From positions 121,272,001 to 121,336,000 of the forward strand of contig OX597818.1 of the NCBI GenBank assembly GCA_951406725.2: DNA of 64,000 nucleotides, read 5' to 3'. A model generated the notes under the pieces. The model was not told where the DNA came from. It saw only the letters and a program-made list of their open reading frames with translations, and made no database searches. This DNA is from Octopus vulgaris (lineage: Eukaryota). A program made the position numbers and the translations under genes. Shown piece after piece: positions 1 through 64,000 of this stretch (the first letter of the stretch is position 1; every line of letters starts with the position of its first letter).

Positions 1-49
1 TTGTATTCCACCTGCCTTCGTCTTTTGTTTATTTTCATAAAGCTTCCCG

Positions 50-50
<1 letters not shown>
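1..50 (+). mobile_element. 3' end of HHR-carrying short repeat family A (runs off window start)
   Basis: CCACCTGCCTTCGTCTTTTGTTT matches the tails at 1278-1312 and 58970-59000 and is followed by (TA)n. Confidence 0.7.
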
Positions 51-99
<49 letters not shown>

Positions 100-129
100 G
101 TATATATAGATATATATACATATATATGT

Positions 130-614
130 ATATGTGTGCACAATGTTGTCTGCTCTTTCAGTTGAGATGTCCAGTCTCTCGGTTATCTGACGACATGATA
201 TTCAGCGATCTTGCATTATCATACCACGAGCAAAGTCAACGTTGTCCTTAGTGGTTGCAGTTGGAGGTCTCCCTGGACTGGGGTATCATCTTCCACACTC
301 TCCCTGCCACGCTTAAATTCGTTTACCTAACGTTTGACAGTTGCATATAAAGGAGCATTGTCTATTAAGGTTCTCACCATATCTTCATGGATTTCTGATG
401 GAGTCATGCCTTTCAAATGAAGGTTATTTATTACAGCACGATACTCAGTTTTCTCCATTTTCCTTGTAACCTCGACACCTGTTTATTCAAAAATCTCAAC
501 AAAAAAAATAAATAAATAAATAAAAATTAAATGTCAGAATCATGAAAATGAGCAAGAATACTCCGAATAGACTGCACTTACTAGAAAAAAAAAGGTTTCA
601 TACACCCCTCGTAT
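130..614 (-). pseudogene. Decayed mariner transposase N-terminus with 5' terminal inverted repeat
   Basis: Minus strand from CAT at 456-458 reads MEKTEYRAVINNLHLKGMTPSEIHEDMVRTL...VNEFKRGRESVEDD (mariner HTH) with stops/frameshifts; terminus TACGAGGGGTGTATGAAA near 614. Confidence 0.85.
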
Positions 615-619
615 AAATG

Positions 620-835
620 TTGCCAAAGTAACGAAGCTAAAGCCACTTGACCAAGATTGACCTTGAACTCTGCTGTGCGTGTACACTGAATTTTAACGTT
701 CTAGCTCAGTTCTGCTGTTTACAGCAGTGCTTGGAAGTAACGTGTGTAGTGTGGGTTCGTCGCATTGACCATAACAGTAAGAAGTTAAGCAGAGAATCTG
801 CGTGAGATTTTGTCAAAAGCTTGGCGATACCTGCT

Positions 836-840
<5 letters not shown>
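620..840 (+). pseudogene. Second mariner 5' fragment, truncated by (GT)n
   Basis: From ~790 reads QRICVRFCQKLGDTCSE, like the EQRxxIKFCxKLG start of mariner transposases. Confidence 0.65.
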
Positions 841-880
<40 letters not shown>

Positions 881-885
881 TGTGT

Positions 886-1088
886 ATAAAGTTAATCCAA
901 ACATGAAAACACAAAGAGAAAACACAGCAACGCGAGGACGTGGAACAAGTATAGTGTGTTTGGACGCTCAGGAAAGGAAAGAAGGAACATTTAACGTTTC
1001 GAGCGGAGCTCTTCGTCAGAAACATAGAAAAAGGAAAGATCCAAGGGAGGGAAGACGGAGGAAAGAATCGCCAACGATACACACGCGG

Positions 1089-1092
<4 letters not shown>
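886..1092 (-). mobile_element. HHR-carrying short non-coding repeat, family B (Penelope-like terminal repeat relic)
   Basis: ~200 bp bounded by (TG)n and (CA)n; contains a canonical HHR core; shares CCTGAGCG downstream of the HHR with family A. Confidence 0.7.
987..1025 (-). ncRNA. Minimal type I hammerhead ribozyme, canonical core
   Basis: Minus strand ATGTTT-CTGACGA-A-GAGC-TCC-GCTC-GAAA-CG-TT-AAATGT: stem I 6 bp with wobbles, stem II 4 bp, palindromic ACGT at stem III. Confidence 0.8.
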
Positions 1093-1130
<38 letters not shown>

Positions 1131-1317
1131 TCACCATGATAGATCGTTAGCCACTACACACATTTTTTTCTCTCCTTGATTTTTCTGTGTCCCTTTCTGT
1201 AGAAGAGCGTAGGCTCGAAACGTAAAAGACTTTTTCTATTCCTGAGCGTTATACAAATACATCTGTTTGTTTTGTACACCACCTGTCTTCGTCTTTTGTT
1301 TTTTTCGTAAACTCTCG

Positions 1318-1320
<3 letters not shown>
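1131..1320 (+). mobile_element. HHR-carrying short repeat family A
   Basis: Homologous to 7074-7245(-), 36252-36432(-), 58903-59012(+); flanked by (TA)n on both sides. Confidence 0.8.
1193..1228 (+). ncRNA. Hammerhead-like motif with CUGUNGA (U6) core
   Basis: CTTT-CTGTAGA-A-GAGC-GTAG-GCTC-GAAA-CG-TA-AAAG: stems I and II perfectly paired, palindromic ACGT. Confidence 0.7.
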
Positions 1321-1392
<72 letters not shown>

Positions 1393-2068
1393 CATACACA
1401 TATGGCTAGCTCAGTTTTTTTCTTATTATTCTGCCTGTGTATGCTCATTTTCACTTTTTCTTAGTACTGCCAGAATTGGCTGTTCATAAAATTTTAAAAC
1501 TTATCGCTAAGGCAGCGATTTCCACTTCTTGGAAACCTCTCCACGCCTTACCTTTTCCCCTCTTATTTTGTTTATCTCTGCAACTATCTTTACAATATTT
1601 TTATAGCTTTTTCTCCCACTTTTATTTTTAAATATTTCTTTCTATTTCTTTCTTTTATTTTTTTATATTGCTTTCTTTCTTCTTTTTTTCTTCTTTCTTT
1701 CTCTCTCTTTCTTTCATTTTTTTTTCCTTTCCTTTCTCCTGTGAATGTTGTTCATTAAAAACGTGTCACTGGATGCTTTCTTATTTCATATTCTGAGAAT
1801 TATCTATTTCAGAAGTGTAAACCAAAGTACTTAGCATACATAGAACTGTTTCGTGTTTTCTATTGTCGAAAAACTGGGTGGTTGGTGGGTGGGTGTAAAT
1901 GAGACAGTGGTGGTGGTGGTGGTAGTGATGGTATTAGATGAGAAAGAGGAAGTTGGGGAGGGAGAAGGTTGTTGTTGTTGTTGTTAGTGGTGTGATGGTA
2001 GTAGAGGCGGTGAACGAGGAGCATTGTTTCCTCGTCACTGTTCGGCTTGGGAAAAAATTATATTTGAG

Positions 2069-2117
2069 TATGTGTATGTGTGTGTGTACATACATGTATG
2101 TATGTATACTCACACAG

Positions 2118-2153
<36 letters not shown>

Positions 2154-2167
2154 GTATACACATACAA

Positions 2168-2198
<31 letters not shown>

Positions 2199-2271
2199 GT
2201 ATATATATATATACATACATATATACATATATGCGTACGTATACACACACATATACATATGCATTATGTAT

Positions 2272-2303
<32 letters not shown>

Positions 2304-2550
2304 AGACATATATATATATACATATATATATATATATGTATATATATAAGACATATATATATATATATATATATATATACACTCATATATATATTTATAT
2401 ATATATGTATATGTATATAAATATGTATATATATAGAAAAATATACTATACATATATATAGAAATATATACTATACATATATATATGTGTCTGTGTATGT
2501 ATATATATTTATATATATACACACACACATATACATACATACCTATATAT
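2069..2550. repeat. Compound (TG)/(CA)/(TA) microsatellite
   Basis: Direct inspection. Confidence 0.95.
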
Positions 2551-3587
2551 AAATAGACGATCGCATGCAAACCTACAAGTGAATCGATGTTATATTGATA
2601 CTCCCCCGCCTTATTACGGCAACTGTTCTCATATATCTATTTGAGTTTGTTCGCTATTAATAAACGGACACAAGATTGTTACCTTCCGGTTCTCTTCTAG
2701 AAGAGGGCCGTGAATACACAATGTCGCACCTCACCTCTGGAAGCCTCAAATGTCTTTCATATGTCGCTCTATCGTAAATACATTTCCTACAATTCATTCA
2801 TGTATTTCTCTTCAACAAAGAAAACGTTGTCTTAGTATTGATAGAATGGGTTGGTTGCAATGATGGCTGAACCGATTTAAATCAGAATCTAACACATACG
2901 TGCATTCTTACATACACACACAGATGTATTCACGCACGCACGCAAGCAAACCCCCACACGCGCGCTTATATTCTTGTGTAAACTCACTACGTCTGAGAAA
3001 CATTGTGGTTTAGTCCACTTTTTTTAGGATTATATAAAACAACATTATCCAATGTGTAATTTCCTTATTCATATTTATGAAGGGTGTGAGTTCGTGGAGA
3101 TTTGGCTGTTATGTCTTGCAAATCGAGTGACCTAATATATGCTCCTTCATTGGCTCGTTCTGAGAAAAACTTAATTTACCTCTGCTGCTGCTGTTGTTGT
3201 TGATTTTAAGCAATACAGGTAAGGGTGATTAGGTGATGGTCTAGGGCTTAGGGGTGGGAGACCCCGGACCTTGGAAAAAAAAAACTTTGGTTGTCTTGTA
3301 GTCGAGGGCTCTTCGTTGACACCCGACACCACTGGGAGGTGGCCCTCGAAATCGCTGGAAATGGAGATTTTCAGGTCCAAATTCTTGAACGGCAGCTGCT
3401 GCTGCTGTTGTTGTTTAACCCCAGGTTAACCCTGGCAGAACTGATTTGCCATTGTTTAACTCCAGTTCAATGCTGATCGAACCAACAACTGTCTTGACTA
3501 CATTTTGCCTCAGAACGAAGAGAATCTTTCATTTGCTTTAGAAATTAGGTCTATATAAAAAGGGACAATACCAATGGTATTTACAAG

Positions 3588-3789
3588 TCTCTTTTACTCT
3601 TTTACTCTTTTACTTGTTTCTGTCATTTGATTGCGGCCATGCTGGAGCACCTCCTTTAGTCGAGCAAATCGACTCCAGGACTTATTCTTTGTAAGCCAAG
3701 TACTTATTCTATCGGTCTCTTTTGCCGAACCGCTAAGTTACGGGTACGTAAACACTGGGGGGACAAACACAGACACACACACACACATA

Positions 3790-3833
<44 letters not shown>

Positions 3834-4020
3834 TACATACATATATATTTACATACGACAGGCTTCTTTCAGTTTCAGTCTACCAAATCCACTCACAAGG
3901 CTTTGGTCCTCCCGAGGATATAGTAGAAGACACTTGCCCTAGGTGCCACGCAGTGGGACTGAACCCGGAACCATGTGGTTGGTAAGCAAGCTACTTACCA
4001 CACAGCCACTCCTGCGCCTA
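3588..4020 (-). mobile_element. tRNA-derived SINE family S2, near full length
   Basis: Head GGCGCAGGAGTGGCTGTGTGGTAAG...GGTTCAGTCCC (A/B boxes), internal TA/TG microsatellite, (GTAAAAGA)n tail; more than 10 copies in window. Confidence 0.9.
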
Positions 4021-4455
4021 TAAGTTACGCAGTCGAAGGGCTGATGCTTCTTTTGAACTTTCTACTATCAGCATTTCTGCTGCAATAATGGCCTCTGCTC
4101 CTCTGGGCTGATTGTGATCATACCACTTCCATTTAGGATCGTCAGTCACACTCGTCTCCCTCTTTTTCGCATTATCTTTGTTGCTTTCTCATGAATCCCT
4201 ACACCCAATCCTTCCTTCTTACTCAGCATTTCGACCGGCTTAGCTCATTTTCCTGGAAGCGTTTACTTGCAACAGTGCAAGAGAAACATTAATAACACAA
4301 ATCTTGCTGATCCTGGGGAATCAGACAAGTCGAAGAGCACTGTCCCTGCCTGCAGCCCAAGCAAGTAGAAAATTGCATATGCAACACAAGATTTTCACAA
4401 GTTCTATGAATAGAACCTATAATATCTTTCATAACAAACAAGTCTCGACAAACAA

Positions 4456-5011
4456 TACTTTTCTACTCTAGGCACAAGACCCAAAATTTTGGGGGAGGGG
4501 CCACGACCCCAGTACGCAACTGGTACTTAATTTATCGACCCCGAAAGGATGAAATTCAAAGTCGACCTAGGCGAAATTTCAACTCAGAACGTATAGACAG
4601 TCAAAATACCTATTTCTTTACTGCCCACAAGGGGCTACACACAGAGGGGACAAACAAAGACAGACAAACGGATTAAGTCGACTATATCGATCCCAGTGCG
4701 TAACTGGTACTTATTTAATCGACCCCGAAAGGATGAAAGGTAAAGTTGATCTCGGCGGAATTTGAACTCAGAACGTAGCGGCAGGCGAAAATACCTATTT
4801 CTTTACTACCCACAAGGGGCTAAACACAGAGAGGACAAACGGATTAAGTCGATTACATCGACCCTAGTGCGTAACTGGTACTTAATTTATCGACTCCGAA
4901 AGGATGATAGGCAAAGTCGAACTCGGCAGAATTTGAACTCAGAACGTAGCGGCAGACGAAATACGGCTACGCATTTCGCCCGGTGTGCTAACGTTTCTGC
5001 CAGCTCGTCTT
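4456..5011 (-). mobile_element. tRNA-derived SINE family S1, trimeric form
   Basis: Head GAGCTGGCAGAAACGTTAG, B box GAGTTCAAATTCC, three copies of the CCTTTCATCCTTTCGGGGTCGAT core. Confidence 0.9.
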
Positions 5012-5119
5012 AACAAGCAATAACAAATCAGTTTCTCCACTACACCTATCATAAAAACACATCTGTGACATTACACCTTTTTTTTTTTTGCGCATGAAAA
5101 TAGTTCTCATTTAATTATC

Positions 5120-5390
5120 TCCATGCAAATGACAGGCCTGACAATCTTTGCAGCAGCTGCACGCCCAGAAATCCTTGACAGCTTGCAGAAAATGGCAACC
5201 TAACTGAAAAGCATAAAATTCGCATATAGGCACGCTCCAGGCTCTAGCCAAGGGTATGCTATCTTTTCTCGCTACGTTATCTACGATTACTATAATGATC
5301 CCTGCCCTTCGGACCTGACTGGGCTCGTGCCATCTCTACTCATATATTCCAGTCCCATTCAAGCAATGTACCTGTCTTTAACACTTGCAA
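5120..5390 (+). pseudogene. Highly decayed LINE ORF2 C-terminal fragment (CR1/Jockey-like)
   Basis: Reads RYVIYDYYNDPCPSDLTGLVP, resembling the LFYRYYNGxCSSELxxLVP motif of Jockey/CR1-group elements (recalled, not searched). Confidence 0.45.
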
Positions 5391-5861
5391 AAACTACAAT
5401 CAGTGCACATTCGGCGGAATAAATAACAAAGCAAACAAGAATATGGTATGAAGAGTTTTAAGTGCCTTAGAACCTGTGACAGTACCAGTTGATAGAATGT
5501 GGTCATTAGCCATCCTGTTCCCTTGGCCATCATGACTAGAGCCCCCATGATGAGAGTACCTATAAAGCTGTAGTAATGTAAGCAATATAAAAGTAAACCT
5601 TTACCCTGCTGTAGTATATCTATCTTCGTTTATCACTGGTCTTTGGTTAAAAAAATCACCATGTTAAATGAACCAATGATAACTGAATACTAAAACATAT
5701 GGAGGAAAATAGGTTTCGTTTTGAGACCCCAAGTTGCTCTGAACATTCTGGATGGTCACTAAGGCACGCTTTGGCGGTAAAACAGAATCTTTCATTGATC
5801 GCCGACCTATGTTATCACAGATCAATTCCTGATAAGTATAACACGATTCACAATTGAGCGT

Positions 5862-5945
5862 ATCGTGTTACATGGATCTGTTATGAGTTGTGTTACATGG
5901 ATCTGTTATGAATCGTGTTACATGGATCTGTTATGAATGAATCAT
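5862..5945. repeat. 24-bp tandem repeat, 3 copies
   Basis: GTGTTACATGGATCTGTTATGA repeated three times. Confidence 0.9.
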
Positions 5946-7016
5946 GGAGAGGATAGACGTACATGAGCAAAACCTCATATATCAAAGATTTTGGTATAAT
6001 TTTGACAGTTTTTTACTTTTGAATAACAAATCTCAACTTTAGTCTAGGACTTCGATATCTATTTGTCGTTCAAACTAGCCAACATTCTTGCTCAGCCAAT
6101 GAGTCAAATCTCTTTTGGTTGTTCAGCAATGCATATTAATATACATTAGTGATTTTTTGCTTGTATTATATAGACGAGTTTATGCATTAACTGTTTAATT
6201 TATTGGAAACGTGGTTGGCTACACGACACAACAGATCTCTCAGTTCAACGAGCAGTGATCTTTTCGCTAACGCCAGCTGCTTGTTCTCTAAAGACAACCT
6301 ACGTATTTCGCGCACTTATGCAAGCAGTCGATATATTTATTGTCAAGTGTGACAGGGTTTACGTACGTAAACTCGGGCCGTTCGTCGAGTGAATGTGCTT
6401 GTATGTTTGTGAGCTGTGAGCGTGCATGCGTGCGTGTATGTGTATGTGTGTGTATGTGTATGTGTGTGTGGCCACGGCTGTTGTACATTATATAGACAAC
6501 GCTGTTATTTGGTGCTTTAATATATCTAGTCCATTGAGTTTTATATAAAACATCTATTGTACATATACTTTTCTTGATCCATTGAAACATACAAATATAT
6601 ATAATCTTTTTTAACCGTCTTTTATTGCTTATTCGGAAGGTTTTACGTTCTTCTCTTCATTATTAGTCAAGAATACAAACATTAACATTTGAGTACATAC
6701 ACAGTACTGTCATTGATAACATAGCACTTGAAAAAAAAAGAGAATAAGAAAAGAAAAACAGACGCATAATAGATGAGGTTGAAATGAAGTAGTCTAGCAT
6801 GTCCAGTATGCTAAAGGTTCAACTTACTAAATAGATAAGATTGTAAACAATGGTAGCGAGCAGTGCAAAAATGAGGTGAGTCTGTTAATATTTTACATGA
6901 AGGATAAAAGCTCAAGTGAAACCCGTAACCACATATTGCTCATACATCAATTCGTGATCAGTGTTGAGTGTGCCGTGTTACTTGGAACAATGATCATTGA
7001 ATCAGTGATAAACGAG

Positions 7017-7071
<55 letters not shown>

Positions 7072-7073
7072 TG

Positions 7074-7245
7074 TGAGAATTTACAAAAAACAAAAGACGA
7101 AGACGGGTGTGTAAACAACAAACAGATATATCAGTTTAACGGTCGGGAAGTGAGAGACTTTTACGTTTCGAGCCTACGCTTTTCGACAGAAAGGAACACA
7201 GAAATAAACAGGGAGAGAAAATAGAAAAGGTTGACTACTACACAT
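7074..7245 (-). mobile_element. HHR-carrying repeat family A (core CTGTCGA at 7158-7193)
   Basis: Minus strand CTTT-CTGTCGA-A-AAGC-GTAG-GCTC-GAAA-CG-TA-AAAG; homologous to 1131-1320. Confidence 0.8.
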
Positions 7246-7312
7246 CGAAGCAGTTACGCATTCAAAGGTTTTTGATGTATTCCAAAGAAGGTTCTCTTGC
7301 TAATTGACAAAT

Positions 7313-7592
7313 ATTCTTTTTACCCTAGGCATAAGGCCCGAAATTTTGGGGGAGGGGGCCAGTCGATTAGATCGACCCCAGTACGCAACTAGTACTTAAT
7401 TTATCGACCCCGAAAGGATAAAAGGCTCACACATCAATGCACTACCAGCTTTAACTATTAGATATACTCGCTTCTACCGATTGATATTCTTTTCTACTCA
7501 AGGCACAAGGCCCGAACTTTTGGGGGAGAGGACCAGTCGATTAGATCGAACCCAGTACGCAACCTGTACTTAATTTATCGACCCCTAAAGGA
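7313..7592 (-). mobile_element. Two 5'-truncated SINE S1 3' ends (tail B)
   Basis: 7313-7425 and 7486-7592 both match the S1 terminal module at 12670-12780. Confidence 0.85.
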
Positions 7593-7604
7593 TGTCATTG
7601 TCCT

Positions 7605-7876
7605 CAGAACGGAACAGTCTGCTCATGAAATTAACATGGAAGTAGCTGAGCTCACCACAGATACGTTTATCCATAACGTAGTTCTCAGGGAGTCTCGGCG
7701 CGACACAGAATGTGGCAAGGCTGGCCCTTTGAATAACAGGTACAACCAAATTTTGCAAGCTGAGTGGACAGGAGCAACGTAAAATAAACTGTCTGACTGA
7801 GGGGCACAACGCACAGCCGGGAATTGAACCCACGCCCTCGCGATTGTGAGTCGAATTCCTTAACCACTAAGCCACA
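7605..7876 (-). mobile_element. tRNA-derived SINE, S4-like head with tail Y
   Basis: Minus strand TGTGGCTTAGTGGTTAAG...GGTTCAATTCCC; tail homologous to 37000-37140. Confidence 0.8.
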
Positions 7877-7909
7877 GTTGAATATCACAATAGTGGGTGA
7901 TGAATAAGG

Positions 7910-8115
7910 TACAAGGCTCACAATTTTGAGGGGAAGGGATCAATCGATATCATTGACACATTGTATTTGACGGATATTTTATTTTATCGATGCTGAAAGC
8001 AGTGAAAAGCAAGGTTGCTCTCTGAAGGTTCGAACACAGAATATAAAGTGCTAGAAGAAACACTGCGTAATAATCGTACTGATGTTCTAACAATTCTGCC
8101 ATCTCACTGCCCTCG
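7910..8115 (-). mobile_element. Old diverged SINE S1 copy
   Basis: Degenerate match to S1 head, core and tail B. Confidence 0.6.
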
Positions 8116-8159
8116 TGGGGCTAAGTAATCCTTTCTGCTATTTTTGAAATGTTGGATTC

Positions 8160-8388
8160 CATCCATTCAATTATCCATCCATCTATTCATTCATCCACCA
8201 ATTCATCCATCTGTTCATCCATTCATCTATTCATTCATCCGTCTGTCTGTTCGTCAGTCCATCCATCCATCCATCCATCCATCCATCCATCCATCCAGCC
8301 ATCCATCCATCCATCCAGCCAGCCATCCATCCATCCATCCATCCATCCAGCCATCCAGCCATCCATCCATCCATCCAGCCAGCCAGCC
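8160..8388. repeat. (CATC)/(CCAG) tetranucleotide repeat
   Basis: Direct inspection. Confidence 0.95.
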
Positions 8389-8936
8389 GAAATGTATACA
8401 ACTCAAATGTATACAAATGCTAAATGCATACAACTGAGTCTGCATGGTTGGCGGCAAAAGCATAACAAAACTGGAAGGGAACGGTAGCTAGATCGATTCG
8501 GGAACAGCAGATGTAATAAAAGACTAAGTGAAATGCTTGCATTTGAACTTCAACCAAGACAAAATCTGACCCAGATTCTATCTGGCAGAGCAGGCTTGTC
8601 GGGATTTTCCAAACACTAAAGAACCGGTAGTTCGTAAGAAGAAACTAAGGTGGTCAGCACATCACTGAGTCAATGTAACCAACTAAGTCGTGGTCCGTGG
8701 CTGGAACCGGTCCGCTAACCATCAGCTGCCAGTACGTGGCGAGTTTCCAGAAAAGAAAGAAACATTATAAAAATCTTATGTAATTATTGTATCTTTTGTT
8801 TACAAAATAAACACATGATAAAAAAAAAAATTGAACTTTTATTATATTCACTATATATATTGCAGCGTGGAAGGTGTTTATAAGCCATTTAAGAAACACA
8901 AAAACCGTTAGATTCACTTAAACATATAAATTTAAT

Positions 8937-8985
8937 TTGTCAAAATATTTTCGTCGCTTTGAGACCGCGACCTGTTAACTGACAA
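8937..8985 (-). ncRNA. Hammerhead-like motif with swapped G3:C8 pair (left arm)
   Basis: Minus strand TTGTCA-GTTAACA-G-GTCGC-GGTCTCAAA-GCGAC-GAAA-ATAT-TT-TGACAA; G5 mutated in this copy. Confidence 0.6.
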
Positions 8986-9001
8986 AATTTCGTGCTGCAT
9001 C

Positions 9002-9050
9002 TTGTCAGTGAACAGGTCGCGGTCTCAAAGCGACAAAAATATTGTGACAA
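9002..9050 (+). ncRNA. Hammerhead-like motif with swapped G3:C8 pair (right arm)
   Basis: TTGTCA-GTGAACA-G-GTCGC-GGTCTCAAA-GCGAC-AAAA-ATAT-TG-TGACAA; the other two copies have GAAA-ATAT-TT-TGAC. Confidence 0.65.
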
Positions 9051-9524
9051 ATTAAATTTAAATGTCGAAGTGAATCTAACGTTTTTTGTGTGTTTCTTAA
9101 ATGGCTTATAAACACCTTCCACGCTGCAATTGTTTTCATTCCAGCACACGATCTCAGATCAAGTCACTCGCTATGCAAGTACATCTCTATAAAATATATA
9201 TATTGTTTCCGGTATAAATTAATATTAATAAGAAATATTACCGGTCCCTGGCACACTGGAAAAAACAGAAATTGCCGGTACGCCACATCGGATAGTTTGA
9301 GAAGCACTACTTTAGATGACGGTGGTCCAGAAGAACGATAATTCAATGACTAAAACACCAATAAAGGAATGAAAACATGTTTAAAAATTCCTTGATCGTG
9401 TCAGCAAATTTGTACTATAAGATTTACTATATATCATATATAAAAGTTTTCAGATTACAATATCAATATTTATGCATATTCTTATCGCTCCAAACACGTA
9501 TAATATTACAATAATATTATACAA

Positions 9525-10330
<806 letters not shown>

Positions 10331-10867
10331 TACAAGAAAATATGACACAATCAAAACAAGCAAGCCGCTATCAGTTATAAGAAACGTAATAAAACTTCAG
10401 CTTAGAAGTACTAAAGCTGAACTTTCGTAAGAAACAAGCGGATGGCGGGAATTTGGTAAAACAAGCACTTCTTGAATTCATATGGTGAATTTGATCTGTC
10501 AAGCAGAAACTAAGCAAAGCGGTTATAATTACGTTGTTCCGTAGTGTTTATACAAACATTAAGCAAGTACTGATGTTGTTCCATAGTGTTTATATAAACA
10601 TCAGGTAAGCACTACGAATTGATAAACAGTGAAATTCAGAGTTCAGCATATCGCTTACGTTATTTTAATGGTATCTTCGTTTGCACCAAGCGCCCTTATT
10701 AGCCTTTTCCTACACCGATGATAACAATCCATAAATTGGAATGTCAGACTATCTATTTATCTTAGTGCATTAATACCCCAACGAAATACATATTATTTTC
10801 ATTGCATAGCATATACTTTTGCTTTTTATTTTAACCACATTCACTTCACTCTACATCCCATGCCCAT

Positions 10868-11445
<578 letters not shown>

Positions 11446-11627
11446 TGTTAAGGGTTAGCATATCACAACTTTAGTGCATCCGAAAAACAATCTAGGTAGT
11501 GTTGTTTTCGTTAAAGAACAATTCACGTGGCAAATGTTAATGAAAGTCGTCAGTCGTTAATGTTGAACAAACAATTTACGATGAAATCGGAAATTAGGTA
11601 GAAACAGAAGAAAACACTATTAAATCT

Positions 11628-11722
11628 AACCAACCAACCAACCAACCAACCAACCAACCAACCAACCAGCCAGCCAGCCAGCCAACCAACCAGCCAGCCA
11701 GCCAGCAAGCCAGCCAGCCAGC
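11628..11722. repeat. (AACC)/(AGCC) repeat
   Basis: Direct inspection. Confidence 0.95.
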
Positions 11723-11901
11723 AACAGACATAAATGTATTAAAAAGAAAGACAATACTTATGTTATTGTTAACATTTAGAGTACAGGGGCTTTAAAAAGC
11801 TAACTAAAATATTTAAGCATAGATGAAAAGACCTTCTACCCCGCCAAAAAATAGCGATAATAGTTTATCAATTTCAGCTTTTCAGTAAGTACGGAAGATA
11901 A

Positions 11902-11942
11902 GTTTTACATGTTTCGATATTATTCTGATCTCATCAGTGAAG
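11902..11942 (-). ncRNA. Minimal hammerhead motif, canonical core, weak stem I
   Basis: Minus strand TTCA-CTGATGA-GAT-CAGAATAAT-ATC-GAAA-CATG-TA; palindromic ACATGT; degenerate inverted partner at 11992-12034 (TTGATGA...GAAACATGTC). Confidence 0.65.
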
Positions 11943-12669
11943 TATTGCTTCACTTTCTATCACTATTTCGTCAAGTACGTTGAAAGTTGATTTCATTGAT
12001 GAGCTCTGAAAACAATAACGAAACATGTCTAGAATTATGTCCCATACCTGTCTTTCCTCCCTCTCTCCCTAATATTACACATTGACTAGTATAACTTTCT
12101 TCTTCATTTCGTATCTATTTCTAGTAACTTTTTTTTTGTTAAATGCATTAAATATGTTTGCACTAACTTAACAATTATAGTAATTCTGATTTTCAGCTAA
12201 AATATTATAAAACATAATCGGAAGTAGTAAAGGATAATATAAACTCGCCTAGCATTTAACACTCAGCTACTTTTCCTAACAAGACTCCAATTAAGTCGTT
12301 TACAAAATTCTACCGGAAATGTTCTCATTTTGGCACATTAACATGCATGAAGCTTGAAGCTGTTTCATTTGACTGACGCTGATAATTCCCTAGGGGACGG
12401 TACGACGGTCCATTAATTCTCATCTACAGCACTAAGACACAATCGCTATACATATCAAAGGATCAGTCTTGTATTTCCCTGTCGCTAGTCTTGGATAACA
12501 TGCAATTAAACCCCTTAAAGTCGCTACGAATGCTACATCTCACGTTTACTGATGATCTTGCATGCCGATTTCATATTCAATTTACAACATACTTTCCAGC
12601 TTTAAAGAATGAGTACTCTGATAAAAATAGACATTTATAATAAAAAAAATAAATATATACAGTAAAGAT

Positions 12670-13248
12670 ATTCTTTTCTAGGTACAAGGCCCGAAATTTT
12701 AGGGCTGGGGGCCACTCGATTAGATCCACCCAGTACGCAAATGGTTCTTAATTTATGGACCCCGAAAGGATGAAAAGCAAAGTCGACCTCGGCGGAATTT
12801 GAACTCAGAACGTAACGGCAGACGAAATACCTATTTCTTTACTACCCACAAGGGGCTAAACACAGAGAGGACAAACAAGGACAAGCAAACGGATTAAGCC
12901 GATTATATCGACCCCAGTGCGTAACTGGTACTTATTTAATCGACCCCAAAAGGAAGAAAGGCAAAGTCGACCTCGGCGGAATTTGAACTCAGAACGTAGC
13001 GGCAGACGAAATACCTATTTCTTTACTACCCACAAGAGGCTAAACACAGAGAGGACAAACAAGGACAGATAGACGGATTAAGTCAATTATATCGACCCCA
13101 GTGCGTAACTGGTACTTAATTTATCGACCCCGAAAGGATGAAAGGCAAAGTCGACCTCGGTGGAATTTGAACTCAGAACGTAACGGCAGACGGAATACAG
13201 CTTAGCATTTCGCCCGGCGTGCTAACGTTTCTGCCAGCTCGCCGCCTT
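12670..13248 (-). mobile_element. SINE S1, trimeric form
   Basis: Same head-core-tailA-core-tailA-core-tailB layout as 4456-5011. Confidence 0.9.
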
Positions 13249-13279
13249 TACACAGTATAGATATCAATCTTTTATTGCT

Positions 13280-13392
13280 TAATACTTACTTCATATGATA
13301 TTCCATTGCAGTTAATACGCCAGCAATACTGTTAGGCATACTTACGACCAAACTTTTGAAATAATCCGGAGTTATCTCTTGAGTCAGTGTAA
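13280..13392 (-). pseudogene. Tc1-like transposase C-terminal fragment
   Basis: QEITPDYFKSLVVSMPNSIAGVLTAMEYHMK resembles the Tc1 end LVxSMPxRIxAVLxAxGxxTKY. Confidence 0.7.
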
Positions 13393-13399
13393 GCGCATC

Positions 13400-13560
13400 G
13401 CCTAGTGGTTTGGGAGTTATATCCACGAGCTTTCGATCGTGACTTCTATTTTCGCACCAAAGCGATGTACTGTATTCTTGAGCAAAGCACGTCACCTCAA
13501 GTTTCTCCAGCTTAGTTACGAAGTTAATCCTGCGCCGGATGACGTCCGGTTTAAAAGGAA
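13400..13560 (+). mobile_element. Old S4-like SINE
   Basis: GCCTAGTGGTT...TTCTTGAGCAAAGCAC matches the S4 head/core at 61565-61670. Confidence 0.55.
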
Positions 13561-13634
13561 GTGTTGTCATCTTAGTCACGTATACGTCTTGACAGCTTCA
13601 TTCTGATGAGTCATAGAGCTCATGACAGAGTGAT

Positions 13635-13830
13635 TGGTTTCAAATTTTGGCACAAGGCCAGCAATTTTGAGAGAAAAAGTAAGTCGATTGCATCGACCCC
13701 AGTACTCAACTGGTACTTATTTTATCAACCCCTAAAGAACGAAAGGCACTGTCAACATCGGCGGGATTTCAACTCAGAACGTAAAGACGAACGTATTGCT
13801 GCTAAGATTTCTACTGGGCATGCTAATACT
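13635..13830 (-). mobile_element. Diverged SINE S1 copy
   Basis: CGACCCCAGTAC...TTTATCAACCCC...TTCAACTCAGAACGT. Confidence 0.75.
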
Positions 13831-13899
13831 TAGTAATAGTAATATTAACTGCAAACGTCACTTAGACGTTTTAATCTTAGCGAACGTATATATATATAT

Positions 13900-14194
13900 A
13901 TATAAGTTCAGCAAAAATTTAGATTCAAATGAATATGGTACTTAATTTAGATGCACCAGAATTCTGTATGGTGTTATCCATAAAAATCCGTGAGGTGATT
14001 ATAATCAAAATAAGCAACAAGAATGACTCCGGTAATTTGGTACGATCGTTTCGTACTACATCATTTTATTAAATGTTGTAAGTATTACAACAGTTTTAAA
14101 ATGCTGTAGCACTCATCAGTCAATTATAGAGGTTTTCCATTAATACAAAAACGATCGTACCAAGTTACCGGAGTCATTCTTGTTGCTTATTTTG

Positions 14195-14200
<6 letters not shown>
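13900..14200. mobile_element. Partial fold-back non-coding element, family D (Penelope-like)
   Basis: Near-perfect ~52-bp inverted arms at ~14000-14051 and ~14149-14200; (TA)n on both flanks; HHR on minus strand. Confidence 0.8.
14035..14125 (-). ncRNA. Type I hammerhead ribozyme with extended stem II
   Basis: Minus strand TTGA-CTGATGA-GTGCTACA-G-CATTTTA-AAAC-TGTTGTAA-TAC-TTACAACA-TTTAA-TAAAATG-A-TGTAGTAC-GAAA-CGATCG-TA-CCAA. Confidence 0.85.
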
Positions 14201-14271
<71 letters not shown>

Positions 14272-14624
14272 TTTTCCCGTTTTGGAAATCAGCACACGTT
14301 TTCAACGGTTTTTTCTCATAAGACTGACAGAAGTAGATGTATTTACCCCTAGGCGTTCAGAGCTGCTGATAAGGATTAAAATGTTCTACATCAAAACCCG
14401 AAATCGCGATCCGTCTACGTACAATAGGAAATTACCTCCATTTGTCAGTTATTAAGATAGTGCATTTGTGGCTTTGAATTAGTTTAATTCTTATCGTTAG
14501 CAAAAGCGGTACTAGTCAATACCTTCTGTCACTTTTGTGACCACTACTAATTTTGCCTTTAGTTTCTAATTGCTAATAAGTCACGCTTTAATTTGTTATA
14601 TATATATATATATGTATATGTATA

Positions 14625-14786
14625 TACGACGCGTTCCCACAATGTTCCCGTCTTTAAATTCACTGAAAGAGCATTATTGATCCGGAGTTATAGTAGAAAA
14701 CATTTACCGAAGGAGCCAATGAGAATGAACCCGAAACCACGTAGTTGCAAAGCGAGTTGCTTAACCCTCAGTCATTCCTGCGCCTA
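14625..14786 (-). mobile_element. Diverged SINE S2 head
   Basis: Ends CATTCCTGCGCCTAT like 4005-4021. Confidence 0.7.
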
Positions 14787-14998
14787 TTATTTCCTTTCTC
14801 TATAAATTTCTGACCTTGTGCTAAAACTACTCGATATTTTACTAATAATTATTAACTACCATCTTTCAACTCGCAAACAGAAAATTATAGTAATGGAAAT
14901 CTCACAAATTTCTTGTTTATTAGTGTTGTTTAGAGGTATGATCATGATCTCTCCATCCTTAACTATTCTTTCTATCACCCAGATAGATTTAGGATCAT

Positions 14999-15462
14999 AC
15001 AGGGCCTAATTTAGACCCTGTAGGGTTCCTGGGCCTAAATTTTTTTTGGAGCCTAGATAATTTTTCTACTTCAAAGCATTATAAGATAATAAAGAGGTCT
15101 TCGTTAAATCTAGTCTTGTCCAAACAGTTTGAAAAAGACCTACAGCTTAAAAGAGCCTCGGTAGATTCAGAGGGATTTAGTTAAATTTAACATATTTTTA
15201 TATTTAAAAGGACTCAATAAATCAAAGAAGGCTCAGTAATTTTAGAACTAGTTCTTCTGGGTTATAAATATTACAAACAATTTATTTTCTTGTAAATAGA
15301 TATTAAAAAAATTTGAACTACAATCTTTAGGTTTCTCTGAGTTACGGGTACCCACCAATGCTTGTGATTCTCAATGCCTTAGGTCCTGCATGCTTTGGGG
15401 TCCCACAGCTTTACGGTCCCTGGACATTGACCCATATAGGCCCTTGCACAAAGCCCTCCACG
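14999..15462. mobile_element. Possible decayed hAT-type non-autonomous element
   Basis: Starts CAGGGCC with GGGCC/GGGTCC-rich subterminal motifs at both ends; right terminus degenerate. Confidence 0.3.
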
Positions 15463-15782
15463 GAACTATGTTATCCCATGTGAATGATCAGGTGAAGAGC
15501 TGGTTCGTATTTATAGCAGATTAAGTGACAACTTAGAGGTTCCGTAGTTTGCTCTTGCAAAACCTATTTCAAACATTATGCATTTCCTCTGCCACTAGAT
15601 AATTTTGCACTCAGCTTATCTATTTGTTTAGTTTTTCAGATGCTTACAATATAGATTGAATGAAAGATAGTTTGAGGAACGGCTATGCATGTTAGTAAAT
15701 ATTCTCCAAATCACGGCAAACAAACATCTACAACACGTAGGTGTTTAAACATAAAATGACCTTTACTGTGTAACCTTATATA

Positions 15783-15868
<86 letters not shown>

Positions 15869-15884
15869 TGTATGTATGTATGTA

Positions 15885-15919
<35 letters not shown>

Positions 15920-15921
<2 letters not shown>

Positions 15922-16230
15922 AGGCGCAATGGCATGGTGGTTAGGGCAAGCGAACTCGCGGTCGTAGAATCGCGGTTTCGATTCCCAGACCGGGCGTTGT
16001 GAGTGTTTATTGAGCGACAACACCTAAAGCTCCACGAGGCTCCGTCAGGGGTGTATTGGGGGTGGCGATCCCTGCTGTACTCTTTCGCCATAACTTTCTC
16101 TCACTCTTTCTTCTGTTGGCCTGCTTGTTTAGCCAGCGGGGTGGCGTCATTTGAAGGTTAAACAATGCGAAGCGCATTGTGACCAGCGATGTGTAGCAAC
16201 ATCTGATAGCCTTGTCGGTCACGGTCACGG
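15920..16230 (+). mobile_element. tRNA-Arg-like SINE family S3 with tail X
   Basis: GGAGGCGCAATGGCATGGTGGTTAGGGC...GTTTCGATTCCC; ends (GGTCAC)n. Confidence 0.9.
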
Positions 16231-16738
16231 TTGTGTATATATATATATATATATATATATACGTATATACATACATGCATGTATGCATACACACATGTCG
16301 ACACACACACACACACATACACACACACATACACATACGTTACATTGAATCTGAAGATAAATAAAAGTAGGTCTATAAGCTCAGACTAGTATCATATGAT
16401 ATCTCAACTGTTTTAAGTGCATTCTTGTACAAATTCTATGAAATTTAACCCTTCTAGTTTTATTCCTCAAAATAACTAACTTCACCGATTTGACTAAAAA
16501 ATATGGTTTTGTAGCTGTACTCATATGACATACAAAATAATCTTTGACGAAGTGAAAATTCCAAATTAATATTGTGATGATATTTTAAGAAGGAAGAAAT
16601 ACTGGTGAATAAGTAGATTAATACGAAATTAATTGCTTAAAGAATTTAAAGAAAATTGGTAGAAGAGAAATTAAAATAGACTTTGCAGTGTTTTATAATA
16701 CTAAGAAAACAAGGAATTTGAACGTAGAGTTTGTATTA

Positions 16739-16972
16739 AGGCGGCGAGCTGGCAGAAACGTTAGCACGCCGGGCGAAATGCGTAGCCGTATTTCGTCTGG
16801 CATTACGTTCTGAGTTCAAATTCCGCCGAGGTCGACTTTTACCTTTCATCCTTTCGGGGTCGATAAATTAAGTACCAGTTACGCACTGGGGTCGATGTAA
16901 TCGACTTAATCCATTTGTCTGTCCTTGTTTGTCCCCTCTGTGTTTAGCCCCTTGTGGGTAGTAAAGAAATAA
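16739..16972 (+). mobile_element. SINE S1 monomer (tail A)
   Basis: Full head, core and TTAGCCCCTTGTGGGTAGTAAAGAAAT tail. Confidence 0.92.
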
Positions 16973-17007
16973 TTATATACACAGTCCTTCTCTGTCTGTC
17001 CCTCTCT

Positions 17008-17043
<36 letters not shown>

Positions 17044-17439
17044 GTCATTCAAATCACATCTTATGATCTTGAGAAAGGAATACATAAATTGGCTGTGATC
17101 AGATGTGGGGAAGGATGGGCTTCGCCAAGTTTTAGAAACGCTAAGGACACGTTGAATATCAAGCCGGCGCCTTTGCGATTCCTTGAGGACTTGAGAGGTC
17201 AAAGGATGATGAATACGTGTATGTATGTATTATGTATATAAGTATGTATATGAATGTGCACACACACACACACATCAGAAAGTCTATGAGAGTTACTTAA
17301 TAAAGTTTTGAAGTGTAAAGGTGATTTTTTTAAAAAAAGTATTTTTTAAAGAAATGTTGTGAAATCTTTTATCAGGATGTTACTAACCTTCTTTGGGAAG
17401 AAATTTTTTCTAGTGTGTGAGCGCTTTCGTTTACCTTTT

Positions 17440-17533
<94 letters not shown>

Positions 17534-17619
17534 GCAAGATTTAAATTCGAGCTACTATTAGTTTCATTCTGTGGAAACACGATTGTCGTACAAGCCTGAA
17601 TAGCATGCCGTATATTTTC

Positions 17620-18390
17620 AAGCAATCTTTCAGGCTCAAATATACAAGTCAAGCTCATATTTACTTAAATGCCAAACCTCTGGAAAGTTTTACAGATGTT
17701 TATAATTCCAGTGATCTGTAGTCTTCGAATCAGCTTCCCACTTTCTGGTTTTGAGAAGCCTCATTTCTCAAGATACCAATTTAGGTAGTGTGTTACATAT
17801 CCCGGTGCTCCAATAATTACAGGTATAAAGCTGAACTTGTAATCTGGGTAGAATAACAACAGATTTATCAATAGTTCAGCATAGGTATTCCCTTTTACAC
17901 TGACCTTCAGCTTTATGTTAACATCCGCTGGGCAACTGATTTCCACAACTGTACACAGTGTCTCTTCTCTATCCCAAATTACTATTTCAAGTATGTTATG
18001 TTTACATTTTACTGAGGTTTTGACTGGGACATTCCACCAGTACTCCTTTTTTATTATGAGTGGTTATGGCTTGTACCATACGATAAATCACTTTTTTTTT
18101 TATTTTGCCTCGGGGTTATCCTTCCGACGGATCTCATTATACAGTGTCCTAGCCACAACATCATGTCCCATAGGTAGATAATACTGTGATAACATTTTTC
18201 GACGACTGCTTATGATGTGGGTGATATCTTCAGTGTTAACTCCACAAAGTCTGTATCGTTTATCACATTTTACTGCTTTTCCTGCACCTCTGTCCCTTGT
18301 GTGCATCAGGTATTTGGTTGATATTTCCTGTTCCTGGATTGCAAACGTATACCCTTCAAACTGGGAGTTAGTAATCCGGTTGTTGGTCTG
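17620..18390 (-). pseudogene. R4/Dong-like non-LTR retrotransposon C-terminus (CCHC knuckle and restriction-like endonuclease), decayed
   Basis: AIQEQEISTKYL...RYRLCGVNTEDITHIISS...HDVVARTLY followed by VVEISCPADVNIKLKVSVKGNTYAELL...PVIIGAPG. Confidence 0.85.
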
Positions 18391-18620
18391 TGATAGACTC
18401 TGGGATTGTAGTGCCTTCAGGTCCTGTATATGCAGGGCGTAGTGCATTCGTGAGTTGATAGTGCAGTGCTTGATATTTTCCAGCATAAACTGCATGTTGT
18501 TTATTTCGGCCCACTTGTGTATCGAATTCAGGTTCCATTGTAAGTTTGCGACGTCATCAGGATTTTTTGCTACCTGTGATAATTTTGTATCATCGGCATA
18601 GCTAGTGACAGTGGTTGACG
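18390..18620 (-). pseudogene. CR1/L2/Jockey-type reverse transcriptase fragment
   Basis: VTSYADDTKL...LQWNLNSIHKWAEINNMQF (YADD catalytic motif). Confidence 0.85.
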
Positions 18621-18642
18621 TGTGAATGTGGGCATGTCTAAG

Positions 18643-18691
<49 letters not shown>

Positions 18692-18825
18692 AATAGTGTT
18701 AGAGATAGAAGCACCCACAACTTCATCAACTCCGAAAGGTATTAACCCAACCAAGCCTTAAGATATTAAATATTATACTTACTATTTATATTCATAATCC
18801 CAAAATTTTATAATGATGTTATATA

Positions 18826-18866
<41 letters not shown>

Positions 18867-18922
18867 ATTATATTATATTATATACACACAGACATACACA
18901 CACACATATATGTATTATATAC

Positions 18923-18972
<50 letters not shown>

Positions 18973-19217
18973 GATATATTATATTATATATTATGTTATT
19001 ATATATATACTATAATATATTACATTATATTATATATATATATAGATATGTATGTATGTGTGTGTGCATGTACAATATATATGATATGATATCATATTAT
19101 ATTATGTTATATATATATATATTTACACATATATAATTGACCTATGCATGTGTACAAACGCGTGTCGTCTAATATACGAATATACGCCCATCGTATGAAT
19201 GTGTGTGTATGTGTGCG

Positions 19218-19265
<48 letters not shown>

Positions 19266-19565
19266 TGATCGTAATTATTCATTGACATTTTCTATTTTTT
19301 TCTCTTTTTAGTGTCTGCTGGGAAGTGGGATCGTTTTCAAAAATTCTGTAATTGTAGAGAAGAATGTGGTGTCAAGTAAGTGAAATGAATGCATTGAGTT
19401 TGTATTTTTTTTTTGAACGTTGGAGTCAAGTGATTGGCGGAGTGAACAGTTCCGGGATGGTGCATATTTTGTACCGGAACGAGACACGTACGAACGATAG
19501 TAGCTTGAGATGATGGGAAGACTTAGTATTTTCACGAGAAAAAGAATGGAGACGTAAAGGTAGAG

Positions 19566-19602
<37 letters not shown>

Positions 19603-19689
19603 GAGGTTGAAAGAGGGAGATAGAGAAGAGTGTTAGAGAGACAAGCAATCAGACAGAGAATGAGAGAGAGGTAGAGAACGATCTCGCAT

Positions 19690-19822
19690 CAATTATTATT
19701 ATTATTGTTATTATTCAGGTCACTGCCTGGAATCGAACTCGGAATCTTGGGGTTAGTAGCCCGCTACTAACCTCAAGATTCCGAGTTCGATTCCAGGCAG
19801 TGACCTGAATAATAATAACAGG
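19690..19822. repeat. Near-perfect palindrome of two head-to-head tRNA-like half heads (centre of family E)
   Basis: TTCAGGTCACTGCCTGGAATCGAACTCGGAATCTTGGGGTTAGTAGC-CC-GCTACTAACC...GTGACCTGAA; same as 22557-22652. Confidence 0.9.
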
Positions 19823-19929
19823 TAATTGATAAATTATACAATCGGTTTGTCTGTGACTCTCTTTACCTATCAGCATATTTGTATGTGTGTATTATACACA
19901 CGCCCCCTCCCTCATGTGTGTGTGTGTGT

Positions 19930-19975
<46 letters not shown>

Positions 19976-19979
19976 ACAG

Positions 19980-20172
19980 AGGTTGAGAACTGGCAGAATC
20001 GTTACCACACTTAGCAACGTTACTTCTAGCTCTTTAAGTTCTGAGTTCAAATGCTGTCGAGGACAATCGCGTCTTTCACCCTTTCAGGGCCGATAAATTA
20101 AGAATTGGGATCGAGCTAATCGACTTCCGCCTACTTCTAAAATTGCTGGCCTTGTGCCAAAATTAAAAGGGC
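19980..20172 (+). mobile_element. Diverged SINE S1 copy
   Basis: CTGGCAGAATCGTT...GAGTTCAAAT...CTTTCAGGGCCGATAAATTAAG. Confidence 0.7.
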
Positions 20173-20276
20173 ATAAATAGATAGATAGAAAGAAAAGCAG
20201 ACAGATCGATAAAATGATAGATAGACTGATAGACAGGCAGACAAACAGACAGCCATACAGACAAACAGAGAGACAT

Positions 20277-20347
<71 letters not shown>

Positions 20348-20495
20348 CACATATATAAGTAAGCGTAGATGTGAATGTATATACATACGATCCATATATA
20401 GATACATGCATACATATCTTTATGTATGTATGTATGTATGTATGTATGTATGTATGTATGTATCTCTCTCTCTCTCTAGAGATTTATTATTGTTT

Positions 20496-20546
<51 letters not shown>

Positions 20547-20550
<4 letters not shown>

Positions 20551-20646
20551 GCTTAGAGAAGAAGAAGAAAAGAAACGAAACGAATCGAATCGAATCGACG
20601 CGAGGGCGCTCAGTCATACAATAGTGTAATAAATAAAATATATGCA

Positions 20647-20679
<33 letters not shown>

Positions 20680-21268
20680 GTACGTACCTACATCTACATG
20701 TATATATACATGCATATATAAATATATATACGTGAGTACAGGACACCACAATTAGACGTAGAACTAAACGAGAAACGAAAAACGAAAACGAAAAAGTAAA
20801 AACAAGCATGGAACGGACCATTTTTTAAACAACGAAAAAACAGGGTACAAGACAAACTACACAGGAAAAATCCCCTTCATCAGCTGTCCCTAGTTCAACT
20901 CCAGCGTGTTTCGAAGGTAGGGCAGGACACGTCTCGTTGAACTAATCCTTCCTGCGAAGGAATTAAATAATAATCCTTCGCAAAGGGGCAAAAACAAGGA
21001 AAAAAAATTTTTTTTTGACAAAAACAGGACGTGAAGGGGATTTTTCCTGTGTAGTTTGTCTTGTACCCCGTTTTTTTCGATGTTTAAAAAATGGTCCGTT
21101 CCCTGCTTGTTTTTACTTTTTCGTTTTCGTTTTTCGTTTAGTTCTACGTCTAATTGTGGTGTCCTGTACTCACGTATATATATTTATATATGCATGTATA
21201 TATACATGTAGATGTAGGTACGTACATATATGTATATATGTATGCATATATTTTATTTATTACACTAT
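20547..21268. mobile_element. Fold-back non-coding element, family F
   Basis: ~240-bp inverted arms ~20620-20879 and ~21033-21267, ~150-bp spacer, (TA)n flanks; CTGATGA on minus strand at the arm boundary. Confidence 0.85.
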
Positions 21269-21472
21269 ATATATATATATACATACATATACATATATAC
21301 ATACATACATGCATATACATACATACATATACATATATACATATATACATACATATATACATACATACATATATACATACATATATATATATACATACAT
21401 ACATATACATATATATATATATATATACATACATACATATACATACATACATACATATACATACATACATAT

Positions 21473-21518
<46 letters not shown>

Positions 21519-21544
21519 AGCGTAAAGGATTAGAGATTTGAATC

Positions 21545-21716
21545 CGGGCGGCTATCAGTCCATCGAAGCGTAACTCATTTTTGCCAGCTGAGTGGACTGG
21601 TGTAACGTGAAATGAAGTGTTTTGCTCAAGAGCACAACGCGTCGCCCGGTCCAGGAATCGAAACCACAATCTTACGATCATGATGCTGATACCCTAACCA
21701 CTATGCCACGTGCCTC

Positions 21717-21718
<2 letters not shown>
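21545..21718 (-). mobile_element. tRNA-derived SINE family S4
   Basis: Reverse complement of 61565-61725. Confidence 0.9.
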
Positions 21719-21761
<43 letters not shown>

Positions 21762-22440
21762 TATTAGCGAATATAAATGTTTATTGGTTGGTTGGGATTT
21801 TCGTCAACCACGCCATACATCTTATTCTTATAGAGAGAAAAGGAGAGGGAGAGAGAGTTAACTTACGAAGAGTAGGATAAGTGGAGAAGTGCACGTATTT
21901 GGCTTGATGGCAAGCAATGAGTAAAAGAACCCTGAACACAGTGAGAAAGAAAGAATCAAAAAGTAGTCGGTGTATATAACAGACTAGTTATGGGCGGAGT
22001 TATATAAATAACAAATTTGTTTCATCTAACTTTATTTTAGAATAATAATTTTCTATTGGGAATTAATATTCATTTCATAATTGTGTATAAGCTTCAAGAA
22101 ATTTGATAAACATGGAATTTTAACCACAGAATAAAATACCGCCCTCCGGGAGGTTTTCAGCTACAATCTGAATAATATTTCAGATTTCGTTCTCAGTTTT
22201 GTGTAAATTTTTATGTTACGTAACTTCTAATTTTCTCTTTGAAGGCTTCGTATGACTAATAGTATTCGCACTTTTAGTAAATATTTCTTTCATTATTTGA
22301 TTGCAGTCTTAATTTCTCTGCCGTTTAAACTAACTGAAAGGTACAGTTCTATATTTAAGAGATGAGGAATTATGTAGATTATTTACATTATTTACATTAT
22401 TTACATTTGACGGATATTTGTCCTCATCTTGTTTGTTGTT

Positions 22441-22486
22441 AACACAACATTTCGGCTGATATACCCTCCAGCCTTCATCAGGTGTC
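22441..22486 (-). ncRNA. Minimal type I hammerhead (family E left arm)
   Basis: Minus strand GACAC-CTGATGA-A-GGCTG-GAGGGTATAT-CAGCC-GAAA-TG-TT-GTGTT. Confidence 0.8.
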
Positions 22487-22729
22487 TTGGGGAAATTTCA
22501 AACCTGGGTTCTCATTCCTAAGGTATTTTTCGATGTTATTATTATTATTGTTATTATTCAGGTCACTGCCTGGAATCGAACTCGGAATCTTGGGGTTAGT
22601 AGCGGGCTACTAACCCCAAGATTCCGAGTTCGATTCCAGGCAGTTACCTGAATAATAACAACAATAACAATAATAATAATAACAGTAGTAGTAGTAGTAA
22701 TAATAATAATAATAACAGTAGTAGTAGTA

Positions 22730-22765
<36 letters not shown>

Positions 22766-22768
22766 GTA

Positions 22769-22828
<60 letters not shown>

Positions 22829-22904
22829 ATAATAACAGCAACAATAACAACAACAGCATCGAAAAAATACATTTGGAATGAGAACCCAGGTTCTAAATTT
22901 CCAA

Positions 22905-22950
22905 GACACCTGATGAAGGCTGGAGGTTATATTAGCCGAAACGTTGTGTT
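22905..22950 (+). ncRNA. Minimal type I hammerhead (family E right arm)
   Basis: GACAC-CTGATGA-A-GGCTG-GAGGTTATAT-TAGCC-GAAA-CG-TT-GTGTT; palindromic ACGT. Confidence 0.85.
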
Positions 22951-23785
22951 AACAACAAACAAGATGAGGACAAATATCCGTCAAATCTAAATAATGTAAC
23001 TGAGAGCTAGTTCATCTGATATGTGGTCGTTTATGCAAGAAATAACAGGTATCACATGGTTATATTCTAAGGTGTATTGCAGACCAAACAGCCATACTAA
23101 CAAATTCCACTCTGATATTGTTTTTCAAGTTATATCAGTGTTGCAATTTCAGGTTACCTCCCAGTAACTTGAAATCGTGTTCAGATTAAGAAGAACTTAG
23201 AAATCTTCCGGGGGCTATCTGAAATCGATTTCATTCTACCCTCTTTGATTTCAGATTACCCCTTCAAATACTTCCCCAAATGTTCGTCGCCATAATAGCA
23301 AATAAAATGTTTCTCCTCCAAGCGTTAGATACACGTATGTAAACCAGAGAGTTTTGAGCTTACACACTGTTGGGTGAAGTGGAAAAAGTCGCGTTTAAAA
23401 TGTGTAGATATATTTTTTGTATAATAACTGTATATATAAATCGTTTGCAGTTAAAGCCTATAGGTATTGATATATTTTGTTCTGCATAATATATATTTCG
23501 AACACAAGTTTGTTATTTAAAACAAAATGTCTTTTATTTAAAATACGGGGATTTAACATCTGATGATTTGTTTTTTAAAGACATCATAAAAAGGTTAGGA
23601 GATTAATGGGAAATAATCCTATTGGAAAACTTACTGTTGATTGTAACACGTGGTTTTATAAATAATTCCTGTAGACATGTATAGTTATGCATTTTAGTAT
23701 TCATGACCTACATTAACGCACAACTAAGGATGTTCAGTGATAGGAAATGATTTTCTGTTAATCCCTGTTCATCATATCCACTGTG

Positions 23786-24082
23786 GAGGCACATGGCCTA
23801 GTGGTTAGAGCAGCGGACTCGCGGTCGAGGGATCACGGGTTCGAATCTCACACCGGGTGATGTGTGTGTTTATGAGTGACACACCTGAGCTCCCACACGG
23901 CTCCGGCAGAAGGTAATGGCGAACTTCTGCTGACTCTTTCGCTACAACTTTCTCTCACTCTTTCCACCTGCATCTTGCTGCTCACCTGCGACGGACCGGC
24001 GTCCCGTCCAGGTGGGGAATCTATACGCCAAGGTAACCTGGAAACCGGCCCTTATGAGCCAGGCATGGCTCGTGAAGGAACA
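23786..24082 (+). mobile_element. SINE S3 variant with V-domain-like tail
   Basis: GGAGGCACATGGCCTAGTGGTTAGAGC...GGTTCGAATCTC; GCGACGGACCGGCGTCCCGTCCAGG; sister copy 45676-45940. Confidence 0.9.
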
Positions 24083-24559
24083 AGCATCATATCCACTACG
24101 ATAACACGAACAGTAGAGGTTCCAGCAAATGAGTGGCTGTGACGTAAGGCTCAATCCTACTGACTGGCAACTTGGGCAAGTGTCTTCCACGACAGCCTTT
24201 AGGAGAGATAGATGAATAGATAGAGAGAGAGAGTGTGTGTGGTGACAACATTTTGCTCTTTATCTTTACACTTATATACACATATACCAATGTATGTGCA
24301 TGCATTTCGGCTGTTAAATAAATTCGCTCTTTGTTATTTCAATTAACACGAAAAATATTTTTGTTGCAGATTTTGTTATTACTTTTTCCCCTCCTCTTTA
24401 GCTCTATTCTTCCTCTGCAACTTTTTTTCGTCGGTTTTGAAATTTGATTAAATCTCACCTCTTTTCAGACATGTAACGATTGAAAGTAGAAGAAAGAAAA
24501 ACCAAAGAATTTATCTGATAGCCCAATACTTAAACATTTTGTACTGTAGTCGATAGAGT

Positions 24560-24716
24560 TGCAAATCGACCCCAGGACTTATTCTTTGTAAGCCTAGTAC
24601 TTATTCTATCGGTCTCTTTTGCCGAACCGCTACGGGGACGTAAACACACCAGCATTGGTTGTCAAGCGATGTTGAGGGGACAAACACACGCACACAAACA
24701 CATGCACACAAACATA

Positions 24717-24770
<54 letters not shown>

Positions 24771-24928
24771 CGACAGGCTCCTTTCAGTTTCCGTTTATCA
24801 AATCCACTCACAAGGCTTTGGTCGGCCCGAGGCTATAGTAGAAAACACTTGCCCAAGGTGCCCCGCAGTGGGACTGAACCCGGAGCCATGTGGTTCGTAA
24901 GCAAGCTACTTACCACACAGCCACTCCT
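24560..24928 (-). mobile_element. SINE S2
   Basis: Homologous to 3588-4020. Confidence 0.9.
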
Positions 24929-25307
24929 AATTTTTTGCAATAAACATCGTAATACTAGTTTGTCTGTCAAACTTAAAAGTTGGTAAAATAGATATGTGTT
25001 ATATGTCGACTATATTTCACCGCTAGAAAATGCTGTAGATTGTCAGATTAATTCGCTCGTTGTTTTTCACCAACCCCCCGACCACCTCATTTGTTTCAGT
25101 TTTTTTTTTTTCGGTATTATTTGAATTAACACGAAATTTATTTTAATCGTAGTTTTTTATGGTTTTCGTTTATCGTTTTCGGAATTTGAATAAATTTTGC
25201 CTCTTTTCAGATATATGACGTTGAGGTGCCAACTAGGAGAAGAAAAAAAATTCTGAACAAAAGAAACGAACGAATTTATCTGACAGAGCAATATTAACAA
25301 CAACAAA

Positions 25308-25472
<165 letters not shown>

Positions 25473-25844
25473 ACAATGAGCGAGCTACGGGAAATTAGTA
25501 AAAAGTATGGATGTGTGACATCATGTGTTTATAAAAACAGACTTTTCGTCGAGTATAATTAATCGATTTTTACCATTGAAGTAAAGCACCTTTGATCTCT
25601 CAGCCTGAACGGATGATTAACAGAAAATTTACTGTGAGGAACGACTTTATTCCGGTAAAAAGAATATTATACAAGAAGTAGAAAAAAATAAGAAGAAAAA
25701 AGAGCCAAAAAATAAATAGAATATAAAATAATATAAAAAACAAGAAAAATCAATGTGAAGTATTGCATTTTTGAGATAATTCAATATAGATATCAAATAT
25801 CAAAGAAGTGTTAAGTTTCCCCGACAACCTGGGCGCTTTAAATA

Positions 25845-26492
25845 TGATGGTGGTAGTGGTGCTGTTGCTGCTACTGCTGCTGCTGCTGCTGATCCTGGTG
25901 ATGGTAATGATGGTGGTGGTGTTGGTGAAGGTGGTGGTGGTGGTGGTGGTGGTGGTGGTAGTGGTGAAGGCGGTGGTGATGGTGGTGGTAGTGGTGACGG
26001 GGTGGTAGTAGTAATGGTTGCGGTGGTGTTGGTGGCGGTGCGGCGTAGGTGTTGGTGGCGGTGCGGTGTAGGTGGTGGTGGTAGTGGTGAAGGTGGTGGT
26101 GATGATGGTGGTAGTGGTGAAGGCAGTGGTGATGGTGGTGGTAGTGGTGACGGGGTGGTAGTAGTAATGGTTGCGGTGGTGTTGGTGGCGGTGCGGCGTA
26201 GGTGTTGGTGGCGGTGCGGTGTAGGTGGTGGTGGTAGTGGTGAAGGTGGTGGTGATGATGGTGGTAGTGGTGAAGGCAGTGGTGATGGTGGTGGTAGTGG
26301 TGACGGGGTGGTAGTAGTAATGGTTGCGGTGGTGTTGGTGGCGGTGCGGCGTAGGTGTTGGTGGCGGTGCGGTGTAGGTGGTGGTAGTGGTGAAGGTGGT
26401 GGTGATGAGGGTGGTAGTGGTGACGGGGTGGTAGTAGTAGTAGTAATGGTGCGGTGTAGGTGTTGGTGGCGGTGCGGTGCAGGTGGTGGTGG
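25845..26492. repeat. (GGT)-derived minisatellite with 153-bp higher-order unit
   Basis: Marker GACGGGG at 25996, 26149, 26302, 26422 (periods 153, 153, 120). Confidence 0.92.
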
Positions 26493-27014
26493 ACGGACGG
26501 TAAAACAGCGTTGTTAAATGCAAAACTGTTCCTATAGTTATGTTCGGAGAAAAACATTCTGTAACAACGAGCCAAAGTAGGACTTACGGTGCGGTCGATC
26601 GATCTGCTGGAAAGAGCAGCCAAATCTTTCTCATACAAATAAAGTCCGCATTGGACAGCATAATCATAAATATGCAAAAATACGGGATGGTTATGGCCAG
26701 AACGCCTTTTCATCATGGGTTCATTGAATCCGAGTTGATCTGGGACAACAGGCATACACACACAGACACACTCACGCGCACGCACTTACGCGCACACGCA
26801 CGCACTACACACAGACACAGACAGACAGACAGACACACAGACAGACAGACAGACACACACACAAAGAAGCTACTTTTCTATTTTTGCGTGGGATGGAGTA
26901 ATTTCCTTTTTATCTCTCTTCAAATTATGCTTATTTTTGGTGTCGAATTTATTAATTAATGCTTAATTTCAATACAAGTATACAGCATAAATAATAATAA
27001 TAATAATAATAATG

Positions 27015-27078
<64 letters not shown>

Positions 27079-27095
27079 TAATAATAATAATAATG

Positions 27096-27145
<50 letters not shown>

Positions 27146-27159
27146 TATAATATAATGAT

Positions 27160-27690
27160 AAATGCTCTGTGCAGTACCAGACAGTGGCTCTCATAGCTTC
27201 TGATCTTAACTGATTGGAAGTGTTATCATGTACATTGTTTTGTCTTGGTATAAAAGATGGGCTACAGCAAATATTCTGCTCAATACCACAGATTTGCTTG
27301 TCAGTTGTTTGACCTTAACCAGTTGACCATGTCCCTTTATTGGCTGACGATATGTGCATCTCTGATCACGAGCAGAAGTAGTTGGGGAGTATCATAGTCA
27401 TGTATAGCGAGGAATTCTTTGGGGCTTGGATAATTCACCTCTGGAAACATGGGTGTCTCGTTCGACACCCTGAAACGACCCTTATTCAGGGACATTTTGA
27501 GCTCGAACAGAAGAAAATTCTAACTGAACCCACCTGCAAGGTCATGCGCTGTTTATCTTGATATGGTTGTGTACATATGGTTGTGATGCATGTGCCTGAT
27601 GTACCCTTATCAGACAATCATGATAGGTATACTGGGGTTCATATATTTCCCCCCAGTTTCACTTTGATAGCATGTACTGCTCTCTCAATC
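27160..27690 (+). mobile_element. ~530-bp non-coding element embedded in (AAT)n, probably 3' UTR or non-autonomous derivative of a microsatellite-targeting LINE
   Basis: Long (AAT)n at 26990-27155 and GAT/AAC/AAT repeats after 27690; same terminus as 9850-9894. Confidence 0.65.
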
Positions 27691-28544
27691 AATGATGATG
27701 ATGATGATAATGATAACAACAACAACAACAACAACAACAATAATAATAATAATAATAAAGTAACAAAAAGAAGAGTGCGACTGTTATCAAATAAACAATA
27801 TTTCGACATCGCGTGTGTCTTCCACAGGTTCAAAAATAGACTTGTCAATCTACTTCATTTTGGTAACCCGCTGGTAATCATTTGGTAATCCATTGCATTA
27901 TGAAAACAGTAACTAAATTACTTATTGAAGTGGCTTCATGTATATACAGTGCACAACACGCAGACACACATATGTGCAAACTCACATATTCAAACAAACG
28001 GAGATATTCACACACACTTATGAATATAATTATGTATCTTAAATATAAATGGCAATTTTTGTCTGTTTGTTACCAGCGAACAAATACTCACGAAACTTTG
28101 CTTACGTGTTACACTAACGTCTAGTTCAGTGACAGAGTTTCAATAATAATTTGATTTCGATAAAGATCTATAATGTGCTCCCCAGCGGGGTTGGGAATAT
28201 TTTATGACAAAATGAGAAAGGTGCAAAAAGTATCAGTCGGAGGGAAACGCAGTAGCAGAGTGAGGGTGACTTATATCAGGGACGTCGCGAACAGCGTCAT
28301 GTAAGCGACAAATATTGTGCGGAAATGGGATGTAAACGTTAATACAGCTTTTATATACACGCGGCACTGCATGCATACTTTTGTAAATATATAGAAACAA
28401 CACACACACACACACATACACACACATACACACAGAAAGGTGGCTGTGAGGAATACATAGCTTTGACAGAAAGAAACACTCACACACATACGTACATACA
28501 TACATACATACATACATACATACATACATACATACATACATACA

Positions 28545-28575
<31 letters not shown>

Positions 28576-29218
28576 GGCTACTATACACCATTTTAAACTC
28601 CAGGTTACCTGTGTGTACGTTTGTAAATGTTTGTGCGCATGTGTGTATCTCTGAGGTGTCCTATAACTGTCTGTCCCTCTACATTTGTAGAATCTTCCCT
28701 GTTGCTCTCAGATATTGTGAGAGTTTAAAATTAAGGTAAACTCTTCAAATTTGATATATTGAAATAATTTTCCACGTTAAACCCAATTTTGTTATTTATT
28801 TGTTCCAGAAAAATTGCAGAAAAATGTTAGTGAGGTTTAAAATTTAATTAGTTTTACCTTATCGGAAAACAGCATTTAGAAGCTGTCATTTTCTACATGA
28901 TAGCCGTCTATCACAAAATGAAAGCAAAAACATTAGGAGGAATTTTTATTAAAGAAACAAAAGAAAAGCATTACGATGACCAAAGTTGTGAGGACTTCTA
29001 AAGTTTTAATAAATAAAGTTATGTGAAACAGTCGCACAGACATGTAAATAATTTTAAAAAGGAAAAAATTCCTCAACGAAGACTTTTCGCGAAAAATTGC
29101 ACAAATCTATCCAGTGGCCTATCTGTAGGTGAAGGCATGGTTTGACATGGAATAAGCAAAAAATTATATAAGACGTTCTGTTATAAAAAAAATTCCTGGT
29201 AATGACGGGCAATATATA

Positions 29219-30245
29219 TCTCTTATTATAAAAGGCAGATTTTATCTGCCTCCCTTTGGGAGTTATACAAATCTACAATATAGGATTTCTTCAATTACAA
29301 TTTACCTAGCATTTTTAAGAGTACAATGCATCGCGTCATGCCAGGTCCAGTTTTAAAATTTAAACTCCAATTAAGCAAAATTTACAGAAAACTCACATTC
29401 TGGTGTGTGTGTCAAATACTTTTCTTAGTCTGGTTTACACCACACGCAAACGCACACACACAGTGTGCAACGAATAAAATGAAAGTAAATAGCGACAGAG
29501 TGATTTGAGACTAAACTGAAAGTATTTAAACCACTACTCAAAAAATAAAAAAACACAGCAAACAGAAAATTTCTTCAATTAGAGTTTACCTAAGATTTTT
29601 CAGAGTACTTCAGTGGGTGATGCCATAAAAATTTCTTTCAATTTTACCACCAATTAAGACAAAATTCGAGAAAACTCAATATTTTAACATATCACTCCGA
29701 AAGCATTGATGTACATGTGTGCGTGCGTGAGTGTGTGTGTGTCATTCCTCACACACACGCATACACATACATATACAACTACATACAACTACATACACAT
29801 ACAACTACATACAAACACGTGTGTGTTTGTTATTAGTAAAAAAAGGCGCCAAATCACAACTCACTTATCATTCCAACACATTTGCAAAGACACACGGACG
29901 GACAGAAAAGATAAATTGGTTTTTATTTTACTCTGTATATATTTTATTACGCCCGAATTTACCTATTCATATTTAAATGAGAATATCAGAGCAAATCTCT
30001 TTAGTACATTCGTGAAAACACGTATTATACTTCGTAAACACTTCAACTACAGTTTTGTACAAAAATCGAAGTGTAATTTTAATTCCGTGAATTATGGGAG
30101 ATTTTTTTCCGAAATTTGTTCCTATTGTGTTTTCAAAATTTGTAATTCTGACAAAAAATGGATACGAATTTCATTATATCAAGCAGCGAGTCAGAATTCG
30201 AAGGATTTTCTACTGAAGACCTTCATAAATCTAACTCTATGACTG
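29219..30245 (+). mobile_element. Probable Helitron-derived segment (5' end and internal repeats)
   Basis: A|TC start with TCTCTTATTATAAAAGGCAGA like other Helitron 5' ends here; internal imperfect duplication (29288-29400 vs 29570-29680); abuts the Helitron at 30260. Confidence 0.5.
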
Positions 30246-30259
30246 AAAAAAAAAAACCA

Positions 30260-30657
30260 TCTTTATATAAGAGTGAAGTTGTGTGGTGTCTGTCTCCTAC
30301 GATTTAGATTCCTAACTACTCCCACATTTTGCGGTGCAGTTTAACCAAAAGCGGGTATCTTATAGTCGTGATTCATATCGAGCCCTTCTGGGTATTAGCG
30401 TGCGTCTACGATGAGTCTACGATTTAAAAAAAAATTACCATCATATTTTTCCATTTTAATGCATTTTTTTCGCTTTTATATAAGGGAAGTAACTCTCTAA
30501 AAATATCTACGATGTGTCAACGATTTAAAAAAAAATTTACCATAATTTTTTTTCCATTTTTAATGCATTTTTTTGCTAATTTTTGGCTGTAACTCTCTAA
30601 AAATGCTTTATAGTTATTTCCCTTACAAACCCGAGCAACGCCGGGCGACACTGCTAG
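30260..30657 (+). mobile_element. Non-autonomous Helitron family H1
   Basis: A|TC start, subterminal hairpin CCCGAGCAACGCCGGG, CTAG|T end, no TSD; four copies in window. Confidence 0.9.
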
Positions 30658-30699
30658 TAATTAAATAATTTAATTTCCTACGAGAATATTTTATTTGCT

Positions 30700-30922
30700 T
30701 CGATTTTATGTAAAAAATACAAACTGGGACAAGAAAGCAAAACATTTAGAAGACGATACAAAAATACACGGACGGGACATTCGAAGCCTTCAATCTTCTG
30801 TCAAGAACCGGATCATCCTCGCAATTTCGGCTGATTAATCTTGAGATTGCTCCGATCTGGCCAGCCTCAAAGGAAAATCTAAGCCAAGCGCATTAGATTC
30901 CTTGGAAGAAAGCCTCGAATTA
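30700..30922 (-). mobile_element. Possible Penelope-like terminal repeat relic
   Basis: Minus strand GGCTG...CAGCC-GAAA hairpin followed 24 nt later by CAGAAGA; composition like family F. Confidence 0.4.
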
Positions 30923-31016
30923 GGAAAATAAAAATAAGCAAGAAGTGGAAATTTTACCGATGAGTGTATTAAATTATAAGGCGCAAAAAGAAAATGACTC
31001 TACCTAGACACAACAG

Positions 31017-31049
<33 letters not shown>

Positions 31050-32002
31050 ATGCACTCGCCAATGCATAATGACACTGGAAATGCGAACAAGTATTTTGAG
31101 ACCGTATACTAATTTTCGTACAGATATACAACCAACTTTTATACGCACGAGAGTTCATAGACTAGAATCTCGCCAACAATGCGCGCACACACACACACGC
31201 GCGCGCACACACACACGCACGCGCACACACACACGCGCGCGCACACACACACGCGCGCGCGCACACACACACGCACACACAACACACGCAGCCATATTCA
31301 ACAAGCGCAGAAAGAAATGAAAGCGAATATGATAAAACAGACATGTGGTTCAAATTTCCTGATCCTTAATTATAAATCTGACGCCGGCTCTATGACAAAC
31401 CTTAAGCTTTGCTGTCAAAATGCATTCTCAAAACGTTATGAAACGTCCTACCTGTTGACCTTCGTTATGTGCTAAAAATACACACACACACACATATATA
31501 CATATATACATATATACATAAGGCAAATGTTCAATGAACCTTTCTTTGATAGCCAGCAGCACTCCCTGTGCTTGTTAACTCAATGTTGTCCGTTAAGTCA
31601 GGATCTGCCAATCTTTTGACCAGAACGTGCCTTTGGGTTTAGAGTTGATTGGGATTATATTAAGTGCCAAATTAACTTCCATTCTACGTCTCTTTATATT
31701 GTATACATCACTTGAAGTAATTCTAAATGATTAGCGCTCTCTTTTGCTTCCAGTAGCTAATTAAGAGCCTTTCCTTTTATTTCGTTGAAAATGGCTGAAT
31801 TTGTTGGCTGCTAAAACACTACCGATAGCTATTTTCCGTTTCCCGTTTGTTCTCATTTTCATTATAATATACAAAGTTAGGTATGATATTTTAAATCTCC
31901 CTATATATAATGTACGTACGTACGAACATATGTATGTATGTAAGTATGTATGTATGTATGTATGTATGTATGTATGTTTGTGTGCGTGTCTGTATTTATG
32001 TA

Positions 32003-32075
<73 letters not shown>

Positions 32076-32098
32076 ATGTATCAATATATGTATGTGTA

Positions 32099-32295
32099 AG
32101 GGCGGTGAGTTGACAAAATCGTTAGCGCACCGGGCGAAATACTTAGTGGTATTTCGTCTGCCGCTACGTTCTGAGTTCAAATTCCGCCGAGGTCGATTTT
32201 GCCTTTCATTCTTTCGTGGTCGATTAAATAAGTACCAGTTACGCACTGGGGTCGATATAATCGACTTAATCCGTTTGTCTGTCCTTGTTTGTCCT
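32099..32295 (+). mobile_element. SINE S1 monomer
   Basis: Homologous to 16739-16935. Confidence 0.9.
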
Positions 32296-32301
32296 ATTGT
32301 C

Positions 32302-32336
<35 letters not shown>

Positions 32337-32372
32337 TGTATGTATGTATACTTGAATACGTGTATATATATA

Positions 32373-32430
<58 letters not shown>

Positions 32431-32734
32431 ATAATTTAGAACAAACCGTAAGTTGTCATTATAGTAGTCGGAGTTTCGAATGTCGTAGCGAAGAGCTACG
32501 ATACACTCTCGTTGGCTATTAATGGCAACAGACGCTATGAAATAAAAGGGAAATTACTCTAATAGGTAAAATAAAAGAAAAAAAGAAGAAAGATAAAAAA
32601 TACACGCAACCATATTCTCACAATACATAGAAATGAACCATCTGCATTCACAACGTCTACATACGTACATATATACATACACAAACATATTTACGTACAT
32701 GCACTAGTACAAAGAAAGATATAACCATCTATAT

Positions 32735-33396
32735 GTTAAGAAAGATCAGTGGTTATGCTCTGTTACTAGCCACAAGCATTAAATACAATAGAAAAATATT
32801 AACAGACAATATGATATATCTTTGTTTTTAAATTTTCATGCTCTACATGGAGTCAGTAATAATTCCTGGAGAAACTCGACACACTTCCATACGTTTTTCA
32901 ACGTATTGTTCGTATATTATCTCTATATGTATAAACGGCAAAATGTCTGCGTGTGTGTCCTTTATACAAATCCACAATTTTTCAGTTAGAGGGCTCGCAC
33001 TTTCTATGGTCATTCGAAACCATCCAAGGGTGGTCATGCACATCTTTACATTTCCCCAGTCACTCCGCAAAGCCATTAAAAAATCAATAGAAGTGACTTT
33101 TTTGTGAATTTTCTATCCAAAACCCAATCAAAATGCCCTAAACCTGATACGCCAATTGAATGCCAGCTAGCTGTATGTGATTGGTCGGAGATTTGGACAG
33201 TACTCGCGTGTATGTGCGCACGCACGCACGCAGCTGTATATGCATGCACTAGCACTATGACCCGGCGTTGCCGGGTCATAGTGATAGTTACATATATATG
33301 CCTACGCTTTGAGACCAGTTTATTTAAGTGTATTTAAATTATTATTTGTAAGTAAATGGGTAAGTAAACGTTGAGGTCCCATTCTTTTGCTGTTAC

Positions 33397-33466
<70 letters not shown>

Positions 33467-34160
33467 TATTATTATTATATATGGGAGGAAGGGATATCCA
33501 TAATATTCCAGAAACACCTATAAGAATATATCTATGTTTTTTTCGTTATAAATCTCCTGAAAACTTGGCTTTGTTATCTCATTTTGTCTAATATATATAT
33601 ATATGACGTGAATTGAGTTCAGGAAGCAAGGAAACGGGAATAAATACCGTAGGCATTTCGTCCGATGCACTCATGTTTCTTAGTGAATATCTGTTAGTAT
33701 ATACACATAATCTCTCTCTCTCCCACACACACACACAGATACACACACATTTACACACATTCACACACATACACATTCACATACGCATACATCAAGTACT
33801 AAACCACCCGAAACTGTGGCATCTGTACCAGGATATAACTGACAGTCAACGACCTACAATCCACAGCTTACAGCAAAAGATTAATTAAACAGTTACGCAA
33901 CTGTTAAGAAAGATCAGTGGTTATACTCTGTTACTAGCCCCAAACATTAAATACAATAGCAAAATATTAACAGACAATAAGATACATCTTTGTTTTTAAA
34001 TTTTCATGCTCTACATGGAGTCAGTAATAATTCTTGGAAAAACTCGACTCACTTCCATACGTTTTTCAACGTATTGTTCGTATATTATTACATATATTTG
34101 CCTACGCTTTGAGACCAGTTTATTTAAGTGTATTTAAATTATTATGTGTAAGTAAATGGG
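32735..34160 (+). repeat. Local direct duplication of ~260 bp (32735-32919 plus 33288-33360 vs 33903-34160)
   Basis: GTTAAGAAAGATCAGTGGTTAT...GTAAGTAAATGGG present twice; first copy interrupted by a Helitron. Confidence 0.92.
32920..33287 (+). mobile_element. Non-autonomous Helitron family H2
   Basis: Inserted at A|T without TSD relative to the empty paralog at ~34087; TC start; terminal hairpin; ends ATAG. Confidence 0.92.
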
Positions 34161-34274
34161 TGTGTATAGATTTGTATCTTTTCTTACTCTGTATGCGAAT
34201 GAGTACACAGTGGTTTCGTAAAAACATATAAAGAATAAACCGCGTCTACATATGTTAGGCTATATTTGCACCGC

Positions 34275-34493
34275 ACGCACGTACATACATACATACATAC
34301 ACTCGTTTGTAAATGTATGTGTATATGTGTGTGTGTGAGTGTGTGTGTGAGTGTGTGCATGTGTTTGTGTGTGTGCGTGTGCATGTATGTGTGGGCTTGT
34401 ATGAGTGTGTGTTTGTGTATAGATAGATGGAAATAAACGTAGATACACACATATATATACAAATAATACATACTGTACATGCATTCATAAATA

Positions 34494-34533
<40 letters not shown>

Positions 34534-34535
34534 AG

Positions 34536-34579
<44 letters not shown>

Positions 34580-34611
34580 ATATATATGTATATATATATA
34601 TATAGAGATAG

Positions 34612-34649
<38 letters not shown>

Positions 34650-34750
34650 GTATACATAGATGTGTATTTGTATGTATAAAAAAATAAGCATGTACACATA
34701 TATACACACACAAATATGCACACATACACTCTCACACGCACACATGTTGT
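34275..34750. repeat. Compound TG/TA/GATA/GA microsatellite
   Basis: Direct inspection. Confidence 0.9.
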
Positions 34751-35211
34751 GACACAAACCACCGTGTGGATATTTGGCTTTTATGGGTATTACGTGTACA
34801 TGTGCGTAAATATGTATGCATTAAACAGATTTGTAAACAAGTCAATGTGTGTTTGTCTTAGCATATATTTCAATACGAATCTGTAAAATAATCTGAGGGA
34901 ACCGATCGAGAGATGGTCCCATGTGTGATAAGGAGAGTGCTGTCAGGTTTAGGAAATAAATCTGAGATACGAATTTTCTGGAAGTCATTGCAGAGACGAA
35001 TGATAAAGAATAGTAATCGGTGCAAAGCGTGGGAAACGCCGCGATAGCAGCTTTGTGACCCGATGTAACAATACATTCCGACAAGACAAGCGCAGTTTAT
35101 TGTTTTTCACTTTGCATGTGAACTGATGAAGGAAATGATGCTCCGTTTTTACATTGTATCAACTGAATTAAAAAAATGTTTAATTAATAAATTAATTAAT
35201 CTATTAATAAA

Positions 35212-35610
35212 TCTTTATATATAAAAGTGAAGTTGTGTGAGTGTCTGTCTCCTACTATTTAGATTCCTAACTACTCCCAGATTTTGCGGTGCAGCTTAAT
35301 CAAAACCGGGTATCTTATAGCCGTGATTCATATCGAGCCCTTCTGGGTATTAGCGCGCGTCTACGATGAGTCTACGATTTAAAAAAATTTACCATCATTT
35401 TTTTCCATTTTAATGCATTTTTTCGCTAATATATAAGGGAAGTAACTCTCTAAAATGTCTACGATGATTCAACGATTTTTAAAAAAATTTACCATCAATT
35501 TTTTCCCATTTTTAATGCATTTTTTTGCTATTTTTTGGCTATAACTCTCTAAAAATGCTTATATAGTTATTTCCCTTACAAACCTGAGCAACGCCGGGCG
35601 ATACTGCTAG
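35212..35610 (+). mobile_element. Non-autonomous Helitron H1
   Basis: A|TCTTTATAT start, CTAG|T end, homologous to 30260-30657. Confidence 0.92.
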
Positions 35611-36135
35611 TTAATTGATAAATGAATTAATCGAATTTTACGTTGGTCAAGTGGATAGGATCTGCGTTTCACCTTGAGCATTCAAATCCTGAAGTTTTAG
35701 AGATGCTGTTGTTATATTCGGCGCCCCTTGGGTATTTTGAATCTTGTCGTAGCCCGTTTCTCTCCGTGTTTAATCCCAGACGGTTTCTGTCAACGAAAGA
35801 GAGAAAGAGAGAGAGAGAGAGAGAGGAGTTGGCGCCAATAAGGATTGGAACTTTATTTATCAACCCCAAATGAATGGAAGTTAAAGTTAACCTCAGTAGG
35901 GTTTCGCCTTCTTACGCAGTGATTTGAAATAATACTGCAAATCATTCTGTCTGATGCTGTAAGGGCTCTACCAGTTCGCCACTTTGTGTGACGTATTAAG
36001 AGAATTGTTAAACATAAGGTGTCTAACTAATAATGCTGTGAATGCATTAATAGGTTGGGCATACGATTGTTAGGCTTAGTTTCGAATCTCGAACCGAGTG
36101 GCATATTGTTCATCGAGCAAAGTTCTTCCAGTCCA

Positions 36136-36174
<39 letters not shown>

Positions 36175-36175
36175 G

Positions 36176-36216
<41 letters not shown>

Positions 36217-36251
36217 AATTTACAAGTATGGATGTTCCTATATATATATAT

Positions 36252-36690
36252 AGAGGGTAGAAAAACAAAAGACGAAGAAAGGTGGTGTAGACAACAAAAA
36301 GATATATTAGTTTAGCGCTCGGGGTGTGAAAAAGTCTTTGACGTTTCCAGCCTAGGCTCTTCCACAGAAAGGAACACAGAAAGAAACAAGGAGAGAAAAT
36401 ATAGAATGTGTAGTGTCTAGCGATCTATCATGGCGAATGCTGGACAGAAGGGTCACACACGAGAGCTAGGGAGAAGGGGAGATAATAAAGTAGTGGTGGT
36501 CCCAAAACGAAGGTGCGCGTGCGTTTGTATAAGAGAGTTTGTATGTGCGTGTGGAAAAGGGCTGGCCATCTTGACGTGTGCGTGTGTGTATGTGTAGGTG
36601 TGAAAATGTGGGTCTGGGAAGTGGTCAGTGCTGATGTGTGCGTGGTGCTGTGTTGTGTGGTATGGTGGTGTAAGGTGTAGTGGTGTGTGG
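36252..36690 (-). mobile_element. Longest family A copy (core CTGTGGA at 36336-36371)
   Basis: Minus strand CTTT-CTGTGGA-A-GAGC-CTAG-GCTG-GAAA-CG-TC-AAAG plus ~250 bp extra upstream sequence. Confidence 0.75.
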
Positions 36691-36780
36691 TATATATATA
36701 TGTATATATACATAATAATTCTCGTTTTTGGTGAAACACTGCAACCTGTTGTTTATATCAATTTTGTATATATATATATA

Positions 36781-36820
<40 letters not shown>

Positions 36821-36826
<6 letters not shown>

Positions 36827-37170
36827 CAATGGCCCAGTGGCTAGGGCAGTGGACTCGTGGTTTCGATTCCCAGACTGGGCGTTGTGAGTGTTTATTGTGC
36901 GAAAACACCTAAAGCTCCATGACGCTCCGGAAGGGGGTGGGTGGCGAACCCTGCTGTACTCTTTCATCACAACTATCTCTCACTCTTTCTTCCTGTTTCT
37001 GTTGTACCTGTATTTCGAAGGGCCATCCTAGTCACACTGAATTTCCCCGAGAACTACGTTAAGGGTACACGCGTCTGTGGAGTGCTCAGTCACTTACGCT
37101 TTAATTTCACGAGCAGGCTGTTCCGTTCATTGGATCAACTGGAACCCTCATCGTCGTAACCGCCGGATTG
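36821..37170 (+). mobile_element. SINE S3 with tail Y
   Basis: Head as 15920; tail homologous to 7605-7745(-). Confidence 0.88.
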
Positions 37171-37374
37171 CGTCGATAAATGTAAACAAATTCAAACAAA
37201 GAACTGTAGATAAATGTAAACAATCCTAAATATAGAACTGTAGAAACTTATGTTTGTTTTTATAAGCGTTGAAATGTGTATTGCGAGATACAAATGAGAT
37301 GATAATTATATATTCAAACGCATAAATGCTGATAACACAGCATGAGATTGGATAAGATATCGATACCCTCCTAT

Positions 37375-37540
37375 AGGCGCAGGAGTGGCTGTGTGGTAAG
37401 TAGCCTGTTTACCAACCACATGCTTCTGGGTTCAGTCCCATGCGTGGCACCTTGGGCAAATGTCTTCTACTGTAGTCTCGGGCCGACCAAAGCCTTGTGA
37501 GTGGATTTGGTTGACGGAAACTGAAAGAAGCCCGTCGTAT
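37375..37540 (+). mobile_element. SINE S2 5' half
   Basis: AGGCGCAGGAGTGGCTGTGTGGTAAG...GAAAGAAGCCCGTCG. Confidence 0.9.
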
Positions 37541-37555
37541 ATATAGATAATGTAA

Positions 37556-37751
37556 TACAGTTCTATATTTAAGAGATGAGTAATTATGTGCATTATTTAC
37601 ATTATTTACATTTGACGGATATTTGTCCTCATTTTGTTTGTTGTTAACACAACGTTTCGGCTGGTAATACCTTCCGGCCTTTATCAGGTGTCTTAGAGAA
37701 ATTTCGAACCTGGGTTCTCATTGATAAAGTATTTTTCGATGTTATTATTAC

Positions 37752-37827
<76 letters not shown>

Positions 37828-37845
37828 GTTATTATTATTATTCAA
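37556..37845 (-). mobile_element. Family E single arm (HHR core mutated to CTGATAA at 37646-37692)
   Basis: Homologous to 22342-22560. Confidence 0.88.
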
Positions 37846-37847
37846 GC

Positions 37848-37985
37848 TTATTTCAGTTTCTGCCTACCAAATCCACTCACAAAGCTTTGGTCAACCAGAG
37901 GCTATAGTAGAAGACACTTCTCCAAGGTACCGAACAGTGGAACTGAACACGGAACCATGTGATTGGAAAGAAAGCTTCTTTATTT
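37848..37985 (-). mobile_element. SINE S2 fragment
   Basis: TTCAGTTTCTGCCTACCAAATCCACTCACAA...GGAACCATGTG. Confidence 0.8.
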
Positions 37986-38264
37986 CATATAATTTGCCAC
38001 AAGGGCATTACACAGATGGAAGCTTTGCGGGTTGGACATGGACATTAATGGTATGAATGATGGTGATGCAAAAATGATGATGATGGGAGAAGACGAAAAG
38101 CGCCCGCCGACTTTCGCTTCTCTAAAACAATGTTCTTTTTTCCCCTTTTCCCCCAAAACACAATGAGGCAATAAACCTCTTACTTAAACAACAAAATGTT
38201 CAGAGTTCTTTTTTCTTTTTTAAAACACACAAAAACTCACATGTTTCACATTTTCTAGACTCGT

Positions 38265-38760
38265 TCAGGTTATCCGGCCGACCAGTATCCTTGCTTTATT
38301 GAAGCACATACTCGGTTCCAGGCCGGACCACACTGGTATAAATTTATAGGAGTCCTCCGGGAAGGAATTCATGATCCTGCACAGATCACTATCCCATAGG
38401 ACCTCCGCAGCCACCTGCGAAGGCCACTCAGAATCCTCCGTGCAGGACAGAAGTCCTTCCCATCGGCCCCTCCTTTCCATTTTCTTTACTTCGTTTTCTA
38501 TGGTTCCTCCTTTGTGGAAGAGGACCACATATTCATACTCCAGCGGCACACCCGCCGGAGGAGGATTGGGACACGCCGGCCGCGTATCACAACCCGCCGG
38601 CAATGTCCCGTTTTTCTTTTTTCTTTTTCTCTTTTTCCTCTGGGCATCGAGAGGGTGAGTTTCCTGTGACGCTCGCAACAGGTCCTCCTTGTCTCCCGCA
38701 GCCCCCGGGTCCTCCGGTGGGCAACCATTGTTGCCCACCTTTCGTTTTCGTTTTTTCCAG
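38265..38760 (-). pseudogene. GC-rich 157-codon open frame, probably LINE ORF1 C-terminal part
   Basis: Only long non-repetitive ORF in the window; basic cluster RKKRKRKKK; directly joined to a LINE 3' UTR piece (38765-38847); no recognisable domain. Confidence 0.45.
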
Positions 38761-38764
38761 GATG

Positions 38765-38847
38765 TAGAAAATTTGGAGTTTTAATTGTTTCTTATATTTC
38801 GTTGTTATCCTGCTTTTGTACATGGACCTTTTTCAAACGGACAAAAT
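38765..38847 (+). mobile_element. Fragment of LINE 3' UTR
   Basis: GGAGTTTTAATTGTT...GGACCTTTTTCAAACGGACAAAA nearly identical to 49424-49495. Confidence 0.85.
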
Positions 38848-39050
38848 ACAGAGGGGACAAACAAGGACAGACAAACGGATTAAGTCGATTATATCGACCC
38901 CAGTGCGTAACTGGTACTTAATTTATCGACCCTGAAAGGATGAAAGGCACAGTCGACCTCGGCGGAATTTGAATCCAGAACGTAACGGCAGACGAAATAC
39001 GGCTACGCATTTCGCCCGGCGTGTTAACGTTTCTGCCAGCTCGCCGCCTT
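38848..39050 (-). mobile_element. SINE S1 monomer
   Basis: Reverse complement of 16739-16940. Confidence 0.92.
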
Positions 39051-39059
39051 TGCTTGTCG

Positions 39060-39332
39060 TATACATACATGTTTGTATGTGTATGTGTGTGTGTGTGTGC
39101 GTGTGTGTGTGTGTGTATGCGTGTGTGTGTGTGTGTCCGCCACCACTTGACAACCAGTGCTGATGTGTTTACGTCCCCGTAACTTGGCGGTTCAGCAAAA
39201 GTGACTTTAGAATAGTGCCAAGCTTTAAAAAGATAAGTACTGAGGGTCGATTCATTAGACCAAAAATCTTTCAAGGTAGTGCCCCAGCATGGTCGCAGTC
39301 TAATGACTGAAACAACTAAAAGATAAAAGATA
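39060..39332 (+). mobile_element. SINE S2 3' half
   Basis: CTTGACAACCAGTGCTGATGTGTTTACGTCCCCGTAAC...CAGCATGGTCGCAGTCTAATGACTGAAAC. Confidence 0.85.
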
Positions 39333-40145
39333 GAAGATTCATGACTTGGTCACTGCTATTATTCCACTCTAATTGAGTCGGGAATTAGGTCGCAGGTATG
39401 CAAATGAAATTATGATACCTGAAGAAATAAATTGAAATTAAAAATGAATTTACATTTTTTTAAATACATTGCTGATAGATATTCTTTTAAAAATGCTAGC
39501 TTGTCTAAATACAGATTTTGAATTCCCGATTCTTGGACGAATAGCAGCGTTTAGTTAGACAGCTTCTAAACTGTAACCGATCATTTACTGCTATGAAAAA
39601 ATAATTATATATCCATTATTCATCAAGCAAATAATTATCGGTGACAAACTCTTTTTCTTTCATTAGTTCCAGTAATTTCAGAAAATGTTATCGTTATGCA
39701 CTTTATTGATTAAAAATTCTGTATAAAAATAGGCAACGTAGTGTGTATAAGAATAACCAACGAAGTCCAATTAAATATGAACTAATTACAGAAAAAAAAA
39801 ATGAAACTCTAAATAGAGCGTAACTTGAACACCTTCATTGGTTTACTCATAGCTGACATGGGCGAAACAACAACTATAGTGTACAGCTAGATAGATATTG
39901 TTGTTAATAGATGGCTTTACTCCGATCTGTACCTAGGATCGGTGACAGAACACGAACTACAAATCTGGTTACCGTCTATATTATCGAATCGTTCAGCTTG
40001 AAAGGAAAGATCAGAATGGCTCATCGTGAATTTAATTTTGTTCTATATCATGAAGATTAACAGTCATAGAGGAACTAATTCCTCATACCTGTTACAACTC
40101 CAGACCAATGATTGTTACCAAATTTTCATTATATATATTAAGTTA

Positions 40146-40544
40146 AGGCGGCGAGCTGGCAGAAACGTTAGCACGCCGGGCGAAATGCGTAGCCGTATTT
40201 CGTCTGCCGTTACGTTCCGTGTTCAAATTCCGCCGAGGTCGACTTTGCCTTTCATCCTTTCGGGGTCGATAAATTAAGTACCAGTTACGCACTGGAGTCG
40301 ATATAATCGAGTTAATCCGTTTGTCTGTTCTTGTTTGTCCCTTCTATGTTTAGCCCCTTGTGGGTAGTAAAGAAATAGGTATTTCGTCTGCCGTTACGTT
40401 CTGATTTCAAATTCCACCGAGGTCGACTTTGACTTTCATCTTTCGGGGTCATTAAATTAAGTACCAGTTGCGTACTGAGGTCGATCTAATTGACTGGCCT
40501 CCTTCGCCCAAATTTCGGGCCTTGTACCTAGAGTAGAAAAGAAT
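40146..40544 (+). mobile_element. SINE S1 dimeric form
   Basis: head-core-tailA-core-tailB. Confidence 0.92.
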
Positions 40545-40755
40545 GTATATATTAAGTTGTCAGATAAATTAGATGTTTTTATTTTGTACATGGCACGCCA
40601 CTATTATATATCAGCAAAGGGGTAAAATTTATTTAAATTTCAAAGTCATAAAACACTACGATGAATTTTATGTATTAATTCAAATAATTGTGGAAAATTT
40701 AAACTTCTAATCATGCCAAATATTACGAAGAGCTGAGTGTCTTCTTTGTATTAAC

Positions 40756-40774
40756 TGCCCGCCAGGGGACACCA
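40756..40774 (+). promoter_or_regulatory. Candidate CTCF-binding motif
   Basis: TGCCCGCCAGGGGACACCA: the core CCGCCAGGGGAC is one mismatch from CCRCYAGRKGGC, in otherwise AT-rich unique DNA. Confidence 0.3.
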
Positions 40775-40964
40775 CATATGAATTCATAAAGATTCAATCA
40801 AATTGTTGCCGAAAAGTCGAGGTGTTATGTCTACAAAGAAATTTCTCGTCCACTTCTTAGCGAGTGATTACTACTATGAAATGGTTGCCTGAAACCAATA
40901 TCTACACCTCAAAGAATGTATTGAAAAGGCTTCTGAACTTCGTTTGTAGTTAAAGCTAAAATAC

Positions 40965-41185
40965 TGGTTTCAAAATGTGACAGAAAGCCAGCACTTTGAG
41001 GGTGGTGGAAGGCTTAAATCAATTACATCGACTCCAGTGCTAAACAGGTACTTATTTTATAGGCCTCGGAAGGATGAAAAGCAGTGGCGATGTCGGCGGA
41101 ATTTGAACTCAGAACTTAAAGACAGTCGAGGTACGCGAAATCTTTTTTGTCCTGTGATGATAACGATTCTGCCAGCACGCCACTT
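40965..41185 (-). mobile_element. Diverged SINE S1 copy
   Basis: CGGCGGAATTTGAACTCAGAAC...TTCTGCCAGCACGCC. Confidence 0.75.
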
Positions 41186-41437
41186 TATACTTAAATCTAA
41201 AATATTAGCTGCTATTAAACACCTTCACAAGGTACAACTCTCTGGAAACAGTTACCCTTTATGCTGACACTAAGAACTTCCTCACTCTCTCTCTTTCACT
41301 TTCTCTTTCGATTGGTTGATTGATTGATTGATTGATTGATTGAATCATTCATTGATTTATTAATTCACTGATTTCTCAGTCATTACCGCTCTTAAATTAA
41401 GAAAAAAGAAATTAAAAGGAAAACACGTTCTTCATGA

Positions 41438-41657
41438 ATTTACTCTTTTACTTATTTCAGTCATTTGACTGCAGCTATGCTGGAGCACCGCCTTTTGTCG
41501 AGCAAATCGACCCCAGGACTTATTCTTTGTAAGCCTAGTACTTATTCTATCGGTCTCTTTTTGCTGAACCGCTAAGTTACGAGGACGTAAACACACCAGC
41601 ATCGGTTGTCAAGCGATGTTGAGGGGTACAAACACAGACTCACAATCACACACACGC

Positions 41658-41716
<59 letters not shown>

Positions 41717-41882
41717 TACGACGGGCTTCTTTCAGTTCCAGTCTACCAAATCCACTCACAAGGCTTTGGTCAGCCCGAGGCTATAGTAGAAGACACTTGC
41801 CCATAGTGCCACACAGTGGGACTGAACCCGGAACCATGTGGTTGGTAAGCAAGCTACTTACCACACAGCCATTCCTGCGCCT
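41438..41882 (-). mobile_element. SINE S2 full length
   Basis: Reverse complement of 61137-61555. Confidence 0.92.
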
Positions 41883-42222
41883 GTTTGTAATTATTTTCCA
41901 TCAGTAAGAAACGTCTCTCTTCATAAAATGTCTAACTAATATATATATATATCTGTGTATGTCATGCTGAATATTTCTAAACAGAATGAAATAGTGCTAT
42001 ACAGGATGAACACTGACAAGAAATTTTAAGGACTTCGCATTAAAAATTCGAAATTCAAATTCCATAAAATTCTCTGAATATATGTGTTTATGTCTATAAG
42101 CATGGTGTAAACATTTATGTAAATATCCGTTCATGGTTCTATATTTAGAATTGTATATACATTCCTTCATACATTTCCTCTCTGATGAAGAAAGCTAGTG
42201 GTCGATAAGGAGTGAGAGGGAT

Positions 42223-42292
<70 letters not shown>

Positions 42293-42377
42293 AGCACAGA
42301 AGGAAAAATAAAAGAAACGAGAGGCGGAGAAAAAGAATTAGAAGATGTGGAAGATTACTTAGAATAAAGAATATACG

Positions 42378-42427
42378 GTGAAGAAGATGAAGAAGAAGAA
42401 GAAGAAGAAGAAGAAGAAGAAGAAGAA

Positions 42428-42472
<45 letters not shown>

Positions 42473-42810
42473 AGTAATGACGTCGATGACGACGACGACG
42501 GCGATGGCAAAGTTTGAGAGGGAAAGAAACCGAAGGACACTAAGAACAAATTTTATAAACCCCCGCCAGCAAGTCAAAGTTACAACCATCACCATCACCA
42601 TCACCATCACCACGAACAACCCCTACCACCATGACTAGCATCAGTCTTCACCCTACACTGGCAAGAAGAAGAAGAAGAAAAAGAAGAATAACAACAACTA
42701 CAACAACAACAACAACCATAACAGCTGCAGCTTCAGCAATCTGCAAGTGTAAGGTCAATGACAGAAGCTATCATTAAACCACGATGAGATAATGATGATA
42801 GTGATGATGA

Positions 42811-42841
<31 letters not shown>

Positions 42842-43880
42842 CTGATGGTTACGGTGATGGTGGCAGCGGTGGTGATGATGATAAGGATGGTGGTGGAGGC
42901 TGGGTGGTTGCGCAGGTGATGAAGGGGATGCTGTTGTTGGTGGTCGCAGTTGCTGTGGTGATGGTTGTGTTTGGTGATAGAGGAGGTGGTGGTGATGAGG
43001 ATGATGGTGGTGGTGGTGGTGGTGGTGGTGGTAGTAGTATTCATGATGATGATTGTGTTGGTGGTGGAGGTACTGGTAGTGGTGGTGGTAGACAGTGGTC
43101 GTGTTGAATGAGGTGGCAGTCGTCGTGGTAATATTCGCAGTATTGGTGATGGTAATGATGGTGGTGGTGGTGGTAGTGATTGTGATGGTGGTGAACAAGG
43201 TGATGGTAGTGGCAGTGGTTGTTGTAGTATTATCGGAGTTGCAGTAGTAATGGCGCTAATGGTGGTGGAGGTGGTGAGGGCGGTGTCAGTGGTGGTGGCG
43301 GTAGTAGTGATGATGATGGTAGCGACGGTGGCGGTGGTGGTAGTGGTGGTTGTTGTTGTGACGGTGGTGGTGGCCGTGGTAGTTGTAGTTGTGGTGGTGG
43401 TGGTTGTGGTGAGGGTGGTGGTACTGGTTGTAGTGGTGGTCTTAGTCGCGATTGTTGTGTCGTTGTTGTTGGCGATGGTAGTGGAAGTAGTAGAAGTAGA
43501 AGTGGTAGTGGTGGTAGTGATGGTGGTGATGGTGGTGATGATGATGGTGGTGGTGGTGGTGATTGCGGTGTTGTTATTGTTCTTGTTGGTAGTGACAGTA
43601 GTCGCAGTAACGGCGTAAGTGATGATGGTTGTGTCGGCAGCGGCGGCGGCAGCAGTGGTGGTAGTGGTGGTGGTGGTGGTAGTGTTGTTGTTGTTGTTGT
43701 TGGTGGTGGTGGTGATGGTGGTGGTAGTGGTGGTGGTGGTGGTGATGATGGTGGTGGTGGTGGTGATGGTGGTGGTGGTGGTGATGGTGGTGGTGGTGGT
43801 GATGGTGGTGGTGGTGTTGGTGGTGTTGGTGGTGATGGTCGTGGTTGCGATGTTGTTGGTGTTGTTGTTGGTGGTGGTGT
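42378..43880. repeat. Trinucleotide repeat field (GAA, GAT, GAC, CAC, AAC, then ~1.1 kb degenerate GGT/GTT/GAT)
   Basis: Direct inspection. Confidence 0.95.
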
Positions 43881-44109
43881 CCTTAAAAAAGAAAAGTTAT
43901 GTCGTTGATGTTGTAATAGTTTCATCCCTCAGTTGTTGTCAAGGTATTCAGTGCTGACACGCTTTGATAAGCGACGCTGAGCCAAGACAGACATCTGCTC
44001 ATCTGTTTCCAGAAATATCCACAGACGTCTAAGTCATTTAGTTCAGATGAACTTAGAAAACATTCTAAAACACAGAAATAAGATATACAACACACTCCGA
44101 CCACCTATG

Positions 44110-44341
44110 GGTGTGTATGCGTATGTATGTATGTATGTATGTATGTATGTATGTATGTATGTATGTATGTATGTATGTATGTATGTATTTATGTATGCAT
44201 GCATGTATGTATGTATGTACGTATGTATGTATGGAAATGTATGCGTATGTATGTATGTATGTATATCTTATGTATGTATGTGTGTGTATGTATAAATATA
44301 TATATACATATATATACACACACACACACACATATATATAT

Positions 44342-44376
<35 letters not shown>

Positions 44377-44731
44377 TATATACACACATAAATACACATA
44401 TATATTCATATGTATGTGTATTTATATTTATATACATATATATTTGTGTATATATATATATATATATATATACATATATAAATACGCATACATGTACACA
44501 CACACACAGACATATATATATATAGAGAGAGAGAGAAAGAGAGGGAGAGAGAGAGAAAGAAAGAGAATAAGATAGATATACATATGCCTGTATATGTGTG
44601 AGTGCGAATATAAATTCTGATGATGACGTAACACCACTGCACCGAGTGACCCTAGAGAACCCGTTTTGTTTGACAGGTGTACATCAAGTGCCGTGATAGC
44701 TACGAACAGCAGCAGTGGCAGCAGCAGCAAC

Positions 44732-44778
<47 letters not shown>

Positions 44779-44855
44779 CAGCAGCAGCAGTATTAGTAGT
44801 AGTAGTAGTAGTAGTATTAGTATTAGTATTAGTAGTAGTAGTAGTAGTAGTAGTG
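44110..44855. repeat. TATG/TA/GATA/GA and (AGT)/(AGC) microsatellites
   Basis: Direct inspection; short unique stretch at 44610-44705. Confidence 0.9.
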
Positions 44856-45087
44856 ATCGCTGTTCTTGTTGTTACTTTAGAAGTAGTTGAAGATTTCATT
44901 AAGGTGATATGAATATCTGTCCTCTTCATTGAGAGTTTCGTTATATCACAGGTGTTTATGACTGAAAGGCTGGATCCACTGCGACCGTATGGGTGGGTAG
45001 GTATGAATTAACTGTTCAACATGATACCATGATGTTGTGCCATACATACATGCGTAAATGCATACGAACAAAATAAAAAATGAACAT

Positions 45088-45495
45088 CAGGAGTGGCTGT
45101 GTGGTAAGTAACTTGCTAACCAACCACATGGTTCCGGGTTCAGTCCCACAGCGTGGCACCTTGAGCAAGTGTCTTCTACTATAGCCTCGGGCCGACCAAA
45201 GCCTTGTGAGTGGATTTGGTAGACGGAAACTGAAAGAAGCCCGTCGTATATATGTATATATATATGCGTGTGTGTGTTTGTGTGTCTGTGTTTGTCCCCC
45301 TAGCATTGCTTGACAACCGATGCTGGTGTGTTTATGTCCCTGTTACTTAGCGGTTCGGCAAAATGAGACCGATAGAATAAGTACTGGGCTTACAAAAGAA
45401 TAAGTCCCGGGGTCGATTTGCTCGATTAAAGGCGGTGCTCCGGCATGGCCGCAATCAAATGACTGAAACAAGTAAAAGAGTAAAAGAGTAAGAGT
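45088..45495 (+). mobile_element. SINE S2 full length
   Basis: Homologous to 61137-61555. Confidence 0.92.
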
Positions 45496-45675
45496 ATACA
45501 TTCATACATACTACGTACTAATTCAACCACATGTTTACGAACACCAGGAACTCTCTCGATTCAAAAAGTCTTGTAGGTTTGTTTGCGACCGGCTTGAACT
45601 CTCCCAAGAAGAACTTAAATAAAACTCAAGGAAAAAATCATACATATAAATATATTTTTATTTGTTTGTTTCTTC

Positions 45676-45940
45676 TCAAGCCATGTCTGGCTCATAAGGG
45701 CCGGTTTCCCGGTTTCCTTGGCGTATAGGTTCCCCACCTGGACGGGACGCCGGTCCGTCGCAGGTGAGCTGCAAGATGCAAGAAGAAAGAGTCAGCAGAA
45801 ATTCGCCATTATCTTCTGCCTGAGCCGCGTGGAGCTTAGGTGTTTCGCTCATAAACACACAAATCGCCCGGTCTGAGATTCGAACCCGCGATCCCTCGAC
45901 CGCGAGTCAATTGCTCTAACCACTAGGCCAAGTGCCTCCA
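45676..45940 (-). mobile_element. SINE S3 variant with V-domain-like tail
   Basis: Reverse complement of 23786-24082 with a small deletion. Confidence 0.9.
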
Positions 45941-45952
45941 CATACAAATATA

Positions 45953-46720
<768 letters not shown>

Positions 46721-46724
46721 ATAT

Positions 46725-47025
46725 ATATGTTATATTTTTCGGTTGTCAAGAAAGTTCTTGCGGAATTTAAAATTTTGGTCTTAAATTATGTATTTTCAAA
46801 TTAATTTTCGTTAAATTACTTTGACTTTATATATCATTTTAAAGCCCGTTTTTCGCTCTATCTGATCGTGTTACTCTTTTCCTTTTGAATAATTAGGCCA
46901 TTTTTTTCTGGAACGTTGAATACAACATGGACAAAAAGCAAATTCGCATAATTCTCTTATTCCAGTTCAAGCTAGGCCAAAAAGCTGCTGGAACAGCTCG
47001 CGATATCAAAGATGCGTTTGGCACA
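46725..47025 (+). pseudogene. Mariner (Hsmar1/cecropia-like) 5' fragment
   Basis: From 46927 MDKKQIRIILLFQFKLGQKAAGTARDIKDAFG, close to Hsmar1 DKKQIRAIFLFEFKMGRKAAETTRNINNAFG. Confidence 0.88.
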
Positions 47026-47598
47026 ACATGTTGCAATTCTGGGTGAGATCCTTATCTCATCCTCGAAGCTCGTTCTTGTAGCATCATTGGTCCTTTCTCT
47101 TGACACTTATTTTTTCAATTTCCAAAATATTAGTACATTTTGAACTTACACATTTTACTACATACCAGATACACTGAGTTAATCTCAACATATCGAATAC
47201 AAGCAAGAAAACCTATAACCTTTCCTTTATTTCTATAAACCATAAAAGTCAGGAGGCACGAGAAGGGAGTGGATTTATTAAACCAGTTGTCAGCTTATCA
47301 ACCTAGCGATCGCGGCGGTCGTTTTGCAGCTTTCAACATGTAATAATAATTTCAATGCATAATAAATCATGTTACATGTCTGCACTAATATACCTGCAAC
47401 GCCTTTTACAATGCAATTGTATATTTACAAATCGGGTCAATAAAGAAAGCTAGCTCATCAGATCACCACAACAGCATGGTTACACTAATAATTCAACTCC
47501 TCCATGCTAGATTTACTATGTGGTTTGCTAGCAGGATACACTAGAAGAGCTCTTCTTTGTAGCCACATGATTCTATCAATTTATATATTACACTACAA

Positions 47599-47690
<92 letters not shown>

Positions 47691-47694
47691 ACAG

Positions 47695-47850
47695 CGTAGC
47701 TGTGTGGTGTGATGCTTGCTTCGCAACCACATGGATCCGGGTTCGGTTCCGCAGCGTGGCACCTTGGACAAGTGTCTTCTATTATTACCTTGGGTCGACC
47801 AAAGCCTTGTGAGTGGAATTGCTAGATGGAAACTGAAATAAACCCGTCGT
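47695..47850 (+). mobile_element. SINE S2 5' half, diverged
   Basis: AACCACATGG...GACCAAAGCCTTGTGAGTGGA. Confidence 0.8.
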
Positions 47851-47990
47851 ATATATATACATATATCTATGTGACTCGATCTAACGATATATTTATATCT
47901 ATATCGATATAGATATATCTATCTGTATATATTTGATGATATACATTTATCTATCTAGCCGATATACTAACATACTTACATAAATATATA

Positions 47991-48712
47991 CAAGAGGGTG
48001 CTCAAAAGTTCCTGGCTTTGGGTAAAAGGAAACTACAGGAGGATCGGTTAATTATGATTTTATTCAGCACTAGCAGTTATCGCCCGGCGTTGCTCGGGTT
48101 TGTAAGGGAAATAACTATATAAGCATTTTTAGAGAGTTACTTCCCTTATAGATGCCAATTCGGGCTTTCTTAGCTATTTCTGTTTTGGTGTATTCAAGCC
48201 ATGAAGTCGTTGTTCTAAAAGAACGCTGGTCTCCTTGACAACGCTTTACAACGTTGATTTCCTTACACTCCCTTCCCCACAGCTTCACGAGGGAGGGAAG
48301 AAGGGGAGAAGCAAACAGGTGCAGGTGTGACCATGGACGCCAACTCCGCCGCCATCGACACACGAAAAATTATGCATTAAAATGGAATAAAAAATGATGT
48401 TAAATTATTTTTAAAATCGTAGACTCATCGTAGACGCGCGCTAATACTCAGACGGGCTCGATATGAATCACGACTATAAGATACCCGAATTTGGTTAAAC
48501 TGCACCGCAAAATGTGGGAGTAGTTAGGAATCTAAATCGAAGGGGACAGACACTCACACAACTACAGTTTTATATATAGAGATATTCTCTTCTCAGATTC
48601 ACATACTAATTGTAGCGGTTCTTCAGTTTTTCTAAAAGAAGTTGGAAGGTTGGACTTCCAGCCAGGCTTATCACGACACCTTTAAAGCCAGGAACTTTTT
48701 AGCACTCCTTCC
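47991..48712. mobile_element. Mariner-type MITE (~210 bp) split by a Helitron
   Basis: TIRs GGTGCTCAAAAGTTCCTGGCTTT and AAAGCCAGGAACTTTTTAGCACT; TA at the flanks. Confidence 0.8.
48070..48582 (-). mobile_element. Non-autonomous Helitron H1 variant with different internal segment
   Basis: A|CTAG and GA|T boundaries; termini match H1; ~48150-48365 is absent from other copies. Confidence 0.9.
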
Positions 48713-49144
48713 TATATCAACAGAAGCCTGAAGAACAAGAGGGAGATAATTTACATGTCCATTTTGATATCGTGTCGGATTTTTTTTTTTTTTCATAATA
48801 TAAAAACCACTACGTGTTAAAAATTGTAAAAATTTGGAGACCGAAATGGAGTGGGTTTTAATATCAGAATGAGGTGACACCTGTGTGAGAAAAAATTAGG
48901 TCAATTGTTTTGATTCATGTTATTCATTAATATCCGTTGGCACCTTTCAATTCAAACCGGTTGTTAATTACTGGCATGTGATTTGGGGGTTTAGTCAAGT
49001 TCTTTTATCTTAGTTTCTTTATCTGGTATGATATTGTTGTCCTTATTTCGTCGTCCCCTCTTCAAAGTGGCTTTGGCACATTCTTCTAAGTCGAATCTCG
49101 AATAAATTTCTTTGGAAAATCCGTGTAATGTTGTAATAATGCTT

Positions 49145-49595
49145 CCAGTTTTCTTTGGCCAAGGTCTCATCAACTGTTTCAAGTTTCACTTGAAAAGGAA
49201 GATGAGAGTAGAGAGGGAAGTGCTGTCTGGTAGCAAGTTTATTGAAAGGTGGGTGATGTCGCAAGAATGGCCAGTATGAACGGACCAATTCTGAGGATAC
49301 ACCTGTGAAAAATTAAAAGGAAATATAAAAGGAGAAAGGGGCTCTCTACCCCCTTTTGACCAGGCTCCCGTGGCTTTTATGGGTTTTTCCACGAGTAACC
49401 TTTCGAAGCGCCTCCCCCTATTGGGAGTTTTAATTGTTACTTATATTTCGTTGTAATCCTGCTTTTGTACATGGACCTTTTTCAAACGGACAAAACCCTT
49501 TGTAACTTTCGTCCTGTGTTTTGTCCCTTTATGTTTTAATTGATTTTTCTTAGCCCTTGTGGCCAATAAACGAATTGGTTATTATCATTATTATT
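49145..49595 (+). mobile_element. 5'-truncated LINE 3' end (L1/Tx1-like), inserted in the R4 RT
   Basis: Reads QGLINCFKFHLKRKMRVEREVLSGSKFIERW, then 3' UTR ending TTAGCCCTTGTGGCCAATAAA and (TTA)n; clade assignment is inference. Confidence 0.7.
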
Positions 49596-49779
49596 TGCAA
49601 CCAATAACTTGGGATCATCCACAACATAATTGATGTTTGCTTGTTTCACCTTAGTAGCTGCATCCACATCCACTCCTGTTTAGCACATTGGTTAAAGAGA
49701 TTAATGTCAAGCAGAAAAGAAGCGGAGGGAGAAGTTCTTAGAATATTCCTCTTCTAATGAAGATGGGTTTTATGTTATA

Positions 49780-50175
49780 CTAGCAGTATCGCCCGGCGTT
49801 GCTCGGGTTTGTAAGGGAAATAACTATATAAGCATTTTTAGAGAGTTATAGCCAAAAAATAACAAAAAAATGCATTAAAAATGTGGAAAAAATGATGGTA
49901 ATTTTTTTTAAATCGTTGACTCATCGTAGATATTTTTAGAGAGTTATTTCCCTTATATAATAGCGAAAAAATTCATTAAAATGGAAAAAAATGATGGTAA
50001 TTTTTTTTAAAAATCGTAGTCTCATCGTAGACGCGCGCTAATACCCAGAAGGGCTCGATATGAATCCCGACTATAAGATACCCGGTTTTGGTTAAACTGC
50101 ACCGCAAAATGTGGGAGTAGTTAGGAATCTAAATCGTAGGAGACAGACACACAACCTCTCTTTTATATATAAAGA
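49780..50175 (-). mobile_element. Non-autonomous Helitron H1
   Basis: Reverse complement of 35212-35610; inserted at A|T inside the RT relic. Confidence 0.92.
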
Positions 50176-50947
50176 TAACTCCTCTTTTGTCTATTACTGC
50201 AGGCGTATTTGCCATTTGCTCAAGCCCTGTTTTATGCATTCTATCTTTGCCTGTGCCAACTTACTCATAGCTAGTATTTCCAGGATCCACGTGTGAGAAA
50301 AACTGTCAACAGTCTCTGGGTAGTCAACCCATGCCATGCCCGCCACTCTTATGTTTCTTTCAGCTGTCTTCAGTCATAAGTGTGCTGGTTAATAACTGAC
50401 CTTTAGAACCATGAGCCTTTGCAACAACCCTTCTGCTCTTCTAGAAACGTGTTGCTTTCTCCCGGATGTCTACTCATTTTCTGTGATATTATTGCAGCTA
50501 AGGCTTTGTAAGTTGTAGGGATACATATCTAGTTTTATGAGTTTGTCCTTTCAGTAAATTAAGATTCGGGTATTGAAATAGTTTTCCCCTTTGTGAGTGA
50601 TTCAAGTGTTGTCTCTGCTTTGACAGCATCCCATTAAACAACTCAGCTAACACATAATGTATCCCTGCTAAGTATTTTAATCAAAAGTATGGAATCTTCT
50701 TGTACTGTGGTGCCTTCTAGTAATTTTGTTTTAACGATTCCTTGGTATCCAGAATTGTTAAGGTGCTGGTATTTGTTGCTTTGTTTAATCTTTTGTGGAG
50801 GAATTCCTTCGCAGCCTTTACACCTTCACAAAAATCTTCTATTTTTCAGTTGTGGTTCAATATTTTGTTCATGTTATTCCGATTTCATTTGTTCCTTTTT
50901 ATCCGATGGTATTGGATAATTTTTGAAGCAATATTTTAGCGTTTATA

Positions 50948-51595
50948 AGGCGGCGAGCTGGCAGAAACGGTAGCACGCCGGGCGAAATGCGTGGCCGTAT
51001 TTCGTCTGCCGTTACGTTCTAGGTTCAAATTCCGCCGAGGTCGACTTTGCCTTTCATCCTTTCGGGGTCGATTAAATAAGTACCAATTACGCACTGGGGT
51101 CGATATAATCGACTCAATCCGTTTCTCTGTCCTTGTTTGTTCGCTCTGTGTTTAGCTCCTTGTGGGTAGTAAAGAAATAGGTATTTCGTCTGTCTTTACG
51201 TTCTGAGTTCAAATTCCGCCGAGGTCGACTTTACCTGTCATCTTTCGGGGGTCGATAAATTAAGTACCAGTTGCGTGCTGAGGTCTTGGCCCCCTACCCC
51301 AAAATCTCGATCCTTGTTCCTAGAGTAGAAAAGAATATTTTAGCGTAATAAGCCGGCGAGCTGACAGAAACGTTAGCATGCCAGGCGAAATGCTTAGCGG
51401 TATTTCGTCTGCCGCTACGTTCTAAGTTCAAATTCCGCCGAGGTCGACTTTGCTTTTCATCCTTTCGGGGTCGATTAAAATAAGTACCAGTTACGCAATT
51501 GGGGGTCGATATAATCGACTTAATCCGTTTGTTTGTCCTTGTTTGTCCCTTCTGTGTTTAGCCCCTTGTGGGCAATAAAGAAATAAAGAAAGAAT
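50948..51595 (+). mobile_element. SINE S1 dimer (50948-51337) followed by a monomer (51350-51595)
   Basis: Homologous to 40146-40544 and 16739-16972; monomer tail has AATAAA. Confidence 0.92.
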
Positions 51596-51941
51596 TGTTA
51601 TTAACTGTCGTGCTTGTTGTTATTTGCATATTTATAGGTGGTGACGAAGGTTGCAGTGGTGGTGGTGATGGTGGTGCCGCCGCCGCCGCTGCTGCTGATA
51701 CGATGATGACGATGATGATGATTGTCGTCGTCATCGTCGTCATCATCGTTCTAACCGTAATTAGTACTAACTAGTAACAACAGTTGCAACACTAACATCA
51801 AGCACCAAATGCTCATTTTCTCTCTCTACTTTCTAGTATAGTTTAACGTAAGGTCACAACCAATGTATTTTCAGTACTTTATTTCAGATTATCCTATTTT
51901 CTAACGGACCCTTCCTTTATTTCACTTTATTTTACGTTTCC

Positions 51942-51943
51942 CT

Positions 51944-52042
<99 letters not shown>

Positions 52043-52106
52043 ATTCTTCCATCTTTCTTTCTTTCTTTCTTTCTATTCTTCCATCTTTCTTTCTTTCTTT
52101 CTTCTT

Positions 52107-52184
<78 letters not shown>

Positions 52185-52221
52185 CATCCATCCAACCTTC
52201 TATCCATCCATCCATCCATCC

Positions 52222-52263
<42 letters not shown>

Positions 52264-52279
52264 TTTCTTTCTCTCTCTA

Positions 52280-52337
<58 letters not shown>

Positions 52338-52385
52338 ATTCTTCCATTTCTTTCTTTCTTTCTTTCTTTCTCTTCTTTCTTTCTT

Positions 52386-52440
<55 letters not shown>

Positions 52441-52526
52441 ATCTTTCTATCTTTCTACCTTTCTATCTTTCTATCTTTCTTTCTTTCTATCTTTCTATCT
52501 TTCTTTCTTTCTACCTTTCTATCTTA

Positions 52527-52561
<35 letters not shown>

Positions 52562-52635
52562 TCCTTCTTTCTTTCTTTCTTTCTTTTTTTCTTTATTTAT
52601 TTATTTATTTACCCATTTATTTATTTATTTATTTC
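51942..52635. repeat. ~690-bp polypyrimidine (CTTT)/(CTAT)/(CCAT)/(TTTA) tract
   Basis: Direct inspection; essentially no G on + strand. Confidence 0.95.
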
Positions 52636-53209
52636 AGTGTTTGTTTTTGTCTTTATTCTTTCTAAGAACTTTTACTTGTCTTTTGCTGTTCGCCTTTTTG
52701 TTGTTTTTTTTTTAAATATTATTTTCTTCCTTTCCTTGATTCCTTTATTTTATTTTAAATTTAATTAATCCACGGGATGATTCAAATTCCTGTAAGTGCA
52801 CAATGCTTTCTCTGTGATGGGTGGTATCATGATGGCAAGTTTCTTGAGAGGAAGGGTGAAAGAAAGAGAGAGAGAGAGAGAGAGAGACAGACCGATAGAT
52901 ATACAGACAAGACGAGTGAACGGAGAAAATAAAAAACAAAAACAAAATGAATAGGAGGCGAAGAAGTGATATAGTTACTACGTATATAACGAATAAAGTG
53001 AGATAAAAATTATTAAATAGGGAGATGGATAGATAAATAGATACTGAGAGAGAGAGAGAGAGAGAGAGAGAGGTGGATAGACAGATAGATACTGTGTGAG
53101 AGGGAGACAGGGAGGAGGAGTGTGAGTATGATAAAGGAAGAATTGTCTGGAGAAGTGAAGGGAAACGAGAAACATGAAGAAGATTAGATAATAAAAATAA
53201 ATAAAGGCC

Positions 53210-53383
53210 AAGGGGTGGCTGTGTGGTAGAAAAGTACGCTTCCTAACCACATGGTTCCGGGTTCAGTCCCACTGAGTGAAACCTTGGGGAAAGCAGCTTC
53301 TATTATAGCCTTGGGCCGACCGAAGTTTTGTGAGTGGATTTGATAAATTTGGCAAACGGGAACTGAAAGAAACTCGTCGTGTA

Positions 53384-53439
<56 letters not shown>

Positions 53440-53822
53440 CATGTGAGAGAAAGTTGTAGCGAAAGAATACAGCAGGGTTCGTTACACCCTGCCCCCCGCC
53501 AGAGCCTCGTGGTGCTTTTAGGTGCTTTCGCTCAATAAACACTCAAAACGCCCGGTCTGGGAATCGAAACCGCGATCCTATGACTGCGAGTCCGCTGCTT
53601 TAACCACTGGGCCATTGCGCCTCCAAAGTCCAATATATATATGCACACACATACACATACACACATGTTTGGCTTGTTTTAGATTCCGTCTTTCAAATCC
53701 ACTCACAAGGCTGTGGTCGGCCCGAGCCTACAGTAGAAAACAGTTGCACAAGGTGGCACTCTGTGAGCCCGAACCCGGAAATTGTGGTTGGGAAGTATGC
53801 TTCTTATCACGCAACCACGTCT
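53210..53822. mobile_element. SINE cluster: S2 head (+, 53210-53380), S3 (-, 53443-53623), S2 head (-, 53665-53822)
   Basis: Matches to the families above. Confidence 0.85.
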
Positions 53823-54049
53823 ACCACATATATGCATATGCATGTTTCATTAAATACACGATTCTGGTTAAGTCTATTCATTAGACTTTCAGTTGATTTG
53901 GAATAGTACAAAGTTCCTAAAACTGCAAAAAGAACAAAAAAGTGAACGTCACAAACTATTAGTTAGTGTTTCTTACAATCATTTGTCAAGCAGTTGTGAT
54001 GATAAAGAAATTTGTATTATCACAGCTGTGTGACGAACAGTCACGTGAA

Positions 54050-54615
54050 ACTCTGAGGGTTATTCACTTCGCTATTTCCCATTGATGAAGGCTAAGGAAC
54101 CAGAAACACGCGTCAGGAAATTCGCTAGGTAGAAGCCCTGTGCAGGTATGGTGTTTTTTTTTTTTACACCTTTTGCCATGAGCCAGGTTTTTTTCCCATA
54201 CGGTACCTGCTATGAATTTGCCTTTAGAAGTCAAAATATGTCACAAGCATAATTTAATTAACCTGAAGTTCGTTTATTGTTAACAACTGCTGGGCACTAG
54301 TGCTGTAATTTTTATTCTGACCAAGCGGTCGACTAGCGCAACTCAGTCGCTGATATTCATTATCATTTAATGGAAGCTACGGCTTTGAATCTGCTCAGGG
54401 TTATCTTCCTTCGGTATTTTCTCATAGAGGAAGATTAAAGAGCCAGAAACGCGCATCTGCGAATCCGCTAGAGAGAAGCACTGGGTAGGAAGGGTATTTT
54501 TACACCTTTTTACCATAAGAGAGAAATTTTTCTGCACTGTTGCTGTAGAGTGAAATTTTTTCTATAGAAGTTAAGATATGTCATAATCATATTTGACTTA
54601 AAGTTCGTTTATTCC
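54050..54615 (+). repeat. Diverged direct repeat, period ~340 bp, each unit with a degenerate HHR-like motif
   Basis: AGGGTTAT...CCAGAAAC...CGCTAG..AGAAGC...TTTTACACCTTTT...AAGTTCGTTTATT occurs at 54056-54278 and 54397-54613. Confidence 0.75.
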
Positions 54616-54634
54616 TAACCAATGCTTGACGCTG

Positions 54635-54688
<54 letters not shown>

Positions 54689-54704
54689 GTACACATACAT
54701 ATAT

Positions 54705-54856
54705 ATATAAAACAGTTAAGTGACCGCTGATATATATATACACATATATATATACATATATATATATATAAAACAGTTGAGTGACCGCTGATATATATAC
54801 ACATATATATATACATATATATATATAAAAACAGTTAAGTGACCGCTGATATATAC
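54705..54856 (+). repeat. Three tandem copies of AAAACAGTTRAGTGACCGCTGA separated by TA/CA microsatellite
   Basis: Copies at ~54709, ~54770, ~54828. Confidence 0.92.
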
Positions 54857-54906
54857 TGGATCGTATTTTCTTATGGTCTTATAATTTTCCAGATGGCCGG
54901 TCACTG

Positions 54907-55630
54907 TACAGGAGTGAGCTAAGATAGTAGTACGCTATGAAGCGTGAAATTCCATTGTTTTGGTTCAGTGATGGTAGCGTGCATAGAAAGGTAAGCATGC
55001 AACACTATGTCCGGGGACTATAAGAAGTTGTCATGCAAAGCTGATGACCACGGGCTCTGTGAACGATGCAAGAAGAGGTGGCCGTCCACCTGATCAGCGA
55101 AGAACGTGGCAACAGTACATGACATGTTTAATCACAGCCCGCGAAAATCAGCGCGTCAAGCAGCTCGTGAAGGTGAACTAGCAAGACACAATACGTACGG
55201 TGTTGCATAAAGAATTGAATTTTCGTCCGTGGAAACCCCATTACGTGCAGGGGCTAAAACCTGATGGGACGACGTGGACCTCATGAATGGCCTCCAAGGA
55301 GTCCACGTCTCACCCCATATGATTTTTATCTGTGGGGTTACACAAAAGAGGTGTACAAGAAGAAAATCTCGCACACTGGAGGACTTCGAGGCACGGATTC
55401 AAGAGGTTTTCAATATCCTGGACAACGTCCTTCGGAAGGTTGTTCTTTCCATGCGTGGCCGTTTGAAGAAACTGGTTGATGCCACTGGTGCTTACGTTGA
55501 AATATGAAGATTTACTTACCTTTTTTCATGTAATAAAGAACATGTATCACTAGTTTCAATAAACTTGTAAAAGGAATATGGATTTTATTAACAATTTTTA
55601 ATGCCTATTTACTTTTCACCAACCCTGTAT
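54907..55630 (+). pseudogene. Internally deleted Tc1/mariner-superfamily transposon (DUF4817-type transposase)
   Basis: TGSVNDARRGGRP, FNHSPRKSARQAARE, WPPRSPRLTPYDFYLWGY, RLKKLVDATGAYVEI; termini TACAGG and CCCTGTA. Confidence 0.85.
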
Positions 55631-55999
55631 ATACTTATACTGATTTTTTTTGCTCATCACTAACTTCCGAAGATCGGAAACAGGAAACACGAATTAATGA
55701 ATTTTGATGCTTTTAGTAGCCTCTAAATATAATATAAATAACTCTACTTTCTGTATTGAGGGTATTCTCTGCTACTTGTTGTTCACATAATTTGCACTCA
55801 TATGTTCGTGTTTGTATTGATATCAGCAAAGACGGGACTCACTATAAACAGATTAAAAATAGATGAATAACAACGTTAAAATGAAGTACTTTTAACACGA
55901 ATAACAAGAATATCCCTATTCCATCCTCAAAATAATTTATGTGAAATGTTTTATAGGGAATACGGAAAAAACTCGGAAGATGATATACACTAATATGTA

Positions 56000-56013
56000 A
56001 GTGTGTATGTAAG

Positions 56014-56061
<48 letters not shown>

Positions 56062-56089
56062 GCGTATGTATATGTATATATATATATGC

Positions 56090-56125
<36 letters not shown>

Positions 56126-56720
56126 GTATATACATATATGTATATATATTCATTTGAACACATTCATATATGCTTACACACAACATACTTTCATATATGT
56201 ACACATGCATTTATATAAACGCGTACATACATATACGCATATATACATACTTACATACACACACATATGCTTAAATAAATACATGCACACACACACACAT
56301 ACATACAGATATGCATATGTGTGTATATGTCTGCGTGTGCATGTGTGTGTGTGTGTGTATGTGTGTGTATGATGTTTAAAAAATAAAAATTACATCCTGG
56401 TTATATTGCACCTTGTCACCGGGCTTCTCTTTTTTTTTTAAATTGCTGCTCACTTCCCGACAGGCAATGTTCAGCTGTCAACACACATATAGGATAGACT
56501 TTCAGAGTTGAACTCCAAAAACCAGGGACCAAACTGGAATGTTGAATAAACCGTAAAGATAAATAGTTTTCAGTGCAGAGTGAACGAGTGCACCACTATA
56601 CGGCTGTGTTTATGGCAAACATGATGGTTGAGAAACAACGTATAGGAGAAACAGCGACAAAATGAAATTGGAAAGAAAAAAAATCTTACTTTGTTTCACC
56701 CTCTTTTTTCTTTATCTCGC

Positions 56721-56761
<41 letters not shown>

Positions 56762-57026
56762 CTCTCTCTCTCTCTCTCAATTTCTCTCCCTCTGTCTCTC
56801 TTCCCCCCCAGTCTCTCTCTCTCTTTCTCTCTTCCGTTCTCTTTCTGCTTCTCTCACTCCCTCTTTGTAAGCACTATGCGCGAGTGTAACACGTTTACGT
56901 ACATGAGTGCTAAATACTTACAAATACACACACACACACACACACATATATATATGTATACAGATTTATATACATACATATATATATTTATATATATATA
57001 TATATATATACATACAAATATATACA

Positions 57027-57115
<89 letters not shown>

Positions 57116-57118
57116 ATG

Positions 57119-57150
<32 letters not shown>

Positions 57151-57152
57151 CA

Positions 57153-57194
<42 letters not shown>

Positions 57195-57280
57195 TATATA
57201 TATATATGTATATATGTATGTATGCATATATATATATGCATACACGTGTGTGTGTGTATTCATATATGTGTATATATTAT
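56000..57280. repeat. TA/CA/TG/CT microsatellite fields (56000-56370, 56720-56860, 56926-57280)
   Basis: Direct inspection. Confidence 0.9.
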
Positions 57281-57636
57281 TTCATACGGCTATATATCTA
57301 TATCTTTAATTGATGTAATTATCAGACAGACTCACACACACGCACACGCCTGCTCTAGTACACACTCACGCACTCACATGCACACATACGCGGGTGTGAG
57401 CGAAGAAGCCTGCTTGAACAACGCCACCTGCCCATCGATACCTGTAGTACCGTCTGCTTTGATACAAATATTTATACCAGGTCTCGTAGATCGGAGACTG
57501 GATCTGAATATTTGCTACAGAAATTTTACTTTTCCTCCCATCTCTGCTTGTCATGGAATTCTTGCAATAAATGTTTATTTTTTCAGCCTTTTACTATATA
57601 TATAGTAAGCTTATTGTCTGTATTAATTTTAAAAAA

Positions 57637-57767
57637 TTGCTTACCAACCACATGGTTCCGGGTTCAGTCACACTGCGTGGCACCTTGTGCAAGTGTCTTA
57701 TACTATAGCCTCGGGCCGACCAAAGCCTTGTGAGTGGATTTGGTAGAAGGAAACTGAAAGAAGCCCG

Positions 57768-57810
<43 letters not shown>

Positions 57811-57995
57811 AAAATGAATATACGCGGATTTTAGCGACGAAAATATTTTGACGAATTAAACTTAAATGTTGAAGTGAATCGAACGGCTTTTGTGTGTTTC
57901 TTAAATGGCTTATAAACACCTTCCACGCTGCAATTGTTTTCGTTTCAGCACACGATCTCAGATCAAATTACTTGCTATGCGAGTACATCTCCGTA

Positions 57996-58042
<47 letters not shown>

Positions 58043-58540
58043 AATTTGATGGAATGTTATTCCTAACTTACAGGGAAAAATTCAATTTAGAAATACAAAA
58101 TCAAATTTCACAAATATAATATATATATAAAAATTAGAAAAAAACATCTTTTACCAATTCAAAACGAACAATTAAATTACACCATCTAGAAAATTACATA
58201 TAATAGAAATATTAAAAATATAGTAACAGTAATATACCAATGATTAAGTAAATTTCAAAATAATAATAAAAATAATAAATACATATATGTATATGTATAT
58301 GTATGCATGTATGTGTGTGTATATGTTTGTGTGTCTGTTTTTGTCCCCCCACCTCAATATCGCTTGACAACCGATGCTGGTGTATTTACATCCCTGTAAA
58401 TTAGCGGTTCGGCAAAAAAAAAAAAAACCCGATAGAATAAGTACTAAGCTTACAAAGAATAAGTCCTGGGTCGATTTGCTCGATTAAAAGGCGGTGTTCC
58501 AGCATGGCCGCAGTTAAATAACTGAAACATCTAAAAGAAT
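57637..58540 (+). mobile_element. SINE S2 split at its internal microsatellite by ~500 bp of insertions
   Basis: 5' half 57637-57770, 3' half 58320-58540. Confidence 0.85.
57823..57995 (+). mobile_element. Family C single arm, truncated inside the HHR stem II loop
   Basis: GCGACGAAAATATTTTGAC...GCGAGTACATCTC matches 9030-9188. Confidence 0.88.
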
Positions 58541-58655
58541 ATATATCTATACAGATGTAAATGATTTATAATTGAATATAAAATGCAATAAAATAAGTTG
58601 TTTCTACTCGTTTATTAAGCTGCAAAACGATTGTTGTTAAATGTGAATATCACAT

Positions 58656-58713
<58 letters not shown>

Positions 58714-58902
58714 CATACATACATACATACATACACATATATATATACACACATGTATATATTAAATGAGACGAATGGACTTTAATATATCACTAAAATT
58801 TATTTTACTAAAAGATATTTTTGTGACGCAACTATATACATGAAAACATATGTTAATGAGCAAAATCTTTTCTATGCCCTTAATTATAATTGTGTTTGCA
58901 TA

Positions 58903-59012
58903 TAAGCTCGAAACGTAAAAGACTTTTTCAATTCCTGAGCGCCATACTAATACATCTGTTTGTTTTCTACACCACCTGTCTTCGTCTTTTGTTTTTTTCG
59001 TGAATTCTCCCT
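58903..59012 (+). mobile_element. Family A copy, truncated inside the HHR stem II loop
   Basis: Begins GCTCGAAACGTAAAAGAC, matches 1213-1320. Confidence 0.88.
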
Positions 59013-59028
59013 ATATGTATATACATAC

Positions 59029-59101
<73 letters not shown>

Positions 59102-59699
59102 TATATGTTGTGATATTCAATCTGGGTTAGTTGTCATAACATACTGTTTAGCCAAAGGAGCTGCAATCTTTATATTCAGTGAGAGGGGTATTTTGATTAT
59201 TTATTCATTTTGAAAGCTATAGATACGAAATGCGATGCAAAACTGAAGATTATTCAATAATATATTATCGAAATAGTAACAGTATTCAGTTGCAACTTAT
59301 TCCCATAAGAAGACCGTACGTGTTCTTTTTTCTTAATTTACGAGACGTAATGCAATTGATCAACCTATTGCAAGTAATATATGACTTCATAAAAGCCATT
59401 CAAAAGGACGAATTTCAAATGAAAATGTTAGAATTAATGTTGCCAAAGAAACTTCAGAAAGACTACAATGAGAAAATATATCAAACTAGCAAGTGCCTGA
59501 GTGATTCCAGCTGATGTGATAATGTTACTGCAAAGTGCAAGCCTCCACTTGTACGATATTAGTTATGTAAAAACTGCAGACAACAAAGAATCAACCAATC
59601 AGAAAACTGAAGATGGAAATGATATTGTCGAAGCTTAAACTCTACATTTAGATCATTGTATTGAAAAGCTTTGGTATATTTTTGAAAGCTTTGAGCTGA

Positions 59700-59860
59700 A
59701 GGCGAGTAGCATAGAGGTTAGGGTGTTGCACGCACGGTCGTAAGATCGTGATTTCGATTCCCGGGCTGGTCAGTACGTTATATTCTTGAGCAAAACTCTT
59801 CGTTTCACTTTGCTCTAATCCTCTCAGGTGTACATGGGTTCCTGCAAAATGTGGAATGTC
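59700..59860 (+). mobile_element. Diverged S4 SINE
   Basis: GGTTAGGGTGTTGCAC...TTTCGATTCCC...TTCTTGAGCAAAAC. Confidence 0.75.
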
Positions 59861-60419
59861 AACTTGCACTATAGTTCAGGTATTTGATGTGTGACATAAT
59901 TCAATAACGTGTTCCCTTGGTGATATGGTTTGGTTTAGCACCCAGTTTGAACATCCAACGCAGATAACTACAATGGTGAAGCGTACGTAGGGAACAAATT
60001 ATATAATCTTGTGTTTATCATAACTTCTCTCTCACACTCGCGTACACACACCCATACAGATATCTATATATTATGATTTCACTTGGGCATAGTTATAGTA
60101 ATAACCAGTTGTTAGAACTCAAAATACTTCTGCCTTAGTAGTGTTAGTGTAAAAGATCAGAAAAGTATAGAGCATAATATATCTTAATGAATGACTAGAG
60201 AACAGAAACTACGCAATCACCTTCATGCCTTACAGCCGTTTCTGCTTTCAGAGGTCAGTGCCGGTACAACATCCTATAGTTTCTACGGAGCCATTCAAAT
60301 GTAGTGTTTAATAGACTCTTGTTGTTTTCTCTTATTATTATTATTATTATTGTTGTTGTTGTTGTTGTTGTTGTTATTATTATTAATATTATTTTTATTA
60401 CGGATTCTCTTTGTGTTGA

Positions 60420-60520
60420 ACGTGCGAAACATAGACGTTAGGGCGTAGCACGCACGATCGTAAGATCGTGGTTTCGATTCCAGCACCGGACGGTGTGTTA
60501 TACTTTTGAGCAAGACACTC
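60420..60520 (+). mobile_element. S4 SINE head fragment
   Basis: GTTAGGGCGTAGCACGCACGATCGTAAGATCGTGGTTTCGATTCC. Confidence 0.75.
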
Positions 60521-60790
60521 TAAACAACATGACATACGAAAACAAACGAGTTAAATGCGCAATCAATGAGTGAAAAGAAATGGAAAACAGGACAAGTAAA
60601 CACAGAAAAAGGACCCTTCATCAGTTGTCGGCTGTTTATCTACTCCAAATTTCGAGCATGCTACGACAATATTAGTCTTCAAAGGCTAAATTCCATAAAT
60701 TCCAAAATAAAATTTAGGATTTATGGAAGGTCAAAGTTAGGAACAAAAACAAGACAGTGGAGACATACAAGGAAACCGAAAGAAAATAAA
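60521..60790 (-). mobile_element. Family F-like repeat fragment
   Basis: CCCTTCATCAG motif and flanking layout like 20845-20915. Confidence 0.5.
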
Positions 60791-60961
60791 CATGGAGGAT
60801 CGTTAGACCAGAAAGAGAGGTTCATAGGACTGGACGTTCCCTTTCGCTCTCTCTCTCTTCTATCTTTTCTCTTTCAAAAGAAAATATTTCTCCCAGCGTT
60901 CACTATTTCCACTATTTTCCTATTATTTATATTATTACACACACACACACACACATAAATA

Positions 60962-61299
60962 TATACGACGGGCTTCTTTCAGTTTCCGTCAACCGAATCA
61001 ACTCACGAGGCTTCGGTCAGCTCGAGGCTATAGCAGAAGACATTTGCCCAAGGTGCTACGCAGTGGGACTGAATCCGGAACCATGTGGTTTGGAAGCAAG
61101 CTTCTTACCACACATTCACACTGTATATACATAAATAGGCGCAGGAGTGGCTGTGTGGTAAGTAGCTTGCTAACCAACCACATGGTTCCGGGTTCAGTCC
61201 CACTGCGTGGCATCTTGGGCAAGTGTCTTCTGCTTTCGCCCCGGGCCGACCAATGCCTTGTGAGTGAATTTGGTAGACGGAAACTGAAAGAAGCCTGTC

Positions 61300-61349
<50 letters not shown>

Positions 61350-61555
61350 TTGTGTGTCTGTGTTTGTTCCCCTAGCATTGCTTGACAACCGATGCTGGTG
61401 TGTTTACGTCCCCGTCACCTAGCGGTTCGGCAAAAGAGACCGATAGAATAAGTACTGGGCTTACAAAGAATAAGTCCCGGGTAGATTTGCTCGACTAAAG
61501 GCGGTGCTCCAGCATGGCCGCAGTCAAATGACTGAAACAAGTAAAAGAGTAAAAT
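60962..61555. mobile_element. Head-to-head SINE S2 pair (-, 60962-61112; +, 61137-61555)
   Basis: Both match the S2 consensus; ~25-45 bp between paired regions. Confidence 0.92.
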
Positions 61556-61564
61556 AAATAAATG

Positions 61565-61800
61565 AGGCGCTTGGCTTAGCAGTTAGGGTGTCAGCATCAT
61601 GATCGTAAGATTGTGGTTTCCTTTCCTGGACCGTGCGACGCGTTGTGTTCTTGAGCAAAACACTTCATTTCACGTTGCTCCTGTCCACTCAGCTGGCAAA
61701 AATGAGTAACACTGCGATGGACTGGCGTCTTGTCCAGCTGGGGAACACATACGCCATAGAAACCGGGAAACTGGACCCATGAGCCTGGCTATGCTTTAAA
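61565..61800 (+). mobile_element. SINE S4 with V-domain-like tail
   Basis: GGCGCTTGGCTTAGCAGTTAGGG head; GCGATGGACTGGCGTCTTGTCCAG...GAAACCGGGAAAC tail shared with 23990-24070. Confidence 0.88.
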
Positions 61801-62269
61801 AGGGCGCATTTATTTTAAACGGCGGTGCATCAGCATGGCCGCAGCTCTGAGCTGAAATAAAATTAAAAAAAAATATATATATATATTTACACACACATAT
61901 ATATATATATATGTGGTGGGGGGACCACCTTAATTTAGACGGATATTTATACATATATATGTATATATATAAATATATACACAAATGCGTGTGCATACGT
62001 ACATATACATATATAATTCATATCAATATAGGCGCTTAAATGTGCGCAACCCCTGCAAGCCTACCAACGCTGGTGGATAATACTGCAATATATCTTATTT
62101 ATGTATGATCTTGTCAAGATACTCGGTGTACTAATGTAATAACAGCTGGTTATTCGCTCTACGCAACAGAATGCATAATGGTATTTATCTAGGCACTTAA
62201 CGATGGTGTACATTGAGAAGGTGAAAGAGAACACGAACGAAAAAGCGGAAGAACGATATCAACATTCGT

Positions 62270-63455
<1,186 letters not shown>

Positions 63456-63477
63456 TGATCTCTTCTGTCTTTAATTA

Positions 63478-63915
63478 CCTGAAGATTTCCAGTAAGAAAG
63501 TAGCTGCTTTCTAACAAAGGTACAACGCTCCAGCCTTTGAATGTAGATAACGAAAATATTGTTACATTTCGAACTTGAGAAATTTCTTACATATCTCTAC
63601 TATTCTACTTACAAATTGCATTCGTAATTGACATGCTAGCTGCTTGATGTTTGTTCTGAAAACCCTTGCTTCTTCCAATTATCACTTAAGCATTTATTCA
63701 GAAAATGAAGTACATTAATTATTACTGTTATGTAAGTATGTCACTTATGTATTTAATTATTTAAATTTTTCCTCTGAAGAAGAAGGAGCAGGTTTCTAAC
63801 AAAGATACAAAGCTCCATCTTTGGAATATATATAACCAAAATAATGTCACATTTTAAACTTGAGTAAAGTCTTGCATAGTTTTACTGTTCCGCTTATAGA
63901 CTGTATTTGTAATGT
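63478..63915 (+). repeat. Diverged direct duplication, period ~285 bp
   Basis: TTTCTAACAAAGRTACAA.GCTCCA...ACATTT..AACTTGAG at ~63508 and ~63793. Confidence 0.8.
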
Positions 63916-64000
63916 GCGAATCAATATGATTTCATTTTATGAAAATCCAAGCTTATCCTGACTGACAGTTAGGCATTTACTTACCAAACCAACTGCTCCA

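What the first reader, a model, noticed from the sequence alone, without database searches (positions are those of the whole stretch)
14035..14125. Hammerhead with a ~65-nt three-segment stem II and 8-nt palindromic stem III
Seen: intact CTGATGA and GAAA cores separated by nested helices GTGCTACA/TGTAGTAC, CATTTTA/TAAAATG and TGTTGTAA/TTACAACA; stem III region ACGATCGT is a perfect palindrome followed by a GUA triplet; stem I has one mismatch. The other HHRs here have 3-5 bp stem II. Inference: an expanded domain that could supply tertiary contacts or a protein-binding site and would be missed by short-stem descriptors.
Basis: partly seen in the sequence, partly recalled or inferred. Interest (0 to 1): 0.72.

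Follow-up and report, generated by a model that had tools for sequence, protein, structure and literature searches.

The report
Long-armed hammerhead of octopus retrotransposons
This is a damaged leftover end of a Penelope-type jumping gene, in what is likely an octopus genome; it carries a hammerhead (self-cutting RNA) motif predicted to cut only in pairs, and its unusually long 60-base second arm keeps its pairing and length across distant sister families, so the arm is likely functional rather than an accident.

Summary
The motif is real, on the minus strand, with a 60-nt (not 65-nt) stem II. It is the 3' end of a Hydra-clade Penelope-like element (PLE): 5'-truncated, with a 52-nt inverted piece, between (TA)n tracts. 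This copy is likely inactive.

The long arm is not private. Sister subfamilies down to 61% endonuclease identity keep it at 55-63 nt, with compensatory changes in the basal and apical helices, while the upstream UTR diverges to background. The palindromic stem III is the known dimer signature of PLE hammerheads. Spacers of 50-65 nt are the commonest class of this hammerhead pattern in the genome (31,041 hits; control 815). Published Hydra hammerheads have 9-26 nt, and one spike-moss PLE has about 54 nt.

No cleavage footprint was found and nothing was tested biochemically. Best reading: a dimer-dependent, protein-assisted PLE ribozyme whose long arm is likely a handle for the element's protein. 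This scan noted the same class before on other DNA. New variant of a known kind.

The parts
13903..14152 (-). 5'-truncated 3' end of a Hydra-clade Penelope-like element (about 250 nt: a little 3' UTR, hammerhead, short end, tail)
   Evidence: 97% identical over 279 nt to family copy L009; same family lies downstream of a GIY-YIG endonuclease in L023/L051
14037..14123 (-). Type I hammerhead ribozyme motif (predicted, cleavage untested)
   Evidence: model R1 (built from an alignment that includes this copy) 91.6 bits
14120..14123 (-). Stem I 5' strand UUGA; family has UUGG, so G2.1 to A breaks the pair next to the cut site
   Evidence: (4 of 117 copies)
14113..14119 (-). Catalytic core box CUGAUGA
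14053..14112 (-). Stem II, 60 nt: basal, middle and apical helices, 3-nt loop at 14082-14084; extra A at 14107 is private to this copy
   Evidence: fold z=-6.1; covariation
14065..14070 (-). AAUAAA hexamer in the 3' strand of stem II, ending 24 nt before the cut site (possible poly(A) signal, untested)
   Evidence: AAUAAA or AUUAAA in 44 of 47 lineage sequences against 2 of 27 unrelated long-stem motifs
14049..14052 (-). Catalytic core box GAAA
14042..14049 (-). Palindromic stem III/loop III ACGAUCGU, predicted 8-bp intermolecular helix of a dimer
   Evidence: self-duplex -10.0 versus hairpin +2.4 kcal/mol; CGAUCG and CAAUUG covary
14041..14043 (-). GUA cleavage triplet; predicted cut between 14041 and 14040
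   Evidence: sequence and hammerhead consensus
14037..14040 (-). Stem I 3' strand CCAA
13903..14000 (-). Optional tail of about 98 nt between the family's short 3' end (about 14000) and long 3' end (13903)
   Evidence: both ends recur among 94 sampled ends; the equivalent tail runs into the 5' UTR of the next unit in L117
14149..14200 (+). Inverted 52-nt copy of the short 3' end at the 5' junction; predicted to fold back over GAAAC-GUA and stem I
   Evidence: 98% identity; whole-insert fold -120 kcal/mol sequesters the cut site
13886..13904 (.). (TA)n target tract, left flank
14197..14266 (.). (TA)n target tract, right flank

Best explanation
This is the broken-off 3' end of a Hydra-clade Penelope-like retrotransposon, and its type I hammerhead is predicted to cut tandem element transcripts only as a dimer and likely with help from the element's own RT-endonuclease protein, for which the conserved 60-nt stem II is likely a binding handle. 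Shown: element identity, layout, conservation and covariation of the arm, two identical hammerheads flanking one ORF (L117). Inferred from PLE literature and folding energies: the two hammerheads of a tandem transcript swap strands through the palindrome and release a unit-length RNA (4,659 nt in L117). Inferred only: the arm, with the equally conserved stretch just downstream, forms the 3' module that the protein binds. This particular copy is likely dead (mismatch beside the cut site, fold-back arm, no ORF or partner).
For: Identity: RWK, DKT, CxCX5C, CxxC and CxH motifs in L118 match the Hydra definition; (TA)n targets, inverted 5' pieces and two 3' ends. Selection on the arm: 43 of 73 endonuclease-anchored loci gave this hammerhead, stem II 55-63 nt, while stop-to-ribozyme distance is 566-1,705 nt. 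Stem II identity between the young group and the three distant groups is 0.62-0.68, against 0.46-0.56 for upstream UTR windows and 0.47-0.49 for shuffles. 93% of cells paired, 9 of 21 pairs with both-side changes, slid controls 24-53%. On an endonuclease tree 12 of 15 internal-branch changes in stem II end paired (p=0.018 against a 50% null). Dimer: strand-swapped active dimer beats twice the best monomer in 10 of 11 sequences, and the active monomer is 2-8 kcal/mol above the monomer minimum in all 11. Precedent: the Anolis PLE hammerhead cleaves only with its protein (PMC11167929).
Against: No binding or cleavage data. No pile-up of 5' ends at the cut site: 0 of 94 ends at the site, 1 at +1. 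No significant pile-up at the base of stem II (p=0.13). Unrelated long-arm families share no obvious sequence, and arm length is labile between Hydra families (23, 39, 52, 73 nt), which fits a tolerant scaffold as well. The apical helix shows 3 inherited pair breaks. The middle helix slides in register and could not be scored by column. In Anolis, cleavage was not needed for insertion in vitro. The active dimer was the cofold minimum in only 1 of 11 sequences.
Confidence: 0.52

Rival explanations
1. Tolerant scaffold: stem II grew by slippage or fold-back duplication in AT-rich DNA, and selection only keeps it paired so that the core still folds; it has no job of its own.
For: Arm length varies from 23 to 73 nt among Hydra families, with 39 and 73 nt on sister branches and 23 and 52 nt in one clade; unrelated families share no obvious arm sequence; the same elements carry other AT-rich expansions (29% Asn linker; variable UTR). 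Stem II is known to tolerate large inserts in engineered hammerheads (recalled).
Against: Length stays 55-63 nt within the lineage while the UTR changes up to threefold; no short-armed member among 43 loci; eight columns in or beside the apical helix and loop are invariant in 30 of 30 sequences; genome-wide hits peak at 50-65 nt (about 1,900 net hits per nt of spacer against 390-790 in the other bins).
Confidence: 0.27
2. Poly(A) switch: in this lineage the arm holds and partly masks an AAUAAA signal placed about 24 nt before the cut site and followed by CA and a GU/U-rich tract, so folding would decide between polyadenylation and read-through or ribozyme cleavage (like the HIV-1 polyA hairpin, recalled).
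For: AAUAAA or AUUAAA, 22-26 nt before the cut, in 44 of 47 lineage sequences, switching between the two main signal variants in several subfamilies, against 2 of 27 unrelated motifs.
Against: It is one inherited trait, not 44 events; UAAA is also held by pairing in the middle helix; it cannot explain long arms in unrelated families; no poly(A) loose end near the site among the rows shown for four contig sets (49 rows not shown, contigs are weak evidence).
Confidence: 0.12
3. Tertiary-contact domain: the bulge 5 bp up stem II, or a distal loop, docks on stem I and lets the ribozyme cut fast, even as a monomer.
For: An irregularity recurs 5-7 bp from the core in most subfamilies, about where canonical loop 2 sits; such helix I-II contacts speed up canonical hammerheads (PMC3088659 passages).
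Against: Stem I is only 4-6 bp with no conserved internal loop; stem III stays 2 bp and palindromic, so the monomer is unfavourable; I found no conserved complementarity between the arm and the flanks (inspection).
Confidence: 0.09

Closest known systems
Hammerheads of Hydra-clade Penelope-like elements, including Hydra-1_Obim of Octopus bimaculoides (Craig et al. 2021, PMC8557442; passages, section 11, File S2 read)
   Same: Type I topology, sense strand near the 3' end, 2-4 bp mostly palindromic stem III, (TA)n targeting, RWK/DKT/CxCX5C protein motifs. A near match of the published Hydra-1_oBim hammerhead (23-nt stem II) lies in this genome and falls on the same RT tree (L291).
   Different: Stem II is 55-63 nt against about 9-26 nt in the 26 Hydra rows of File S2 (my count); unit 4.7 kb with a 930-950 aa ORF and Asn-rich linker against 'generally <3 kb'; tail about 98 nt against 30-40 bp.
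PLE-X1_sMoe and PLE-X1_sTam hammerheads of spike mosses (same File S2, flagged 'deviates from canonical structure')
   Same: PLE hammerheads with a long spacer between the core boxes (about 54 and 48 nt by my count): a precedent for long arms.
   Different: Other PLE clade, endonuclease-less, rDNA-targeted; single consensus rows with no covariation or function discussed in what I read.
Minimal and palindromic-helix-III PLE hammerheads (Cervera and de la Pena 2014, PMC4209133, parts 1-2 of 4 read; Lunse et al. 2016 known only through review PMC6765202)
   Same: Short palindromic helix III, dimer-dependent weak cleavage, position in pLTRs, most copies solitary and truncated.
   Different: Their 'larger than usual' helix II is 6-8 bp; here it is about 22-24 bp in three segments.
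Anolis Poseidon (PAc) hammerhead (PMC11167929; passages and half of the main text read)
   Same: PLE pLTR hammerhead; model for protein-assisted cleavage and for two RT start sites defining a tail.
   Different: Poseidon clade; ORF starts inside stem II, whereas here the ATG lies about 190 nt after the cut (L117); protein help is shown there and only inferred here.

Membership tests
Type I hammerhead ribozyme | Core CUGANGA ... GAAA ... UH | tested here: met
   11 core positions intact in 55 of 68 young copies
Type I hammerhead ribozyme | Three helices, stem I open-ended, supported by covariation | tested here: met
   stems I, II basal, II apical and III 87-100% paired with both-side changes; the window copy itself has a mismatch at 1.1-2.1
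Type I hammerhead ribozyme | Site-specific self-cleavage | not testable with these tools
   no bench data; no genomic footprint at the cut
Canonical type I hammerhead (Rfam Hammerhead_1, retrozyme type) | About 4-bp helix II with loop 1-loop 2 contact; score above gathering | tested here: not met
   no hammerhead family hit at E<=10 or E<=0.5 on long-arm motifs; stem II 60 nt
Dimer-cleaving PLE hammerhead | Very short, palindromic stem III/loop III | tested here: met
   41 of 44 sampled 50-65 nt motifs palindromic allowing G-U
Dimer-cleaving PLE hammerhead | Cleavage needs a second copy | not testable with these tools
   energies only; two copies in one unit in L117 and L255
Penelope-like element (C-terminal EN+) | One ORF, RT then GIY-YIG endonuclease, upstream of the hammerhead on the same strand | tested here: met
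   (GIY-YIG E=0.0014, below Pfam's cut-off); no ORF at the window copy. Pfam found nothing on the whole L118 protein
Penelope-like element (C-terminal EN+) | pLTR partial tandems, inverted 5' pieces, optional tail | tested here: met
   L117 tandem; inversions and two 3' ends
Hydra clade | RWK motif; DKG changed to DKT; CxCX5C linker; CxxC and CxH around conserved E and N | tested here: met
   L118: RWK 26, DKT 113, CKCRIKSKC 807, CQLC 904, CVH 934; definition
Hydra clade | (TA)n insertion preference | tested here: met
Hydra clade | Groups with published Hydra RTs in a phylogeny | tested here: inconclusive
   tree of genome-internal RTs only, midpoint-rooted, no outgroup or published sequence; includes the Hydra-1_Obim-like L291
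Neptune/Nematis clade (my first guess) | DKG motif and CX2-5CxxC linker | tested here: not met
   DKT and CxCX5C instead
Naiad clade | N-terminal GIY-YIG | tested here: not met
   endonuclease is C-terminal
Non-LTR retrozyme | Non-coding tandem repeats of 170-400 nt units | tested here: not met
   solitary truncated end of a coding element

The most novel reading that the evidence does not exclude
Octopus Hydra retroelements have repeatedly built a two-turn regulatory domain onto hammerhead stem II, making long-armed, protein-gated dimeric hammerheads the largest ribozyme class of the genome (30,000-50,000 motifs). In this lineage the arm both docks the element's RT-endonuclease and masks a poly(A) signal aimed at the ribozyme's own cut site, so one hairpin chooses between mRNA and transposition template.
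Probability: 0.15. Interest if true: 0.8.

Novelty: new variant of a known kind. Interest (0 to 1): 0.5.

Why it matters
What hammerheads do in Penelope-like elements is an open question (PMC8557442: 'still unclear'; PMC11167929: protein-assisted, dispensable in vitro). A lineage that holds a 60-nt arm under selection, with near-intact tandem elements in the genome, gives a direct deletion test. It also shows that descriptor-based ribozyme censuses with short stem II limits can miss most hammerheads of one class in an animal genome: 80% of net pattern hits here have spacers over 25 nt. The window copy itself is an ordinary dead fragment.

Tried and rejected
Plus-strand reading: no core there. 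Rfam at gathering: 0 hits in the window; the MIR2606 hit at E=5.5e-7 is the fold-back, far below gathering. Neptune, Naiad and retrozyme assignments rejected (membership tests). Cleavage footprint in 5' ends: none; the excess at +1 to +10 (14 of 94) lies next to the search anchor and often at fold-back junctions on the CCGG palindrome, so I discount it. RT stalling at the base of stem II: odds 1.7, p=0.13. Sequencing runs: no RNA holder listed, all contigs; laying four guessed-RNA contig sets gave no start/end pile-up and no poly(A) end, which is uninformative. RNAalifold on A1 recovered only the apical helix and a competing hairpin over the cut site, not the basal helix. Structure-aware MAFFT was not installed, so the middle helix was judged from single-sequence folds only. 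Pairing of the apical helix with the conserved downstream CUUGUUGC tract: 5 bp in some subfamilies, absent in others, rejected. Private-mutation control (7 of 37 rare changes keep pairing) is biased to transversions, so I used a 50% null instead. Lunse et al. 2016 was not held. Sequence look-up in earlier scan notes found nothing. L265 (87-nt spacer 3.5 kb from an endonuclease) was left out as not shown to be one element.

Full report
Observation. The motif lies on the minus strand: CUGAUGA at 14119-14113, a 60-nt stem II, GAAA at 14052-14049, palindrome ACGAUCGU at 14049-14042 and GUA at 14043-14041. Other hammerhead-like motifs in the window have 12-22 nt stems II. Rfam gave no hammerhead hit here at gathering or at E<=10.

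What it sits in. The host genome is 2.8 Gb; a search with the 151-nt motif gave 1,361 first-look candidates, and the 40 scored were 97-100% identical. A 29-nt piece of the 3' end has 560 exact matches. Copies are 5'-truncated at many points, often with an inverted 3' piece, end at one of two 3' ends about 98 nt apart, and sit in (TA)n. [quoted passage not shown] Related ORFs of about 940 aa carry RWK, DKT, CxCX5C, CxxC and CxH, the defining motifs of the Hydra clade of Penelope-like elements (PMC8557442 section 11). I first guessed Neptune; earlier scan notes pointed to Hydra, and I checked it. L117 is a tandem: hammerhead at 941, ATG at 1206, hammerhead at 5600, unit 4,659 nt; its frame stops about 40 codons early. 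A near match of the published Hydra-1_oBim hammerhead is in L291, which with genome size makes an octopus host likely. The window insert is a 250-nt end plus a 52-nt inverted piece, with no ORF.

This copy versus its family. The extra A that makes the basal helix a perfect 8 bp is in 1 of 117 distinct fetched copies, and the G2.1 to A change in 4 of 117 (one search agrees). The family has a perfect UUGG/CCAA stem I and a 5-bp basal helix followed by a bulge. The inverted piece is predicted to pair over the cut site. This copy is therefore likely inactive.

Is the long arm selected? An endonuclease search gave 150 scored hits at 60-100% identity. Of 73 loci examined (three re-fetch places already held), 43 gave this hammerhead downstream, with stem II 55-63 nt; the other 30 gave none or another family's by my filter. 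I aligned the window and 29 of the 41 distinct long-stem hits, dropping 2 from other families and 10 young copies that were near-duplicates or had deletions. On 21 named pairs, 93% of cells pair and 9 pairs change on both sides; slid controls give 24-53% (pair 38-56 is weak and discounted). On an endonuclease tree, 12 of 15 internal-branch changes in stem II end paired after merging one root artefact (p=0.018 against 50%), 21 of 26 over all helices (p=0.001), and 5 of 12 stem II pairs switch between Watson-Crick types; 3 inherited breaks fall in the apical helix. All 18 stems II folded singly give one long hairpin, but the middle helix slides and was not scored. Between the young group and the distant groups stem II is 62-68% identical, the 40 nt downstream 67-69%, and upstream UTR windows 46-56%, close to shuffles. 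The conserved 3' module thus starts at the ribozyme.

How common? The pattern CTGANGA-N-GAAAC-NNNN-GTH gives 13,440 hits for N=10-25 (reversed control 845), 10,982 for 26-49 (1,274), 31,041 for 50-65 (815) and 12,936 for 66-95 (1,216). Net, 47% fall at 50-65 and 80% above 25. Limits: pattern only, some hits are other repeats, and minimal hammerheads without loop III, which are short-armed in this window, are excluded. Of 44 motifs in 40 loci that I picked for diversity from the first 100 listed 50-65 hits, 41 are palindromic with G-U allowed, 38 have 3 or more bp of stem I, and 24 fold at z<=-2. On an RT tree without outgroup, arms are 55-63 nt in this lineage, 39 and 73 nt in two sisters, and 52 and 23 nt in another clade: fixed within a lineage, labile between lineages. 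Most of the RT loci fetched for that tree gave no hammerhead by my filter.

Mechanism. The 2-bp palindromic stem III is the known mark of dimer cleavage (PMC4209133; PMC6765202). Here it covaries (CGAUCG and CAAUUG), and the strand-swapped dimer is more stable than two best monomers in 10 of 11 sequences, though it is the cofold minimum in only 1. A tandem transcript such as L117 holds both partners. The Anolis PLE hammerhead cuts only with its protein, and cutting was not needed for insertion in vitro (PMC11167929). Against any in vivo role of cleavage in templating: no 5' ends pile up at the cut (0 of 94). Rivals are a tolerant scaffold, a masked poly(A) signal (44 of 47 lineage sequences against 2 of 27 unrelated) and a tertiary contact.

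Comparison with print. File S2 of PMC8557442 lists Hydra hammerheads with about 9-26 nt between the boxes, and two spike-moss PLE motifs with about 48-54 nt flagged as deviating (my counts). 'Large' or 'long' helix II in other papers means 6-8 bp. Seven literature searches found no description of a long-armed class in cephalopods; Lunse 2016 and several supplements were not seen and may bear on this. Papers seen: PMC4209133 parts 1-2 of 4; PMC8557442 passages, section 11, supplement searches and part 2 of 59; PMC11167929 passages and section 3 part 2; bioRxiv 10.64898/2026.07.22.740005 part 1 of 5; PMC3088659, PMC6765202, PMC7229834, PMC13725137 and PMC6155905 passages. This scan holds 16 earlier findings with the same words, in at least 3 genomes; they are leads, not support.

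Verdict. A real, covariation-supported structural variant of a known ribozyme in a known retroelement clade, very abundant and apparently undescribed as a class, with function of the arm untested. Interest 0.5.

Noticed in passing
L259 (G000:C1:16526000-16529600), L260, L263: Tandem arrays of 532-594 nt units, each with an identical long-armed hammerhead (49, 70, 50 nt stem II) and no Hydra ORF match in the fetched stretch; look like retrozyme-type non-autonomous arrays or repeated pLTRs.
   Followed up: partly
L117, L118 ORFs, residues about 500-800: Hydra ORFs carry long Asn-rich (29% N) low-complexity linkers between RT and endonuclease, making units of 4.7 kb, larger than published Hydra elements.
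   Followed up: no
window 14040-14056 (-) and alignment A1 columns 79-95: A competing hairpin pairs the 3' base of stem II (GUAY) with the cut site (GUAC) in the 30 aligned sequences; could keep the monomer off. Not kept in the related CUGAAGA-UUGC subfamilies.
   Followed up: partly
window 22910 (+), 22481 (-), 37687 (-), 46081 (-), 1019 (-), 1197 (+), 7189 (-), 36367 (-), 11937 (-): Short-stem hammerhead-like motifs of at least three other repeat families, mostly minimal types without loop III; the two tested were not found by Rfam even at E<=10.
   Followed up: partly
window 14025-14032 (-) and copies L138, L153, L196, L198: Very short inverted insertions often fold back at the GACUCCGGAGUC/CCGG palindrome 8-12 nt after the cut site.
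   Followed up: no
window 12700-13280, 13669-13826, 4635-4961: Tandem and dispersed copies of a 171-184 nt SINE-like repeat next to the element; unrelated to it.
   Followed up: no
L117:669-745 and L121:654-752: Long-armed hammerheads of different families sit within 300-750 nt of this lineage's hammerhead, suggesting nested insertion into each other's (TA)n flanks.
   Followed up: no
L104:659-1112: Fragment of eukaryotic large-subunit rRNA downstream of a sister-family copy (Rfam 140.7 bits).
   Followed up: no
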